Of a stretch of DNA of 64,000 nucleotides, positions 1-64,000 are shown in pieces (the first letter of the stretch is position 1; each line of letters starts with the position of its first letter). The translations under genes and the position numbers were made by a program. The stretch is taken from the NCBI GenBank assembly GCA_934168245.1, contig CAKPMY010000001.1:201428-265427 (forward strand). Reading direction: 5' to 3'. The stretch is from an uncultured Bacilli bacterium (GTDB taxonomy: Bacteria > Bacillota_I > Bacilli_A > RF39 > UBA660). Below the pieces are notes generated by a model. That model saw only the letters and a list, made by a program, of their open reading frames with translations, was not told the DNA's origin and did no database searches.

Positions 1-372
1 AAATTCACTTAAAAATACATTAACAGTCTTTCTCCCTACTCCAGGCATCTTCTCTAATGCTTCTCTATCAGTAGGAACAACACCATTATATTCATCAACC
101 AATATTTTGGCTATTCCAATGACATATGAAGCCTTTTTATGATAAGAACCTACTGGTCTAATAATAGACTCAATATCAAGGAAAGAAGCCTGTTTCAAAG
201 CCTCTAAAGACGTATATTTATTAAAAAGAATAGGAGTAACAGAATTAACCCTTTTATCAGTAGATTGAGCACTTAAAACAATCGCAATCAATAACTGATA
301 ATCATTATTATATAATAATTCACATTTCGGATTAGGAAATAAATAATCCAAATAACTAGTAATACTATTCAT
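1..372 (-). CDS. nth: Endonuclease III (DNA glycosylase/AP lyase), N-terminal ~124 codons; 3' part runs off the window
   Basis: Not in the ORF track (cut by window edge). Minus-strand translation from ATG at 372-370 gives MNSITSYLDYLFPNPKCELLYNNDYQLLIAIVLSAQSTDKRVN...ALEKMPGVGRKTVNVFLSEF. It carries the HhH-GPD hallmarks LSAQSTD and PGVGRKT. It overlaps the dnaD stop by 8 nt, and dnaD-nth adjacency is known from Bacillus. Confidence 0.8.
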   Translation of the reverse strand, partial: MNSITSYLDYLFPNPKCELLYNNDYQLLIAIVLSAQSTDKRVNSVTPILFNKYTSLEALKQASFLDIESIIRPVGSYHKKASYVIGIAKILVDEYNGVVPTDREALEKMPGVGRKTVNVFLSEF

Positions 373-1039
373 CATCAAACCAGTCCCAATCAACTATATC
401 ATCAATATTAACATCACTAGTATTTTCTTCCCTAACTTTAGCCCTCTTCTTACGATTATTTTCAACATCCTGAGCAGTCTTAATACCAGCCTTACCCCAT
501 TCATATAAAATCTTATCAATATATCTTAAATTAGAAACCCCATTATAAGTAGCTTCTTTAATAGCCTCCTTAATAAGTTCCTCACTCATATCATTATCAA
601 GCCAAGCCTTAATAATTTCATATTCAATAGGACTAAGAGTTCTTCCAAATTCTTTCTCAATAATCTCAAAAATATTAGAATTTTCACTCTTAGAAACCTG
701 ATTAACTTGATCCATTGTCATTAAAGAAAGTTTATTATAAAAATTATCAAGTAAAACAACCTCCTCCATAAGTCCCTTCTCATTCTTCATAACATCAACA
801 CTAATAAAGTTTTTATCACTAAGAACCCCAATATAATTCATAACGTCTTTTAATTCAATATTTAAGTCACTAGCAAACTTACTAGGATCAAACAAGAATT
901 TATTACCTAGAGAATATAAATACATTAAAAATATAAATTCACTAATCTCTAACTTTAACTCTTTATAATGTTGTAATAAAAAAAGAGGAATAACTATATG
1001 ACCCTGCTTAAAAATATCTATTAATTTAGCACTCTTCAT
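365..1039 (-). CDS. dnaD: DnaD-domain replication initiation / primosome protein
   Basis: C-terminal DnaD/DnaB_2-type repeat EFGRTLSPIEYEIIKAWLD...SNLRYIDKILYEWGKAGIKT. Located directly upstream of nth. Confidence 0.75.
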   Translation of the reverse strand: MKSAKLIDIFKQGHIVIPLFLLQHYKELKLEISEFIFLMYLYSLGNKFLFDPSKFASDLNIELKDVMNYIGVLSDKNFISVDVMKNEKGLMEEVVLLDNFYNKLSLMTMDQVNQVSKSENSNIFEIIEKEFGRTLSPIEYEIIKAWLDNDMSEELIKEAIKEATYNGVSNLRYIDKILYEWGKAGIKTAQDVENNRKKRAKVREENTSDVNIDDIVDWDWFDDE

Positions 1040-1073
1040 AACATAGCCTCCTTAAATTTCTCTTTATAATAAC

Positions 1074-2168
1074 CTATTCACTATATTTATTCAATACATA
1101 TTTTATTAATTCTTCTCTATTATTAGGAACTCTTCTATATAAAACTTCATGTATTAAATCTTCATATATATCTTTTAAGTACTTACCAGGTTTCTTCTTT
1201 AAAGCCTCCAAAATATCCTCACAACTAATATCTAAATCTTTCTTAGAATGAATAACTAATCCAGCATAAGACTCTGCTATATTTTTCTTATCTAGTCCTT
1301 TTATACTTCCTGCTATACTATTAACATATAATCCATATGTATATAAAGCCATTGGATCTAAATTATTAAGTCCAAGTACTTTATTAACATCATTTATAAG
1401 ACTTTTCTCATTACTAGAAAAAGGATACTTATCTACTACATTTAAAATACTCCATACAGCAATCAAATCATCTGTATTTTTAACTTCTCTAAGTCTATCT
1501 AACTCTAACTCTTTATCAAGTCCAAGTTCTAATAATAATTCAATTCCCTTCATACTATTACTACTAGTAAATATTCTATCTAATTCTTCTTTTTTTCTAT
1601 AATAAGATAAGTTTTTTAATAGACTCTTATATTCTTTTATAGCCGCAACTACTTCTGCATCTAAATCAAAGTCTAAAATAGTAGCAAATCTAATTGCTCT
1701 AAGTATTCGTAAAGAGTCTTCTTCAAACTTAACTCTAGCATCTCCTATAGTTCTAACTACTCTTAAACTTATATCTTTCTGCCCATCAAGTAAATCTATA
1801 ATATTACCCTCATCATCCATACATATAGCATTAATAGTAAAGTCTCTTCTTAATAAATCATCATATAAATTATCTATATATTTAACCTCTGCTGGACGTC
1901 TATTATTTATATAACATATATCTTTTCTAAAAGTAGTTACTTCAAATCTAACACCATGTTTTATTACTGTAACAGACCCATAATCCTCAGCAGGTAAACA
2001 ACTATTATCAAATATTTCTTTTATCTCTTTAGGAGTCGCATTAGTATTAATATCAATATCATGAGATTCTATTCCCAAAATATGATCTCTAACAAATCCC
2101 CCTACTATATATGCTTCATATCCATGTGAATTAATTTCATGAATAAATTTTAATGCTGTCTCTAACAT
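1074..2168 (-). CDS. cca: CCA-adding tRNA nucleotidyltransferase
   Basis: Class II nucleotidyltransferase head: YIVGGFVRDHILG, DIDI, RRDFTINA. Confidence 0.85.
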   Translation of the reverse strand: MLETALKFIHEINSHGYEAYIVGGFVRDHILGIESHDIDINTNATPKEIKEIFDNSCLPAEDYGSVTVIKHGVRFEVTTFRKDICYINNRRPAEVKYIDNLYDDLLRRDFTINAICMDDEGNIIDLLDGQKDISLRVVRTIGDARVKFEEDSLRILRAIRFATILDFDLDAEVVAAIKEYKSLLKNLSYYRKKEELDRIFTSSNSMKGIELLLELGLDKELELDRLREVKNTDDLIAVWSILNVVDKYPFSSNEKSLINDVNKVLGLNNLDPMALYTYGLYVNSIAGSIKGLDKKNIAESYAGLVIHSKKDLDISCEDILEALKKKPGKYLKDIYEDLIHEVLYRRVPNNREELIKYVLNKYSE

Positions 2169-2285
2169 GCAATCACCATCTCAAATATATTATATCAAAA
2201 TCTAAATCATCTAACAATCGAACAAATAAATTCTTATATACGTAAGAAAAGGAACCTAAAAAGGTCCCTATACTTATCAGAAAAA

Positions 2286-2558
2286 TTAGTTAACTGAATC
2301 TTTTAATGCAGATCCTGCTTTAAAAGTAACAGCTTTTCTAGCAGCAATTTTAACTGTTTCACCAGTTCTTGGATTACGTCCTTCACGAGCAGCTCTTTCA
2401 GATACAGCAAATGTACCAAATCCAACTAGTGGAACTTTATCTCCTTTTACTAATGCTTCAGTAATAGTAGCAAAAGTAGCATCAATTGCTCTAGTAGCAT
2501 CTGCTTTAGTTAATCCTGTAGCAGTTGCAACAGCTTCTACTAATTCAACTTTTTTCAT
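2286..2558 (-). CDS. hup: HU-family DNA-binding protein
   Basis: 90 aa with the canonical HU signature GFGTF...RNPRTGE..I. A strong RBS (GGGAGGT) lies upstream. Confidence 0.95.
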   Translation of the reverse strand: MKKVELVEAVATATGLTKADATRAIDATFATITEALVKGDKVPLVGFGTFAVSERAAREGRNPRTGETVKIAARKAVTFKAGSALKDSVN

Positions 2559-2667
2559 ATAAATATATACCTCCCAATTGTTAATTAAGCATTGTGTTAT
2601 GCTTACATATAAAACTTATCATGTTTTAATATAAATTGCAAGAAATATCAAAGAAATTTACATACTT

Positions 2668-3000
2668 TTACTTAAGTTTATCATTAATAGAAGAAAGTAA
2701 TCCAATGATATGTCCAATTGCAAAAAAGAATAAACAGAATAAGAAACTAACAAACCAAAACAAAATCATCAAAAAGAAATTAAATTCTGTCGCTACACAA
2801 ACATCACTATATATAGTAGCCGCAGAACTACATGCTGGAAATAAGTTACCAAGAACAATACCAAATGTAAAACATAAAATATAAGTCACAATAGCAAACT
2901 TCTGATAACCATTAAAACTATATTTACCAACTTCTTTTTCAATAGCATTTAATTTAGGAAGACTTTTCTTACTTTTACTAATCTCATCAAACATATTCAT
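2668..3000 (-). CDS. Small membrane protein, unknown function
   Basis: 110 aa with two hydrophobic helices. RBS GAGGGGGA lies upstream of the ATG. Starts 2 nt after the stop of the upstream membrane gene. Preferred over the overlapping plus-strand ORF 2636-2884. Confidence 0.45.
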   Translation of the reverse strand: MNMFDEISKSKKSLPKLNAIEKEVGKYSFNGYQKFAIVTYILCFTFGIVLGNLFPACSSAATIYSDVCVATEFNFFLMILFWFVSFLFCLFFFAIGHIIGLLSSINDKLK

Positions 3001-3002
3001 AC

Positions 3003-3923
3003 TTATTTATCCCCCTCTACTTTCTTATCATCATGTTTATTATTCTTCTTATCTTTTTTAACTTCTTTCTCACTAGTATCAGTCTCTATATCTCTCTTCT
3101 CTTCTTTTTTTAAAGTATCATTAGCCTCTACACTTTTCTTATCAGTATGCATATCACTATCATTATCTTTAGTAGTATCTTCAGTATCTTTTAAAGTATC
3201 TTCTTTAGTAACATTATCTGTAACTTCTTCTATTTTTTTACCTAAGTCACTAACTACATCACTAACTTTTTCTTTATACTTATCAAAATTACCAGTATTC
3301 TTAGCATTAATCTTCTTACTATCTAAATAAACTCCATATAAATATATATATCTACCAAATAAAATAATATATATACAATCAAAAGTCGCTAACACAGTAC
3401 CATTAAATGTTGCTGTAGTAATTAAATTAACAGCAAATAATATAACTTCAATAATTACTAAAGCCCAGAAAAACCATTCATTAGATAATTCATTAAAAGG
3501 AGACTTTTCTAAACTAAATTCCTTCCAAAATCTTGTACCTCTCATAAATACATGGAAAAAGTAAACTACTAATAATGTATGTATCGCAAGAGATAATAAA
3601 GTTGTCAAATTAAAAGTTTGAAATACTGTCAAAATAGATGTAACAAATAAAATAAAGAATACAACTATCATAATTATATTAATATAATCAAAGTACTTCT
3701 TCCCAACCTTAGTCTTTAAAGAAATAAAATATACCAAAGCAATCATATAAGTAATATTATGATTAAGTATATCTTGAAACATTCTTAAAGCATCTACATT
3801 ACTATTAATTGAAAATGACTGACTACTTAATATAATAATTGAAATAATCAAAATAATAAGCCATGTAACTATAGACGGATTATCATACCATAATTCATTA
3901 TCTTTTTTCTCTTCTAAATTCAT
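3003..3923 (-). CDS. Polytopic membrane protein with a K/D/E/T-rich C-terminal tail, unknown function
   Basis: About 6 predicted TM helices followed by a ~90-aa charged low-complexity tail. The likely start is the ATG at 3923 (MNLEEKK), preceded by GGAAGGTGA. Confidence 0.45.
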   Translation of the reverse strand: MNLEEKKDNELWYDNPSIVTWLIILIISIIILSSQSFSINSNVDALRMFQDILNHNITYMIALVYFISLKTKVGKKYFDYINIIMIVVFFILFVTSILTVFQTFNLTTLLSLAIHTLLVVYFFHVFMRGTRFWKEFSLEKSPFNELSNEWFFWALVIIEVILFAVNLITTATFNGTVLATFDCIYIILFGRYIYLYGVYLDSKKINAKNTGNFDKYKEKVSDVVSDLGKKIEEVTDNVTKEDTLKDTEDTTKDNDSDMHTDKKSVEANDTLKKEEKRDIETDTSEKEVKKDKKNNKHDDKKVEGDK

Positions 3924-4042
3924 ATAATCACCTTCCATTATAAGTATATCACGAAAACTATCTACTTGTTAGAAATAAACCAATTTTTCTTTTAAAGTTT
4001 ACAATTATATGCTATAATTAGGTCTGAATTAGGAGGGATAAT

Positions 4043-5350
4043 ATGTCATTACCTATAGTAGCCTTAGTTGGTAGACCAAATGTTGGTAAATCTACTTTAT
4101 TTAATAAAATAGTTGGTAAAAAAATATCTATCATTGAAGACACTCCTGGTGTTACTAGAGATAGAATTTATCAAGAAGCCATCTACAATCAAAAAAAGTT
4201 TTACTTAGTTGATACTGGTGGAATCGATACCAGTAATGAAACTTTTAATAATGAAATAAAAATGCAAGCCGAAATTGCTATTAATGAGGCCGATATAGTT
4301 ATTTTCATAGTTGACGGAAAAGAAGGCTTAACAGCAAACGACTTAATAATTAGAGATATTCTAAGAAGAAGTAAAAAGAAAGTAATTGTTGCTATCAATA
4401 AAATGGATGCTCAAGCCGCTGAAGATAATATTTATGAATTTTATGAATTAGGTTTTGATACCTACATTCCAATAAGTAGTATTCATAATATTGGCTTTGT
4501 TGATTTAATGGACACTGTCACCAATGATTTTAATGAGAAAGAAGAAAAGCAAGATGATCGTTTAAGATTCTCAATCATTGGTAGACCAAATGTTGGTAAA
4601 AGTAGTCTAATGAATGCTCTTCTTAATGAAGAACGTGTCGTTGTATCTGATATTGCTGGTACAACAAGAGACTCTATTGATTCCGTTTTAAGATACCATA
4701 ATCAAGAATATATTTTAATTGATACCGCCGGTATGCGTAAAAAAGGTAAAGTTTTTGAAAGTATCGAAAAATACAGTCTCTTAAGATCTATGAAATCAAT
4801 AGATAATAGTGACATCTGTCTAGTTGTAATTAATGCTGAAGAAGGTATAACTGAACATGATAAACATATTGCTGGATATGCTATTGAAAAAGGTAAAGGT
4901 CTAATCTTTGTTGTAAATAAATGGGACACAGTAAAAGATACAACTATTCAAGAATTTGAAAAACTAATGCGTGCTGAATTCCAATTCGCAACTTATGCAC
5001 CTATCGTCTTCCTATCTGCTTTAACGAAGAAAAGAATTCACACACTAATGCCCGAAGTCATAAAAGTCGCCGAAAATATTAAAAAGGAAATAAAGACAAG
5101 TCTTATCAATCAAGTAATATTAGATGCTTATCAATTAAATATTCCACCTTCATATAAAGGTAAACGTTTAAAAATATACTTTACAGCTCAAACTGGTACA
5201 AAACCTCCTAAATTTACTTTTAGAGTAAATAGTAAAGGTCTAGTACACTTCTCATATGAAAGATATTTAGAAAATAAAATAAGAGAAAACTTTGACTTTA
5301 CAGGAACTCCAATCGTATTACAATTTAAAAATAAGAAAGATGATGATTAG
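4043..5350 (+). CDS. der: Ribosome-associated GTPase Der/EngA
   Basis: Two tandem G domains (GRPNVGKSTLFN..DTGG..NKMD and GRPNVGKSSLMN..DTAG..NKWD) plus a C-terminal KH-like domain. RBS AGGAGGG. Confidence 0.95.
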   Translation: MSLPIVALVGRPNVGKSTLFNKIVGKKISIIEDTPGVTRDRIYQEAIYNQKKFYLVDTGGIDTSNETFNNEIKMQAEIAINEADIVIFIVDGKEGLTANDLIIRDILRRSKKKVIVAINKMDAQAAEDNIYEFYELGFDTYIPISSIHNIGFVDLMDTVTNDFNEKEEKQDDRLRFSIIGRPNVGKSSLMNALLNEERVVVSDIAGTTRDSIDSVLRYHNQEYILIDTAGMRKKGKVFESIEKYSLLRSMKSIDNSDICLVVINAEEGITEHDKHIAGYAIEKGKGLIFVVNKWDTVKDTTIQEFEKLMRAEFQFATYAPIVFLSALTKKRIHTLMPEVIKVAENIKKEIKTSLINQVILDAYQLNIPPSYKGKRLKIYFTAQTGTKPPKFTFRVNSKGLVHFSYERYLENKIRENFDFTGTPIVLQFKNKKDDD

Positions 5351-5361
5351 AGGTAAATAAT

Positions 5362-5691
5362 ATGATAATAGGAAATAATTTTAATCACAATCCCAATCAA
5401 AACTTTGAAAACTCTAATTTTAACAATCAAAATAGAAATAATCGACTAAATCCTAATAATAGACCAACTCAAAATCAAGGTCTAAATCGAAGTCAAAATC
5501 CAAATAATAATTTTTCAAACAATCTTCTAACCAAAGACATTTCTTCTTTTAAATATGCTAATATTGAAAACAATACCGAAGTATACGATAAGTCTCTTGC
5601 TATTCTACATGATCGTCTAAAAAACAATTCTATAACTTTAGATGAATTCAATAAAAAATGTAGAGAACTTGCTAATAAAAGAAATCACTAA
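5362..5691 (+). CDS. Asn/Gln-rich protein with a C-terminal SHOCT-like motif
   Basis: The N-terminal ~55 aa are dominated by N, Q and P. The C-terminus KSLAILHDRLKNNSITLDEFNKKCRELANK resembles the SHOCT short C-terminal domain. Confidence 0.5.
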   Translation: MIIGNNFNHNPNQNFENSNFNNQNRNNRLNPNNRPTQNQGLNRSQNPNNNFSNNLLTKDISSFKYANIENNTEVYDKSLAILHDRLKNNSITLDEFNKKCRELANKRNH

Positions 5692-5729
5692 AATAAAAGT
5701 CTCCTCATATAATTTAATAGGAGGCTTTT

Positions 5730-5972
5730 ATGTTTGGTGATAACTTTTTTAAAAAAGTCGAAAAAAAGACTAATATTAACAAGGAAACTATTCTCTCTCT
5801 TGCCGACAAACTACAACGAAGTAATATGAAGGATGAAAATACTCTCCGTGAAGTGATTCAAGACATTAGTGCCATGACAGGTAAAGAAGTATCAAAAGAA
5901 AAAGAACAACGTATAATCGATGCCATAAAAAAAGACAATATCCCAAAGGATATTGGCAATATGTTTCAATAA
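5730..5972 (+). CDS. Stage VI sporulation protein F-like
   Basis: 80 aa. FFKKVEKKTNINKETILSLADKLQRSNMKDENTLREVIQDIS matches my memory of B. subtilis SpoVIF (YjcC): FFKNIEKKTG...FKDENTVR. RBS AGGAGG. Confidence 0.65.
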   Translation: MFGDNFFKKVEKKTNINKETILSLADKLQRSNMKDENTLREVIQDISAMTGKEVSKEKEQRIIDAIKKDNIPKDIGNMFQ

Positions 5973-5985
5973 AGAGTTTACCTCT

Positions 5986-6990
5986 TTATTTTTTTAAGTA
6001 TAAATTCTGTCCAAATATTAAAAATGAACTAAATGCAACTACTAATATCAAGGCTCCAATAACATAACCCTCAGACCCAGTATCTGGATTAGAACCCACA
6101 TTACTTTTGCTTGTTAAAGTCTTAGCCTCAATTACTTCAGAATAATAATTATTATCTCCAACGATAGAAGCCTTATAATAATATGTCTTATTACTATCTA
6201 AATTTTTATCATAAAGATAATTAACTCCGTCACAAGAAACACTACCAACTAATACAAAGTCACCCGTAATAGATTCAGCTCTATAAATATTACAAGAAAC
6301 ATCAGTACCAAAAGAATCTGCATTTTTAGCCAAAGCACTAATCGCAATTTCATTAGTTGAAGCATTACTAGTATTAACTATAATCTCTAAGTCACCAGCA
6401 ATATCCTTATCAGGATTTCTACTACCACTTAACTCATCAAATAAAACCTTAGTCTTAGAACTATCTAAAGAAATTACAAACTTTCTAATAAAATCTCCTG
6501 AAATAGTTACAGAATCTTCTTCAATCTTAAAAGGTTCTGATACAACTAATAATCCATACTTATCATAATTTGAAGTATATTCAGGACGCTCATCAACATC
6601 AAACCAAGACAAAACATTAGTAATTTGTGTTTCATTATATCCACAAGCAAAGTAATAGCCATACAACAAGTCAAGCATATAAAGTGCATCGTAAAAACTT
6701 TTACTGTAATTATCTTTATTAATTTCCATGCTAGTATTATCAAGTGTAATAGCCTCCTCAGTATAAGGCACATTCCAAGGATCAATAAATCCAGGATAAG
6801 ACATATAAATTCTATTTCCTGTTGCCGAGAAACTAAACTGTGTCTCTGCATCTTCCTCCTTAACATACTCATTAGCAGACGTGATAACCTTATCAATAGG
6901 AATCAAATCTGCAGCACCTGCACGAACATTTAAAACTATAAATTGACTAATTAAAAGCATAGCCAAAAAACTATATAATATCTTTTTCAT
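5986..6990 (-). CDS. Secreted, probably sortase-anchored surface protein (NPDTG sorting signal)
   Basis: Signal peptide MKKILYSFLAMLLISQFIVLNVRAGA (start ATG 6990, RBS GAGGAG). The C-terminus has NPDTG, a ~22-aa hydrophobic stretch and a KK tail. A FN3-like segment (KTYYYKASIVGDNNYYSEVIEAKT) is present. Confidence 0.55.
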   Translation of the reverse strand: MKKILYSFLAMLLISQFIVLNVRAGAADLIPIDKVITSANEYVKEEDAETQFSFSATGNRIYMSYPGFIDPWNVPYTEEAITLDNTSMEINKDNYSKSFYDALYMLDLLYGYYFACGYNETQITNVLSWFDVDERPEYTSNYDKYGLLVVSEPFKIEEDSVTISGDFIRKFVISLDSSKTKVLFDELSGSRNPDKDIAGDLEIIVNTSNASTNEIAISALAKNADSFGTDVSCNIYRAESITGDFVLVGSVSCDGVNYLYDKNLDSNKTYYYKASIVGDNNYYSEVIEAKTLTSKSNVGSNPDTGSEGYVIGALILVVAFSSFLIFGQNLYLKK

Positions 6991-7095
6991 AAACAACTCC
7001 TCTACTATAATCAAATTATAACATAAAAATAAAGTTTAAAATAGTTCTTTTTTATCAAAAAAACTCATACTCTTTATTGTATAAGGAGAATGTAT

Positions 7096-8571
7096 ATGGA
7101 TAAACAAGAAATAATAAAAAATATTGCGAAAAGAACAAATGGAGATATTTATCTAGGTGTAGTCGGTGCGGTAAGAACTGGTAAATCTACTTTCATCAAA
7201 CGTATGGTAGAAACTCTTATTATTCCAAATATAGAAGATGAATATGAAAGAAAACGTGCTCTAGATGAAATACCTCAAAGTGCTGCCGGTAAAACTATCA
7301 TGACAACTGAACCTAAATTTGTTCCTAACAATGCTGCCAATGTAAAAATAGATGACTTTTCTTGTAACATACGTTTAATTGACTGTGTTGGCTACATGAT
7401 TGATAAAGCCCAAGGAGCAACCGATGAAAATGGTCCACGAATGGTAAAAACACCATGGTACACTGAAGAAATACCATTTGTTGAAGCCGCTGAAATTGGT
7501 ACTGAAAAAGTAATAAAAGACCACTCAACAATTGGTATTGTTGTAACTACTGACGGATCTATCGGTGAATTCGAAAGAAGCGACTATGTAGATGCTGAAC
7601 AAAGAGTCATAGAAGAACTAAAAAATATTGGAAAACCATTTATAGTAGTCCTAAATTCAACTCATCCAACTCTACCAGAAACAGAAAAACTAGCCAACAA
7701 ATTAAAAGAAACATACGAAGTACCTGTATTACCAATAAGTATTGAAGCCATGAATGAAAAAGATATGTACAATATCTTAAAAGAAGCACTATACGAATTC
7801 CCAGTCCTAGAAGTAAAAGTAAATATGCCAGAATGGATTGCAATCCTAAACCCTGATCATGAAGTAAAAAAATCATACATCGACTCAATCAAAGAAAGTG
7901 TAACTGAAATTGATAAACTAAAAGACATCGATAACATCATAAGCCACTTCTTAACTAATCCAATGATTGAAAAAAGTTATCTATCAGATGTAGACCCTTC
8001 AACTGGAATTGTAACTGTAAATTTAACTGCTCCAGCCGATCTTTACAATAAAACCTTAACTGATATTATAAAAATAGATGTAAAAAATAAAGCCGATTTA
8101 CTTTCACTATTCCAAGAATTTAATACTGCTAAAAAGGAATATGACCAAATAAAATATGCTCTAAAAATGGTCAAACAAACCGGTTACGGAGTTGCCACTC
8201 CATCCATTGAAGACATGAAATTAGATAAACCAGAAATCATTAAACAAGGTCCAAGATACGGTGTCAAATTAAAAGCCGTAGCCCCATCAATTCACATGAT
8301 AAGAGTAGATGTAGAATCAACATTTGAACCAATAATTGGTAGTGAAGTTCAATGTAAAGAATTAATTGACTATCTTACAAAAGATCAAGAGCACAATCCA
8401 AACAAAATCTGGAAAAGTGAAATATTTGGTCGCAGCCTAGATTCCATAGTCCAAGAAGGAATCCAATCAAAAATAAGTCTCATGCCAGATAATATCCGTT
8501 TCAAACTACAAAATACCCTAACCAAAGTCGTAAATAAAGGTTCAAATAACATGATTGCTATAGTAATTTAA
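7096..8571 (+). CDS. spoIVA: Stage IV sporulation protein A (spore coat morphogenetic ATPase)
   Basis: IAKRTNGDIYLGVVGAVRTGKSTFIKRM is near-identical to the B. subtilis SpoIVA N-terminus/Walker A. AGGAG lies 7 nt before the ATG at 7096; the track start at 7090 is too close to the RBS. Confidence 0.95.
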   Translation: MDKQEIIKNIAKRTNGDIYLGVVGAVRTGKSTFIKRMVETLIIPNIEDEYERKRALDEIPQSAAGKTIMTTEPKFVPNNAANVKIDDFSCNIRLIDCVGYMIDKAQGATDENGPRMVKTPWYTEEIPFVEAAEIGTEKVIKDHSTIGIVVTTDGSIGEFERSDYVDAEQRVIEELKNIGKPFIVVLNSTHPTLPETEKLANKLKETYEVPVLPISIEAMNEKDMYNILKEALYEFPVLEVKVNMPEWIAILNPDHEVKKSYIDSIKESVTEIDKLKDIDNIISHFLTNPMIEKSYLSDVDPSTGIVTVNLTAPADLYNKTLTDIIKIDVKNKADLLSLFQEFNTAKKEYDQIKYALKMVKQTGYGVATPSIEDMKLDKPEIIKQGPRYGVKLKAVAPSIHMIRVDVESTFEPIIGSEVQCKELIDYLTKDQEHNPNKIWKSEIFGRSLDSIVQEGIQSKISLMPDNIRFKLQNTLTKVVNKGSNNMIAIVI

Positions 8572-8593
8572 TCATAAAAAATAGCCGCAATAT

Positions 8594-8617
8594 AAAGAAT
8601 CATCTGATTCTTTTTTT
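8594..8617 (+). terminator. Intrinsic terminator after spoIVA
   Basis: AAAGAATC-atct-GATTCTTT followed by a T-run. Confidence 0.7.
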
Positions 8618-8631
8618 CTTATAAAAGAATA

Positions 8632-9072
8632 CTACACTACAACACTATTAGAAAGCATTTTTAGTACTTCATCACCATATATAAAATTACCAAATTCTAC
8701 CACTTTTAGTACAGAAACATCATTAACATCACAATAAAACTTATTATTATAAAACCTAATCTCCCTACAACCTTCCAGCACAAAATAATCATCTGTCTCA
8801 AAATAAACATCTTCATCATAAAAAACTAATATTCGTAAATCTAACGTATTAGAATACTCTAATTCATCTATTTTACACAACTCAATAAATAAACCAACCA
8901 ACTCATTAACAAAAACTTTTACTTTATAAAAACCCTTTAATTTTAACTTAACTCTATACTTTAAAATTATATTTTTAACCTCATCTATTAAATCTATCTT
9001 TTCTAAACTTGAAACATAACAAATATTAACAAACATGAAAATTTTATCTAAAGATTGTAATTCAATATGCAA
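8632..9072 (-). CDS. Hypothetical cytoplasmic protein (146 aa)
   Basis: TTG start preceded by GGTGA at 6 nt. No motif that I can assign confidently; there is a vague resemblance to the MecA-type adaptor C-terminal domain only. Confidence 0.4.
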   Translation of the reverse strand: MHIELQSLDKIFMFVNICYVSSLEKIDLIDEVKNIILKYRVKLKLKGFYKVKVFVNELVGLFIELCKIDELEYSNTLDLRILVFYDEDVYFETDDYFVLEGCREIRFYNNKFYCDVNDVSVLKVVEFGNFIYGDEVLKMLSNSVVV

Positions 9073-9116
9073 TTTTCTTCACCTAGTAATAATATATGAA
9101 AAAAGACTTAATAAGT

Positions 9117-9704
9117 TTACTCCCCTACTAAGTCTTCTATTTTTTTAACTACTTCTTTTACTCCTAATTTAGTAACGCTAGAGAAAACTACTAAGTCATC
9201 TCCAACTACTAAATCTAAAGTATCTAAAATAGTTTTTAAACTCTTCTCTTTTTTACTTCCGCCTACTTTATCAGCCTTAGTCGCAATAACAGTAACAGGT
9301 AAATTATAATACTTTAAAAAGTTATACATTAACAAATCATCTTCTGTTGGTTTCATTCTAAAATCTATCAACATAAATACTCTTTTTAAATTTTCTCTCT
9401 TCTCTAAGTACTCTTCAATCATCATTCCAAACTTAGCCTGTGTCTTTTTATCTGTAGCGGCATAGCCATATCCTGGAACATCTATTAAATAAAATGTATC
9501 ATTAACTTTATAAAAATTAAGTGTCTGAGTCTTACCTGGCTTAGATGATGTATGAGCCAAATTTCTTCTTGATAAAATCGAATTTATAAAACTACTCTTT
9601 CCAACATTACTACGTCCAACTAATAAAAACTCTGGTTTCCCATCTGTTGGATATTGACTTCTTCTAGTCGCTATAATATCCAAATTAGCCTCTTTAATTA
9701 CCAT
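9117..9704 (-). CDS. engB: Ribosome biogenesis GTPase EngB/YsxC
   Basis: GRSNVGKSSFIN (G1), DVPGYGYA (G3), TKADK (G4). Overlaps the nrnA stop by 11 nt. Confidence 0.9.
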   Translation of the reverse strand: MVIKEANLDIIATRRSQYPTDGKPEFLLVGRSNVGKSSFINSILSRRNLAHTSSKPGKTQTLNFYKVNDTFYLIDVPGYGYAATDKKTQAKFGMMIEEYLEKRENLKRVFMLIDFRMKPTEDDLLMYNFLKYYNLPVTVIATKADKVGGSKKEKSLKTILDTLDLVVGDDLVVFSSVTKLGVKEVVKKIEDLVGE

Positions 9705-10659
9705 TTTCTAAAGCCTCCTCTGATTTATTATATTCCTCTAAGAACTTATCTATATCATCCATTAATTTCATAGCCTCTGTAAATGTCTTTACTTTAGCCC
9801 CTGCTGCTTGTTTATGACCACCACCATTATATTTTTCAGCAATCTGATTAATACTAGGTCCACGAGATCTAATAGAAACTCTAATTTGATCATTTTTAAC
9901 ATCTTCCGTAATAGTAGCCCACACAAGTACTTTATCAATAAAGTTAAAATTATTAACCATATTACCAGCCGCAGCACTATCTACTTCAAACTGATTAATA
10001 ATATCATTAGTTATCTTAATATATCCTAGTTTATTATCTGTAACCGTCATATGAAGAGCAATATATCCCTCTAATCTAACTTCATTTAATGGTCTTACAT
10101 ATAACTTTTGATATAAAGGCGCTATATCAAACTTATACTCATCTAAGTATTGAGCCACTAAATTAAATGTTTCAGCCGTACAACTACTAAACAAGAATCT
10201 ATTCGAGTCAGACACTAATCCCATAAATAATACTTCCGCTATCTCCTTATTACACTTTAATGGAGTATTAAGAATTAATTTCATAATAATCTCACATGCT
10301 GATGTAGCCGTATCTTCTATTAGTTCTAAATCACAAAACTTCTCAATAAACGGATGATGATCTATCTTTATAGAATACTTAAAATCATCTACACTTACTC
10401 CATCTACTCTTTTTCTATCAGGAGTATCCGCAATAATAAGTAATGCATTATTAACTTTCTCTGCCTTATCTAACTTTCCTAAAAAAGAAAACTTCGCACT
10501 ACCAGTACCAATCGCCAAAACTTTCTTTTCTGGAAAAGTTAATTTTATAGAATCCCTAAGTGCAATCTGACTAGCCATTGCATCAGGATCAACTCCTATA
10601 TGTCTAGCAATTACTATTACATCATATTTTTTTATTTCCTTAAATATTTTCTTATACAT
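9694..10659 (-). CDS. nrnA: DHH/DHHA1 phosphoesterase (NrnA-type oligoribonuclease/pAp phosphatase)
   Basis: DHH motifs (ARHIGVDPDAMAS, KIDHHPF) and the DHHA1 motif GGGHKQAAGA. Confidence 0.8.
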   Translation of the reverse strand: MYKKIFKEIKKYDVIVIARHIGVDPDAMASQIALRDSIKLTFPEKKVLAIGTGSAKFSFLGKLDKAEKVNNALLIIADTPDRKRVDGVSVDDFKYSIKIDHHPFIEKFCDLELIEDTATSACEIIMKLILNTPLKCNKEIAEVLFMGLVSDSNRFLFSSCTAETFNLVAQYLDEYKFDIAPLYQKLYVRPLNEVRLEGYIALHMTVTDNKLGYIKITNDIINQFEVDSAAAGNMVNNFNFIDKVLVWATITEDVKNDQIRVSIRSRGPSINQIAEKYNGGGHKQAAGAKVKTFTEAMKLMDDIDKFLEEYNKSEEALENGN

Positions 10660-10669
10660 CTTAAATTTC

Positions 10670-11851
10670 CTATCTATTAATTAAATTATACGTATCTTTA
10701 GCAATCATTAACTCCTCATCTGTTGGAATTACATATACTAAAATCTTAGAATCTTTAGTACTAAGTTTTACTTCTTCCCCAACTGTTTCATTAGCCTCAT
10801 CTGAAATTTTAACTCCTAAACATTCTAATTTATCTAAAATTTCTTTTCTAATTACTTTATTATTTTCTCCAACTCCAGCCGTTAAAGCAATCATATCTAC
10901 TCCACCTAGTAATACATAGTATTGAGCAATATAATCAACTATTCTTCTAACATACTTCTCTTTAGCAACTAAAGCCTTATGATCACCTTCATCGCATCTA
11001 GCAAGTATATCTCTCATATCATTACTAAATTCACTCATACCATAAAGACCTGATTTCTTATTCAAATCTTCTATAACCTCTGAAGCATTCTTACCTTCTT
11101 TTTCCATTATATAAGGAATAATAGAAGGATCAACATCTCCAGATCTAGTTCCCATCATTATACCTGCTAAAGGAGTAAACCCCATCGAAGTATCAACACA
11201 TTTACCATCCTTAATAGCACAAATAGAACCACCATTACCAATATGACAACTAATTAATTTATAATTATCACGTCCAAGTAATTTCTTAGCCTCTCTTGCT
11301 ATATACTTATGACTTGTCCCATGAAAACCATACTTTCTCAACCCATAATCCTTATACCAAGCATAAGGAACAGGATACAAATAAGAAACCTCATCCATAC
11401 TTTGATGATAAGCCGTATCAAAAACTGCTACTTGTACCACTTCTGGCAAAACTTTTTCAAAAGCCTCTATCCCAAGTAAATTAGCCGGATTATGTAAAGG
11501 AGCCATATCCTTTACTTCTCTTAACTTCTCTAAAACACTATCATTAATTATTGTAGATTTATCAAAATAATCTTTTCCATGTGCAACTCTATGTCCAATA
11601 CCATTAATCTCTTCCAAAGACTTAATTATATCTAAACTAATTAATCTATCTATTAAAATATTAACCGCATCTACATGATTATTTAACTCTACTTCTTGAA
11701 CAATTTTCTCGCCATTAAACTTAATCGTAAAAGTACTTCCTTCTATTCCAATACGTTCAAACACCCCAGATGCAAGTACATTATTATTCGCCATATCAAA
11801 CAGCGAAAACTTTAAGGAACTACTTCCAGCATTGACAGATAAGACTTTCAT
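10670..11851 (-). CDS. ackA: Acetate kinase
   Basis: MKVLSVNAGSSSLKF N-terminus, FHGTSHKY, and IGNGGSI; full-length 393 aa. Confidence 0.95.
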   Translation of the reverse strand: MKVLSVNAGSSSLKFSLFDMANNNVLASGVFERIGIEGSTFTIKFNGEKIVQEVELNNHVDAVNILIDRLISLDIIKSLEEINGIGHRVAHGKDYFDKSTIINDSVLEKLREVKDMAPLHNPANLLGIEAFEKVLPEVVQVAVFDTAYHQSMDEVSYLYPVPYAWYKDYGLRKYGFHGTSHKYIAREAKKLLGRDNYKLISCHIGNGGSICAIKDGKCVDTSMGFTPLAGIMMGTRSGDVDPSIIPYIMEKEGKNASEVIEDLNKKSGLYGMSEFSNDMRDILARCDEGDHKALVAKEKYVRRIVDYIAQYYVLLGGVDMIALTAGVGENNKVIRKEILDKLECLGVKISDEANETVGEEVKLSTKDSKILVYVIPTDEELMIAKDTYNLINR

Positions 11852-11980
11852 GTATTAAAACCTCTTTTCTAAACCTACTAATATTATACTACACCAAACT
11901 AAATATTCAAAGAAAAAAACAAAAGACCCCAACACAAAAGATAGACCATAGGCCTATCTTTTAAGCTATAAAGTATTTAC

Positions 11981-12193
11981 TTATTTATTTGTGTTATAGC
12001 TTCCACTAACTTGGTTTAATCCATTTTGTACTAAACGTCTTGTGATTTCACCACCAACTGAACCATTTGCACGGCTAGTAGCATCAGCACCTAGGTTTAC
12101 ACCAAATTCGTTAGCTATTTCATATTTCATTTTATCAATAGCTTGTTTAGCACCTGGAACTCTCATTTTCATTGAAGAATTCTTTGTATTCAT
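11981..12193 (-). CDS. Alpha/beta-type small acid-soluble spore protein
   Basis: 70 aa. [33 protein letters not shown] is the canonical SASP signature. RBS AGGAGGTGA. Confidence 0.9.
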
Positions 12194-12263
12194 TTATTTC
12201 ACCTCCTGTACACTAATAGGTTGTGAAATTTTTTACAAATAATACATTTTTTTCATTGGAAAA

Positions 12264-13457
12264 TTATAACAATTTTTCAAACTCTTCATCTACACTATCA
12301 TCTACTTTAATAGTATTGATATTATTAAGTGCCTCTTCAATCATAGTCTCGTAATCAAACTTATTCTCTTCTTTTATTGCCACATCCATTCTAGGATTAA
12401 TAACTGGATGTGCTGGTACAAATACTGTACAACAATCTTCAAATGGTAAAATACTAGTTTCATATGTATCTATTTTTCTAGCAATATCTATTATCTCTAA
12501 TTTATCTAAACAAGCAACTGGTCTAATAACAGGTACATTAGTAACACTATTAATTACTGACATACTTACTAATGTCTGACTAGCAACCTGTCCTACACTC
12601 TCACCATTAATTATTACATAACCATCATGACTCTTAACGATTCTCTCCATTATACGATACATCATTCTACGCATAATAGTAATACAATAATCACTTCTAC
12701 AATTTTTATAAATTGCTTCTTGAATAGGTGTAAAATTAACAACATGTAAATTAATATGATTAGTATAAGCCGTTAATTTTTTAGTTAATTCAATAACTTT
12801 ATTTCTAGCCTCTAAACTAGTATGTGGAATAGCCTCAAAATAAACAGCTTCTAATTTTATACCTCTCTTCATTGCTAAATATCCTGCAACTGGTGAATCA
12901 ATTCCTCCTGATAACATTAACATTCCCTTAGGTTGAGTCCCAACTGGATATCCACCTGCTCCATGATAACTATTAAGATATATATATGAATGTCCTTCTC
13001 TAATTTCAACTTGTACTAAAACTTCTGGTTTATGTACATCAACTTTAATATTATCAATATTTGTTAAAATAAAACCACCAAGATTTCTACTAAATTCCAT
13101 ACTATCCTGTGGAAAACTCTTATAACTTCTCTTAGTTTCCACTTTAAAAGTTGAAAAATTAATATTTTTTAAAATATCCACAGTCTTATTACAAATATCA
13201 TCACTATTAGTATCAACTATATAAGCAATATGATACATATGTATCCCAAAAATTTTATCAATAATTTTTTTAATATCTTCTAATTCACTATCTTTAAACT
13301 CTATATACATTCTTGCTCTATCTTTACTAATTTTAACATCATACTTACTAAGTTTATTTTTAACATTATTATATAAAGTATTAATAAAGAAATTTCTATT
13401 AGCCTTCTTAGTACTAAGTTCTCCATACTTAATTAAAATTACACGATCCATTTCCAT
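12264..13457 (-). CDS. thiI: tRNA 4-thiouridine synthase ThiI
   Basis: THUMP-type N-terminus (ILIKYGELSTKKANR) and PP-loop SGGIDSPVAGYL. The start is either ATG 13457 or ATG 13451; the 13487 extension is unlikely because it overlaps the ezrA terminator. Confidence 0.9.
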   Translation of the reverse strand: MEMDRVILIKYGELSTKKANRNFFINTLYNNVKNKLSKYDVKISKDRARMYIEFKDSELEDIKKIIDKIFGIHMYHIAYIVDTNSDDICNKTVDILKNINFSTFKVETKRSYKSFPQDSMEFSRNLGGFILTNIDNIKVDVHKPEVLVQVEIREGHSYIYLNSYHGAGGYPVGTQPKGMLMLSGGIDSPVAGYLAMKRGIKLEAVYFEAIPHTSLEARNKVIELTKKLTAYTNHINLHVVNFTPIQEAIYKNCRSDYCITIMRRMMYRIMERIVKSHDGYVIINGESVGQVASQTLVSMSVINSVTNVPVIRPVACLDKLEIIDIARKIDTYETSILPFEDCCTVFVPAHPVINPRMDVAIKEENKFDYETMIEEALNNINTIKVDDSVDEEFEKLL

Positions 13458-13486
13458 CACCAGCGCTATTTTACCACAAAAACCCA

Positions 13487-13522
13487 TAAAAAAACAAGAA
13501 CTAAGTCCATAACCAGTTCTTA
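13487..13522 (-). terminator. Intrinsic terminator after ezrA
   Basis: On the minus strand: AAGAACT-loop-AGTTCTT followed by GTTTTTTT. Confidence 0.6.
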
Positions 13523-13531
13523 TTCTTGTTT

Positions 13532-15241
13532 TTAATATCCCTCATTATTAAATAATTTTTTAGTTATATCTTCATCTACTAAAGATATCGTTCTAATTGC
13601 TAAATCCAAAGACTTTTTATAGTCTCCAGCAAAGAACTTTCCTCTAGCATCATTAAGTCCAGCATCAACTTCATCATAATCTCTATATCTATTACCATAC
13701 ACGATAGCAATCTCTGCACATTGTGCCATTCTAACCATTTCATTAGTCGTATTATAAAGTTTTAAAACTAAGTCTCTTGCTGTATCAACTCTTGTATTTA
13801 ATACATTAATAACTATTGGTTTTTTATCCAGTTCTTTTTTAACTTCTTCTATTGCCTCATTTGCTTCTGCTAATTGTACAAAATAATTATCTGTAATAAC
13901 TGGCAACTTATAAGTTCTCATCTTATTTTTACATTGTTTTAAGAACTCTTGAATCTCTTTTAATTGTTCTCTAGCTCTTACTTCATCATCATACATATTA
14001 CCAAGAGATTTTAAAGATCTATCTAACTCTTCTTCCATATTACTTAATCTAATAGTTAATTCTTCTATCTCTTTATTAAGCATCGTATATGGAGAACTTT
14101 TAGCCGCAACCTTAGACAATAATTTTTTATAGTCATCATTAATAACTACTAAACTCTTATTAACATTATGTATAATTTCTACATCTTCATCATTTAAGTC
14201 ATATAATTTTTTAATATCATCAAGTTGTTCATAAACATCACAAACTAATTTGTTAGTCTTCTCTATCTTCTTTGCAAAGTCATTTTCAACTTCTTCATAA
14301 ACTTTTCTTGCTAATCTTTCTTTTTCAAAATCAATAAATAATGAATCTAAGTACTCTAACATAGTCTTTAAATCAAACATGCATCCTTCTAGATTTAAAA
14401 CATTAACTTTGTCTAAAATACCTTCAACATTTTTATTAATTTCATCTAAGTTATACTCAATATTTAAGTAATCAAGTGGAAAACCTAACTCAATCATCTC
14501 ATCATAATTTTCTTTTACTTCTTTTACTCTCTTCGGAATAATTTGATTTGCCATAAGTAAAACATCTGGTACTTCTTTTACAATAATCTCTATATGTTCA
14601 ATCATTGTATCAAGTGCTTTAACTATATGTACAACTTCTGCATAATCATTATCATCCATTACTTTTTCAAAATCTAAAAATCTTCTCTCTATATTCTCTA
14701 GTTGTAAAGATATAGGTTCTTGCATTTGTTCATACAAATTCTTATGATCTTGAAAGTCTTTATTAAGTTCTCTATACTTAGTCTTTAACTTTGTAACAAT
14801 CGCTCTATACTTTTCTTCACTCAAAGTAATATCTTTAATCTCTTCCAATAAATGATCTGCTGCTTCTCTTACTTTATAAATCTCCATTTCTATTTTAGCC
14901 ATAGAATATCCACAAGACTTATAATCTCTTTTATCTATATAAATATCTAAATCAATCAACATATCATCAATTAAAGTCAATCTATTTTCTTTTATAAAAA
15001 CAAACTCATCTTGCCATTTGTTATATTTCTCTTCCATTTTATCATTCTTGATAATTGGTTCAACTTTAGACAATTCTAAAAGTACTGGTGTACTAGCAAC
15101 TATATTTCTCTGCTTTTCTAATTCTTTTATCTTATCTCGATAATATTTCATTTCAAATTGTCTAATAAAGTGAAGAATAACAATAACAATAACTAGCGCA
15201 ATAACAACAGCCGAACCGATAATTAAATATTGCCCATCCAT
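13532..15241 (-). CDS. ezrA: Septation ring formation regulator EzrA
   Basis: A single N-terminal TM helix, then ~530 aa of coiled-coil repeats and a C-terminal GNRYR patch (EzrA QNR patch). The start is ATG 15241, preceded by GAGGTGAGG. Confidence 0.85.
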   Translation of the reverse strand: MDGQYLIIGSAVVIALVIVIVILHFIRQFEMKYYRDKIKELEKQRNIVASTPVLLELSKVEPIIKNDKMEEKYNKWQDEFVFIKENRLTLIDDMLIDLDIYIDKRDYKSCGYSMAKIEMEIYKVREAADHLLEEIKDITLSEEKYRAIVTKLKTKYRELNKDFQDHKNLYEQMQEPISLQLENIERRFLDFEKVMDDNDYAEVVHIVKALDTMIEHIEIIVKEVPDVLLMANQIIPKRVKEVKENYDEMIELGFPLDYLNIEYNLDEINKNVEGILDKVNVLNLEGCMFDLKTMLEYLDSLFIDFEKERLARKVYEEVENDFAKKIEKTNKLVCDVYEQLDDIKKLYDLNDEDVEIIHNVNKSLVVINDDYKKLLSKVAAKSSPYTMLNKEIEELTIRLSNMEEELDRSLKSLGNMYDDEVRAREQLKEIQEFLKQCKNKMRTYKLPVITDNYFVQLAEANEAIEEVKKELDKKPIVINVLNTRVDTARDLVLKLYNTTNEMVRMAQCAEIAIVYGNRYRDYDEVDAGLNDARGKFFAGDYKKSLDLAIRTISLVDEDITKKLFNNEGY

Positions 15242-15338
15242 ATCCTCACCTCTATCATAGTATAAGTCCATTTTAACACAATAATGTGTCATTTTTCTAC
15301 ATTTTTATTAAATTTTATTCACCTAGTTCTAAAATTCC

Positions 15339-15367
15339 TTGACATACCAACATATTTACCCTATAAT
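15339..15367 (+). promoter_or_regulatory. Consensus sigma-A promoter for rpsD
   Basis: TTGACA (15339-15344), exactly 17 nt of spacer, then TATAAT (15362-15367). Confidence 0.7.
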
Positions 15368-15374
15368 TATAAAT

Positions 15375-15531
15375 GCAAATTAACTTGAAACAGCAGATTT
15401 AGAATATTTTAAAGTGTTTTTCATACAGTGTTTAGTAACTATTGCTGTTTATGCGAAAAAGCGAAAAACTCCCTAAGGTATGACTAAATCATTTCAGTAA
15501 CTTGCAAAAATTAAAGAAAGGAGAATTAATT
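15375..15531 (+). promoter_or_regulatory. Long 5' leader of rpsD (candidate S4 autoregulatory leader)
   Basis: About 155 nt of untranslated leader, locally richer in G+C and with complementary segments (AACAGCAG...CUGCUGUU). S4 autoregulation through the rpsD leader is established in Bacillus. The structure here was not verified. Confidence 0.4.
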
Positions 15532-16134
15532 ATGGCAAGATATACAGGTCCTAGTTATAAACAAGCCCGTCGTGTTGGTTTCTCTATTACTGAAACTGGT
15601 AAAGAATTAGCTCGTCGTCCATATGGTCCAGGACAACATGGAAAAGATCGTAAAGGTAAATTATCTGATTACGGAACTCAATTAAAAGAAAAACAAAAAG
15701 TTCGTTTCATGTATGGATTAAATGAAAGACAATTTAGAAAGACTTTTGATGAGGCTGCTAAATTACAAGGTATTCATGGTACTAACTTCTTAAGATTACT
15801 TGAATCTCGCTTAGATAACTTAGTTTACCGCGCTGGTTTTGCTTCTACTCGTCGTGGTGCAAGACAACTTGTTAACCATGGACACGTAACTGTTAATGGT
15901 AAGAAAGTTGATATTCCATCATACAGAGTTAAAGTTGGAGATGTTATCTCTCTTAAAGAAGATGACAAGAACTTAAAAGTTGTTGAAGATGCATTATCAA
16001 AAATTACAAAACGTGTTGATTTCATAACTTATGATGAAAATAAAAAGGAAGCAACATTTGTAAGATTACCTGAAAGAAATGAACTTAATGCTGATATTAA
16101 CGAAGCATTAATCGTTGAATTCTACAACAAGTAA
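15532..16134 (+). CDS. rpsD: 30S ribosomal protein S4
   Basis: [14 protein letters not shown]... with a C-terminal S4 RNA-binding domain. RBS AAAGGAG precedes the ATG at 15532. Confidence 0.97.
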
Positions 16135-16141
16135 AAAAATT

Positions 16142-16168
16142 AAGAACACTTTCAAAAAGTGTTCTTTT
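16142..16168. terminator. Bidirectional intrinsic terminator between rpsD and the convergent phosphatase gene
   Basis: AAGAACAC-loop-GTGTTCTT flanked by an A-run and a T-run. Confidence 0.7.
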
Positions 16169-16171
16169 TAT

Positions 16172-16726
16172 TTATAATTTAATATTCTCTTCATCTACAT
16201 CAATTGTTTCACAGTAACAATTAACTACATTAATATCTCTCAAGTTACCATTCAAGTCACTATTTTTTAATATATGATGCATCGCTCTAACTGGAGCCCC
16301 GTGAGATACAATTAGAATATCCTTACCAGGATGTTTTTTTATTATGTATCGCAAAAAATCTCGACATCTTTCAAAAATATCTTGGACCTTTTCAACTCCA
16401 TTAGCATCATAATTAAGATTATAGTCCCAAAACTTAACAACCTCATACTTATCCCGTGTTTTACCTTCCAATTCCCCCATATCACGTTCAATTAATCGTT
16501 TATCAGGAATCATCTCCACTCTATCCCCTATAAGTATCATAGCCGTCTCTACAGTTCTAACTAATGGAGACATGTAACAATAATCAAAATGTTCATCACC
16601 AAGTCTCATTCTAAGATCACGACATTGTCTTCTACCTGTATCATTTAATAAATTATTAGATAATCCTTGTATCTTTCCTTCTTTATTAAAATCAGTCTCT
16701 CCATGTCTAACCAATGTAATTTTCAT
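16172..16726 (-). CDS. Histidine phosphatase family protein (phosphoglycerate mutase-like)
   Basis: LVRHGETDFN (RHG motif) and SHGAPVRA. The start overlaps the upstream stop (TAATG). Confidence 0.8.
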   Translation of the reverse strand: MKITLVRHGETDFNKEGKIQGLSNNLLNDTGRRQCRDLRMRLGDEHFDYCYMSPLVRTVETAMILIGDRVEMIPDKRLIERDMGELEGKTRDKYEVVKFWDYNLNYDANGVEKVQDIFERCRDFLRYIIKKHPGKDILIVSHGAPVRAMHHILKNSDLNGNLRDINVVNCYCETIDVDEENIKL

Positions 16727-17937
16727 TATTGAACCTCCAATATCTTTAAAGCATCACTATAAACAATAAATTTACCTAAATAACTACCATCCTCATAAGA
16801 ACAATATCCAACTACTAAATAATTATCCCCTACTAATAAAACATCCGTAAAATGATCATCAGCCTGTTCTCCATAATTATCCACTTTAATACTAGTTAAA
16901 TCACTCTTATACTTACCAATTATTCCATTATATAAAATAGACGTATCACTAGTATCAGAACTAACTTTATTACCAACAACTAATAAATTATTATTCTTAT
17001 CTTTAATTACTCTATTAAATCTCTCAATACCTGAATCATCATAACTAACTTCACTTACATAATTACAATCAAAATCATACTTAACTAAAAGTGCATCTAC
17101 AATCGAATTATTCTTCTGATCAACACTCTTCTTAGCCCCAGATACAACTATGCCATCGTCTAAAACAACCATACTAGTAAATCCCAAACTATCCGTATAT
17201 TCATATCCAGAAGTCTTAACCAATTTTCCATCCATATCATATTTATTAAGAAGACCAATTCTAGAAGAATCTCTACCAGTTACATAAATATATCCATCAT
17301 AAACAACGACATCATTATATATCGCCGCCTTATTACCTCCATAATTACTTCTCCAAACAATATTACCAACTTTATCTAACTTAACTAAATAAGCCCCACC
17401 TTTTTCAGATAATCCTAAAGTCATATTATTATATACACTTTGTCCAACTACTAAATATCCATCATCCAATACTTCTACGCCTACAAATTTAGAATCATCC
17501 AAAACTTTAAAACTCTTATCAAATACAACTTTTCCATTCTTATCATATTTAACAAATAAAGCCTCTCTACTACCCTTATCATGTTCTTCTTCAGTTGCCT
17601 CATAACTACCAACCGCAATATAATCAGTATCATCTATCGCTACATCAAAAAAAGCCCCATTAAAACCTTTATTATATAAAGCCTCAAAAACCCTCTCTTT
17701 CTTAACATTATACTTCGTAATCTTAGCCTTTTCATAATGCATATCATTATTATTATTACTACCTACAGTGATATAATCATTATTTTTATTAGTCTCAACT
17801 GCATTTATTCCATCAAAATATATCGACTTCTTCTCTCTAAAAAAACTAACATAAGTCAAATATAAAATTTCCACAAGTAAAACACAAAAACAAATAACAA
17901 ATATAACTTTTAAAGTCTTTAAAATTCTTTTATCCAC
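16726..17937 (-). CDS. Membrane-anchored protein with ~7 beta-propeller-like repeats
   Basis: A ~50-aa repeat recurs 7 times (Y[IL][AV]VG....alvKYDk.Gk.V). One N-terminal TM helix. The start is uncertain: GTG 17937 has GGGTGA upstream, ATG 17961 has no RBS, and the track start at 17991 abuts the tyrS terminator. Confidence 0.5.
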   Translation of the reverse strand: MDKRILKTLKVIFVICFCVLLVEILYLTYVSFFREKKSIYFDGINAVETNKNNDYITVGSNNNNDMHYEKAKITKYNVKKERVFEALYNKGFNGAFFDVAIDDTDYIAVGSYEATEEEHDKGSREALFVKYDKNGKVVFDKSFKVLDDSKFVGVEVLDDGYLVVGQSVYNNMTLGLSEKGGAYLVKLDKVGNIVWRSNYGGNKAAIYNDVVVYDGYIYVTGRDSSRIGLLNKYDMDGKLVKTSGYEYTDSLGFTSMVVLDDGIVVSGAKKSVDQKNNSIVDALLVKYDFDCNYVSEVSYDDSGIERFNRVIKDKNNNLLVVGNKVSSDTSDTSILYNGIIGKYKSDLTSIKVDNYGEQADDHFTDVLLVGDNYLVVGYCSYEDGSYLGKFIVYSDALKILEVQ

Positions 17938-17992
17938 ATATATCACCCAACCTAATACCATAATAACAAAAACAAAATATTTTTTCCACAAG

Positions 17993-18024
17993 TAAAAAGA
18001 AAATATAACTAATTTATATTTTCT
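17993..18024 (-). terminator. Intrinsic terminator after tyrS
   Basis: On the minus strand: GAAAATATA-loop-TATATTTTC followed by TTTTT. Confidence 0.6.
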
Positions 18025-18039
18025 TCATTGTAAATTTAC

Positions 18040-19266
18040 TTATTCAAATACACCAATGTAGTAATTCTTCTTACCACGACGAATTATAATAAACTTACCA
18101 TCGATACAAACATCTTTAGTAACCATAAATCCTACATCAGTAATCTTTTCATCATTTACTGTAATTGATCCATTAGTAATAAATTCCCTTGCTTCTCTCT
18201 TACTAGAACAAATCTCATTATTAACTAATACATCTACTAATAATGTATCTTCACTAACTTTAAATGGATCAATTCCATTAAAGGCATCTTTAATTTGATG
18301 AGCAGTCAAATCACGTACTTTTCCATTAAATAATGCTTCTGTAATTTTAACAGCCTCTTCATATGCTTCATGTCCATGTACAAATGTAATTACTTCTTCT
18401 GCTAATTTTTTATGAGCCTCTCTTAAATGTGGATTTTCTTTATTCTTAGCTTCTAATTCTTCAATTTCCTCTTTTGATAAGAATGTTAAGAATTTTAAGT
18501 AATCAATAACTTTTTCATCTTCAACATTTACAAAGAATTGGTACATCTCATATGGAGAAGTTTTTTCTCTATCTAACCAAATTGCTTTACCGTTAGTTTT
18601 ACCAAACTTAGTACCATCTTTCTTAGTTAATAATGGCATTGTAAAACCATAAGCCTCTTTACCAAGTTTTTTACGTATTAAGTCGATACCGGCTGTTATA
18701 TTACCCCATTGGTCTTGTCCAGCAACTTGCATTTCACAGTTCATATTTTCATATAACCAACAGAAGTCTAATGCTTGCATAATCATGTAAGAAAATTCTG
18801 TATAAGTAATACCCGTTTCAAGTCTTCTCGCAACTGTATCTTTACCTAACATGTAATTAACATTAAAGAATTTTCCATAATCACGTAAGAAATCTATAAA
18901 GTTAAGATCTTTAGACCAATCATAGTTATTAACAACAGTAAATCCAAATAATTTTTGTGCTTGTGCTTTTAAACATTCAAAATTATGTTGTACTTCTTCT
19001 TTTGTAATCATTGGACGTTCAGCATCTGGCTTTGGATCACCAATAAGTCCTGTTGCTCCCCCAACTAATAAAATTGGATTATGTCCTGCATCTTTTAATC
19101 TCTTAGAGATTAAGAATGATGAGAAATGCCCTATATGCAAACTATCTCCTGTAGGATCAGTTCCAATATAAAATGTCATTCCCCCATTATTAAGTTTTTC
19201 CTCTAAATCTGGACTACTAATATCTTTAAGTAATCCTCTCCATTTTAATTCATCAAATATTTTCAT
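18040..19266 (-). CDS. tyrS: Tyrosyl-tRNA synthetase
   Basis: HIGH motif (SLHIGH), KFGKT (KMSKS-type) and a C-terminal S4-like domain. Confidence 0.95.
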   Translation of the reverse strand: MKIFDELKWRGLLKDISSPDLEEKLNNGGMTFYIGTDPTGDSLHIGHFSSFLISKRLKDAGHNPILLVGGATGLIGDPKPDAERPMITKEEVQHNFECLKAQAQKLFGFTVVNNYDWSKDLNFIDFLRDYGKFFNVNYMLGKDTVARRLETGITYTEFSYMIMQALDFCWLYENMNCEMQVAGQDQWGNITAGIDLIRKKLGKEAYGFTMPLLTKKDGTKFGKTNGKAIWLDREKTSPYEMYQFFVNVEDEKVIDYLKFLTFLSKEEIEELEAKNKENPHLREAHKKLAEEVITFVHGHEAYEEAVKITEALFNGKVRDLTAHQIKDAFNGIDPFKVSEDTLLVDVLVNNEICSSKREAREFITNGSITVNDEKITDVGFMVTKDVCIDGKFIIIRRGKKNYYIGVFE

Positions 19267-19268
19267 TT

Positions 19269-19835
19269 TTATTCCTCCAAACCTTCTTTCCTATTTTCTT
19301 CTAATTTTAAATCATAAGTATCTTCCAACTTATATCCATAATCTAAGAATATTCCTTCAACATCTCTAGTAGTACTATCTTCCTTAGAAAATCCTAAAAC
19401 TTCTAGAGCATTAAACACTACTTCTTCACTAGGGCCTTCTATCTCTAAATAATCTGGAAGCATAGGCCAAGAATCAATATCAATCTCTACTCCATTAAGT
19501 AAGTATTGTCTTCTCCTATTTTCTTGATAACCTTTAGGTACATAACCTAATTCTTTTAATATTAAGTTACATCGCTCAAAGTTATCAACTTCAATTTCTA
19601 ATTCTTGTGTACCATCAATTTTTGAAGATACTATATTCTTAATTGTAAGTGTAGATTTAATTCCATTAGTTCTAAGTCTAATCCATTTTCCCTCTACTTT
19701 TGGCATAAAGTCATATACATATCTCTTCTGAATAGCATCCCATTGAAAAGTCGCATTCAAACTCTCTAATTTTTTTATGACTTCATCTTTATTAATTTCT
19801 AAAACTCTAACTTCATACTCAGTATGCAAAAGCAT
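19269..19835 (-). CDS. CYTH-domain protein (triphosphate tunnel metalloenzyme / class IV adenylate cyclase-like)
   Basis: N-terminal EYEVRVLEI (ExExK-like) followed by alternating acidic/basic beta strands. ATG 19835 sits very close to GGGAG, and TTG 19829 is an alternative start. The track extension to 19895 covers the T-box terminator. Confidence 0.65.
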   Translation of the reverse strand: MLLHTEYEVRVLEINKDEVIKKLESLNATFQWDAIQKRYVYDFMPKVEGKWIRLRTNGIKSTLTIKNIVSSKIDGTQELEIEVDNFERCNLILKELGYVPKGYQENRRRQYLLNGVEIDIDSWPMLPDYLEIEGPSEEVVFNALEVLGFSKEDSTTRDVEGIFLDYGYKLEDTYDLKLEENRKEGLEE

Positions 19836-19845
19836 CACTCCCTTC

Positions 19846-20075
19846 AAAAAAAAGAGCCAACTCATCCATAAGGACGAATTGACTCGTGGTACCACCTTAA
19901 TTCATAGATAAATTCTATCTATGCACTCTTCTATCTTAACGCGACCAACGATTTTCTCCTAATAATGTAATTCAAAATTAACTATTTTTTAGTTCGCACC
20001 AACCACTAAATCTCTGCCTAAACAATTAATTTCTACTGATTTATCAATCAACGAAAATATAAATAGATTATAACA
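19846..20075 (-). promoter_or_regulatory. T-box riboswitch leader, Tyr specifier, with promoter
   Basis: Read on the minus strand. Extended -10 TGTTATAAT (20067-20075). Stem I has GCAGAGA. The specifier loop GAAUUACAUU carries UAC (19967-19969) followed by A. T-box sequence AAGGUGGUACCACG (about 19885-19899). Terminator GAGUCAAUUCGUCC-UUAU-GGAUGAGUUGGCUC plus U8 (19846-19885). Confidence 0.85.
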
Positions 20076-20111
20076 CATTAATAAAATAATGCAACTAAAA
20101 GTTTATATTTC

Positions 20112-20522
20112 TTACTTTTTTTCTGCTTTTTCTAACTTTTTAAGTACATCTTTAGTAACAGCAATAGCCTTTACTCTTAATTCATCAGCAGCATCACGTA
20201 GAACTGGAGTTCCCTTTTCTACTGCTAAATCAACAAGGTCATCAACTTTATCTTTTAAAAGTAATGCTTTTTCTTTTGCTAAATCTAAGGCTTTTTCTTT
20301 ATCTAAATCTGTAAGTTCTTCTTTTATTTCATTAACTCTCTTATCAAATTCTTTCTTTACTTCTTCAGTATCGATATCTTTAATTTGATTTAATACCTTC
20401 TCAATTTGTTTCTTTAAATCTTCTCTCATATCGCTACCTTTTTTAGGAGCAAATAAAAGTCCTAATCCAGCACCAAGTGCAGCACCTACTAAAAATTTTC
20501 CACAACCTTTTTTCTTACTCAT
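20112..20522 (-). CDS. YtxH-like general stress protein
   Basis: FLVGAALGAGLGLLFAPKKGSD (YtxH motif) followed by a coiled coil. The start is ATG 20522, preceded by GAGGAGG. Confidence 0.8.
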   Translation of the reverse strand: MSKKKGCGKFLVGAALGAGLGLLFAPKKGSDMREDLKKQIEKVLNQIKDIDTEEVKKEFDKRVNEIKEELTDLDKEKALDLAKEKALLLKDKVDDLVDLAVEKGTPVLRDAADELRVKAIAVTKDVLKKLEKAEKK

Positions 20523-20823
20523 CTTCAAATTCCTCCTCACTTTTCTTTTTTCTCTTATTTTTTTTAAATAACTTAAATACAAAACTTGCTATCGAAGTAA
20601 TTATAGTATCACTAATCATAGCCAAACTATCAGTAGTTCTATCAATAAATGAAAATATCCCATTCAAAGAATTAACTTTATCAGAAACATTATCAACTAC
20701 TTTATCAACCTTATTTAGCATAATAATTAATTTAATACTTAGTATAATTAATACCACTAATAGTATAATCGCAACACAATATAATAATACAGGTAAAACA
20801 AAATTTAATAAATCCATATCCAT
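20515..20823 (-). CDS. DUF948 / YtxG-like membrane protein
   Basis: An N-terminal TM helix followed by a helical region. The position upstream of ytxH matches the Bacillus ytxG-ytxH arrangement. Overlaps the ytxH start by 8 nt. Confidence 0.6.
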   Translation of the reverse strand: MDMDLLNFVLPVLLYCVAIILLVVLIILSIKLIIMLNKVDKVVDNVSDKVNSLNGIFSFIDRTTDSLAMISDTIITSIASFVFKLFKKNKRKKKSEEEFEDE

Positions 20824-20834
20824 TTCTCCTTATA

Positions 20835-21944
20835 TTAGTCTTGGTCCTGATACATTGAATCGATTAAATCAAATAAGTTGTCATCATCAGTAACATCTTC
20901 TTTTTTCTCTTCTTTTTTTTCTACTATTGTCTTATGTTCTTCCTCTTCTTCACTAAATTTAGCAGCCGTAATATCATCATCATATGATGCTCTTTCTCTT
21001 CTACCAGTTGCTTTCTTACCTGCATCTACATAGTCTACATTATATTCTAATCCTAAATCCTGAAAATATTCCAGTGCATCTCCCATTGTTACATCTTTAA
21101 CAGCCGGTTTATCATTATCTGAACTTAAATCTACTAATAGATTAGAATCACTATCTTCAACCTCAAAAGTAGGAAGAACGCTCTCTGTATTAGCCTTAGT
21201 ACTATTATCCTCTTCATGTCTACCAAAGGCTTTTTTTCTAACATCATCAACACTTACTTTATCTCTATCAAAACTACTTGTAAACTTAACTTCTCTTTTT
21301 GGCACTATATCTTCTTTAGAATAATTCTTATCTAAAATACCATAAATTGGAGATATTATAGGTGATGGTTTAAAATAAGACTTTTCATCTTTCTGCTCAT
21401 AACTATTATATTCTTGAACAGTAGCCTGTGGAGTTTCTTCTATACCATATGGATGAGGTCCCGTATTCTTAGGCTTAGATGGATAAAGTTTTTGATCCCT
21501 ACTATCTCTACTAACTGAATAAGGTGGAATACTATCATCTTTATCAATCACTTTAACTATCGTTGGTTCAGAAACAGTATAAGACGGAGTATCATCCACA
21601 GTAAAGTCTTCATCATCTATCATTTTAAATGTATTATGAACTTCTTCTTCGACTCTTTTAGGTTTAATTTCAAAGTCTTCATCAGTTAATTCAACATCTT
21701 CCTCTTCTGGAACATAAACATCCCTTTTTTCAGGAAGAACAACCTTTTTTGCTACCGGTTTTTCCTCTTTTACTTTTACTTCTTCTTCCTCATCTTCTAA
21801 TTCTTGTCTTTTACTATATTTTTCTTTAATCTTATCTTTAGAAGACACTTTCTTTTTAGGAACACTCTTTGTCTTAGGCTTTTCCTCAACTTCAACATAC
21901 TCTTCTTCAAATAGAGCATTTTTAAGTTTCTCAAATATACTCAT
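20835..21944 (-). CDS. Highly acidic, probably disordered protein with a SepF-like N-terminal amphipathic helix
   Basis: MSIFEKLKNALFEEEYVEVEE resembles the SepF membrane-targeting N-terminus (MSMKNKLKNFFSMEDEEYEYEY). I could not find a SepF core domain. The remainder is E/D/K-rich. Confidence 0.45.
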   Translation of the reverse strand: MSIFEKLKNALFEEEYVEVEEKPKTKSVPKKKVSSKDKIKEKYSKRQELEDEEEEVKVKEEKPVAKKVVLPEKRDVYVPEEEDVELTDEDFEIKPKRVEEEVHNTFKMIDDEDFTVDDTPSYTVSEPTIVKVIDKDDSIPPYSVSRDSRDQKLYPSKPKNTGPHPYGIEETPQATVQEYNSYEQKDEKSYFKPSPIISPIYGILDKNYSKEDIVPKREVKFTSSFDRDKVSVDDVRKKAFGRHEEDNSTKANTESVLPTFEVEDSDSNLLVDLSSDNDKPAVKDVTMGDALEYFQDLGLEYNVDYVDAGKKATGRRERASYDDDITAAKFSEEEEEHKTIVEKKEEKKEDVTDDDNLFDLIDSMYQDQD

Positions 21945-21961
21945 GAGCTCACCTCTTCAAT

Positions 21962-22621
21962 TTATTCTTCATCTAAATCAATAACTTCTTGATCTTTAGC
22001 CTCTTTATAACCAGGTAAATTACCCGCTTCAACCTCTAAGGAATTATCATGTGTTGGAGTAGTATCAAACAATGTAAAACTCTCCTCTGCATAACTTAAA
22101 ACATTATCTCCAACTAAACTTTCAAGAACTTTGTCATTAAACTTTACAGAACGTAAAATATAACACATATTATTGATTACATTAACCAAGTCACTCTTAT
22201 CAACCAAAGCCTCTATTTTCGTATAATTATATACAAAAACGATAAAATACTTACAACCATCTTCAGTTATCTCTAAATAACCATCTTTCTTATTATAATT
22301 AATAACTTTAGAATAATAAGCATCTTGTTTTATCTTATAAGTATTATCAACTTTATGAAAATAACTAATAACATCAAAGTATACATAATACTTATTATCA
22401 AATCTATCCATTAAAATAGCATTATAATCTTCTTTATTAACAAACTTTAACCCATCAGGTACATAATATTTATATCCTTCAAACTGTACATTACTAGTCT
22501 TTACTTTCTCATTAAGTAAAAGGTCCATATTCTTTTCCAAGTCAGAATTATCAAGTCTTTTAATACTACACCCAGTAACTAATAATAAAACAATAGAGAG
22601 TAAAACAATTAACTTCTTCAT
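21962..22621 (-). CDS. Lipoprotein, unknown function
   Basis: Signal peptide with lipobox LLLVTGC. Confidence 0.6.
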   Translation of the reverse strand: MKKLIVLLSIVLLLVTGCSIKRLDNSDLEKNMDLLLNEKVKTSNVQFEGYKYYVPDGLKFVNKEDYNAILMDRFDNKYYVYFDVISYFHKVDNTYKIKQDAYYSKVINYNKKDGYLEITEDGCKYFIVFVYNYTKIEALVDKSDLVNVINNMCYILRSVKFNDKVLESLVGDNVLSYAEESFTLFDTTPTHDNSLEVEAGNLPGYKEAKDQEVIDLDEE

Positions 22622-22694
22622 ATTTCACCTACTCTTACTACATTATATCAAACTTTTTGTAAATGTAAAAATATTTTAACATCTATTTACTATA

Positions 22695-23330
22695 TTAGAC
22701 ATTACTTTTCTCAACAACAACAGCATAAATTGGCATTCCCTTACCTGAAAACTTATCTTCATACTCTGTTGTTATTAAATTATCTATCTCTTCACTATGT
22801 AAATCTAAACTTAACTTCTTTAATGTATACCCATACTCACTAAAACTAAGTAATGAATAAACAAACAAATCTCTATTATCAGTTCTCATACATATTTGCA
22901 TCTTATCTTTAAATATATTATCATACTTTGCTAAAAACACTTTACTAGAAAGTCTTCGCAAACTATGTCGAACTTTAGGCCAAGGATCTGAAAAGTTTAG
23001 GTAAATTCTACTAACTTCATGAGAAAATACTTTATCTATATTTAAAGCATCTAATCTAAGAATAACTAAATTATTTAACCCATCCGGTATTTTAGGTAAA
23101 CTCTTTGCTATAACACTATCATATTTTTCTATCCCAATAAAATTAATACCTGGATACTTAACAGCATTCTCTATTATAAATTTTCCTTTACCCATACCTA
23201 TTTCTATATATATTGGATTATTATTACAAAATAACTCTTCCCATTTTCCAATATATTCTTCTCCATTACTAATAAAGTAACTTGAATTATTTAATATTTC
23301 TTCTTTATTTTTGACATTTCTAAGTCGCAT
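22695..23330 (-). CDS. trmB: tRNA (guanine46-N7)-methyltransferase
   Basis: The start is ATG 23330 (MRLRNVKNKEE), preceded by GGTGAT. SAM-binding IEIGMGKGKF, and FSDPWPK is the TrmB signature. Confidence 0.9.
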   Translation of the reverse strand: MRLRNVKNKEEILNNSSYFISNGEEYIGKWEELFCNNNPIYIEIGMGKGKFIIENAVKYPGINFIGIEKYDSVIAKSLPKIPDGLNNLVILRLDALNIDKVFSHEVSRIYLNFSDPWPKVRHSLRRLSSKVFLAKYDNIFKDKMQICMRTDNRDLFVYSLLSFSEYGYTLKKLSLDLHSEEIDNLITTEYEDKFSGKGMPIYAVVVEKSNV

Positions 23331-23404
23331 ACATATCACCATAAAATATTTTATCACAAAATACAATAAATCGCATATAATAAAACGAAAGATAGGTTGA
23401 TAAT

Positions 23405-23593
23405 ATGAACAATATGCCTTATCCATATATGCCTGTACCAATGCCTTTTCCAACTCAAAATCAAGAAAACTATATGGAAGAAATTAATAAATTAAAATAT
23501 GAAGTAGCTTCTCTAAAAGAAAGAGTAAAAAACTTAGAAACAAAAAAAGAAAAAGGCTATCTCCAAAAAGAAGACGGTTACTACATTATGTAA
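23405..23593 (+). CDS. Small P/M/Y-rich plus coiled-coil protein (62 aa), hypothetical
   Basis: Lies in intergenic space once trmB is trimmed. Followed by a clean terminator. The RBS is weak. Confidence 0.35.
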   Translation: MNNMPYPYMPVPMPFPTQNQENYMEEINKLKYEVASLKERVKNLETKKEKGYLQKEDGYYIM

Positions 23594-23597
23594 TAGT

Positions 23598-23627
23598 TGA
23601 AGATGCAAATAAACATCTTCATTTTTT
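23598..23627 (+). terminator. Intrinsic terminator
   Basis: TGAAGATG-loop-CATCTTCA followed by TTTTTT. Confidence 0.7.
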
Positions 23628-23683
23628 ATCTTTAAGTTTAAAACTATACATGTTATACTAACTATATAAGAAAGTGAGGTAAC

Positions 23684-24856
23684 ATGATGTTAAGACTTAA
23701 AAATCTAGATAAGGAAGTATATGACAACTATGTAAAAAGTCATAAAGATAAATCCCATTTCTTACATTCTGAAAGTTTAACGGAGTTTATTAAAGTAGAA
23801 AAAAATCTAACTCCCTACTATCTAGGTTTAGTATCTGAAAATGATGAAATTGTCTGTGCAACGACAATATTCCAAGAATATTTAAAAATGAATTATTGTC
23901 GTTTATATATACCGGCTGGTTTTATAATGGATTATAAAAATAAATATCTCTTAAAAACCATGACTAAAAAAATTACAAACTTTGCTCTAAGCAAAAAAGC
24001 CCTATCAATAGAAATGTCTCCCTACATCAACACTAATCTAACTGCTGAAGACAAATCTATTATAATGGAAAATTTAAAAGAAGTAGGCTTTAAACCAACT
24101 ACTAAAAAAAGTTCTATAATGTTAAAGGGAAAAAGAGAAAGACTAGATCTAACTTTTGATATTGAAACTATCGAAAACAACTTTTCCGATAAAATAAAAG
24201 ACTATCTAACAAAAGCCATTTCTCTAGAAACAGAAGTTTTAGTAGGCTCTAAAAAAGATTTAGATTCTCTATACGAAATAATGCTTAGTATAAATAAAGA
24301 AGAAGTTCATTCTAAAGACTATTATGAAACTCTATATGAAGTCTTAAATGGTAATTCTTCTACTAAAGCAACTATTATCCTAGGTAAAATAAATCTAACC
24401 AAGACTATTAAAAGTCTAGAAAAGAAAATTAAAAAGACTACTGATCAAATGTCAATAATACCTATTGATTCTCTAACTAAAAGTTCGAAAACGAAACTTG
24501 CTAATCTAACTAAACAAAAAGAAGACTTAATGCAAGAATTAGAGAAGTTTCGTATCTATAAACAAGAACATCCTCAAGAATCAACTCTCTGTGCTCATCT
24601 TTTAATTGAACACAACGACAAGGCTTGGTTAATATATGACTACAATAAAGATGTATTAGAAGAAACATATTTAAAATACTATACTTACTATAAAGACATT
24701 AAATACTGTAAAGATCATAATCTAAACTACCTAGAACAAACATCTCCTAGTATCCTTACAGAATTTAATGCTAAAACTGTCGAAAATATCGGGACATATA
24801 CTTATAAAGTACGTCCTATAACTAATTTCATAATAACAAAAATATTTTTAAAATAA
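23684..24856 (+). CDS. FemAB-family peptidoglycan interpeptide-bridge aminoacyltransferase
   Basis: 390 aa. Overall FemX/FemA-like layout with a central coiled-coil insertion (KSLEKKIKK...LTKQKEDLMQELEKF). RBS AGTGAGG. The assignment rests on architecture rather than a sharp motif. Confidence 0.6.
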   Translation: MMLRLKNLDKEVYDNYVKSHKDKSHFLHSESLTEFIKVEKNLTPYYLGLVSENDEIVCATTIFQEYLKMNYCRLYIPAGFIMDYKNKYLLKTMTKKITNFALSKKALSIEMSPYINTNLTAEDKSIIMENLKEVGFKPTTKKSSIMLKGKRERLDLTFDIETIENNFSDKIKDYLTKAISLETEVLVGSKKDLDSLYEIMLSINKEEVHSKDYYETLYEVLNGNSSTKATIILGKINLTKTIKSLEKKIKKTTDQMSIIPIDSLTKSSKTKLANLTKQKEDLMQELEKFRIYKQEHPQESTLCAHLLIEHNDKAWLIYDYNKDVLEETYLKYYTYYKDIKYCKDHNLNYLEQTSPSILTEFNAKTVENIGTYTYKVRPITNFIITKIFLK

Positions 24857-24884
24857 ACTAAAATTTATGTACATAGTGCACAAT

Positions 24885-24922
24885 AAAAGTAATTTAAACA
24901 TCTTAAATTACTTTTATTTTTT
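24885..24922. terminator. Bidirectional terminator between convergent genes
   Basis: AAAAGTAATTTAA-acatc-TTAAATTACTTTT with flanking A and T runs. Overlaps the flippase stop codon. Confidence 0.65.
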
Positions 24923-26521
24923 TATATTTTTACCAAATATATGTCTAATAGTACCCATTTTATAAGTAAAAATTAAATAAACTACGCCTCCAATAACACC
25001 ATAAAATAAAATTATAAATAAATTAACAATTCTCACCTCAGAAGAAATTGGAATAATAAACTTAAGTAAGAATAAGACTCCACTCATCAACATTGATCCA
25101 CATAAAATATCAATAAAATGCTTAATCAAATCTTCATAATTAATCTCTAACTTTTTAGAAAGACTAATAATCGCTATAACAAATGAAGTAATATATCCAA
25201 TAACACTCGCTGAAATAACCCCATAATATGCTGGCACACCCATCTTATAAAAACCTGTTATTAAACTAGTATTAAGTAATATTTTTAAAACTAATCCCGC
25301 TACCAAACTTATAAGTATTATTTTGTAATCTTTATAAATTCTAATAACTGAAACCGTCAAATATAAAACACTCATAAATAAAGCCACAAATATATAATAA
25401 GTAAGTACACTAGGACCAAATTGACTAACTCCATAAAATAAATTCCATATTGGTTTAGCCAAGAAGCTTATTAAAACTGCAATTGGAATAATTAAAAATA
25501 ACAACATCTCATAAGCCAAATTAATCTTTTTAGAACTTTCCTTCTTCTCTTTCTTTATAATACTTTGTTCTAAATTAGGAATCAAACTATTAACAATACC
25601 AACACAAATAGAAAAAACAAATGTATTAAACACAAAACCCCATATCGAAAGCATCGAAGAAATAGTCTCACTCTCTTCAATATCAAATCTTGTATGCCTA
25701 ACAAGTCCATTAACAACACTACATATATCAACAACATTATATAAATATCTAAACCCATCTATTACCACAAAAGGTACAGCATATAAACAAATTTTTTTAA
25801 TTATCTCTTTATTAGTAATTAACGGTTCATTAACTTTACGTATCTTTTCTCTAAATTTATTCTCATATTTCCTACTTTTAATATACAAATATAAGTACGA
25901 AGCCATAATACCTACTAAAATTCCCCATAAAGTAAACATAACTGTTTTAGGCACCGTAAACTTAAAAACTCTAAGTACAAAATATCCTCCTAATACAATA
26001 ACTAGTATTCTAAATATCTTTTCAACTACTCTAGAAAAGGCTGAAACATCTAAAAATCTATGTCCTTCAAAATATCCTCGATAAACACCAAGTAAAGGAA
26101 ACACCATAACAGAAACAGATACAATTCTAATACATCTAACAATCTCTTCATCTGTTCCCTTACAAATAATAGAAACAATAATCGGAGCCAAAATATTTAT
26201 CAAAAGAAAACATCCAAGTCCAAAAACCACCGCGATTTTCTTTCCCAGTATAAATACTCTATTTTTAACCTCATAAAAGCCAAGAGTCTGATACTCAGAA
26301 ACAACTCTACTTATAGATAAAGGTAATGCACAAACAGATAACGACATAAACATTAAATATATTGTATAAGCATATCCATATAAAGCCCCACCAGTATCCC
26401 CAATAATAGAATGAAATGGAATAACATATAAAACCTCAAACACCTTACTAAGTACAACAAGAATACTAGTAAGTAAGGTCATATTAATAAACTTATTTTT
26501 TATTACTACTTTCTTATTCAT
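24914..26521 (-). CDS. MOP-superfamily flippase (SpoVB/MurJ-like polysaccharide biosynthesis protein)
   Basis: About 14 TM helices and ~535 aa. The start is ATG 26521 (MNKKVVIK). Confidence 0.7.
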   Translation of the reverse strand: MNKKVVIKNKFINMTLLTSILVVLSKVFEVLYVIPFHSIIGDTGGALYGYAYTIYLMFMSLSVCALPLSISRVVSEYQTLGFYEVKNRVFILGKKIAVVFGLGCFLLINILAPIIVSIICKGTDEEIVRCIRIVSVSVMVFPLLGVYRGYFEGHRFLDVSAFSRVVEKIFRILVIVLGGYFVLRVFKFTVPKTVMFTLWGILVGIMASYLYLYIKSRKYENKFREKIRKVNEPLITNKEIIKKICLYAVPFVVIDGFRYLYNVVDICSVVNGLVRHTRFDIEESETISSMLSIWGFVFNTFVFSICVGIVNSLIPNLEQSIIKKEKKESSKKINLAYEMLLFLIIPIAVLISFLAKPIWNLFYGVSQFGPSVLTYYIFVALFMSVLYLTVSVIRIYKDYKIILISLVAGLVLKILLNTSLITGFYKMGVPAYYGVISASVIGYITSFVIAIISLSKKLEINYEDLIKHFIDILCGSMLMSGVLFLLKFIIPISSEVRIVNLFIILFYGVIGGVVYLIFTYKMGTIRHIFGKNIKK

Positions 26522-26618
26522 TATACATCTCCTACAATAATCATAACACAAATCAAAAAAAAGAAAAACTAGTCAAATAGTCTTTCTCTAGCAACCCACG
26601 GTCTAATTTTCATATATG

Positions 26619-26789
26619 TCAATAATAAACAATCATCGCCGAAAAACAAAACACCTGTTCTTCACTAAAAATACCAATACTAACCTGATACTTAATATCA
26701 ACAACTTCCCCTTCTAAATCCCCCAAAAAACTATTAATATCATTTTCTAAGTCCTTCTCATCTTCATCATCAAATATTTTAACTTTCAT
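26619..26789 (-). CDS. cse60: Sporulation protein Cse60-like (56 aa; below the ORF-track cutoff)
   Basis: Hand translation: MKVKIFDDEDEKDLENDINSFLGDLEGEVVDIKYQVSIGIFSEEQVFCFSAMIVYY. GGTGAT RBS lies 4 nt upstream. The pattern (VKIFDeedEKDLE...IDIKYQV...CFSAlI.Y) matches my memory of the Cse60/YteV family. Confidence 0.6.
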   Translation of the reverse strand: MKVKIFDDEDEKDLENDINSFLGDLEGEVVDIKYQVSIGIFSEEQVFCFSAMIVYY

Positions 26790-26844
26790 TATATCACCAA
26801 TTTAATTATAAAAAAAAGAATAGTAAAACAATGTCGTATTTTAA

Positions 26845-27756
26845 CTATTCACTTTCTTTTTTTAAATCACTACTCTTACTCTTAACTTTATATCGTTTAC
26901 CCTCACTTTTCTGCCTAACTCTCTCATTAATGTCCAATTCCACAATAGAATCACATATCTTATAACGATAAAAGTTCTTAATATCTGTATAATCTCCCTC
27001 GTTATTGGCAAGATTCATAGCCTTATGATATTCTCCTCTTTCTCTTTCTAAAATATATATAGGAGGTAATCCAACATCTTCTAATAACTTATTTGTAAAT
27101 GCTCTAATAGTTCTACCATTTCCATCTTTAAAAGGATGTACTTTTATTAATCGACAGTTTATTTCTACACAACAGTCTAAATATGCTAGTAACTGCGAAG
27201 AGTCATTTGCACTTCTAATCTCTGGAGCAATACTACGTAAATACTGCACATCTTCATCTATTTCATTTAATCGATGACGAATCTCTCTCCACTCACACAA
27301 CTCAGTCCCTGTTCCCGGTAAATAAACATCTTCATTTCTAATAGTACCGGCATATTCTGGAAAAGGTGAAAATGAAAATAACATTCTATGCAAATCAAGT
27401 AACGTATAAACATCAAATCTATATTCAATATCATCAGAATGAACGTACTCATACATCTTTTCTAATCCTTTAACCTCAGAATCAATATGAACATCTTCTA
27501 ATCTACTCTCATTACGAATATATCTCTTTACAAAAGCCTTTTTTAATCTATCAAAAACAATCTCATCAGGATTCAAGCCATAATACATTTTTATTAACTT
27601 TGTAGGTACTGAAATATCCGTTCCATAAAGTTTCTTTCTCTCTTTTCTCCACTTATAACCTAAAAAGCTCTCTCTAATTAAAAATTCCGGATCAAGTCCA
27701 AGATCCACTAAACGTCTAATAAAAATTTCTTTTTCCTGTTCACTCAAATTTCTCAT
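26845..27756 (-). CDS. Fic-family protein (probable AMPylase / NMP transferase)
   Basis: Canonical Fic motif HPFKDGNGRTIR. ATG at 27756. Its own promoter is TTTACT-17-TATAAT with a TG extension (about 27777-27808). Confidence 0.85.
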   Translation of the reverse strand: MRNLSEQEKEIFIRRLVDLGLDPEFLIRESFLGYKWRKERKKLYGTDISVPTKLIKMYYGLNPDEIVFDRLKKAFVKRYIRNESRLEDVHIDSEVKGLEKMYEYVHSDDIEYRFDVYTLLDLHRMLFSFSPFPEYAGTIRNEDVYLPGTGTELCEWREIRHRLNEIDEDVQYLRSIAPEIRSANDSSQLLAYLDCCVEINCRLIKVHPFKDGNGRTIRAFTNKLLEDVGLPPIYILERERGEYHKAMNLANNEGDYTDIKNFYRYKICDSIVELDINERVRQKSEGKRYKVKSKSSDLKKESE

Positions 27757-27794
27757 CCCCAATCTGAAATATGCTTATTATAACACCATAAAAA

Positions 27795-27830
27795 TAAAAA
27801 GTAAACAAAAAGGACTTATCCCTAAGTCCA
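27795..27830 (-). terminator. Intrinsic terminator after the AAA-like gene pair
   Basis: On the minus strand: GGACTTA-GGGA-TAAGTCC followed by TTTTTGTTT. It separates the pair from fic. Confidence 0.65.
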
Positions 27831-27862
27831 TATACTTATCTAATTTAAAAAACGTACTTGTT

Positions 27863-28264
27863 CTAAATATGTACTAACAAAGAATACACTTCTTCACTTA
27901 TTTTATTCTTTTTTAAATTTGAACAAGTCACAATAATCAAACAGTCATTAGGTAATTCAAATGTACTAATTTTCTTATATTTAAGTAGTTCGATAAACTT
28001 TTTCTGTTCCTCTAAACCTACATTATTTATATTATCTATAATCAAAATAGCCGAATCGCCCGTATCTTTTTCTAGTAGCTCACTATACCAAGTAGGTGGA
28101 CAAAACTTAGTACCTTCATAATGTCCATTCAATTCTTTTTTATCAATATTTGCATTAAGTACAACTGCATCACCAAAGAAGTTAGCCTGAATACCTTCGA
28201 TCAACAAAGGTGAAATAGAAGCCTCTAAATAAGATTTTAAGAGAGTTAACTTCTCTGTATTCAT
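27863..28264 (-). CDS. Stand-alone degenerate AAA+-like (MoxR/McrB AAA_5-like) module, 133 aa
   Basis: Paralogous to the middle of the upstream 631-aa protein (PPTWY; AILIIDNINNVGLEEQKKFIELL; LPNDCLIIVTC). There is no GxxGxGK[ST], and the Walker B position reads IIDN. GGAGG RBS. ATGA overlap with the upstream stop. Confidence 0.5.
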   Translation of the reverse strand: MNTEKLTLLKSYLEASISPLLIEGIQANFFGDAVVLNANIDKKELNGHYEGTKFCPPTWYSELLEKDTGDSAILIIDNINNVGLEEQKKFIELLKYKKISTFELPNDCLIIVTCSNLKKNKISEEVYSLLVHI

Positions 28265-30153
28265 CTATGTTTTCCTCCAACATCCTGTTGAAGAGTATCA
28301 TTTATTTTAGCATCAGCCAATTTTTCTAATCTTTTTTCATCTCCATGAGCCCATATTGCTTCAAATGTTGCTTCTGGTTCCGGCCCAACTTTCTTCATAA
28401 AATCACGAACTGTCGCGAAGTTTTCTTCATCTACTGTCGCTAATGAAGCCGCAGTAGCAAACTTTTTCGAATCAGTCATCTCTAAGTCATCACTAGAGTA
28501 ATTACCCATAACTACATCATCAACAGTAATTAATGGTTGTTGAACAAATGCTTTAAAGTCCGTTGTTAAATCTTCGCCAATTAAAGATTTAAGCATATCA
28601 GGTTGATTAGTTTTAGTAAGTACTTTAGAAGCAAATTCCCACTTTCTAGGATTAGCATTTGGCTTTTCACCTGTGTAAGGAGTATTTAAAACATCCTCTC
28701 CAGAACAAGATTTATAAGTAACATAAGAAACAATAGCAGGATGTATATCATTTGTAGTTGCCCATTTTAACCAATGATCAGTATCAGTTTCAATATTAAC
28801 ATGTGCAAAGCCATCGTATAAAGGATCATCAAGTCCACCTGCCGCAACAAATCTTGCATTAGCAGGTAATTTCCATTTACTATTTACTTCGCCCTCTAAC
28901 ATCACATCAATAGCCATCTCTTGAACTTCCTTTGAAGCAGCAGTAAGTCCATCCAAATATACAACATGAAGCCTATCCGGATCATTTTCACATTTTTGTA
29001 AAACATTAGTATACCAAGTTGGCGGTATATCATTTTCTTCACCAACAAGTATTCCAGCCGGTTTACCACCAAAACTCTCAAGATTAGCATTTGGCATATA
29101 AACAATTTCACAATCAGGATCAAATTGCTTTACACGTGCAGCCTTTTCTTCGATTGGATCTCCATGTAAAAATACTGGAACACCACTTTCAATAGCCCCT
29201 CTAATCATATCTTCTTTAGAAGTATTTGAAAAATCAAAGTTATATGGATTTACATTTTTTATTTTTTGTGCATTTTCACTCTTATCTTGAATATTTTTTT
29301 CTACCTCTTGCTTTTCAGTAACTTTTTCATAAGTTCTAGGAGCAATAATTTCTCTGGCGAAAGTTCTATTCATAAATTTACCAATTGTTGTATCTTCAAA
29401 CTGTGTACGATAGTTAAGTTCTGCCCCATTTTCATCATTGAACGGAATACCGGCAAGTACTATTTTTTTAGAAAGAACAACATTGTTTTTCTTATCTACT
29501 AACCAAACAATTGGTTCTACTTTAACCCAATAGTATTGTCCTTTTTTTACATCTCTACCATCAGATAATTTATAACCATAAACGGTAGAATCAGCGGCAA
29601 CAACTCTAACGTATGGCTCACCATTATACTCATACTCAACAAGTTGCCTTGGTATAAAATCATCATCTGAAGCAAAACTTGCTGAATCAGCAGTATAGGA
29701 TCTACCTGTCTCTACTAATTCTCCATTATTAAATGCTGTCTCTAAAGTTAAAGCCTCTTCTTCTCCAATCACAGTTTGTGGTAATTCACCATAAGTAGCC
29801 TCATTTAATCCACCTACTGGAGCTGTAACTCTAAAGTCATTCACATTAGAAGAGTAAGATGTAGCAGGTCTAATACCAATACCTTGACGAGCCGTTGGAT
29901 TCTGCCAATATCCATTTCCTTGAGCATTAATAACCCAAACATTACCATTACGATTACCGTCAGTATAATAGTGTCCAGAACGAATTGTACTATTACTAAA
30001 TAAGCGATTACTCTCAGTTCTACCACCATATCCGCCTAATAAAATCGCAAAATCTGTAATCTCTGCTGCCGCACCATATTTATTCTTCTTTATTAACTCA
30101 GCCTTACGTACATCTACACTTGTTTCATAGTTATCTAAAAATCTAAATTCCAT
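28261..30153 (-). CDS. 631-aa fusion protein: unknown N-terminal ~300 aa plus a degenerate AAA+-like C-terminal half
   Basis: The start is ATG 30153 (MEFRFLDNY), preceded by GGTGAT. No signal peptide. The N-terminus has GIGIRPA and EPIVWLVDKKNNVVLSKKIVL elements. The C-terminal half has VPVFLHGDPIEEKA (degenerate P-loop), PPTWY, HVVYLDG (degenerate Walker B) and LPANARFVAAG. Confidence 0.5.
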   Translation of the reverse strand: MEFRFLDNYETSVDVRKAELIKKNKYGAAAEITDFAILLGGYGGRTESNRLFSNSTIRSGHYYTDGNRNGNVWVINAQGNGYWQNPTARQGIGIRPATSYSSNVNDFRVTAPVGGLNEATYGELPQTVIGEEEALTLETAFNNGELVETGRSYTADSASFASDDDFIPRQLVEYEYNGEPYVRVVAADSTVYGYKLSDGRDVKKGQYYWVKVEPIVWLVDKKNNVVLSKKIVLAGIPFNDENGAELNYRTQFEDTTIGKFMNRTFAREIIAPRTYEKVTEKQEVEKNIQDKSENAQKIKNVNPYNFDFSNTSKEDMIRGAIESGVPVFLHGDPIEEKAARVKQFDPDCEIVYMPNANLESFGGKPAGILVGEENDIPPTWYTNVLQKCENDPDRLHVVYLDGLTAASKEVQEMAIDVMLEGEVNSKWKLPANARFVAAGGLDDPLYDGFAHVNIETDTDHWLKWATTNDIHPAIVSYVTYKSCSGEDVLNTPYTGEKPNANPRKWEFASKVLTKTNQPDMLKSLIGEDLTTDFKAFVQQPLITVDDVVMGNYSSDDLEMTDSKKFATAASLATVDEENFATVRDFMKKVGPEPEATFEAIWAHGDEKRLEKLADAKINDTLQQDVGGKHR

Positions 30154-30258
30154 ATATATCACCAACCTTATCATATCATAAATAAGAAATAATTTATACA
30201 AGTTTTTGCTAAATAAAATGTTAAAAAAAGTCCAATAGAAAAATAGAGAATCACTTCT

Positions 30259-32655
30259 CTATTTAACAACTATATTAACTATTTTTCCCTTAATAACGAT
30301 AACTTTAACTATCTCTTTACCTTCAGTATGTCTCTTAACATTCTCTTCATTTAAAGCCTTTTCTTTAATAGTATCTTCATTCTCATTAACATTAATTGTA
30401 ATAGTACCTCTAACTTTACCATTAACTTGAACAGCAATTTCCTTAGTCTCATCTATAGTCTTAGCCTCATCATATTTAGGCCAACTATTCTTACAAATTG
30501 GACTATTACCAATTCCCTCATTTAACTCCTCAGTAATATGTGGAGCAAATGGATATAATAATGTTAATAATACTGTATAATCATCTTTACTAATAGATTC
30601 TACTGCATAATATTCATTAACTAATTTCATTAATTCAGATATAGCCGTATTATATTTTAAAGTTTCAATATCATCAGATACTTTCTTAATAGTTTTATTT
30701 ATAATACCTTCAAAACTACTAGTATATCCTTTATTATCATTTAATCTTTCACTTAATCTATAAACTCTATCTAAGAAGCGACTAATTCCTTTAACACCTT
30801 GCTCATTCCATGGAGCCTCTAATCCATAATCACCCATAAATAATACATAAGTTCTTAAAGTATCAGCACCATACTCATCTACTATCGTATTAGGATCAAT
30901 TGTATTACCACGGGATTTACTCATCTTCTCTCCATCTGGTCCTAAAATAAGTCCTTGTGCAGTTCTTCTCATATAAGGTTCACTAGTAGGAACTAATCCT
31001 AAATCATATAAGAAATGATACCAGAATCTAGAGTAAATTACGTGTCTAGTAACATGCTCCATACCACCATTATACCAATCAACTGGCATCCAATAATTAA
31101 GTTTTTCACGTGAAGCAAACTCTTTGTCATTATGTGGATCAATATATCTTAAGAAATACCAACTAGATCCCGCCCATTGAGGCATAGTATCTGTCTCTCT
31201 CTTTGCATCCCTTCCACACTTAGGACATTTACAATTAACGAAACTCTCTATTTTAGCAAGTGGACTTTCTCCATCTGTACCAACTTCAAAATTAGTAACC
31301 TCAGGTAATCTTAAAGGTAACTCTTCATATGGAACAGCAACATCTCCACAATGTTCACAATGAATTATTGGAATTGGTTCTCCCCAATATCTTTGTCTAT
31401 TAAATGCCCAATCCTTCATCTTGTATTGAACAGCTTTTTCTCCAACACCATTTTCTTTTAAGTATTCAATTACCTTTTCAATAGCATCTTTTTTATTTAA
31501 TCCATCTAAGAATCCTGAATTAATATGAACTCCATCACCTGTATAAGCCTCTTTCTCAATATCTCCACCTTCAATAACTGGAATTATATCAATACCAAAC
31601 TTAGTCGCAAATTCATAGTCTCTTGTATCATGAGCTGGTACAGCCATAATTGCCCCAGTACCATAACCCATCATTACATAATCTGCAATATAGATAGGAA
31701 TTTCTGCTCCATTAACTGGATTAATCGCAACTAAACCATCAATTCTAACACCAGTCTTATCTTTAGCAAGTTGAACACGTTCAAACTCAGTCTTCTTCTT
31801 AGCCTCTTCTCTATAAGCCATAATCTCATCTATATTTTTAACCATATCTTTATGATTATCAATAATATGATGTTCTGGAGCAACAACCATAAAAGTAGCT
31901 CCAAATAATGTATCAGGACGAGTCGTATAAACTTTCAATACTTCATCCAAGTCTTTTACTTTAAAATCAACATAAGCACCAGTAGATTTACCAATCCAAT
32001 TCTCTTGTTGTAGTTTAATATTTGGTAAATAATCAACTTCTTTTAATCCTTCAAGTAACTTATCAGCATACTCTGTAATTCTTAAATACCAAACATCTTT
32101 TTCTTTTTGAATAACTTGTGAATGACAAATATCACATTTACCACCTTGTGAATCTTCATTAGCCAAAACCACTCTACAACTAGGACAATAATTAACAAAT
32201 GTCTTATCTCTAAAAGCAAGCCCTTTCTCAAACATCTTTAAAAATATCCATTGAGTCCATTTATAATAATTCTCATCTGTTGTATCGATAACTCTATCCC
32301 AATCAAATGAAAAACCTACTTTTTTTAATTGTCCAGCAAATATCTCAATATTTCTATCTGTCAAAACTCTAGGATGAATATTTTGCTTTATAGCAGAATT
32401 CTCTGTAGGAAGACCAAATGCATCATATCCAATTGGAAATAATACATTATATCCTTCCATTCTTCTCTTTCTCGCAACTACTTCCAATCCAGAATAAGCC
32501 TTAATATGTCCTAAATGCATACCAACTCCAGACGGATATGGAAACTCTACTAAAGCATAAAACTTAGGCTTACTATAATCATCTAATGCCTTAAAGCACT
32601 TATTATCTTCCCAATACTTTTGCCATTTCTTCTCTATTTCTTTAAAATTATACAT
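30259..32655 (-). CDS. leuS: Leucyl-tRNA synthetase
   Basis: HLGH (HIGH motif), the CP1 editing domain, KMSKS, 798 aa. Confidence 0.97.
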   Translation of the reverse strand: MYNFKEIEKKWQKYWEDNKCFKALDDYSKPKFYALVEFPYPSGVGMHLGHIKAYSGLEVVARKRRMEGYNVLFPIGYDAFGLPTENSAIKQNIHPRVLTDRNIEIFAGQLKKVGFSFDWDRVIDTTDENYYKWTQWIFLKMFEKGLAFRDKTFVNYCPSCRVVLANEDSQGGKCDICHSQVIQKEKDVWYLRITEYADKLLEGLKEVDYLPNIKLQQENWIGKSTGAYVDFKVKDLDEVLKVYTTRPDTLFGATFMVVAPEHHIIDNHKDMVKNIDEIMAYREEAKKKTEFERVQLAKDKTGVRIDGLVAINPVNGAEIPIYIADYVMMGYGTGAIMAVPAHDTRDYEFATKFGIDIIPVIEGGDIEKEAYTGDGVHINSGFLDGLNKKDAIEKVIEYLKENGVGEKAVQYKMKDWAFNRQRYWGEPIPIIHCEHCGDVAVPYEELPLRLPEVTNFEVGTDGESPLAKIESFVNCKCPKCGRDAKRETDTMPQWAGSSWYFLRYIDPHNDKEFASREKLNYWMPVDWYNGGMEHVTRHVIYSRFWYHFLYDLGLVPTSEPYMRRTAQGLILGPDGEKMSKSRGNTIDPNTIVDEYGADTLRTYVLFMGDYGLEAPWNEQGVKGISRFLDRVYRLSERLNDNKGYTSSFEGIINKTIKKVSDDIETLKYNTAISELMKLVNEYYAVESISKDDYTVLLTLLYPFAPHITEELNEGIGNSPICKNSWPKYDEAKTIDETKEIAVQVNGKVRGTITINVNENEDTIKEKALNEENVKRHTEGKEIVKVIVIKGKIVNIVVK

Positions 32656-33025
32656 TCTTAATCATTCCTCTCTTTTCATAAAACTTAAATACTAACCAAT
32701 AACTTATCATAATAATCGGTATAACTAACACAACACACATCAGTAGTGATAGTAAATAACTATCTACTAATGCTACTATCGTAACAATAATAGTTATATC
32801 AAATGATGAAGTTAAAGCAACTATCTGTAACAGTTGATTATAATCTACTTTCTTTAAATCTAACTTATACTTATAAACCAAATATCTAATTTCTGCCAGT
32901 TCTTTTTTTTCTTTCTTCTTTTTACTCTTACCTGCTTTATACTTTTTCATAGGTAATACAAAAATCATCTCATAGAAGAAGAGCACTACAAAAAAACAAA
33001 TTATAAATAAAATTATCTCTTTCAT
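32648..33025 (-). CDS. Small membrane protein (125 aa), first cistron of the T-box/leuS operon
   Basis: The start is ATG 33025, preceded by GGAGG. It has 3 hydrophobic helices and a KKYKAGKSKKKKEKKE loop. Overlaps the leuS start by 8 nt. Confidence 0.55.
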   Translation of the reverse strand: MKEIILFIICFFVVLFFYEMIFVLPMKKYKAGKSKKKKEKKELAEIRYLVYKYKLDLKKVDYNQLLQIVALTSSFDITIIVTIVALVDSYLLSLLMCVVLVIPIIMISYWLVFKFYEKRGMIKNV

Positions 33026-33035
33026 ATAAACCTCC

Positions 33036-33282
33036 AAAAAAAACGTCCTTATCAACATAAGGACGAAATATTCGCGGTACCACCTTACTTCATAGTATAA
33101 CTATGCAGCTTTAATAGATATAATGGTCTTACCCAACTATTACTAACTTAGTCAAGTTCACAATCTAAATATACTTATTTTCACCAACCATAAGCTCTCT
33201 AAAATATTTAAAAAATTGCTACTACTACTAACAACATTCAAAAATATACACCTAGTATAGTAAACTTTCCTAAGTTTTTCAA
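33036..33282 (-). promoter_or_regulatory. T-box riboswitch leader, Leu specifier, with promoter
   Basis: Read on the minus strand. Promoter TTGAAA-17-TATACT (33254-33282). Stem I has an AGAGA box. The specifier region GAACUUGAC (33153-33156) reads CUU or the overlapping UUG, both Leu codons. T-box AAGGUGGUACCGCG (about 33073-33087). Terminator CGUCCUUA-UGUUGA-UAAGGACG plus U8 (33036-33065). Confidence 0.85.
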
Positions 33283-33292
33283 GTATTTTTTT

Positions 33293-35716
33293 CTATACTT
33301 CACTCATATATTCAATTAATCTTAAGAAAAGTCCTATATATTCATTAGAAAGTTTCTTTTTCTTTAATTTTCTAATTTCTATTCTCTTCTTCTTTAATGG
33401 TAAATCACTGAACATAATACTTGCTATTTCTTCTTTTAAGTATGTATGAATTTTAAGATCTATTAAGACACTCTTAACATCATCATTTATTAATCTCATC
33501 GCATCTATTTCAATATCTTTACCTCTACAGTTAATTGTCAACTGTCCTACTGATGGACAATTCTTTATCTCAACTACAAAGTCATTAGCATCTACATAAC
33601 TAATAATATCTATTTTTTCATTATTAAAATATGCTGCTACACTATCCGCTTGTTTTGTATTTCTAAATACCATCTTATAATTTCTTCTATCTGGAACAAT
33701 ACCACTCTTACCTTCTATAGAACGAAGTATAACTGTATAGTTATTACGTAAATAATTATAATCGATTGAAGTCTTTAAGAAGTATCCTTCTTTATATAAT
33801 GCTGTAACTCCATCGTCTTCATACAACGTATAGGTATTACTTACTCCTGGGAATATTTGTATTTCTAAATCTGTAGGAATACCTGTATTATTATAATCAC
33901 TTCTATTAGATAAAGGTATTATTGATCCTGCATGAGCAAATACTGGATAATCTTCTTCTTTAAAGAATGATACGTACTTTTTATTACCTGGGAACTTTTT
34001 ACCAGTAATAAAATCATACCAAATACCATCTGGTATAAAGAATCTATGTAAAGTTCTGTTCATTACTGAATCCATCTTATCAAGTATTGGACATACTAGT
34101 AATTGTGAACCAAAATAGTATTGATTTCGATATAATTCATCATCATAAACCCACATATAATTATAATAAAATGGTTGAATCAAAGGTACTCCTGATCTTG
34201 TATAATTATATGCTTCTGTATATAAATATGGTATTAATCTATGTCGAAGTCTCAAATAATCTGCCGTAATAGACTCTGTCTGTGCATCCCATAACCATGG
34301 TTCTTTTTTATAGTAAGGCCCTCTAGCCCCATGGAATCTTAAGATAGGTCCAAAGGTACTTAATTGTAAGTAGCGAACATACAAGTCACCTTCTTCAATA
34401 CCACCATGATTACCTCCTACATCATGACTCCACCAACTAACACCTATATTAGCGGCATTCAAGTACTGAAATGGTAATTGTTTCAAGGCTTCCCAACTAA
34501 TCTCACTAGATCCAGCATATAAAATACCATATCTATGTGGTGCATAAACTGATCCCCTAGATAATAACATACCTCTTCTACCAACATTACGCTTTGAATC
34601 TAAATATAAATAATGTGTCGTAGCCCATAAATTAGTAACATTCTTTGGATCTCCATAATAATCATTCCAGAAAAAGTCTACTCCATAGGCCTCTAATGGA
34701 TGTAAAAACATCTTAAACATAACATCTAGTAATTTCGGATTCAATGGATCAAATTTAATAATAGTAGACTCTGGTAATTCCAAATACTGAATAGCCTGTT
34801 TATAATACGTCTCATGTGGAAAAATACCTTCAGTCGGATTAATACACAATCCCACTCTAATTCCTCTCGCATGGAACTGATCAATCATCTTCTTTGGATC
34901 CGCAAATAGTTCATTATTGAATGAAAATCCTGATTTAAGTCCTTTATAATCTCCAATATTTCTATAATGCCAATCATTATCAAATAACATAATAGATAAT
35001 GGAATTCTCTTTCTTTCAAAGTTACGTATCAAAGACTGAACACTTCTATCATCATACGTAATATTTCTACTCCACCAATTTCCTAAAGCATATCTTGGTA
35101 TCAAAGATGGTGAGCCAGTCAACTTAAAATAGTCAGATAAAGCATGTCTAAAATCTCTATCATACATAAAGACATATATATCTGTATGATTAACTGGCGG
35201 ATCAGCCAAAGTACCGTCCTCCATAATTATTTTATTATAACTATCATCTATAGATGCAAACCCATCAAGTGAATATAATCCCTTTAAATAATTAGGTTCA
35301 TTCTTAACATCTATAGAAATCATATTACCATTCATGTTTCTAGCCTCAGCCTGTCCCACAAACCAATCTTTATTCCTATCTTTTTCATGACTTGCTAAAG
35401 TTATTTTTAAATTTCTAGCCGGCTCAAGTTTACCACTACCAAAAGGCTTTTCTTTAACATACATAAGTGTAAAATACTTAGTTGAAATTTCTAAAAGTGC
35501 CCCTTCTTGACGCACAGAAAAATTAGCTGGTCCAACATCTCGTCTTATAACCAACTGTGTAGGTCTATCAACAAATTCTCCACTAGGTGAATATTCCAAA
35601 CGTACAACTCTTTCCGTAATAACAGAAATACGGAAATTCTTACCTTGAATAACATTCTTACTATTGCACTTAGTTCTTGTATAATCAACTTCAAATTGTT
35701 TTCCAAGTGGATACAT
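33293..35716 (-). CDS. Glycoside hydrolase family 31 enzyme (cytoplasmic alpha-glycosidase)
   Basis: ~807 aa. GH31-like catalytic region (FFWNDYYG; WSHDVGGN). The start is ATG 35716, preceded by AAGAGGTG. No signal peptide. Confidence 0.8.
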   Translation of the reverse strand: MYPLGKQFEVDYTRTKCNSKNVIQGKNFRISVITERVVRLEYSPSGEFVDRPTQLVIRRDVGPANFSVRQEGALLEISTKYFTLMYVKEKPFGSGKLEPARNLKITLASHEKDRNKDWFVGQAEARNMNGNMISIDVKNEPNYLKGLYSLDGFASIDDSYNKIIMEDGTLADPPVNHTDIYVFMYDRDFRHALSDYFKLTGSPSLIPRYALGNWWSRNITYDDRSVQSLIRNFERKRIPLSIMLFDNDWHYRNIGDYKGLKSGFSFNNELFADPKKMIDQFHARGIRVGLCINPTEGIFPHETYYKQAIQYLELPESTIIKFDPLNPKLLDVMFKMFLHPLEAYGVDFFWNDYYGDPKNVTNLWATTHYLYLDSKRNVGRRGMLLSRGSVYAPHRYGILYAGSSEISWEALKQLPFQYLNAANIGVSWWSHDVGGNHGGIEEGDLYVRYLQLSTFGPILRFHGARGPYYKKEPWLWDAQTESITADYLRLRHRLIPYLYTEAYNYTRSGVPLIQPFYYNYMWVYDDELYRNQYYFGSQLLVCPILDKMDSVMNRTLHRFFIPDGIWYDFITGKKFPGNKKYVSFFKEEDYPVFAHAGSIIPLSNRSDYNNTGIPTDLEIQIFPGVSNTYTLYEDDGVTALYKEGYFLKTSIDYNYLRNNYTVILRSIEGKSGIVPDRRNYKMVFRNTKQADSVAAYFNNEKIDIISYVDANDFVVEIKNCPSVGQLTINCRGKDIEIDAMRLINDDVKSVLIDLKIHTYLKEEIASIMFSDLPLKKKRIEIRKLKKKKLSNEYIGLFLRLIEYMSEV

Positions 35717-35784
35717 AGCCAACACCTCTTAATATTCTAGTAACATAATACCATATATTTATAAATATTCCAAGCAAAACAAAA

Positions 35785-36912
35785 TCAATCATTCAAAAAT
35801 TGTACATAATATTCTTCATATGAAATATTATTCTCATAAATATATTTAGCAATCTTTTTACCAACATATCTATAATGCCAAGGCTCTGCTCTAAAACCTG
35901 TATAGGACATCTTTTTATTTGTAAATCTTAAAATAAATCCATACTTATAAGCATTATCTAACATCCATGTATACTCTTCAGACTGAGCAAATATATTACT
36001 TGTCGTACTCCCTATATCAAAAGCAAGCCCAGTTTGATGTTCTGAATATCCCGGAAAAGCCACATAGCGATTTACATACCCATCGCCATACAATTCTTTA
36101 TAGTAGGCACACAACGCTTCTTGATCTTTATAAGAACGATAACTAGAATTGATAACTAATCCTAATCCCTCACTCTTCGCAGCCTCATACATCTTCGAAA
36201 AAGCCACAACTGCTTCTCTACTACCTTTCTGTACTTCTCCATTAGCATATTTACTATCAAATTCTACTAAATCACTAGGCGTAAAATCTTCTGCTAATAC
36301 ATAATGCTTATTAACTAACATATCAGTAGAAAATTCACTAACTTTAGTCGGATCTACATAGTCTTCATTATCCATACCCAAATTAACACAAACGACAGTA
36401 GTTTCTTCGTCTTCTCCAGTCTCTCTAGAGTATTTAACATATCGATCATAATATTTTAATTTAGCATACTTAATACTATAAAATTCCTCTAAATATTTAA
36501 TCTTTTCTCTCTTCGCAAACTCTGAAACATCACTATCACTTCCATGACTAAGTATAAGTGAAATATTACTATTACTATACCCTCTCTGAATTAAGGTATT
36601 AATATTTTTAATTAAATTTTCTTGTTCTTGATACTCTATTTTAGAATAACTATCTATATTATCTTCATCAAAATATTTACTCTGAAAAGCCGCATTAAGT
36701 GTCTTATTATAATTAATATTCTTAATATAATCTTTCTTACCAAGTAACAAAATATTAGTAGCAGCCTCATAATCATATCCAATCTTAGTAATACTTCTAA
36801 CTTGGTACATGTAAAAACAAAATACTCCTACAAAGAATATAAAAATAACCAATAAAACTCTTAAAAAACCAACAACTGGTCTCTTTAATTTTAACCGTCT
36901 TTTCTTCGCCAA
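35785..36912 (-). CDS. Membrane-anchored D-alanyl-D-alanine carboxypeptidase (VanY / peptidase M15B)
   Basis: N-terminal TM helix. SYRSY, GYSEHQTGLAFD and EPWHYRYVG are zinc-peptidase M15 motifs. Confidence 0.8.
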   Translation of the reverse strand: MAKKRRLKLKRPVVGFLRVLLVIFIFFVGVFCFYMYQVRSITKIGYDYEAATNILLLGKKDYIKNINYNKTLNAAFQSKYFDEDNIDSYSKIEYQEQENLIKNINTLIQRGYSNSNISLILSHGSDSDVSEFAKREKIKYLEEFYSIKYAKLKYYDRYVKYSRETGEDEETTVVCVNLGMDNEDYVDPTKVSEFSTDMLVNKHYVLAEDFTPSDLVEFDSKYANGEVQKGSREAVVAFSKMYEAAKSEGLGLVINSSYRSYKDQEALCAYYKELYGDGYVNRYVAFPGYSEHQTGLAFDIGSTTSNIFAQSEEYTWMLDNAYKYGFILRFTNKKMSYTGFRAEPWHYRYVGKKIAKYIYENNISYEEYYVQFLND

Positions 36913-36988
36913 ATATGATCACCTACCATATATAAAGTATAACACAAAACTCTTTATTTTTATGATAAAATATACACAGGTGATGTAA

Positions 36989-37936
36989 ATGACGACTACT
37001 TTTAAATACACTAATTCTAACAAAAGATATCATACTCTAGACTATTATTATAAAACTAGATTCAATGAAAAGGTCTTTAAAGTAAACTTAGATGCCGGCT
37101 TTACTTGTCCTAATATCGATGGAACTGTCGGTCATAACGGTTGTATCTATTGTTCTAAACTTGGCTCAGGAGACTTTGCAGGTAATAAAAATGAACCAAT
37201 CGAACTACAATTTACCAAAATAAAAAATACTATGCTAAAAAAATGGCCAAAAGCCAAATATATTGGTTACTTTCAAGCCCATACTAATACTTATGCCCCA
37301 GTCGAAAAATTAGCGGAATTATACCAAAAAATACTCTCTCAGCAAGATGTAATAGGCCTAAACATCGCAACCAGACCTGATGCTATTTCTCCTGAATGTC
37401 TAGACTATCTAGAACAATTAAATAAAAAGACTTATCTAACTATTGAACTAGGTCTACAAACAACCAATGAAAAAACTTCTAAATTAATAAATAGATGTCA
37501 CACTCTTACATGTTTTGAAAATATGGTAACTGAACTTAGAAAAAGAAATATCGATGTTGTAGTTCATATTATTAATGGTCTTCCTTATGAAACAAAAGAG
37601 GATATGTTAAATACGGTAAAATATCTAAATACTCTAGACATACAAGGTCTAAAAATACATATGCTAAGTATCTTAAAAGATACTCCCTTAGAAAAACTAT
37701 ATGAAAAAGAAAAGTTCCATATCTTAACCGAAGAAGAATATATAGATATTGTCATAAGTCAATTAGAATTATTAAGACCAGAAATAGTAATACATAGACT
37801 AAATACCGGTCCTAACTTAGAAGACTTAATAGAACCAAACTGGCTAGTAAAAAGACTACGTCTCTTAAATGATATTGATAAAGAAATGGTAAAAAGAGAT
37901 ACTTATCAAGGAAAAAAACTATATGAAAATATTTAA
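36989..37936 (+). CDS. TIGR01212-type radical SAM protein
   Basis: CPNIDGTVGHNGCIYC cluster motif. ~315 aa, typical of the YtqA/YhcC family. Confidence 0.8.
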   Translation: MTTTFKYTNSNKRYHTLDYYYKTRFNEKVFKVNLDAGFTCPNIDGTVGHNGCIYCSKLGSGDFAGNKNEPIELQFTKIKNTMLKKWPKAKYIGYFQAHTNTYAPVEKLAELYQKILSQQDVIGLNIATRPDAISPECLDYLEQLNKKTYLTIELGLQTTNEKTSKLINRCHTLTCFENMVTELRKRNIDVVVHIINGLPYETKEDMLNTVKYLNTLDIQGLKIHMLSILKDTPLEKLYEKEKFHILTEEEYIDIVISQLELLRPEIVIHRLNTGPNLEDLIEPNWLVKRLRLLNDIDKEMVKRDTYQGKKLYENI

Positions 37937-38183
37937 TTATTATTTAGTATTTATAAATATTATTGGTTTCTTTTTAATTCTAATCGATAAAGTTAAAGCC
38001 TGTAAAAATAAATGGCGCATCAAAGAAAGTACTCTTCTCTTAATTTCCATCCTTGGTGGCAGTATTGGTGAAGTATCATCTATGTTACTTTTTCATCATA
38101 AAACGAAAAAGAATAAATTCATAATATTTATTCCTCTTCTCATCATAGTACAAGTAATTATATACTTATACCTAAAAAAATAG
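37923..38183 (+). CDS. DUF1294 membrane protein
   Basis: IDKVKACKNKWRIKESTLLLISILGGSIGE matches the DUF1294 signature (DK..A....WRI.E..L). Overlaps the upstream gene by 14 nt. Confidence 0.7.
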   Translation: MKIFNYYLVFINIIGFFLILIDKVKACKNKWRIKESTLLLISILGGSIGEVSSMLLFHHKTKKNKFIIFIPLLIIVQVIIYLYLKK

Positions 38184-38194
38184 AAGTTTAACTT

Positions 38195-39100
38195 CTATTT
38201 TTCATTACTTTTATTTTTAGGTCTATCGATCATTTCATTAATAGTAGTACCTACAGTTGCTAGATTTTGTAATTCACTAGGAACGATTATCTTAGTAGCA
38301 TTACCATTCGCAACTTTTACCATTGCTTCATAACTCTTATATTTTAATACGGCATCATCCATACCAGCACTCTTTAATAGTTTTAATCCCTCAGCTGTAG
38401 CCTCTTGGATTTTAAGAATTGCTGTAGCCTCACCTTCTGCTTCTCTAATGTGAGCCTCACGTTTAGCATCGGCTCTTAAAATAGCACTTTCTTTTTCACC
38501 TTCAGCAATCAAAATAGCAGCCTTCTTCTCACCTTCAGCCTTTAATATTGCTTCACGTCTTTCACGTTCTGCTCTCATTTGCTTTTCCATAGCCTCTTGG
38601 ATATCCCTAGGAGGTAATATATTTTTTACCTCTACACGATTAACTTTAATTCCCCAAGGATCAGTTGCCTCATCCAAAATAACTCTCATTTTAGCATTAA
38701 TAACATCACGCGAAGTTAAAGTTTCATCCAACTCCAACTCACCAATAATATTACGTAGAGTTGTAGCCGTTAAATTCTCAATAGCGTTAACTGGATTTTC
38801 AACACCATAAGTATAAAGTTTAGAATCAGTTATTTGTAAATAAACAACTGTATCTATTTGCATAGTAACATTATCTTTAGTTATAACTGGTTGTGGAGCA
38901 AAGTCACTAACTTTCTCCTTTAAACTAACAACATTCGCAACCCTTTCAAATACTGGTATTACATAATGTAGACCAGTTTGCATAGTTCTATTATATGCAC
39001 CTAATCTTTCAACAACTATAGCCTTAGATTGTGGAATAATTTTAATTCCAGAAGCCAAGATTCCAAGAACAACAAGTAATAATATCAAACCAAATTCCAT
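38195..39100 (-). CDS. SPFH/band-7 (stomatin-like) protein
   Basis: N-terminal TM helix, an SPFH core, and a C-terminal AEGEK/REAE repeat helix. Confidence 0.9.
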   Translation of the reverse strand: MEFGLILLLVVLGILASGIKIIPQSKAIVVERLGAYNRTMQTGLHYVIPVFERVANVVSLKEKVSDFAPQPVITKDNVTMQIDTVVYLQITDSKLYTYGVENPVNAIENLTATTLRNIIGELELDETLTSRDVINAKMRVILDEATDPWGIKVNRVEVKNILPPRDIQEAMEKQMRAERERREAILKAEGEKKAAILIAEGEKESAILRADAKREAHIREAEGEATAILKIQEATAEGLKLLKSAGMDDAVLKYKSYEAMVKVANGNATKIIVPSELQNLATVGTTINEMIDRPKNKSNEK

Positions 39101-39520
39101 TTATTTTTCCTCCTTCTCAACAACAAGTTTTACACCATCTATTTTTTTAACAATAACTTTATCAGAAACATCTAAAACAGTATCACTAGTAGCCGTCCAA
39201 ATAGTACCAAGGACTTTTACTTCTCCATATTCATCTGGAGTTATTTTCTTAATTACTTCGGCTTTTTTACCAATAACTCGATCAACATTAGTTGGCACTA
39301 CATCATTACTCTTTAATTTCTTAACTACAGGTTTAGTAACCAATAAAGCAATAATACTAACAACAATAAATACTAATAGTTGTAACAAGAAATTATCAAC
39401 AAAAATTGCTAGTATCATTGAAAATAATGCCCCTATCGCAAACCAAATTGAAACTAAGTTAACTGTAGATATTTCAATAAATATTAACATTAAACATGCC
39501 GCAAACCAATAAACAGCCAT
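39101..39520 (-). CDS. NfeD-family membrane protein (partner of the SPFH protein)
   Basis: The start is ATG 39520, preceded by AGAGGTGAG. TM helices plus a C-terminal OB-like beta domain (GEVKVLGTIWTA). Immediately upstream of the SPFH gene. Confidence 0.8.
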   Translation of the reverse strand: MAVYWFAACLMLIFIEISTVNLVSIWFAIGALFSMILAIFVDNFLLQLLVFIVVSIIALLVTKPVVKKLKSNDVVPTNVDRVIGKKAEVIKKITPDEYGEVKVLGTIWTATSDTVLDVSDKVIVKKIDGVKLVVEKEEK

Positions 39521-39640
39521 AAAACTCACCTCTTTAATTATTATTATATGAAAACAAATAACAAATTTCAACAAATTTATCTTGTTTATTAAAACTATCT
39601 ATAATATAATTAAATATAAAGATAGGGAGTAACGTAGTAT

Positions 39641-40360
39641 ATGGGAAAATTAACAAAAAAAGAAACGCGTATAATTTCTCTTGCTTTAGCCACATGGGGT
39701 ATAATCATGGTAGGTTCTGGTTTCACTATGAAAAGCATGATAAAACCAACTGAGGTAAAGAAAAACGACTTAGAAGTTGTTCATAAAAGAGTCGCTGAAA
39801 TTAAAACAAATGAAATAAAATTAAAAGATATGGAATTAGAAATAAATCAATCACTAAGCGTAGATGTAAAAGATTACTTAGAAAATCTAAATGATATAGA
39901 TCAAGAAGTCTTAAAAATATTACGTCTAGATACTTCAATGGTAAAAGTAAATGAAGCTGGCACTTATACGTATACAGTTTCATATAAAAAGAAAAAATAT
40001 AATGGTACTTTTACAATTAAAGAAAAAGAACTACCAAATGTTGATTTAACTATTAAGAATCTAAGACTAACTATTGGTTCACCATTATCTACTGATAAAC
40101 AAGTATATATCAAAGAAGAGTTAACTGAAGAAATTAAAAAGAATATTCTAATAGATTTAACAGCTGTTGATACACAAAAAGTAGGAAACTATAAATATAC
40201 AGTAACTTACAATGGTATTTTATATACTGGTACAATCGAAGTATATGAACCTCAACAAAAAGTCTTAACACCTTCTAATGGTACTGAAGATGATTCTAAA
40301 AAGGAAGAAAAGAAAGACGATCAACAACCAGAACAAAAAGAAGAAACTGAAAATCAATAA
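39641..40360 (+). CDS. Membrane-anchored protein with two Ig-like repeats and an acidic tail
   Basis: N-terminal TM helix. Internal repeat: AGTYTYTVSYKKKKYNGTFTIKEKE versus VGNYKYTVTYNGILYTGTIEVYE. Confidence 0.45.
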   Translation: MGKLTKKETRIISLALATWGIIMVGSGFTMKSMIKPTEVKKNDLEVVHKRVAEIKTNEIKLKDMELEINQSLSVDVKDYLENLNDIDQEVLKILRLDTSMVKVNEAGTYTYTVSYKKKKYNGTFTIKEKELPNVDLTIKNLRLTIGSPLSTDKQVYIKEELTEEIKKNILIDLTAVDTQKVGNYKYTVTYNGILYTGTIEVYEPQQKVLTPSNGTEDDSKKEEKKDDQQPEQKEETENQ

Positions 40361-40389
40361 ATACACTAAAAAATTAGTGTATTTTTTTT
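40361..40389 (+). terminator. Intrinsic terminator
   Basis: ATACACTA-aaaaat-TAGTGTAT followed by TTTTTTT. Confidence 0.7.
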
Positions 40390-40419
40390 AAACTTGTTAA
40401 ACCAATTCCTAAAAGTTAA

Positions 40420-40463
40420 CCAATTATTAAAAATTCCCAACCCAATTATTAAAAATTCCCAAC
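40420..40463 (+). repeat. Perfect tandem direct repeat, 2 x 22 bp (CCAATTATTAAAAATTCCCAAC)
   Basis: Copies at 40420-40441 and 40442-40463 are identical. A partial third copy (ACCAATTCCTAAAAGTTAA) lies just upstream. Located 85 bp upstream of the adhesin start. Confidence 0.9.
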
Positions 40464-40547
40464 TAAAACTTATTTAATTCTTATTTTTCCCAGTTTGCAA
40501 AGAAAATTTAAACATGATATTCTCCTAGTGCAAAGAGGAGGAATAAT

Positions 40548-41969
40548 ATGAAAAAATTAATATTTGCACTAATTGGGGCATTACTACTAATAACGCCATA
40601 CACCACCCATGCTGAAACATCTAGGTTTTATGAAGCAGAATACATAAGATATACTTGGAATCGCGTAACCTCAAACAACATAAAGTTTTATCAACAAGCC
40701 AGAGTCTATAGAGAACAAGGAACAAATAACCATGTCTATTGTATAGAACCATTTGTTGGATTAGTCGACACAAAGGATTATTATAGTACTATCACTCCAG
40801 AAAATTTAACTAAAGAACAAATAGAAAGAGTCTCACAAATCGCTCACTTTGGTTATAATTATAAAGACCATTTTGATATAAAATGGTATGCCATATCCCA
40901 AATAATGATCTGGAGAACCGTAGATCCATATGCTGATTTCTACTTCACAAACAAACTAAATGGAACTAGAATAACTCTTTTAGAGGCTGAAAAGAATGAA
41001 ATTGAAAACTTAATAACAAGCTACAACACTCTTCCAAGTTTTTCAAATCAAACTTATAACATCGTAAAAGGTGAATCAATCATTTTAGAAGATCAAAATA
41101 ACGTCATAAATGACTACACTACAACAAGCAATCAAGTAACAATAGAAAATAATAAAATTTATCTAAAAGATTTAAACCTAGGCGAAAACATCATCACCTT
41201 CGAAAAAGAAGACACTTACTACAATAAACCTTTAATATTCTATCAAGGAAAAGATACTCAAAATCTCTTAATGACTGGTGACCTAGAACCTAAAACATTC
41301 CAAGTAAAGATAATTGTTCAAGAAACAGAACTAAAAATAAATAAATTAGACAAAGATACCGACAACAATAAAAATAATGGCACTGCCCAACTAGAAGGTG
41401 CTATCTATCAACTATATGATTCCAATATGAATGAACTAGATAAATTAACTATCGATGAAACTCATCAAGTAACTCTAAAAAATCTAAAATATGGTAAATA
41501 TTTCCTAAAAGAAATTAAAGCCGGTACTGGCTACGAACTAGATCAAAATACTTATTCATTCGAACTATTACCAGAAACATCAACTATTAAATTAAATCTA
41601 TATAACCAGGTAATAAAAGCCAAAGTAACTATTAATAAAAAATATATCTTAAACGATGAAAGTTTACCAGAAGAAAATATAAGTTTCAATATATACGACG
41701 AAAACAATCAATTAATTAAAACAGTAACTACAAATAATCTAGGTATAATAGAAATAGATCTTACTTATGGCAAATACAAACTAGAGCAAGTAACCACAAC
41801 TCCTGGTTATGACACCATAGATACATTTGAAATAATTATAGAAAATACTAAAGACCAAGCATTTAATCTTTTCAATCATAAAATAAAAGTACCCTATACT
41901 AAGTCCCACAAACCATCTCTACTTCTAAGAATATTAAGTATTATATTACTATGTTTTGCCAATGTCTAA
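40548..41969 (+). CDS. Surface adhesin/pilin-like protein: putative thioester (TQxA-type) domain plus two SpaA/CnaB-like domains
   Basis: Signal peptide. HVYCIEPFVG (thioester Cys context) and YAISQIMIWR (TQxA(I/V)W-like Gln context). Two prealbumin-fold repeats (GAIYQLYDSN...GKYFLKEIKAGTGYE; ISFNIYDENN...GKYKLEQVTTTPGYD). Hydrophobic C-terminus. Confidence 0.55.
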   Translation: MKKLIFALIGALLLITPYTTHAETSRFYEAEYIRYTWNRVTSNNIKFYQQARVYREQGTNNHVYCIEPFVGLVDTKDYYSTITPENLTKEQIERVSQIAHFGYNYKDHFDIKWYAISQIMIWRTVDPYADFYFTNKLNGTRITLLEAEKNEIENLITSYNTLPSFSNQTYNIVKGESIILEDQNNVINDYTTTSNQVTIENNKIYLKDLNLGENIITFEKEDTYYNKPLIFYQGKDTQNLLMTGDLEPKTFQVKIIVQETELKINKLDKDTDNNKNNGTAQLEGAIYQLYDSNMNELDKLTIDETHQVTLKNLKYGKYFLKEIKAGTGYELDQNTYSFELLPETSTIKLNLYNQVIKAKVTINKKYILNDESLPEENISFNIYDENNQLIKTVTTNNLGIIEIDLTYGKYKLEQVTTTPGYDTIDTFEIIIENTKDQAFNLFNHKIKVPYTKSHKPSLLLRILSIILLCFANV

Positions 41970-42489
41970 AAATACAAAAATAATATTACTTACTATCTTA
42001 ATAGTATTAAGTATCCTATCACCATATAAAATAAATAAAACTAATACAGTAATAAATACCATTACAACTGAATTAAAGAAAAAGGACAATAGTATAAACC
42101 GCATAAAAGAAACAGGCACCTTAGAAATACCAAAAATAAATCTAAAAAGAAACATCTATGACCCAAGTAGTAAACTAAACGATGTTGATAAAAACGTAAC
42201 CATCATAAAAGAAACTATTTCCACTAATGAAAATGGTCTAATAATATTAGCCGCTCACTCTGGTAATAATTACAATTCTTTTTTTGACAATCTAGATAAA
42301 TTAAAAGTAAATGACACAGTATACTTAACATATAAAAACAAAGATTATCACTATCAAGTAACTAGTATTCATGAAGAAAAAAGAACTGGCTATATAAACA
42401 TCAAAGATAAAAATGTAAATAGACTAATTCTAACTACTTGCAGCAAAAATAAAGGCAAACAACTCATCATCGAATGCGAAAAAAAATAG
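41956..42489 (+). CDS. Small sortase-family transpeptidase (177 aa)
   Basis: N-terminal TM anchor, catalytic His context LAAHSG and Cys motif LILTTC. Overlaps the adhesin gene by 14 nt. Confidence 0.75.
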   Translation: MPMSKNTKIILLTILIVLSILSPYKINKTNTVINTITTELKKKDNSINRIKETGTLEIPKINLKRNIYDPSSKLNDVDKNVTIIKETISTNENGLIILAAHSGNNYNSFFDNLDKLKVNDTVYLTYKNKDYHYQVTSIHEEKRTGYINIKDKNVNRLILTTCSKNKGKQLIIECEKK

Positions 42490-42501
42490 TTCAAACTCGA
42501 A

Positions 42502-43770
42502 CTATTTTTTAGTTAGTACTTCTGAGGCTTTTTGTAATTGTAAATCATTCTCATCACAAGCATTATTATAATACTCCTCAGTTAATTCTACTTCTATATC
42601 AGGAACAACACCTTTATCATTAATCCAATTACCCTTAGATGTTAACCATTTCTCTGCTGTATATTTTAAACTAGCCCCATTAGATAATTCATAAGTCTTT
42701 TGTACTGTACCTTTGCCATAAGAAGTTGTACCTATAATAGTAGCATTCTTATAATTTTCTTGAAAACAAGATGCTAATATTTCTGATGCCGATGCTGACT
42801 GACAATCTATTAAAACTACAATATCATATTTTCTCTTATCTTTCGTAGAAGCATAAAACTTTTCTACTTTTCCTTTATTTTCAATTTGATATAATACTGT
42901 TTTCTTATCAAAGAACAACGATAAAATATCTTGAACCTGGCTCAAATGTCCACCAGGATTACCTCTAACATCTATAATTAATGAATCTATTTTTTCTTTT
43001 TCTAAAGCCTTTAAATTTTTATTAAATTGTGCATATGTATTAGCCGCAAATGTTTCAATATTAATATATCCTACATTCTTACCATTACCCTCAATAATTT
43101 TACTAGAAACTGAAGATAATACAACCTCTCCAATTGTAATATTAACAGTTATTTCTTCACTATCACGTAACACTACAAATACTTGCTTATCACCCTTATT
43201 ACGTTTTATAAGTGAAGTCATATCCGTAAGCGATAAATTCTTAACATCTTTTCCATCTATTCTTAAAAACTTATCCCCTACTTTAATTCCAGCCTTTTTA
43301 GCAGGAGAATTATCCATAACTTCTACTACCTGATTTTCATTATTTTCATCATGTAAAATAGTAACTCCAACACCTATATAAGTACCATCAAGACTCTGAT
43401 TAAAACTATTAGTATCTTCTTCATTCAAATAATATGAATACGGATCATTTAAAGAACTAACCATTCCATCTATAGCCGCTCCAACCAACTTATCTTCAGA
43501 CACTTCTTCATAATAATTATTCTTAATCTTTTCATAAGCCGCTAATAGTTCAGCCTCTTTAGCTGTAACATTTACAGTATTAAATGATTTACTATAAGTT
43601 AAAATACAACCCATAATTACTCCAAATAATATTGAAATAATAATTAATAATATAACTTCAGGAATAGTAAAAGAACTATAATCTTCTGGCTTTAATTTCT
43701 TCTTAATATTAGAAAAAAACTTCTTTATACCCAAACCCATTTTATTATCTGTCTTCTTACGTTTTCTCAT
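42502..43770 (-). CDS. ctpA: Carboxy-terminal processing protease (peptidase S41) with a PDZ domain
   Basis: TM anchor. PDZ (SPAKKAGIKVGDKFLRIDGKDV). S41 motifs GNPGGHL and SASASEI. Confidence 0.85.
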   Translation of the reverse strand: MRKRKKTDNKMGLGIKKFFSNIKKKLKPEDYSSFTIPEVILLIIISILFGVIMGCILTYSKSFNTVNVTAKEAELLAAYEKIKNNYYEEVSEDKLVGAAIDGMVSSLNDPYSYYLNEEDTNSFNQSLDGTYIGVGVTILHDENNENQVVEVMDNSPAKKAGIKVGDKFLRIDGKDVKNLSLTDMTSLIKRNKGDKQVFVVLRDSEEITVNITIGEVVLSSVSSKIIEGNGKNVGYINIETFAANTYAQFNKNLKALEKEKIDSLIIDVRGNPGGHLSQVQDILSLFFDKKTVLYQIENKGKVEKFYASTKDKRKYDIVVLIDCQSASASEILASCFQENYKNATIIGTTSYGKGTVQKTYELSNGASLKYTAEKWLTSKGNWINDKGVVPDIEVELTEEYYNNACDENDLQLQKASEVLTKK

Positions 43771-43859
43771 AATATCACCTAATAATATAATAACACATAA
43801 AAAAAAAAATTAATATTAAACCAATAAAAAATAAAAAGACTAAACAGTCTTTTTACATA

Positions 43860-44378
43860 TTATTTTAAATAATCTAATATTTTATCAGCACCTTCTACAT
43901 ACTCAACAATCTTACCATCAGCAAAATTAATTAAAGTTGGACCATTAATTTTAAGTTCTGAAGCATCACTTGCTGAAGAATTACTCTCTTCACTAACAAA
44001 ACTCTTATTAAGTGCATTATTCATATCTACATAATAAATATGACTATCTTTATTATTTGTTCTATAAGTAGAAATAGCACTTGCTATATTACTAGCATTA
44101 TCTTCATCAGTTGTATCATAATAAACAACTAAATATGATGAATCTTTCATAGAAAAACTAGTACCTACTAATATTTCCTGATATTGAATTTCTACTGTTT
44201 CATCTTTATTAGTATCATTTTTAGTAGAACTATCACTCTTACCTAATATCGCAACAGTAATAAAATAAAACATTACTAAAAATGCTAATACAACTAAAGT
44301 TATTATTAAAATCTTTTTATATTCTCCATCAAAACTACTACTTTCAAATTTTACTTTTTTATTATTTTTCTTTGCCAT
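43860..44378 (-). CDS. Membrane-anchored hypothetical protein (thioredoxin-fold-like, no CxxC)
   Basis: The start is ATG 44378, preceded by GGTGGTGA. One TM helix. A terminator lies at 43826-43854. Confidence 0.4.
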   Translation of the reverse strand: MAKKNNKKVKFESSSFDGEYKKILIITLVVLAFLVMFYFITVAILGKSDSSTKNDTNKDETVEIQYQEILVGTSFSMKDSSYLVVYYDTTDEDNASNIASAISTYRTNNKDSHIYYVDMNNALNKSFVSEESNSSASDASELKINGPTLINFADGKIVEYVEGADKILDYLK

Positions 44379-44430
44379 ATAATTCACCACCAAAACCATT
44401 ATATCATAAGAAAAAAAAGAGGTAAACTCT

Positions 44431-45429
44431 TTATTTCATAGTAGGTAAATAACTAATAGACTGTGCAACTTCTACTAATTCATTTTGATTCAAAACATCA
44501 CTAACTATATAATACTCTATTCCGTTACTAGTCCAAGTAAGTGAATTATTAGTCATAACACCTAAAGTATCCATTAATTGGAATGGTTCTCCATACGTAG
44601 GTATAATCGTAAATTCATCTTCAACAACAGCTGTTTCTTCTACTAACAAGAATGGTTTATCTCCATCAAACGTCATGATAATTCTATCCCCGACATCTTT
44701 TTTTATCTTTTCTTCACTAACCAACTTAGTCCCAGTAGGTATAGCAAGCGGATAAATAGTATCATCTATTGCTGTAGTTTCCATAACTTCATCTTCACTA
44801 ACAGAATAAGTACTCATAACAGTATCCAATTTAAAATAATCTTTCTTAAATGTAGGAGAATAATCAATACTATCAAAGGTCATAGTCATACAAATAATAT
44901 TACTAGAATCATATACTTTAACCCGTTTAAAATCCCCATTCTTATCAAGTTCAATAGTCTGTTTAACTAATTTACTATTATTTGGATAATTAACATTAGT
45001 ACTTAGTGAATATCCATTCTTTGTCTCTTTAAAACTCCTATCCTTAGTATCTTTAATATCATTAACTAAAGATTTAAGTAAATAAACCTGTGAATTACTA
45101 TACGGCCAATCACTTTGAAATTTAAAACTCTTATTAAGTGCCGGAGTTAATACATATACCCCATCTGTATTCTTTAAAATAATCTGAGTATGATTATTAG
45201 CCTGATTAGTTAAAGAAACCTTATAATTATTATCCTTTTTATAACTTACTTCGACATCATAAGTATAAACCTCATCATTATTAACAATTTCTAAAACACC
45301 CGTAACCTTATAGGCACTTGCTTTATTAACCTTCTTTTCCAAGTCATTAATAACACTAGTCTCAGAATTCTTTCCACAACCAGACACTAATAATAACACC
45401 ATAATTATACCAAATAGAATTTTTCTCAT
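44431..45429 (-). CDS. Lipoprotein, LolA-like / DUF4367-like (YdcC-type)
   Basis: Lipobox LLVSGC. The C-terminal segment (TFDGDKPFLLVEE...LTWTSNGIEYYIVSD) resembles DUF4367. Confidence 0.5.
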   Translation of the reverse strand: MRKILFGIIMVLLLVSGCGKNSETSVINDLEKKVNKASAYKVTGVLEIVNNDEVYTYDVEVSYKKDNNYKVSLTNQANNHTQIILKNTDGVYVLTPALNKSFKFQSDWPYSNSQVYLLKSLVNDIKDTKDRSFKETKNGYSLSTNVNYPNNSKLVKQTIELDKNGDFKRVKVYDSSNIICMTMTFDSIDYSPTFKKDYFKLDTVMSTYSVSEDEVMETTAIDDTIYPLAIPTGTKLVSEEKIKKDVGDRIIMTFDGDKPFLLVEETAVVEDEFTIIPTYGEPFQLMDTLGVMTNNSLTWTSNGIEYYIVSDVLNQNELVEVAQSISYLPTMK

Positions 45430-45650
45430 AGTTCACCTCATCATTAAATTCTAATAAATTATATGGCAACAAAAACCTATTATTACAAGAAAAAGTATCA
45501 AACTATGATTTCCACTTTACTCATTACCAAATACCTCCTAATTTCAAATAAGGCAGCTTTTATTTTTCATATGTTTAAATAGCATTGATGATATTAAATC
45601 TTTTCAAAAAAGTAATTTTTTTCACAAAAAAAGATTAGTCGAAAACTCAA

Positions 45651-47021
45651 CTAATCTTGTGTAATTCTAATTTTTACTTTTTTAGTCTTGGCTTTATAAG
45701 TAAGTTTAACATCACTACCAGTAACTGTAACTTCTATTTCATGTTCACCAACACCATACTTTTTCAAGTCAACGTAAGCCTTTATTGTACTAGGGTCAAG
45801 ATTATTAATAACATCCTCACTACCTTCAACAATAACTGTAATCTTACTATCCTCTTCGCTTAGTGCCTGTGCCTTTAATCCAGAACCTAAATTCTCAGCA
45901 CTAACAGAGATATTATCAAACTCTTTAGTAATAGAATTATCAACATAAACATTAATCTTAACAGTCTTAACACTAAGATCTGTAATACCAGTAGGTTTCT
46001 TTAAAGTAACGTTATACTCTTTATTATCCTTTAAATCTTTAACATCAATTTCAACTTCTAGTTGTTCAAGTTTACTAACAGCATTTTCATCACCATAAAC
46101 AACAACACTAGAAATAGAAGAATCTATAGATTTAATTGCCTTACCAAAAGCAAGTTTACCAGTTGGAACTATCTTTATTGGTATCTCCTTAGATGGCGAA
46201 GTAATTGTAATTTTAGCATCAACAGTCTTAGGAACTATCTCAACATCAACAATCTTACCATTAGTATCATAAGCAACTAAAGGAACATCTTTTAATGTAA
46301 TATCTCCTGCTTTAGGATTAGGAATATTAGTAGCATCAACTAACGCCTTAACAGTTGCAACTTTCTCCAACTTATATTTAGCACCCTTAACAATAACTTC
46401 TGATCTATCAAGTTCAATATTACTAATATATAACTTACTATCTAAACTATCTTGATGTAATAAGTCATAAGTTAAACTACGAGTATCACTCTCTTTATCA
46501 TAAATAGTAACAGTTACTTGAGAAGGATCTAATTTATAATCTAATGATTTTAATCTTTGTGAATATTTTAAAGTAACCTTATGATTACCAGGTTTTAAAC
46601 CAGTTAAATCAACAGAAACGCCTTTAGAAGGAGACTGCTTTGCTAAAAAGATATGTCTCTTTTGTCCCACTAAAGTAATATCAACAGTTTTAGGTAATCC
46701 TTCAACTACATATAACTCTTCATTATACACAGCCGTAACTGGTTGATTATATAAAATCTCTGCATATTGATCAATAATTACATTTGACTCTTTATCAATA
46801 ATAACAAATACTCCAAATGCTAAAAGTAAACTAATAACAAGTAAAGTAGATTTCTTACTCATCCAACGATCTATACTCTTTGAATTATTCTTAAAGAAAT
46901 TAGTTATCATCAATATAAACTTTGTAATTGGAGTAATTAAAATTTTATCGAAGAATGTCCCAATATGATGAAAGATTCTTCCTATTTTTCTAAACATCTT
47001 CTTCATAAATCTCTTCCTCAT
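45651..47021 (-). CDS. cdaR: YbbR-domain protein CdaR (regulator of CdaA)
   Basis: TM anchor plus four YbbR-like beta repeats. Overlaps the cdaA stop. A terminator overlaps its own stop. Confidence 0.8.
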   Translation of the reverse strand: MRKRFMKKMFRKIGRIFHHIGTFFDKILITPITKFILMITNFFKNNSKSIDRWMSKKSTLLVISLLLAFGVFVIIDKESNVIIDQYAEILYNQPVTAVYNEELYVVEGLPKTVDITLVGQKRHIFLAKQSPSKGVSVDLTGLKPGNHKVTLKYSQRLKSLDYKLDPSQVTVTIYDKESDTRSLTYDLLHQDSLDSKLYISNIELDRSEVIVKGAKYKLEKVATVKALVDATNIPNPKAGDITLKDVPLVAYDTNGKIVDVEIVPKTVDAKITITSPSKEIPIKIVPTGKLAFGKAIKSIDSSISSVVVYGDENAVSKLEQLEVEIDVKDLKDNKEYNVTLKKPTGITDLSVKTVKINVYVDNSITKEFDNISVSAENLGSGLKAQALSEEDSKITVIVEGSEDVINNLDPSTIKAYVDLKKYGVGEHEIEVTVTGSDVKLTYKAKTKKVKIRITQD

Positions 47022-47829
47022 CTATCTCTTCATCATCATCTGAAAATTCTATATCCTGTTTAGGTCTTAACTCATCTATCAATAACATTCTCGTATCATC
47101 AATAGTTAAGTTATACAACAATTCACCCTTAAGTGCGACAGAAACTCTACCAGTTTCCTCAGAAACAACAATACATATAGCATCAGTTTCTTCAGCAAGT
47201 CCCAAAGCGGCTCTATGCCTAGTACCTAACCTCTTATTAATTTTTTGACTACTACTAGTTGGGAAAACTGCTCCCGCACAAGTAATTCTATCTCCCTGAA
47301 TAATAACACCACCATCATGTAATGGGTTACCTTCGTAGAATATAGCAATCAATAAGTCACTTGTTAAGTCAGCATACAACTTCTTAGCCTTATCAATATA
47401 ATTACCTAAACTAATATCTCTCTCAATTACTATTAATGCTCCTATTTTTTCTTTTCTCATATAGTCAACAGCATTAATAACTTCGTAAACCATTCTCTCT
47501 CTCTCATCAACAGTTAAAACCTTATGTCGGCCTAACAATTGATTTCTACCAAGTTGTTCCAAAATAGTTCTAATTTCTGGTTGAAATATAACTATTAAAG
47601 CAATAGGCCCCCATTGAATAATATATTCAAGTAATACACCAATAGTTGTAAATCCTAACCAATCACTTACAAACTTCAAAATTATTACAAAAGCCACTCC
47701 CTTAAAAAGTAGAGATAACTTAACATTATTCTTAATATTCTTTAAAATTAAATAAAAAACTAACCATACTAAAGAAATATCTGCAACTTTCCTCAATATT
47801 GAGATAATATCTGTCATAGTTATTGTCAT
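46990..47829 (-). CDS. cdaA: Diadenylate cyclase CdaA
   Basis: Three TM helices plus a DAC domain (HDGGVIIQG, GTRHRAALGLAEETDAICIVVSEETG). The start is ATG 47829, 8 nt after AGGAG. Confidence 0.9.
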   Translation of the reverse strand: MTITMTDIISILRKVADISLVWLVFYLILKNIKNNVKLSLLFKGVAFVIILKFVSDWLGFTTIGVLLEYIIQWGPIALIVIFQPEIRTILEQLGRNQLLGRHKVLTVDERERMVYEVINAVDYMRKEKIGALIVIERDISLGNYIDKAKKLYADLTSDLLIAIFYEGNPLHDGGVIIQGDRITCAGAVFPTSSSQKINKRLGTRHRAALGLAEETDAICIVVSEETGRVSVALKGELLYNLTIDDTRMLLIDELRPKQDIEFSDDDEEIDEEEIYEEDV

Positions 47830-47893
47830 TACATCGTCTCCTTTAAACACTCTTCTAGTATACAAAATTTTTTTAAATTAGTAAAGTTTTGCC

Positions 47894-48481
47894 TTATACA
47901 ATCGTTATATCTTCCTGACTAACAGGCACTGTAGTAGTACTAGCAGAACTAACAGCAGTAACTCCGGTAGTAACCGGATTACTAGCAACAGGACTCACAG
48001 TACTTGCTACAGTTCCATCACCAGTAATAGAAGCCATCTTTTCACTACTACCAATAACATTCATATCTGAAGAAACAAGTGCAACTTCATCTGGATTAAT
48101 CATAACTGGAGCCTTTTCTACCACAGTATCCTCTAAAACTTCAGTATCCGGAGCAACCTCACTACTCTCAACACTAACTTCTTCACCTGCATCATTTGCA
48201 TATATATCTTGATTAGCCAATACACTAGTAACATTAGTAATTGTCTGTGACCCAGTATCAGCCTCATCTGCAAACGACACTTCTATATTTTTATTAGTCC
48301 CAGTTGAATCAACAAGCACAACTTTTGACTCCATTTCCTTCTCTAATAATTTTTTCTCACTTAAACTTACTTTCTTAAAAAAATAGATGCAGAAACAAAT
48401 CAAAATAAAGCACACTAAAGAAACAGCAAAATATGTAGTGCCTGATAAAGTATCTCTAAAAAATATTAACACGTATCTCAA
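47894..48481 (-). CDS. Membrane protein with a S/T/V-rich C-terminal region, hypothetical
   Basis: One TM helix. Probable TTG start at 48481 after GGTGGGGTGG. The upstream extension to 48520 lacks an RBS. Confidence 0.35.
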   Translation of the reverse strand: MRYVLIFFRDTLSGTTYFAVSLVCFILICFCIYFFKKVSLSEKKLLEKEMESKVVLVDSTGTNKNIEVSFADEADTGSQTITNVTSVLANQDIYANDAGEEVSVESSEVAPDTEVLEDTVVEKAPVMINPDEVALVSSDMNVIGSSEKMASITGDGTVASTVSPVASNPVTTGVTAVSSASTTTVPVSQEDITIV

Positions 48482-48610
48482 TTTGCCACCCCACCTTATA
48501 ATATATAATATCATTTTCAAAACTAATTAGCAACTAAACTACCAAAAAAATTAAAATTCCAAACAAAAAAATAAGAGTTACTGCCTCTTACTTTATCACA
48601 TATATTTCTA

Positions 48611-48814
48611 CTATTTAACCATTTCCATATGACTAAATAGAATCCATATATTAAATAAACCAGCAACTCCTACTAGTGCATAAATAATATTAGTTAATAA
48701 ACTACCATTTCCAAATATAGTAGTAACTAAATTGAAGTTCAAAATACCAACAAATCCCCAATTAATTGCTCCAACGATAGTAAGAACTAATAAAATCTTT
48801 TGTACAGTTTCCAT
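48611..48814 (-). CDS. DUF378 membrane protein
   Basis: 67 aa. GAINWGFVG signature and two TM helices. Confidence 0.8.
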   Translation of the reverse strand: METVQKILLVLTIVGAINWGFVGILNFNLVTTIFGNGSLLTNIIYALVGVAGLFNIWILFSHMEMVK

Positions 48815-48869
48815 ATTTTCCCTCCTATTTATAGCATTAACAAAAAAGAAAAAATATATACAAGAAACT

Positions 48870-49838
48870 TTAGTTTATTCTTCTAATACCAATAATTTGT
48901 GTACCAGATGATCTTAACCAATATTCTACACCACTAATTATAACTCCCATCGAAGGATTAGCCGCATGTATCATCTTACCATTTCCAACATAAAGTGCCG
49001 AATGTGTAGAAGTTCCATCGCTATATCCCCAATTAATAATATCACCAGGCAACATATCATTATAACTAACTGCAACACCATCATATAATTGTGTACTACT
49101 ACTTCTACTAACATAAATACCTAATCTACTATAAACATATTGAATAAAACCACTACAGTCAAATCCATATGGACCATTACCACCCATAACATAAGGACTA
49201 CCTACTAAAGAATAAGCAATACTAGAAACAGTATCTCCTACACTTCTCTTATTAACAATAATTTTAAAAGACTTAGTAGCCTCATTTCCATTTTTATCAA
49301 CGGCATTAATATTAACAGAATATTCACCAGGCACATTATAATTAAAATCCGTATAATAGGTATAATAATTGTAACTATCCTTACTTAACTCACTAGAGAT
49401 AACATAACCAATATCACCATCAATATTATCATATACCTTACTAATATTATCTAATACATTATAACTAGTCCCTTGTTCTATTTCAATTATCTCATTTTCT
49501 ATTACTATCTCTGGCGCAACACTATCTTTTACCTCAATTGAAACAGGTATTTCCTTAGAAATATTTCCCTTAGAAACAACAAGTATTAATTCCTGTACTC
49601 CGACAGAATCAGTTGCTATATCTTGTTTTACTGAAACAATCGTCCCATCGACATTATTAATAAGTTTACTAAGATCATAATTAGCACTACCATACTCAAC
49701 TACTGGCATTTTAACAGTACTAATATTTATACTATCATATACCTCTCTATAACAAAGTGTATATATACAAAGAGACACCATAATTAAAGCAACAATAACA
49801 GTAATAAAGTATCTCCACGACTCTCCAATACTTTTCAT
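48870..49838 (-). CDS. NlpC/P60 cell-wall hydrolase with N-terminal Ig-like domains
   Basis: TM/signal anchor. Two Ig-like (DUF5011-like) modules. C-terminal GFDCSGFIQYVY ... H (Cys-His NlpC/P60 core). Confidence 0.85.
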   Translation of the reverse strand: MKSIGESWRYFITVIVALIMVSLCIYTLCYREVYDSINISTVKMPVVEYGSANYDLSKLINNVDGTIVSVKQDIATDSVGVQELILVVSKGNISKEIPVSIEVKDSVAPEIVIENEIIEIEQGTSYNVLDNISKVYDNIDGDIGYVISSELSKDSYNYYTYYTDFNYNVPGEYSVNINAVDKNGNEATKSFKIIVNKRSVGDTVSSIAYSLVGSPYVMGGNGPYGFDCSGFIQYVYSRLGIYVSRSSSTQLYDGVAVSYNDMLPGDIINWGYSDGTSTHSALYVGNGKMIHAANPSMGVIISGVEYWLRSSGTQIIGIRRIN

Positions 49839-49892
49839 AATACTCCCCCTGAGTACCGCATATTATAACATTTTCTTAACTAAAAGTCAAAA

Positions 49893-50207
49893 TTAGCCAA
49901 CCATATCACCATATTCAGTATCAAGCATTTGTTGTTTTTCACTAATCTTAGCCTCATCAACAGCCTCTAGACAATACCATCCTTTTCTAAACATTAATTC
50001 ATAAACTTCTCTTTGCAAACCTGCAATTCTTAAAAATACTTCTTTATGTATTTGAAATAATTTCTCACTACTAGCCTCACTCATCGCAATAACATAATTC
50101 TTCTCCATCTCTTTTAAAGTAGATAATAAAGAATTAATATAATCCTTATCATTCAAACTCATACCCTTAGGAACTTCTACTTTCACATTACAAATCTTAT
50201 TATTCAT
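49893..50207 (-). CDS. Coat F-domain spore coat protein
   Basis: LNDKDYINSLLSTLKEMEKNYVIAMSEASSEKL...REVYELMFRKGWY is typical of the Coat_F fold. Confidence 0.7.
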   Translation of the reverse strand: MNNKICNVKVEVPKGMSLNDKDYINSLLSTLKEMEKNYVIAMSEASSEKLFQIHKEVFLRIAGLQREVYELMFRKGWYCLEAVDEAKISEKQQMLDTEYGDMVG

Positions 50208-50427
50208 ATGAAATACCTCCTAAAATATCTAATACTACATTCAAATTATCATCAAACAATTCTCCAGCCCTTCGCATAATATCAATAATCTCCTTATCAT
50301 TAACACTACTAATAGAATCATTTGTACACTTTAAAGCCCCATAATTCCACTGAAACATATCACATAAATAATCTAAGTCTTTACCAGTTAAAATATCATT
50401 AGGAACTTCTGCATATTTATTATTCAT
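50200..50427 (-). CDS. Small protein co-transcribed with the CotF-like gene
   Basis: The start is ATG 50427, preceded by AAAGGAG. Overlaps the downstream start by 8 nt. Confidence 0.45.
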   Translation of the reverse strand: MNNKYAEVPNDILTGKDLDYLCDMFQWNYGALKCTNDSISSVNDKEIIDIMRRAGELFDDNLNVVLDILGGISYE

Positions 50428-50562
50428 AATAATTTCTCCTTTCCTTAATATCTTGTACAAAAAAAGAAACTTTAAACAAAAAAAGAACCAAATTAGACTA
50501 ATATAATAAAAATAGACAGTTCTCTTAAAAACTGTCCATTTCTAACTAATCTAAATTGACTC

Positions 50563-51114
50563 TTACTTTTCCAACATCTTTGCTATTTCTTTAACATTCT
50601 TCTTAAAAATAATAGTATCAACTATATTAGATAATGAATAAATCATTATCAAGAAGCCTAAAGAAGCAGTAAGTGCCACAGTACCAACTTGTGGATTAAT
50701 TATAATAATCAAACCACATATAATAGAAATCACTGCAAATATAAGTATAGGTAACCAATTATTATAATTATACCCTTTAAGTACCAAAGCCATTCTAAAA
50801 TCAAATGTTGATTTAGTAACCATAACTATACCAGCAACTATAGGAAATAATGTCTTCACTATATCAGGATTTAATAACATAACTACACCAAGTAATAAAT
50901 CTATAATACCAAGTGTTAAAAATCCTGAAAAGAATAAACTACCTTCTTTTTCAATCATAAAATAAATACCATTAACTATCAATATAATAGAAAGAATATA
51001 AGTAATAGTTTCAAAAGACACTTCTGGAAACATAAGAAATATCATTCCTATTAAAAACATAAGTACCGATATCGCAATAGATGAATATAAAAACTTATTT
51101 AATCTTTTAAGCAT
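50563..51114 (-). CDS. HdeD/DUF308-family membrane protein
   Basis: Six TM helices in three repeated pairs, 183 aa. Confidence 0.65.
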   Translation of the reverse strand: MLKRLNKFLYSSIAISVLMFLIGMIFLMFPEVSFETITYILSIILIVNGIYFMIEKEGSLFFSGFLTLGIIDLLLGVVMLLNPDIVKTLFPIVAGIVMVTKSTFDFRMALVLKGYNYNNWLPILIFAVISIICGLIIIINPQVGTVALTASLGFLIMIYSLSNIVDTIIFKKNVKEIAKMLEK

Positions 51115-51299
51115 AATCTATACCTCCTAACATAATTATATAATTTCCTAAAACTCTAGTAAATATACAAAACTAATTATCCAACACCATATAAAAATTG
51201 GTTGTTTTTTTATAATCAACAACCAATTAATTTTTATTTTATCTAAATATTAATTAAATTACATATTTAAGCACATTAGTACATTTATTAAAATTTAAC

Positions 51300-52532
51300 C
51301 TACTTACTTTTCTTATAAATTGGAAACTTTTTAGTCAATTCAAGTACTTTTTCTCTACATTCTTTTTGAATTTTTTTATCATCTATATTACTTAAACTCT
51401 TATAAATAATTTCTCCAATCAACTTAAATTCTTTTTCTTTTAAACCTCTAGTAGTCATAGCCGGACTTCCAATTCTAATTCCACTAGTAATAAATGGAGA
51501 TTCTGTATCAAAAGGTATTGTATTTTTATTACAAGTAATATTGATTTCATCTAGTACTTTTTCAGCCATCTTACCAGTTAATCCAAATGAGTTTTTAACA
51601 TCAACTAATATTAAATGATTATCTGTTCCATTTGAAACTATTCTAACTCCCTTACTCATCAAGTAATCTGCCATAGCCTGCATATTTTTAACTATTTGTT
51701 TTTGATATTCCTTAAATTCCGGTTGCAAAGCCTCATAAAAGCATTGTGCCTTACCAGCAATAACATGCATCAAAGGACCACCTTGAATACCAGGGAAAAT
51801 TACTTTATTTATTTTTTTAATTAATTCTTCATTATTAGTTAAAATTACTCCCCCTCTAGGACCTCTTAAAGTCTTATGAGTAGTTGAAGTAACAACATCT
51901 GCATATGGAATAGGACTAGGATGAATTCCTGCCGCAACTAATCCCGCAATATGAGCCATATCAACCATTAAATAAGCCTCACACTTATCAGCAATTTCTC
52001 TAAATCTTTTAAAATCAATTATTCTAGAATAAGCACTACATCCAGCAATAATCATCTTAGGTTTTTCTTTTAAAGCAATTCTTTCTACTTCATCATAGTC
52101 GATCATTCCTGTATCTTCTCTAACATTATAAGAAACTATCTCATAATCAAGACCACTAAAATTAATAGGATGACCATGGGTTAAATGTCCACCATGCGAC
52201 AAATTCATTCCCATTACTTTATCACCATGATTAATCAAAGCCCTGTATACGGCCATATTAGCACTACTACCAGAATGTGGTTGTACATTAGCATACTTAC
52301 AATCAAATAATTGGCATACATATTCTATAGCCTTCTTTTCAAAAATATCAATGTATTGGCAACCACCATAATATCTTTTACCAGGATATCCTTCAGCATA
52401 TTTATTAGTAAGAATACTGCCCTGTAATTTTAATATATCTTTAGAAACATAGTTTTCAGAAGCAATCAATTCAATATTTTCTTCCTGTCTCTTAGCCTCT
52501 TTTCGTAATGCTCCACTTAATATCTTATCCAT
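51300..52532 (-). CDS. glyA: Serine hydroxymethyltransferase
   Basis: [10 protein letters not shown] and the PLP-lysine motif [13 protein letters not shown] terminator hairpin lies at 51188-51228. Confidence 0.97.
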
Positions 52533-52774
52533 TCACTACCACCTCATATCAATTATACATTAAATACCATTATATTCAAAGATTTACTTTTTTACTTAAC
52601 AGTTATTACCAGTAATTTTTTTTATTTTAATACCAACAACACTTAATAAACTAACCTAATATTTATCGAGATACTTTTCTAAATAATCTCCTTAATACCA
52701 TCATTACTAAACACTCATAAAATATTGCTCCATCAAACAATAAATGTTATCATTATAAAGAAAGGAAATACATT

Positions 52775-53452
52775 ATGGAAATAAATAATAAATTAAAAGA
52801 ATACATCGAAAACAATATATTTCAAAGTTATGAAAAAAATGATCATGGTCACGACCTAGAACATATAAAATATGTAATAGAAAGAAGTCTAAAGTTTGCC
52901 AGTACTGTAGAAAATATAAATTATGATATGGTTTATACCATTGCTGCTTATCATGATATTGGTCATTATATAGATGCTAAAAATCATGAAAAAATATCTG
53001 CTGAAATTTTAGAAAAAGACGAAAATCTTAAAAACTTCTTTACCAATGAACAAATAAAAATCATGGCCGAAGCGGTTTATGATCATCGTTCAACTATGGA
53101 AGGTGAACCAAGAAGTATATATGGAAAGATTGTCTCTTCTGCCGACAGAAATACTACAGTAACTTCACCATTAAGGAGAACATTCTTCTATAGATTAGAA
53201 CATAATCCCGCTGATACTCTAGATGAAATAGTAGAAGAATCAAGACAACATATTCTAAATAAATTCGGGAAAAAAGGCTATGCCACTGAAAAAATATATT
53301 TTGAAGACATAGCTTATAAAAAATTTTTGGAAGATATAGTAAAAATTGCCCAAGATAAAAATAAATTTAAAGAAGAGTTCTGCAAAGTCAATGGTCTAAC
53401 TAACATTAAAGATGGTAATACACCTATTAAAAAACTAATACAAAACGACTAA
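52775..53452 (+). CDS. HD-domain phosphohydrolase (YedJ-like), copy 1
   Basis: H...HD...D metal-binding pattern: GHDLEH, AAYHDIGH, DHR, SSADR. Confidence 0.75.
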   Translation: MEINNKLKEYIENNIFQSYEKNDHGHDLEHIKYVIERSLKFASTVENINYDMVYTIAAYHDIGHYIDAKNHEKISAEILEKDENLKNFFTNEQIKIMAEAVYDHRSTMEGEPRSIYGKIVSSADRNTTVTSPLRRTFFYRLEHNPADTLDEIVEESRQHILNKFGKKGYATEKIYFEDIAYKKFLEDIVKIAQDKNKFKEEFCKVNGLTNIKDGNTPIKKLIQND

Positions 53453-53469
53453 AACGGAAGTGATACCTA

Positions 53470-54138
53470 ATGGTGCTAAATAAAGATTTAGTATTATACA
53501 TAGAGCAACATATATTTCCAAGATATGAAAAATACTACTCTCATGGCATAATACATGTAAATAATGTTATTAAAAATATGCTATTTTTATCAGATTATTA
53601 CAATCTAGATAAAAACATGGCTTACGTAGTTGCTGCATATCATGATATAGGATTAAACATTGATAGAGACAATCATGAATATGAATCTGGTAAAGTTCTA
53701 AACAGTGATAAAGAGTTAAAAAAGTTTTTTAGTGAAGAACAAATAAAAATAATGAAAGAAGCCGTAGAAGATCACAGAGGTTCAAGAAAAGAAAGACCTA
53801 GAAATTTTTATGGGGAATGTGTTTCAGACTCTGATAGAGATTTTGATATTGAACTACTTGCTAAAAGACAACTCGCAGTATCCCTAAAAAACTACCCAAA
53901 TCTTACCACCTTTGATGAACATTTCGAAAGATGTCATCAATATATTTGTCAAAGAATCAACAGTAACGGAAAATTTAATCTTTGGACTAATAATCCTATC
54001 ATGATTGAAAAAAGAGATAAGTTTCAAAAAGATTATTTGAATAAAGAATACACAAGAACAATTTATGAAAAAGAATGGAACTATATAATAACAGAAATAA
54101 CAAAGGAAAAAATAATCAATTACTATGAAGACTACTAA
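53470..54138 (+). CDS. HD-domain phosphohydrolase, copy 2 (paralog of the preceding gene)
   Basis: Collinear with copy 1 (IFPRYEKYYSHG..H, AAYHDIGL, EEQIKIMKEAVEDHR, DSDRD). Confidence 0.75.
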   Translation: MVLNKDLVLYIEQHIFPRYEKYYSHGIIHVNNVIKNMLFLSDYYNLDKNMAYVVAAYHDIGLNIDRDNHEYESGKVLNSDKELKKFFSEEQIKIMKEAVEDHRGSRKERPRNFYGECVSDSDRDFDIELLAKRQLAVSLKNYPNLTTFDEHFERCHQYICQRINSNGKFNLWTNNPIMIEKRDKFQKDYLNKEYTRTIYEKEWNYIITEITKEKIINYYEDY

Positions 54139-54203
54139 TATCCCATAACAAAAGCCAAATTAAAATTTATCGCATTGATCATCAGCCAAAATTTCTTATA
54201 AAC

Positions 54204-54239
54204 AAAAAATACACAACATTCAATATTGTGTATTTTTTT
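54204..54239. terminator. Bidirectional terminator between convergent genes
   Basis: AAATACACAA-loop-TTGTGTATTT flanked by an A-run and a T-run. Confidence 0.7.
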
Positions 54240-54276
54240 ATAATCTTGATTCAATATTTCTATTTTTGACACTCAT

Positions 54277-55479
54277 CTATTTTTCATCTGCAACTAATTT
54301 CTTAGCATGTTCATTTTTCTTCATATTATCAAGAGTAACTTTAGAAGCAAGCTCAGTTGCCTTTACCAACTCATCATAAACAAAAGTAATTTGTTCAGAA
54401 GTTACTGGAAATTTAGAACCATACGTTTCACCTGCTAAACCTTGAGTAATATTATATCTTAAATCTACTTTTTGTTTAGCATTATCTCCAGAGTAGTCTA
54501 TAAGAATATATTCGTCCCTATCATCCCTAGAACATGATGTATCAGAAAAATAATGTACTACAGTCAAATATTCTTCTGGGCCTAACATATACATTAATTG
54601 ATAAGAAAAACCTTTTGGAGTTCTATAATATCCAACTTCGCCATTACCATCATTAGACTTTATAGTCATACGACAACAATTTTTTCTATGTTGACCATAC
54701 TCCTCATCATAAACATTTGCACTAATACTTACTCTTTGTAAATACTTATCAATAGAATCTAATTCTATATCTCCATTAATATATGGATTAACAGTTCTAT
54801 CAAATTGCTCAATTATCTCTCTACAAGATTTTCCAAACGGAGCTTGTTTTTCTCTTTCAACATCATCTAAAAATCTTTCTCCACAATGTCCTGCTCCTGC
54901 CATCCAATCGTAAGTCGTAATATCAGGCTTTACTTTTTTTAACATTCCAGCAATAACAGTTCCCAATATTTCATCATATTTTTGAACTTCTGTCTCAGCC
55001 AATCCTTTTTTTCTTGCATAATAATCTTTTAATTCTGTAAAAAGAATAATAAGTCCTTCTTTTGAATCAATATGATATTCCCTAATATACTTATTATCCT
55101 CACTCCTTCCTAGCATATCTTTTTGAGACTCTATACATCTAGCCAAATATTCGTCTGCTCCTAAGTCTTGCTCTAGATGTTCCTGAATTTCTTTTTCATA
55201 TTGTTCATCAACAGCATGCTCATTTGGAATATAATCGTTACACCCACCATCTATTCTTATACCATAAGGATTATTAGGATATTTTTCATAAATAATATCA
55301 GCCACTTCTAAAGGTATTTTGCCGCAAACTACAGCATAATCAGTACCTCCGAAGTACATTGCAACATTATTCCAAAAATGTACTGCTTCACTTTCTCCAG
55401 ATCTACCAGGTATATTTAATAAATGGTTATTAACATCAAGTGCTTTTAAAGTTTCATTAAACTCTAATCGATTCATCAA
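54277..55479 (-). CDS. Orphan 400-aa cytoplasmic protein, no recognisable family
   Basis: Long ORF with GGGAGG RBS. Cys/His-containing segments (GGCNDY, AGAGHCGERF, HRKNCCRM). No TM helix or signal peptide. Confidence 0.55.
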   Translation of the reverse strand: MMNRLEFNETLKALDVNNHLLNIPGRSGESEAVHFWNNVAMYFGGTDYAVVCGKIPLEVADIIYEKYPNNPYGIRIDGGCNDYIPNEHAVDEQYEKEIQEHLEQDLGADEYLARCIESQKDMLGRSEDNKYIREYHIDSKEGLIILFTELKDYYARKKGLAETEVQKYDEILGTVIAGMLKKVKPDITTYDWMAGAGHCGERFLDDVEREKQAPFGKSCREIIEQFDRTVNPYINGDIELDSIDKYLQRVSISANVYDEEYGQHRKNCCRMTIKSNDGNGEVGYYRTPKGFSYQLMYMLGPEEYLTVVHYFSDTSCSRDDRDEYILIDYSGDNAKQKVDLRYNITQGLAGETYGSKFPVTSEQITFVYDELVKATELASKVTLDNMKKNEHAKKLVADEK

Positions 55480-55861
55480 TCAAACCTCCCTCGCTTAATT
55501 AGATATTATATCATAACTTCTAGTTTTTCAAAAAAACAATTTAACATTTGTAAATAGAAATATTAAAGCACGTGATATAACTGACGATAAGACAAAATCA
55601 TATTATGGTAAAAATTATTATTCACCAATAAAATATATGAGTTTAGTAGAAAATCAAATTATATTATATATCAACAAGCAACAGACTTAGAATCAGCAAA
55701 TAATAAACAACCATAAATACTATAGGTAGTAATAACTACTAACTAGTTAAATTATACTACATTTTTTTTACGTTTTTAAACAAAATATTATAAATTTTTA
55801 TATATTTTTAAAAAAAATTAAATACTATATGCTATAATTATAAGTGTTAAAGGAGGCTTTT

Positions 55862-56317
55862 ATGAAAAGAGAAGAAACACAAGAAGAATGGCATAAAAAT
55901 TACAAAGAAGCACAAGAAAGAGCAAAAGCAAATATTCCAAATTGGATTGAAAAAGGAGAAGCATTAATATTCCCTGAAAGATATGCAGAATGGGAAAAAT
56001 GTGTAGTTGCTCGTGCCTCAGATTTATATCATGGCTTAGAATTAGATAGTGCATTAGAAATAATGACAGCACTTGAAAATGGTGCTAGTATGGAAGAAGC
56101 AAAACAGATATTTGATAAACAAGAACATTCTGGAATGTCTGCTTCAATGGTAAGAAGTATATTATTTGCATTTTCAAGTAAAGGTCCTGAATTTTTGGAA
56201 GCAACTACTTATGGAGAAATATCTCCAGAGGATAAACAAATATTAGAGGCAAAAAAACAAGAAAATGCACAACTTATACAAGCAAACAGCCCTAAAACAA
56301 GTGGACCAAAATTATAA
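55862..56317 (+). CDS. Orphan 152-aa protein, no recognisable family
   Basis: The start is ATG 55862, preceded by AAAGGAGG and TGCTATAAT. Helical and acidic. Followed by a long GC-rich terminator. Confidence 0.5.
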   Translation: MKREETQEEWHKNYKEAQERAKANIPNWIEKGEALIFPERYAEWEKCVVARASDLYHGLELDSALEIMTALENGASMEEAKQIFDKQEHSGMSASMVRSILFAFSSKGPEFLEATTYGEISPEDKQILEAKKQENAQLIQANSPKTSGPKL

Positions 56318-56328
56318 TAATTGATTAA

Positions 56329-56388
56329 AGCCGTGGCACGTTTTGCTCGCTTTCGAGTGAAAATGGCGATAGGCTTTTTTTTATTTCT
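56329..56388 (+). terminator. Long compound hairpin plus T8 terminator
   Basis: AAAGCC...GCTCG-cttt-CGAGT...GGCTTTTTTTT. Confidence 0.6.
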
Positions 56389-56412
56389 ATTATGAAGTTT
56401 TGAAAATAAAAA

Positions 56413-56603
56413 CATAATTTTGCTTGGCTTTATGCATTGCAAAAATTATGCTTAAAAGGGATTTAAAAAGGAAATCCCCTTTTTCACACTGTTATTGGCT
56501 TTGCCAATAGCGTAGTGTGTTACTAAAATGGAATTTTAGTTTTATTATGTTCCGGGGTAGGAACATAACAAAAAAATATCCACCAGTAAAACTTGTGGTT
56601 TTT
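56413..56603. other. Cluster of six consecutive, sequence-unrelated stem-loops in non-coding DNA
   Basis: Hand-checked stems. A: 56413-56450. B: GGGATTT/AAATCCC, 56458-56478. C: ~15 bp, 56485-56519. D: ACTAAAAT/ATTTTAGT, 56522-56540. E: TTATGTTCC/GGAACATAA, 56545-56568. F: 56580-56598 plus T5. Confidence 0.7.
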
Positions 56604-57245
56604 CTATGGCGCCTATAAGGCTTATTGTTCTGGCCTTGCTTAAAAGCACTATTACAATCTGTCGCCTGCCGACTCTATCGCCTATTACCCATAAACGGAT
56701 CCATTTTATCTAAGGTCAACTGTTCATCAATGTATCTAGCAATTACTACTGCATTTTTACCAGCAGTGTCAACATAATATCCTCTACACCAAAAGGATCT
56801 ATTACGATACTTAAATTTCATATTTCCCCATTTTTGATATATCATGACACTTCTTTTTCCTTTCAAATACCCCATGAATGATGAAAGACTCAATTTAGGT
56901 GGTATCTCTACAAACATGTGAACATGGTCTGGACAAACTTCAGCAATAATAATATTTACATCTCTCCATTTGCATAATTCTCTTAGTATTCTTCCTTTTT
57001 CTAATCGTTTTTCTTCATAGAAAACTTTTCTTCTAAATTTCGGTGCAAATACAATATGATACTTACAATTCCATTTAGTATGTGATAAACAATTTATGTC
57101 ATTCAAGGAACGCACCTCTTTTGTTTTTATCTTGCTAGCGGCAAACTGCAATTTAATTATAACAAAGGAGAATTTCATTATTAAAGACCCATCGCTAAAG
57201 CTCAAAAGAACCATCGGACTATCCGATGGTTTTTTTTTACAAAAA
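56455..57245 (-). mobile_element. IS200-like insertion sequence (tnpA only); boundaries approximate
   Basis: tnpA is flanked by subterminal hairpins: ACCATCGGA-tag-TCCGATGGT at 57208-57230 on the tnpA-upstream side, and the hairpin series 56458-56603 downstream. The ends were not determined experimentally or by copy comparison. Confidence 0.4.
56675..57106 (-). CDS. tnpA: IS200/IS605-family Y1 (HUH) transposase TnpA
   Basis: LSHTKWNCKYHIVFAPKFRRKVFY, HUH motif DHVHMFV, catalytic Tyr context FWCRGYYVDTAG. Probable TTG start at 57106, 6 nt after AGAGGTG; the track extension to 57214 has no support. Confidence 0.85.
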   Translation of the reverse strand: MNDINCLSHTKWNCKYHIVFAPKFRRKVFYEEKRLEKGRILRELCKWRDVNIIIAEVCPDHVHMFVEIPPKLSLSSFMGYLKGKRSVMIYQKWGNMKFKYRNRSFWCRGYYVDTAGKNAVVIARYIDEQLTLDKMDPFMGNRR

Positions 57246-57305
57246 AACTAACTATTTCTAGTTAATATTTATCACCACTCGAAAAGTTCGAGTTTCCTAT
57301 CAATC

Positions 57306-57685
57306 TGGTGGAGCTGAGGAGAATCGAACTCCTGTCCGAAAGCAAAGCTACACAAACCTCTACAAGCTTAGTCAACTAATTATTCTCATACATCATCCAA
57401 GTAATTGACGACCAAGACAACATACCAGTCTAAATTTTCTTTCTATCTTCTAGACAAAAGATAGACATAACCTACTAAAATGAACCTTCAAATAATCTCA
57501 TAGGTAAAGATTAAAGAAAGCGCAGACCTATATTATTATTAGGCAAAAGCAACAGCTTGGCGAGTACCAAACATGTTAGCAACTGCATTTTTTAAATTTT
57601 TTGCATTTATTTTTTTGTGCCCGTAACGTGGACATTCGACTTGCCATCTGTGCTCAAATACTCCCGTCGAAACCAAATCAGCCCC
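57306..57685 (-). ncRNA. ssrA: tmRNA (SsrA)
   Basis: 5' end GGGGCUGAUUUGGUUUCGACGGG. 3' end GGAGUUCGAUUCUCCUCAGCUCCACCA. The acceptor stem has the G3:U pair. The tag reading frame ends ...GTRQAVAFA followed by UAAUAAUAA. Extended -10 TGTTATAAT at 57696-57704. smpB lies immediately upstream. Confidence 0.92.
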
Positions 57686-57806
57686 ATGTGAAAAGATTAT
57701 AACACAAAAGTCACAAAATTTCCATAAAAATTGCAAATTGGAAATAATTTCAAACCCATAAAATTCCAAATTATGTGAATTCACAACAGAAAGCAAAACA
57801 AAAGCA

Positions 57807-58244
57807 CTAATACTTTTTCAAGTTTTTTAGTGTTTCTCTTTTTATATCTCTTTCCTTTATAGATTCTCTCTTATCATAATCTTTCTTACCACGACATACT
57901 CCAAGTAATACCTTTAACTTATTTTCCTTAAAATATAACTTAATAGGCACAAGAGTCAAACCCTTTAACTCTATTGCTTGCTGTAACTTCTTTATTTCCT
58001 TTTTATGAAGCAACAACTTTCTACTTCTAGTCTCCTCATGATTAAAAATATTACCCTCTTTATATTGTCCAATATACATATTAAGAAGATAAACCTCATT
58101 ATTCTTAATTATTCCGTAACAATCCTTAATATTACAATTACCTACTCTAACAGATTTAATCTCCGTACCAGTAAGTACAATACCGGCTTCATATGAATCT
58201 TCTATAAAATAATCATGATTTGCTTTTCTATTTAAAATTTCCAT
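57807..58244 (-). CDS. smpB: SsrA-binding protein SmpB
   Basis: The start is ATG 58244 (MEILNRKANHDYFIEDSYEAGIVLTGTEIKS). C-terminal basic tail. Confidence 0.95.
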   Translation of the reverse strand: MEILNRKANHDYFIEDSYEAGIVLTGTEIKSVRVGNCNIKDCYGIIKNNEVYLLNMYIGQYKEGNIFNHEETRSRKLLLHKKEIKKLQQAIELKGLTLVPIKLYFKENKLKVLLGVCRGKKDYDKRESIKERDIKRETLKNLKKY

Positions 58245-58248
58245 CTTA

Positions 58249-59436
58249 TCACTCTCCCGACAAGCCCCAACTAAGTTCTGGATACCTCGAACTAACAACT
58301 TCCTTATAATGCTCATAATAACTCATATAGTTAGGCAATAAAGTATTATCCAACTTAGCATAAGGATAAACTCTAAACTTCGTATAATTATCTGTATGAG
58401 TATAAGTAAGTTCCGCTTTAGGACTTTCTATACTAATTGTAACAGTATCATCGACATTAACTGTCTTTTTAATAGTAACCTCCATCATTAATCCTGTAAG
58501 TCTATCCATTCCAACTTGCGCTGAAATAAAATTACCTAGTGAATATATAACAAAAGTCCGACCATCATCAATGTACTCAACTGGTTCCACAACATGTGGA
58601 TGAGACCCTATTATTAAATCAACTCCTAAAGATGACAAATAATTAGCAATATACTCTTGTGATGATGAAACACCTAACGAATACTCCGTACCCCAGTGCA
58701 TCGCCACAATTACAACATCAACTAAATCTCTTACCTTCGCAATATCATTAGCCGCCTTCTCATCCGAATAAACATTATTCAAATACTCTTTTCCAGAAGG
58801 AGTTTCTAATCCATTAGTCCAAGTTGTATATGAGAAAAAGGCATAAGAAATACCATTAACCTTATAAACATGTACTTCATTTCTCTCATCCCACGAAGAC
58901 CATTGACCAGAGTATACCACATTTTTCTTACTTTTCCAATAATTAACAGAATTTAAAACACCCTTCTCGCCTTTATCCATCGTATGATTAGTCGCCAAAG
59001 AAACTAAATTAAATCCTGCATCTAAAAATGCATCCCCCACCTCATTAGGAGAATTAAACTGTGGATAAGTAGAATAACCAAGTTCCTTACCACCTAAAAT
59101 AGTTTCCTGATTATAATACTTTAAATCATATTTAGAAACAATCGGCTTAATATACTGTAGCATCGGTTTAAAGTCATATGTACCATCACTTTTTTCTGCA
59201 TCCATATAAACACCAGAATGAATTAAAGCATCGCCTACCATAATCATCTTAGCCTCATATTCCTTAGGAATCTTCTCTTCTTCCTTAATATTAACCTTTG
59301 GTACATCATTCTTAGGCTTTTCGTCAAAATCATTCCACTTAATAAACAAAATCAAACATTCTATCAAAATCAAAAAAAGAAGTCCGAAAATTAAACTACT
59401 TCTTTTCACTTTAATTTTCTTTCTCCTTTTTTTCAC
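58249..59436 (-). CDS. CapA-family (PGA_cap) metallophosphatase-like membrane-anchored protein
   Basis: N-terminal TM helix. MIMVGDALIHSG, SLATNHTMDKG, AMHWGTEY and GSHPHV. Confidence 0.8.
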   Translation of the reverse strand: MKKRRKKIKVKRSSLIFGLLFLILIECLILFIKWNDFDEKPKNDVPKVNIKEEEKIPKEYEAKMIMVGDALIHSGVYMDAEKSDGTYDFKPMLQYIKPIVSKYDLKYYNQETILGGKELGYSTYPQFNSPNEVGDAFLDAGFNLVSLATNHTMDKGEKGVLNSVNYWKSKKNVVYSGQWSSWDERNEVHVYKVNGISYAFFSYTTWTNGLETPSGKEYLNNVYSDEKAANDIAKVRDLVDVVIVAMHWGTEYSLGVSSSQEYIANYLSSLGVDLIIGSHPHVVEPVEYIDDGRTFVIYSLGNFISAQVGMDRLTGLMMEVTIKKTVNVDDTVTISIESPKAELTYTHTDNYTKFRVYPYAKLDNTLLPNYMSYYEHYKEVVSSRYPELSWGLSGE

Positions 59437-59439
59437 AAC

Positions 59440-61548
59440 CTACACCTTCTTTACTATCTCAAAATCAATAGTCTTATCTTCTTTAGAAGCCCTAACAACC
59501 TTAACTCTAACTCTCTCACCAATTGTATATTTAACATGACTCTTTTCCCCTGTTAAAGTCATTCTCTCTTCATCATATACAAAGAAATCAGGCATATCAC
59601 GTAATGGAACCAATCCCTCTACTAAATTATCAAGTTCAACAAACATACCAAAACTTGTAACTGAAGAAATCATACCGTCAAATTCTTCTCCAATATGGCT
59701 TTCCATATATTCAGCCATCTTCATATCTTCAACTTCTCTTTCACAATCAACTGATGCTCTTTCTCTATCTGAAGAATGATCAGCAACATATACAAGTTTT
59801 TCTTCCCATTTACGAATAGTAGCATTATCTATCTTATTCTCAAATAAATAAGTTCTAAGTAAACGATGTACCGTTGTATCAGGATAACGTCTAATAGGTG
59901 AAGTAAAATGTGTATAACATGTACTAGCTAGACCATAATGCCCTAAATTAACTGGCTTATACACAGCCTTTTGCATACATCTTAATAATAAACTAGATAA
60001 AATCTTATATTCAGGCTTATCTTCAAGTGCCTTAAGAATCCTTTGCATTGTAGTAGGTTTAGTATCTTTAATATCTCCAGGAATACTATATCCTAAATTA
60101 CTAACAAATCCTAAGAAACTACGAATTTTCTCTTCTTTTGGTACTTCATGAACACGATAAATAAATGGTAAATTCATGAAATATATATGAGTTGCTACAC
60201 ATTCATTAGCAGCAATCATAAAGTCCTCAATTAAGTTTTCTCCAACTCCACGTTCTCTAACAGTAATTTCTGTAGGTTTACAATTCTCATCAACTAAAAT
60301 CTTAGCTTCATCTATATCAAAGTTAATATATCCACGTCTAACCTTAGCCTTTCTAAGTATTGTAGCAAGTTCTGCCATTTCTCTTAAATTCTCAGCATAA
60401 GGTTCATACCCTTCAGGTACAACATTCTTCTCTAAAATACTATTAACTTTCTTATAAGTCATTTGAATTCTAGACTTAATTACACTAGGGAAAATCTCAT
60501 AATTTAACTGTTTACCAGTACTATCAAATTCCATTACACAAGAAATAGCCAAACGATCAACATTAGGATTCAAAGAACAAATACCATTAGATAACTCATG
60601 AGGTAACATTGGAATAACTCTATCTACTAAATAAACACTAGTACCTCTCTCCATTGCTTCATTATCTAAAGGACTACCCTCTTTTACATAATAACTAACA
60701 TCAGCAATATGCACTCCTAATTTATAATGTCCATTAGCAAACTTCTCAATCGAAATAGCATCATCTATATCCTTGGTATCATCTCCATCAATAGTAAATA
60801 TCATTTGATCTCTCAAATCTCTTCTATCATGATACTCCTCAGGTAATACTTCCATATTTATATTAGCAACTTCTTCTTTTACATCATCTGGAAAAACAGT
60901 ATTAATATTATACTTATAAATAATTGATAAAATATCAACACCTGGATCATTTTTATGACCAATAATTTCCACTACTTTTCCTTCGTATTTTAAGTTGTTA
61001 TTTAACTTCTTAACAAGTTCAACTACAACTTTATGTCCATCTACCGCATTTAAAGTCTTATCTTTAGGAATCTCAATATTAAGTTTAATCTTATTATCAT
61101 CTAACTTAATATGCCCTTTTCCTTTAGCATCAAAAGTAATCTCTCCAATATATCTTTGTACTTGTCTTTTAATAACTTTTAAAATACGACCCTCTAGTCT
61201 ATCTAAATTCATTTTACTAGTAATCTCAACTAATACTATATCATCATGAATAGCCCCATTCATATTATCTTGAGCAACATAAATATCATCATCCATATTG
61301 TCAACTTCAACAAAGCCAAAACCCTTCTTATTAGTTCTCATTACACCTTTTCTTAAATGACTCTTCTCAAGCATCATATACTTATCTTTATTAGAATGAT
61401 ATACAACTACTTCATCTGTTAATTTTCTTAACTCATCAGTAAGTTCCTTAGCTCCTTCAACAGTATTAATATGTAACATATCATGTAACTCATAAAGATC
61501 TAGTGCTCTATCACTATTTTTAAGTATATTTAAAATATCATCTCGCAT
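59440..61548 (-). CDS. rnr: Ribonuclease R
   Basis: Cold-shock/OB N-terminal domains, RNB domain (IDGDDTKDIDDAISIE) and a C-terminal S1 domain. The ATG at 61548 lies 5 nt after AGGGTGA. Confidence 0.95.
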   Translation of the reverse strand: MRDDILNILKNSDRALDLYELHDMLHINTVEGAKELTDELRKLTDEVVVYHSNKDKYMMLEKSHLRKGVMRTNKKGFGFVEVDNMDDDIYVAQDNMNGAIHDDIVLVEITSKMNLDRLEGRILKVIKRQVQRYIGEITFDAKGKGHIKLDDNKIKLNIEIPKDKTLNAVDGHKVVVELVKKLNNNLKYEGKVVEIIGHKNDPGVDILSIIYKYNINTVFPDDVKEEVANINMEVLPEEYHDRRDLRDQMIFTIDGDDTKDIDDAISIEKFANGHYKLGVHIADVSYYVKEGSPLDNEAMERGTSVYLVDRVIPMLPHELSNGICSLNPNVDRLAISCVMEFDSTGKQLNYEIFPSVIKSRIQMTYKKVNSILEKNVVPEGYEPYAENLREMAELATILRKAKVRRGYINFDIDEAKILVDENCKPTEITVRERGVGENLIEDFMIAANECVATHIYFMNLPFIYRVHEVPKEEKIRSFLGFVSNLGYSIPGDIKDTKPTTMQRILKALEDKPEYKILSSLLLRCMQKAVYKPVNLGHYGLASTCYTHFTSPIRRYPDTTVHRLLRTYLFENKIDNATIRKWEEKLVYVADHSSDRERASVDCEREVEDMKMAEYMESHIGEEFDGMISSVTSFGMFVELDNLVEGLVPLRDMPDFFVYDEERMTLTGEKSHVKYTIGERVRVKVVRASKEDKTIDFEIVKKV

Positions 61549-61639
61549 TAGCTTCACCCTCTATTCATCATAACACCATTATACTTCAAAATAATCAAAA
61601 AAAAAAGACATATAGTTATCTATATGTCAAATAAACTTT

Positions 61640-61855
61640 CTAAATAAACATAGAAACTAAACATATAATAAAGAAACTTAGTCCTAAAATTAAAGTAATA
61701 CGACTAATAACTAGTTCTGAACCACGTTCTTTTCTCTTTGAAAATAAATCAGAATTACCTCCAGATAAAATCTGTGAAGCACTCTCTGCTTTACCTGATT
61801 GAAGAAGAACTATAATAATTAATAAAATGGAAATAATTAAAAGTAGTTTTTCCAT
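61640..61855 (-). CDS. secG: Preprotein translocase subunit SecG
   Basis: 71 aa. IIIVLLQSGKA...GG motif and two TM helices. The start is ATG 61855, preceded by GGAGGTG. The secG-rnr-smpB-ssrA order matches Bacillus. Confidence 0.85.
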   Translation of the reverse strand: MEKLLLIISILLIIIVLLQSGKAESASQILSGGNSDLFSKRKERGSELVISRITLILGLSFFIICLVSMFI

Positions 61856-61921
61856 AAAGCACCTCCGTTTTAACAATACTTATAATATCATAAATATTTC
61901 ATTGTTGCAACCAAACTGCCT

Positions 61922-63598
61922 TTATTTGTCAATAAATTCGCTTAAAACTTCTTCAAAAGACATATCTTTACTTTCTCTATCTCTACGTTTTTTAAATTCA
62001 ACGATACCATCAACTGCTCCTTTACCAACAACAATTCTATATGGTATACCTATTAAATCTGCATCTTTAAACTTAACTCCAGCTCTTAAATCTCTATCAT
62101 CTAGCATAACTTCAACTCCAGCCTTAGTTAACTCATCATATAACTTATTCGCAACTTCTACTTGAGTCTCATCTTTCATATTAACAATAACTATATCTAC
62201 TTTATATGGAGCAATCTCTTCTGGAAAAATAATACCATGCTCATCATTGTTTTGTTCAACTACAGCCGCCATAATACGTCCAACACCTATACCATAACTA
62301 CCCATAGTAACAACTTGTTCCTTATTATTTTCATCCAAATAAGTTAATCCTAACTTCTCTGCATACTTAGTACCAAGTTTGAATAAATTCCCAACTTCAA
62401 TACCCCTCTTTAAGTATAATCTACCACCACAACAAGGACAAATATCTCCTTCTAAAACATTACTAATATCCGCAACCATATCATATTTAATATCTCTAAC
62501 ATTAGCATTTATATAATGGTATCCTTCCTTATTAGCACCGCAACAGAAGTTCTTCATACCTAAAACTTCTTTATCAATAACAACCTCACAATTTAGATTA
62601 ACTGGACCAGTAAATCCAGGAACTGCATTACTAGTACTAATTAATTCATCATCAGCAAAATTAATCTCTTTTACACCAAATAACTTACAAGCCTTACTCT
62701 CATTAAACTCTCTATCTCCTCTAACAAAGAATATAACTAATTCTCCATTAACATTCATAAGTAAAGCCTTAACAGACTTTTTAACATCAAGTTTTAAGTA
62801 ATTACAAACTTCTTCTATTGTCTTTTGATGAGGAGTTTCAACCATTTCTAATTCTCTTAACTCTTCCTCTTCCTCAATACATTTATGCTCAGCTACTTCC
62901 ATATTAACTGCATAGTCACAACTATCACATAAAACTAAAGCATCTTCTCCAATATCAGTAACTGCTTGATATTCCTCTGATAAAGTACCACCCATTGCTC
63001 CTGTATCAGCTTTAACAATTCTATAATCAACACCAATTCTATCATAAATATTATTATAAGCCTCTTTCATAATATTATAACTTACATCTAATCCTTCTTC
63101 ATCTTTATCAAATGAATAAGCATCTTTCATAATAAACTCTCTAACTCTAATAAGTCCATATCTAGGTCTAGCCTCATCTCTAAACTTATCAGCTTGTTGA
63201 TAAATAGTAAAATGTAAATCTTTATAACTTTGTACCATACTCTTAGCCGCAATAGTAAATAACTCTTCATGTGTTGGACCAAGTACATAAGGCTTCTCAT
63301 AACGATCATTTAAGTTAAACATATCTTTACCAAATGCCTCAGTTCTACCACATGTATCATATACTTCTCTTGGTATTATAGAAGGCATTAATAACTCTTG
63401 AGCTCCTGCTTTATCCATTTCATCTTTTACTATATAACGGATCTTATCAAGAACTCTAAGTCCTAAAGGTAAAAACATATAAATACCAGAACCAACTTTC
63501 TTAATCATTCCACTACGTACTAATAAATTACCAGATCTACTATCTTCATCCTTTACATCTTCACGTAATGTGAAAAAATAACTTTTACTTAATTTCAT
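61922..63598 (-). CDS. proS: Prolyl-tRNA synthetase, bacterial type (with INS editing domain)
   Basis: The start is ATG 63598, preceded by AGGAGGAG. Class II motifs FRDEARPRYGLIRVREFIMKDAYSF and GSYGIGVGR. A ~180-aa insertion (editing) domain is present. Confidence 0.95.
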   Translation of the reverse strand: MKLSKSYFFTLREDVKDEDSRSGNLLVRSGMIKKVGSGIYMFLPLGLRVLDKIRYIVKDEMDKAGAQELLMPSIIPREVYDTCGRTEAFGKDMFNLNDRYEKPYVLGPTHEELFTIAAKSMVQSYKDLHFTIYQQADKFRDEARPRYGLIRVREFIMKDAYSFDKDEEGLDVSYNIMKEAYNNIYDRIGVDYRIVKADTGAMGGTLSEEYQAVTDIGEDALVLCDSCDYAVNMEVAEHKCIEEEEELRELEMVETPHQKTIEEVCNYLKLDVKKSVKALLMNVNGELVIFFVRGDREFNESKACKLFGVKEINFADDELISTSNAVPGFTGPVNLNCEVVIDKEVLGMKNFCCGANKEGYHYINANVRDIKYDMVADISNVLEGDICPCCGGRLYLKRGIEVGNLFKLGTKYAEKLGLTYLDENNKEQVVTMGSYGIGVGRIMAAVVEQNNDEHGIIFPEEIAPYKVDIVIVNMKDETQVEVANKLYDELTKAGVEVMLDDRDLRAGVKFKDADLIGIPYRIVVGKGAVDGIVEFKKRRDRESKDMSFEEVLSEFIDK

Positions 63599-63609
63599 AA
63601 AAACTCCTC

Positions 63610-64000
63610 CTAATATTGAATTCCCCAAATAACATGATGTTTAGCCTTATCACCACAAACAACACATTTTCCATCTACTAAATCATCATCAACAATACAA
63701 CGAGACTTACATCCTTTTATCTCTTTTACCTTAAGTTCACATTCTTTTCTACCACACCAATCTGCATGAATAAAACCTGGTTGAGTATTAAGAATATTTC
63801 CCATTTCACTTAAATTATGTGCTTCAAATGTTAACTTATCTCTTCTTTCTACTGCCCGATTATACATATCTTTTTGAATTGTCTCTAATAACTCCTTAAC
63901 ATATAAAACAAGATTAACATCACTAGATTCTACAATCTTTTCCCTAGTATCTCTTCTAACGAATGTAATATTATTATTAGCAAGATCTCTCTTCCCAATT
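63610..64000 (-). CDS. proS: Prolyl-tRNA synthetase, archaeal/eukaryote-like type, C-terminal ~130 codons (5' part outside the window)
   Basis: Hand-extended translation: ...IGKRDLANNNITFVRRDTREKI...WCGRKECELKVKEIKGCKSRCI...CVVCGDKAKHHVIWGIQY. This shows the Zn-binding ProRS-C domain ending in the conserved terminal Tyr. There are 11 nt between its stop and the next proS start. Confidence 0.85.
   Translation of the reverse strand, partial: IGKRDLANNNITFVRRDTREKIVESSDVNLVLYVKELLETIQKDMYNRAVERRDKLTFEAHNLSEMGNILNTQPGFIHADWCGRKECELKVKEIKGCKSRCIVDDDLVDGKCVVCGDKAKHHVIWGIQY

Follow-up and report, generated by a model that had tools for sequence, protein, structure and literature searches.

What can two neighbouring AAA+-like proteins do without nucleotide-binding motifs? 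The question is raised by a pair of adjacent genes in the window, by which we mean the whole 64-kb stretch of DNA that was analysed. A sequence-only reading had described them as a dedicated two-protein module of pseudo-ATPases that belongs to no assignable family and fits no described system, possibly linked to a nearby Fic toxin. Comparison with relatives leads to a different picture: the pair probably represents genes one and two of an operon of three that is conserved in uncultured gut Bacilli, now without its vWA gene and dead as an ATPase, and most likely serving as an ATP-independent binding or scaffold module.

A two-gene operon between leuS and a Fic gene

The large gene (28261-30153, minus strand) encodes a DUF6273-like N-domain, a linker, a MoxR-like AAA+ core and a C-terminal helical domain. 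Its ORF is as previously delimited, except that the protein has 630 aa, the stop codon having been counted in the former length of 631. The small gene (27863-28264, minus strand) encodes a 133-aa protein that consists of a stand-alone AAA+ alpha/beta core, with neither a lid nor a nucleotide site. At the translational coupling site (28261-28278, minus strand), the ATG of the small gene (28262-28264) overlaps the TGA of the large gene (28261-28263), giving the expected ATGA at 28261-28264; the same 4-nt overlap is found in two related loci (L001 and L003). Each gene had been credited with a strong ribosome-binding site, which holds for the small gene (GGAGG at 28274-28278, 9 nt 5' of the ATG) and not for the large one, whose GGTGA is weaker. 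A terminator-like hairpin followed by a T-run (27812-27829, minus strand) closes the two-gene operon and falls within the interval proposed earlier (27795-27830). The neighbours are also those reported, with leuS upstream (30259-32655) and a Fic-matching gene downstream (26845-27762; Pfam Fic, 43.6 bits for a cutoff of 24).

Both proteins have a MoxR-type AAA+ fold

Neither window protein has a match in Pfam, NCBIfam or PADLOC (none at E<=1 in Pfam for the large protein), and single-sequence and profile searches against PDB sequences returned nothing usable. Their family was therefore assigned from PHROG, homologues and predicted structure. The large protein matches the profile phrog_1297, annotated as 'ATPase' (E 5.3e-26, 92.5 bits, aa 314-589 against profile positions 15-316 of 356), which contradicts the view that it has no assignable family. 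It has more than 1000 homologues, and tblastn retrieved 542 matching phage records annotated as ATPase or MoxR-like ATPase. The threshold of Pfam AAA_5 (PF07728) is not reached by the window protein, and relatives match this family below threshold only (18.6 bits against a cutoff of 22 for P0019; E<=0.01 in 4 of 33), while two phage homologues pass it (25.6 and 24.0 bits).

The AF2 model of the large protein is of moderate quality (pLDDT 74.6, pTM 0.50), and that of the small protein scores pLDDT 89.3 and pTM 0.83. NorQ is the best PDB match of both, with a Foldseek probability of 1.0 (TMq 0.66 for the small protein), which bears out the MoxR-type AAA+ fold suggested for the two proteins. The large model also matches sigma54 activators and RNF213 at probability 1.0 (E down to 3e-5) and MCM at about 0.5-0.9, and NorQ-NorD structures are among its hits. 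Phage N4 gp24-like and MoxR-like ATPases are matched with E 1e-12, together with RaK2 gp24-like proteins, the ATV ORF618 protein and COG0714 MoxR-like proteins. All top Foldseek matches of both models come from H2-insert clades. Short strands between beta2 and alpha2 and after alpha3 of the models, clearest in the small protein (E48-50/E53-55), may represent the helix-2 insert and the pre-sensor-1 beta-hairpin (clade 6/7 insertions), and the two proteins have the LNG...PPxWY motif of this putative helix-2 insert in common. The C-terminal helical region of the large protein (aa 456-630; 28264-28788, minus strand), modelled with pLDDT 80-94, comprises the AAA+ lid and a family-specific helical domain with an invariant PNAxPRKWE motif; an insertion of about 16 aa present in most relatives is absent from it (alignment A1).

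The paralogy of the two proteins, first proposed from short aligned segments, is supported by BLASTP (28% identity over 54 aa, E 2e-4) and by profile-profile comparison. The large-family profile (A1) aligns with the small-family profile (A2) at a probability of 90.4% (E 1.4e-6), and with a broader small-family profile (A3) at 95.9% (hhalign, E 6.6e-9). Both alignments span 96 columns, pairing residues 38-133 of the small protein with residues 354-452 of the large one. The small protein itself reaches only E 0.051 against phrog_1297. It has 303 homologues, nearly always 133 aa long, and an exhaustive search extended its family to about 255 clusters, every member of which lacks the P-loop. The window copy has the traits of this family: a length of about 120-140 aa, an AAA+ core and nothing else, conserved P-x-W and EQxKF motifs, and a place after the large gene. 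A remote member (L087) lies between the C-terminus of a large protein and a DUF2201_N gene.

A cytoplasmic, probably lectin-like domain precedes the ATPase

The first 265 aa of the large protein (29359-30153, minus strand) form a beta-rich domain that probably corresponds to a divergent DUF6273, a family with a C-type-lectin-like fold (PMC10743442). The resemblance of this region to domains of secreted Firmicutes proteins, remarked on earlier, is real in the relatives, but the window protein itself has no Pfam match to DUF6273. Among the 33 sequences of alignment A1, Pfam finds DUF6273 in five and Fib_succ_major in one; P0002 scores 27.3 bits against DUF6273 (PF19789) for a cutoff of 23.5, and a precomputed PF19789 annotation is present on 8 of 120 homologues among the matches listed. 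In the full-length model, the lists of structure matches are dominated by the AAA+ part.

DUF6273 is C-type-lectin-like and occurs in binding proteins (PMC10743442, PMC12402451), including the DGR-diversified receptor-binding proteins of phages (tentaclins) and the gut IgA protease ThomasA. Unlike in these, the domain is here cytoplasmic, without a signal peptide, and joined to an AAA+ motor, and neither a reverse transcriptase nor a template repeat was seen near the pair. It is the most variable part of the large-protein family (49-58% pairwise identity).

The conserved unit is a three-gene operon

Relatives of the pair occur in 300 GTDB species genomes, mostly MAGs of uncultured gut Bacilli. 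A tblastn census of 78 GTDB loci showed the order large gene, small gene, DUF2201_N+DUF2201 gene in almost all of those with downstream sequence, as in L001 and L003, where the middle gene also encodes 133 aa. The pair is thus conserved together across related genomes, as had been anticipated, but it is not a dedicated two-protein module. The third gene encodes a zincin metallopeptidase, a disordered linker and a vWA domain whose DxSxS MIDAS motif is intact, and it is this gene that is missing here: no homologue of DUF2201 or vWA is present within the 64-kb window.

McrBC-type restriction was considered and rejected on gene context, the partner in relatives being the DUF2201_N+DUF2201 peptidase-vWA protein; no match to McrB or McrC families was obtained in Pfam, NCBIfam or PADLOC. 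A viral origin was rejected as well: IMG/VR contains a single related locus, and we accordingly treat the family as chromosomal. None of the three operon proteins has a meaningful match in PADLOC, where intact relatives and phage homologues give noise-level matches only; there is hence no evidence that the operon belongs to a listed defence system.

Described systems do resemble it. MoxR-like AAA+ proteins paired with metallopeptidase-vWA proteins have been reported in group 2.2 jumbo phages and N4-like phages (Iyer et al. 2021, PMC7824862), and the statement that no described system fits must therefore be withdrawn. The ATPases of these phages match the AAA+ and C-terminal regions of the large protein by sequence and by predicted fold, and their partner has the same DUF2201_N+DUF2201 architecture as the third gene of our relatives. 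Phage nACB1 even carries, in this order, a homologue that passes the AAA_5 threshold, a 137-aa ORF and a DUF2201_N+DUF2201 gene. As a candidate homologue of the small protein this ORF was rejected or is undetectable (hhalign, 0.2% with both profiles). The bacterial family thus differs from the phage pairs in that its middle gene is an AAA+ paralogue, whereas the 137-aa ORF has no detectable similarity, in the added DUF6273-like N-domain of about 300 aa and in its chromosomal location; the window copy is further set apart by having neither the vWA gene nor any of the catalytic motifs.

A second parallel is provided by NorQ-NorD and CbbQ-CbbO, in which a chaperone of the MoxR CGN subfamily works with a vWA co-chaperone. 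These systems and the operon have in common an AAA_5-type core, for which a helix-2 insert is likely in the operon proteins too, a neighbouring partner with a MIDAS vWA domain and a long disordered linker in this partner. In contrast, sequence identity is only 10-14%, the operon has no respiratory or Rubisco gene context, its partner has a zincin peptidase in place of the N-domain of NorD, and it adds a lectin-like domain and a mini-AAA subunit. We conclude that the intact operon is an undescribed bacterial variant of the MoxR-vWA chaperone type; our literature search found no description of a lectin-like-MoxR fusion combined with an AAA+-core subunit.

By analogy with NorQ-NorD and CbbQ-CbbO, the ATPase of the intact system would form a ring and grip the vWA protein through its pore, helix-2 insert and post-sensor-1 loop, contacts suggested by the NorQD structures (PMC13036017, PMC9976466). 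ATP hydrolysis would then remodel the vWA-peptidase or a target bound at the MIDAS, which the variable lectin-like domains may select, and the small paralogue may be a non-catalytic subunit that enters or caps the ring.

The large protein of the window has lost its catalytic motifs

The AAA+ alpha/beta core of the large protein (aa 301-455; 28789-29253, minus strand) no longer has its catalytic residues. The Walker A remnant (aa 331-338; 29140-29163, minus strand) reads GDPIEEKA for a consensus GRSSEGKS, with the private changes G336E and S338A, and the Walker B remnant (aa 396-403; 28945-28968, minus strand) reads HVVYLDGL for HIIFFDEL, with the private change E402G. Between sensor-1 and the Arg finger (aa 434-450; 28804-28854, minus strand), AAGG stands for AAGN and DGF for NRF (private N440G and R448G), and ten residues of the post-sensor-1 loop, DLNDSLAANQ, are gone (alignment A1, columns 1101-1200). 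The corresponding loop of NorQ touches the vWA partner at its C-terminus (PMC13036017). A P-loop is missing from the small protein, which carries LIIDNIN at the Walker B position, so that the degenerate motifs first noticed from the sequence alone are confirmed in both proteins. As judged from these residues, canonical nucleotide binding and hydrolysis are impossible for both proteins. The Walker A Lys (K337) and the Walker B Asp (D401) are kept in the large protein, which may therefore still bind nucleotide weakly.

This state is not a trait of the large-protein family. In an anchored-motif census of 176 sequences, in which most of the odd rows were regex misses and not real losses, Walker A, Walker B, sensor-1 and Arg finger are intact in almost every relative, and all four are missing only from the window protein and a 99%-identical cluster (P0001). 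Private changes at otherwise invariant columns number 21 in the window protein and 7-8 in members at a similar distance; of the 21, 17 fall in the AAA core (Fisher p 5.5e-4). Since the equally distant and catalytically intact P0019 follows a comparable trend in a calculation that excludes the window (16/76, p 0.075), this enrichment alone is no proof, and the argument rests on which residues changed. Taken together, the absence of the third gene, the deletion in the loop and the loss of Gly and Ser from Walker A, of Glu from Walker B, of Asn from sensor-1 and of the Arg finger identify the pair as a vWA-less, ATPase-dead derivative of the operon.

Retained binding module or relic?

A sister species (L061; dS about 0.6-1.2) has gone further. 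Its locus holds an ORF reduced to the N-domain and directly followed by Fic, the AAA half and the small gene having been cleanly deleted, which means that the window pair may be decaying rather than functional. It is thus possible, although rather unlikely, that the pair is a non-functional relic, useless since the loss of the vWA-peptidase and drifting neutrally until deletion or interruption. Besides the missing motifs and loop and the deletion in L061, this is what the AAA core would suggest, which is the most diverged of the family (55% identity to relatives, the next-lowest value being 64%, against 85% among the relatives themselves). The few recent differences, 4 synonymous and 7 non-synonymous within the species in the large gene, are also compatible with relaxed selection.

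Several observations speak against neutral decay. The 763 codons of the two ORFs are uninterrupted in a genome of 29% GC; if the vWA loss is common to the window and L061, it would be older than dS about 0.6-1.2, and neutral ORFs would by then have gained stops. The small protein shows no private deviation at family-invariant columns, and only 3 of 45 invariant columns are changed in the C-terminal domain of the large one. The N-domain has a dN/dS of 0.23 when the window is compared with the stand-alone copy in L061. Finally, a 2.5-kb block containing the pair is 99-100% identical between lineages, whereas its flanks are about 87-90% identical. A metagenome scan for intermediates recovered the window's own strain (L090) and another lineage whose pair is identical (L089), and no intermediate form of the degenerate pair. 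With both ORFs intact and with N-domain and small protein constrained, the most likely present role of the pair is not that of a motor but that of a binding or scaffold module independent of ATP.

We consider it improbable, if conceivable, that the three-gene module is an unrecognised conflict or surveillance system, in which the lectin-like domains, fast-evolving and in some cases duplicated, would sense an invader or damaged self and the motor would free or activate the vWA-tethered zincin peptidase, and that the window pair acts by itself as a binder or decoy which recombination has recently spread across species-level lineages. The closest parallel would be the vWA-MoxR ternary conflict systems of the VMAP and iSTAND types (Kaur et al. 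2020, PMC7159879), which likewise have three components around MoxR and vWA, a recognition domain of C-type-lectin fold (FGS-like), peptidase effectors and inactive enzyme paralogues. However, the operon has a mini-AAA instead of VMAP or iSTAND, its lectin-like domain is fused to the ATPase and not to the vWA protein, bpMoxR is reached only at E 0.004-0.06 and on phage homologues, with no PADLOC match, and its hosts are gut Bacilli with small genomes, not multicellular bacteria.

That the motor is still active is very unlikely. K337 and D401 could in principle act with non-canonical residues, and a vWA partner may be encoded elsewhere, the search having covered 64 kb of the genome; against this, residues that virtually every other member keeps have disappeared jointly (P-loop Gly and Ser/Thr, catalytic Glu, sensor-1 Asn, trans-acting Arg), and so has the loop that touches the vWA partner in NorQ.

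Very unlikely, too, is the earlier reading in which the pair, as a sensor or adaptor built on pseudo-ATPases, would control the Fic toxin next door or work with it: Fic adjoins the pair in the window and in L083, L084 and L089, matches the candidate-defence family PDC-S04 of PADLOC (E 7e-17) and has its 5' end within the recombination tract, but it is absent from 77 of the 78 related loci, the exception being L061, which retains it next to the N-domain-only ORF, without AAA half or small gene, and the conserved partner of the family is the vWA-peptidase. The terminator and a separate promoter-like site (27777-27805, minus strand; TTTACT-17-TATAAT with an extended TG) stand between the small gene and Fic, which places Fic in its own transcription unit, outside the module. 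Fic is a neighbour only, with no general link to the pair, and the tempting connection to a toxin is hereby removed as unsupported.

What the pair means for MoxR-vWA systems

As a vWA-less derivative most likely retained for binding or scaffolding, the pair draws attention to a widespread and unstudied operon that extends the MoxR-vWA type in two ways, by a cytoplasmic C-type-lectin-like domain fused to the motor and by a dedicated AAA+-core subunit without a nucleotide site. It also offers a natural experiment on what follows the loss of the partner: the first parts to go are the catalytic site and the loop that contacts the partner, constraint persists on the recognition domain and on the small subunit, and L061 retains the recognition domain only. 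This order of loss suggests which parts can act alone, and the window thereby gives testable constructs for the function of MoxR-vWA-peptidase systems, those of phages included.

A two-gene transcription unit separate from Fic

The pair lies on the minus strand, where the upstream large gene (630 aa, 28261-30153) and the small gene (133 aa, 27863-28264) overlap by an ATGA (28261-28264) that contains the TGA of the former and the ATG of the latter. The small gene has a GGAGG 9 nt 5' of its start, and the large gene a weaker GGTGA 5' of its ATG. Upstream is leuS (30259-32655), and downstream are a Fic-domain gene (26845-27762) and then a gene of the Cse60 sporulation-protein family (26619-26789; Pfam E 4e-21), all on the minus strand. 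On the same strand, a hairpin with a T-run (27812-27829) closes the pair, and an extended-TG promoter-like site (TTTACT-17-TATAAT, 27777-27805) follows just before Fic, signals that make the pair a two-gene transcription unit of its own and Fic another. The Fic gene carries a canonical HPFKDGNGR motif; it scores E 7e-17 against PDC-S04, a PADLOC candidate-defence family, and has weak matches to the VbhT and SoFic models. The link to Fic drawn in the sequence-only reading was not borne out, as this gene is a separate unit and has no general association with the family; a role of the pair in Fic control was rejected on gene context.

Sporulation-associated genes also occur in a related MAG, which has a SASP gene (L001:3984-4190); these lineages are labelled uncultured Bacilli, Tenericutes or Mollicutes. 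Of the 32 2-kb bins of the window (1-64000), 31 have a negative GC skew, cumulative skew drops almost monotonically, and the minus strand carries all long ORFs at 24-36 kb but one. The whole stretch is probably part of a single replichore, read against the leading strand.

The two proteins are paralogues with MoxR-type AAA+ folds

Neither protein has a match in Pfam, NCBIfam, PADLOC or PDB sequences. The earlier statement that they have no assignable family was nevertheless wrong, since residues 314-589 of the large protein match phrog_1297 'ATPase' (E 5.3e-26) and an exhaustive profile search places the small one in a family of 255 clusters, almost all of 120-140 aa. An intact relative of the large protein (cluster P0019) retrieved 542 phage records by tblastn, labelled ATPase, AAA ATPase or MoxR-like ATPase; phage homologues pass the Pfam AAA_5 threshold, whereas the bacterial relatives score below it. 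The MoxR-type AAA+ folds proposed for both proteins were recovered in AF2 models. That of the large protein (pLDDT 74.6; 80-94 in the C-terminal half) has NorQ, from NorQ-NorD complexes, as its best PDB match, followed by sigma54 activators, RNF213 and MCM, and in a viral library it matches phage ATPases of ~350-400 aa (E down to 1e-12), including RaK2 'gp24-like', an Acidianus two-tailed virus MoxR-type protein and 'COG0714 MoxR-like' proteins. The small protein, confidently modelled (pLDDT 89.3, pTM 0.83), matches NorQ (TMq 0.66), sigma54 activators, MuB, dynein and Lon, and is predicted to be an AAA+ alpha/beta core without lid. Only nine residues separate its strands 1 and 2, where a P-loop and helix 1 are expected, and the small paralogue would be unable to bind nucleotide in any species.

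The N-terminal ~265 residues of the large protein are beta-rich in the model; of 33 relatives, five match Pfam DUF6273 in the homologous region and one matches Fib_succ_major. DUF6273 has a reported C-type-lectin-like fold, and is found both in DGR-diversified phage receptor-binding proteins and in a gut IgA protease, within its N-terminal domain (PMC10743442, PMC12402451). The large protein shows no hydrophobic N-terminal signal peptide (sequence read by eye, no predictor), so the DUF6273-like domain of the window is probably cytoplasmic.

The observation of a coupled paralogous pair was confirmed, and the hand alignment behind it is essentially right: BLASTP aligns 54 residues of the two proteins, around PPTWY, at 28% identity (E 2e-4), and the signal grows when family alignments replace single sequences. 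An alignment of 33 large proteins compared by hhalign with one of 48 small proteins gave a probability of 90.4% (E 1.4e-6), rising to 95.9% (E 6.6e-9) with a broader small-protein alignment (63 cluster representatives, mean column identity 33%). Both comparisons pair small residues 38-133 with large residues 354-452, a stretch that starts at the helix-2 insert, takes in Walker B and sensor 1, and ends at the fifth strand; an LNG...PPxWY hairpin motif is common to the small paralogue and the motor.

A conserved three-gene operon in relatives

The conserved unit is not the two-protein module first proposed but has three genes. In the related loci L001 and L003, a 133-aa gene overlaps the end of the large gene by the same 4 nt, and next comes a gene of 427-511 aa combining DUF2201_N (a putative zincin metallopeptidase, HExxH present) with DUF2201 (vWA-like, DTSGS MIDAS present). 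Screening one genome for each GTDB species turned up relatives in 300 of them, nearly all uncultured gut 'Bacilli', 'Tenericutes' or 'Mollicutes' MAGs (for example, Coprobacillus sp. CAG:605 and Clostridium sp. CAG:417). We retrieved 78 loci, and wherever downstream DNA is present they keep the gene order large, small, DUF2201, apart from a few: two Oscillospiraceae-labelled MAGs lack the small gene, some loci have additional copies of the large gene, and in L022 no matching gene stands in the ~1 kb 3' of the large gene. Even a remote small-family member (locus L087) still has a large-protein C-terminus on one side and a DUF2201_N gene on the other. The flanking genes vary by genome (acetyltransferase, glyS, leuS, others), which argues that the trio is a self-contained operon, and the single related locus in IMG/VR indicates that the family is chromosomal.

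Several loci depart from the simple layout. In L033 and L034 (Oscillospiraceae/Ruminococcaceae-labelled MAGs) the DUF2201 gene directly follows the large gene and the small gene is absent; the mini-AAA subunit is thus not universal. A second large-family gene or a second full system stands in tandem in L026, L052, L060/L077, L069 and L071, with ~1.9 kb from the first large gene to the small gene, and members of ~900 aa carry two lectin-like domains (clusters P0002, P0003, P0004, P0020, P0049, P0064, P0069 and P0100). In the vWA-peptidase (L001:10355-11890, L003:10373-11656), a long Q/N/S/K-rich low-complexity linker, whose length varies widely (proteins of 427-511 aa), joins the HExxH domain to the vWA domain, recalling the disordered NorD linker remodelled by NorQ.

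The window copy is degenerate

The window carries a degenerate derivative, a lineage-specific remnant, of this trio. No DUF2201 homologue was found in the whole 64-kb window, and the large protein departs from consensus at Walker A (GRSSEGKS to GDPIEEKA), Walker B (IIFFDELT to VVYLDGLT), sensor 1 (AAGN to AAGG) and the Arg finger (NRF to DGF). In an anchored-motif census (n = 176), all four motifs are missing only here and in the 99%-identical cluster P0001, the other real changes being conservative singles only, EE in P0004 and NE in locus L050. The nucleotide sites had been read as dead in both proteins, rightly, given these motifs and the lack of a P-loop region in the small one. The large protein has 21 private changes at columns uniform in 32 other sequences, 17 of them in residues 316-448, compared with 7-8 in the members that come next in divergence. 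In the AAA core, relatives share 85% identity among themselves and 55% with the window protein. The large protein also lacks a ~16-residue insertion in the C-terminal domain and the ten residues directly after sensor 1 (DLNDSLAANQ); in NorQ this loop contacts the vWA partner at its C-terminus (PMC13036017), and by analogy its deletion would fit with partner loss. We infer that this motor is unable to work canonically. The N-domain is no more divergent than that of the catalytically intact P0019, and the small protein has no private changes at invariant columns.

Recent history of the locus

In the closest GTDB genome, that of a sister species (L061; leuS 97.6% aa identical), the locus is syntenic with the window, but the large gene is reduced to a 291-aa N-domain-only ORF (L061:6001-6876, 71% identical) with Fic (81%) directly 3'; the AAA half, the small gene and the DUF2201 gene are all absent there. 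Between the two genomes, dN/dS is 0.23 for the N-domain, 0.24 for MurJ, 0.11 for Fic and 0.06 for leuS, from which the recognition domain is still under purifying selection, even alone, and the lectin-like domain seems to function independently. The dS of leuS (0.20) is far below that of neighbouring genes (0.6-1.2), which suggests that its codons are strongly constrained or that it has recombined separately.

Another lineage (L083, L084 and L089) is 99-100% identical to the window over ~27500-30250, against 80-96% in the flanks. The block has sharp boundaries, one close to the leuS stop codon and the other within Fic, and covers the pair and the first ~260 nt of Fic. This contrast points to recent movement by recombination, and the ~2.5-kb block has the look of a tract that was recently exchanged, by recombination or transfer, between diverged, species-level lineages. 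Codon differences inside it (four synonymous and seven non-synonymous in the large gene, none and one in the small gene) are too few to judge selection. GC content is 34.5% across the pair (28001-30000) against 26-31% in neighbouring 2-kb bins, which fits with a separate history of the block.

Known systems and possible roles

The closest known systems are the phage MoxR and metallopeptidase-vWA pair and, structurally, NorQ-NorD. Iyer et al. described the former in group 2.2 jumbo phages and proposed that the two act as chaperone and co-chaperone in virion assembly (PMC7824862). The layout of the trio recurs in the N4-like Acinetobacter phage nACB1 (AAA_5 ATPase, 137-aa ORF, DUF2201_N+DUF2201 gene), but the middle ORF of the phage shows no detectable relationship to the small protein. 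The trio resembles vWA-MoxR ternary conflict systems in its lectin-fold sensors, peptidases and inactive paralogues (Kaur et al., PMC7159879), but lacks their defining third components, VMAP and iSTAND. A McrBC reading was rejected on gene context. We found no paper on a bacterial trio in which DUF6273 is fused to the ATPase and a mini-AAA subunit is included.

In the intact system, the ATPase would assemble into a MoxR-type ring whose pore and helix-2 insert, together with the post-sensor-1 loop, grip the vWA-peptidase, and ATP hydrolysis would remodel the long low-complexity linker of the partner or a MIDAS-bound target. Target choice may fall to the lectin-like domains, which are variable (49-58% pairwise identity, versus 85% for the motor), and the small paralogue would most plausibly be a non-catalytic subunit joining or capping the ring. 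For the window pair, we favour a residual ATP-independent role in binding or as a scaffold, because the ORFs are intact, the small protein is fully conserved, the N-domain is constrained and the transfer is recent. That the pair is outright junk is the less likely alternative. The trio merits study, of which the window copy, with its probable residual role, is a decayed, lineage-specific example.
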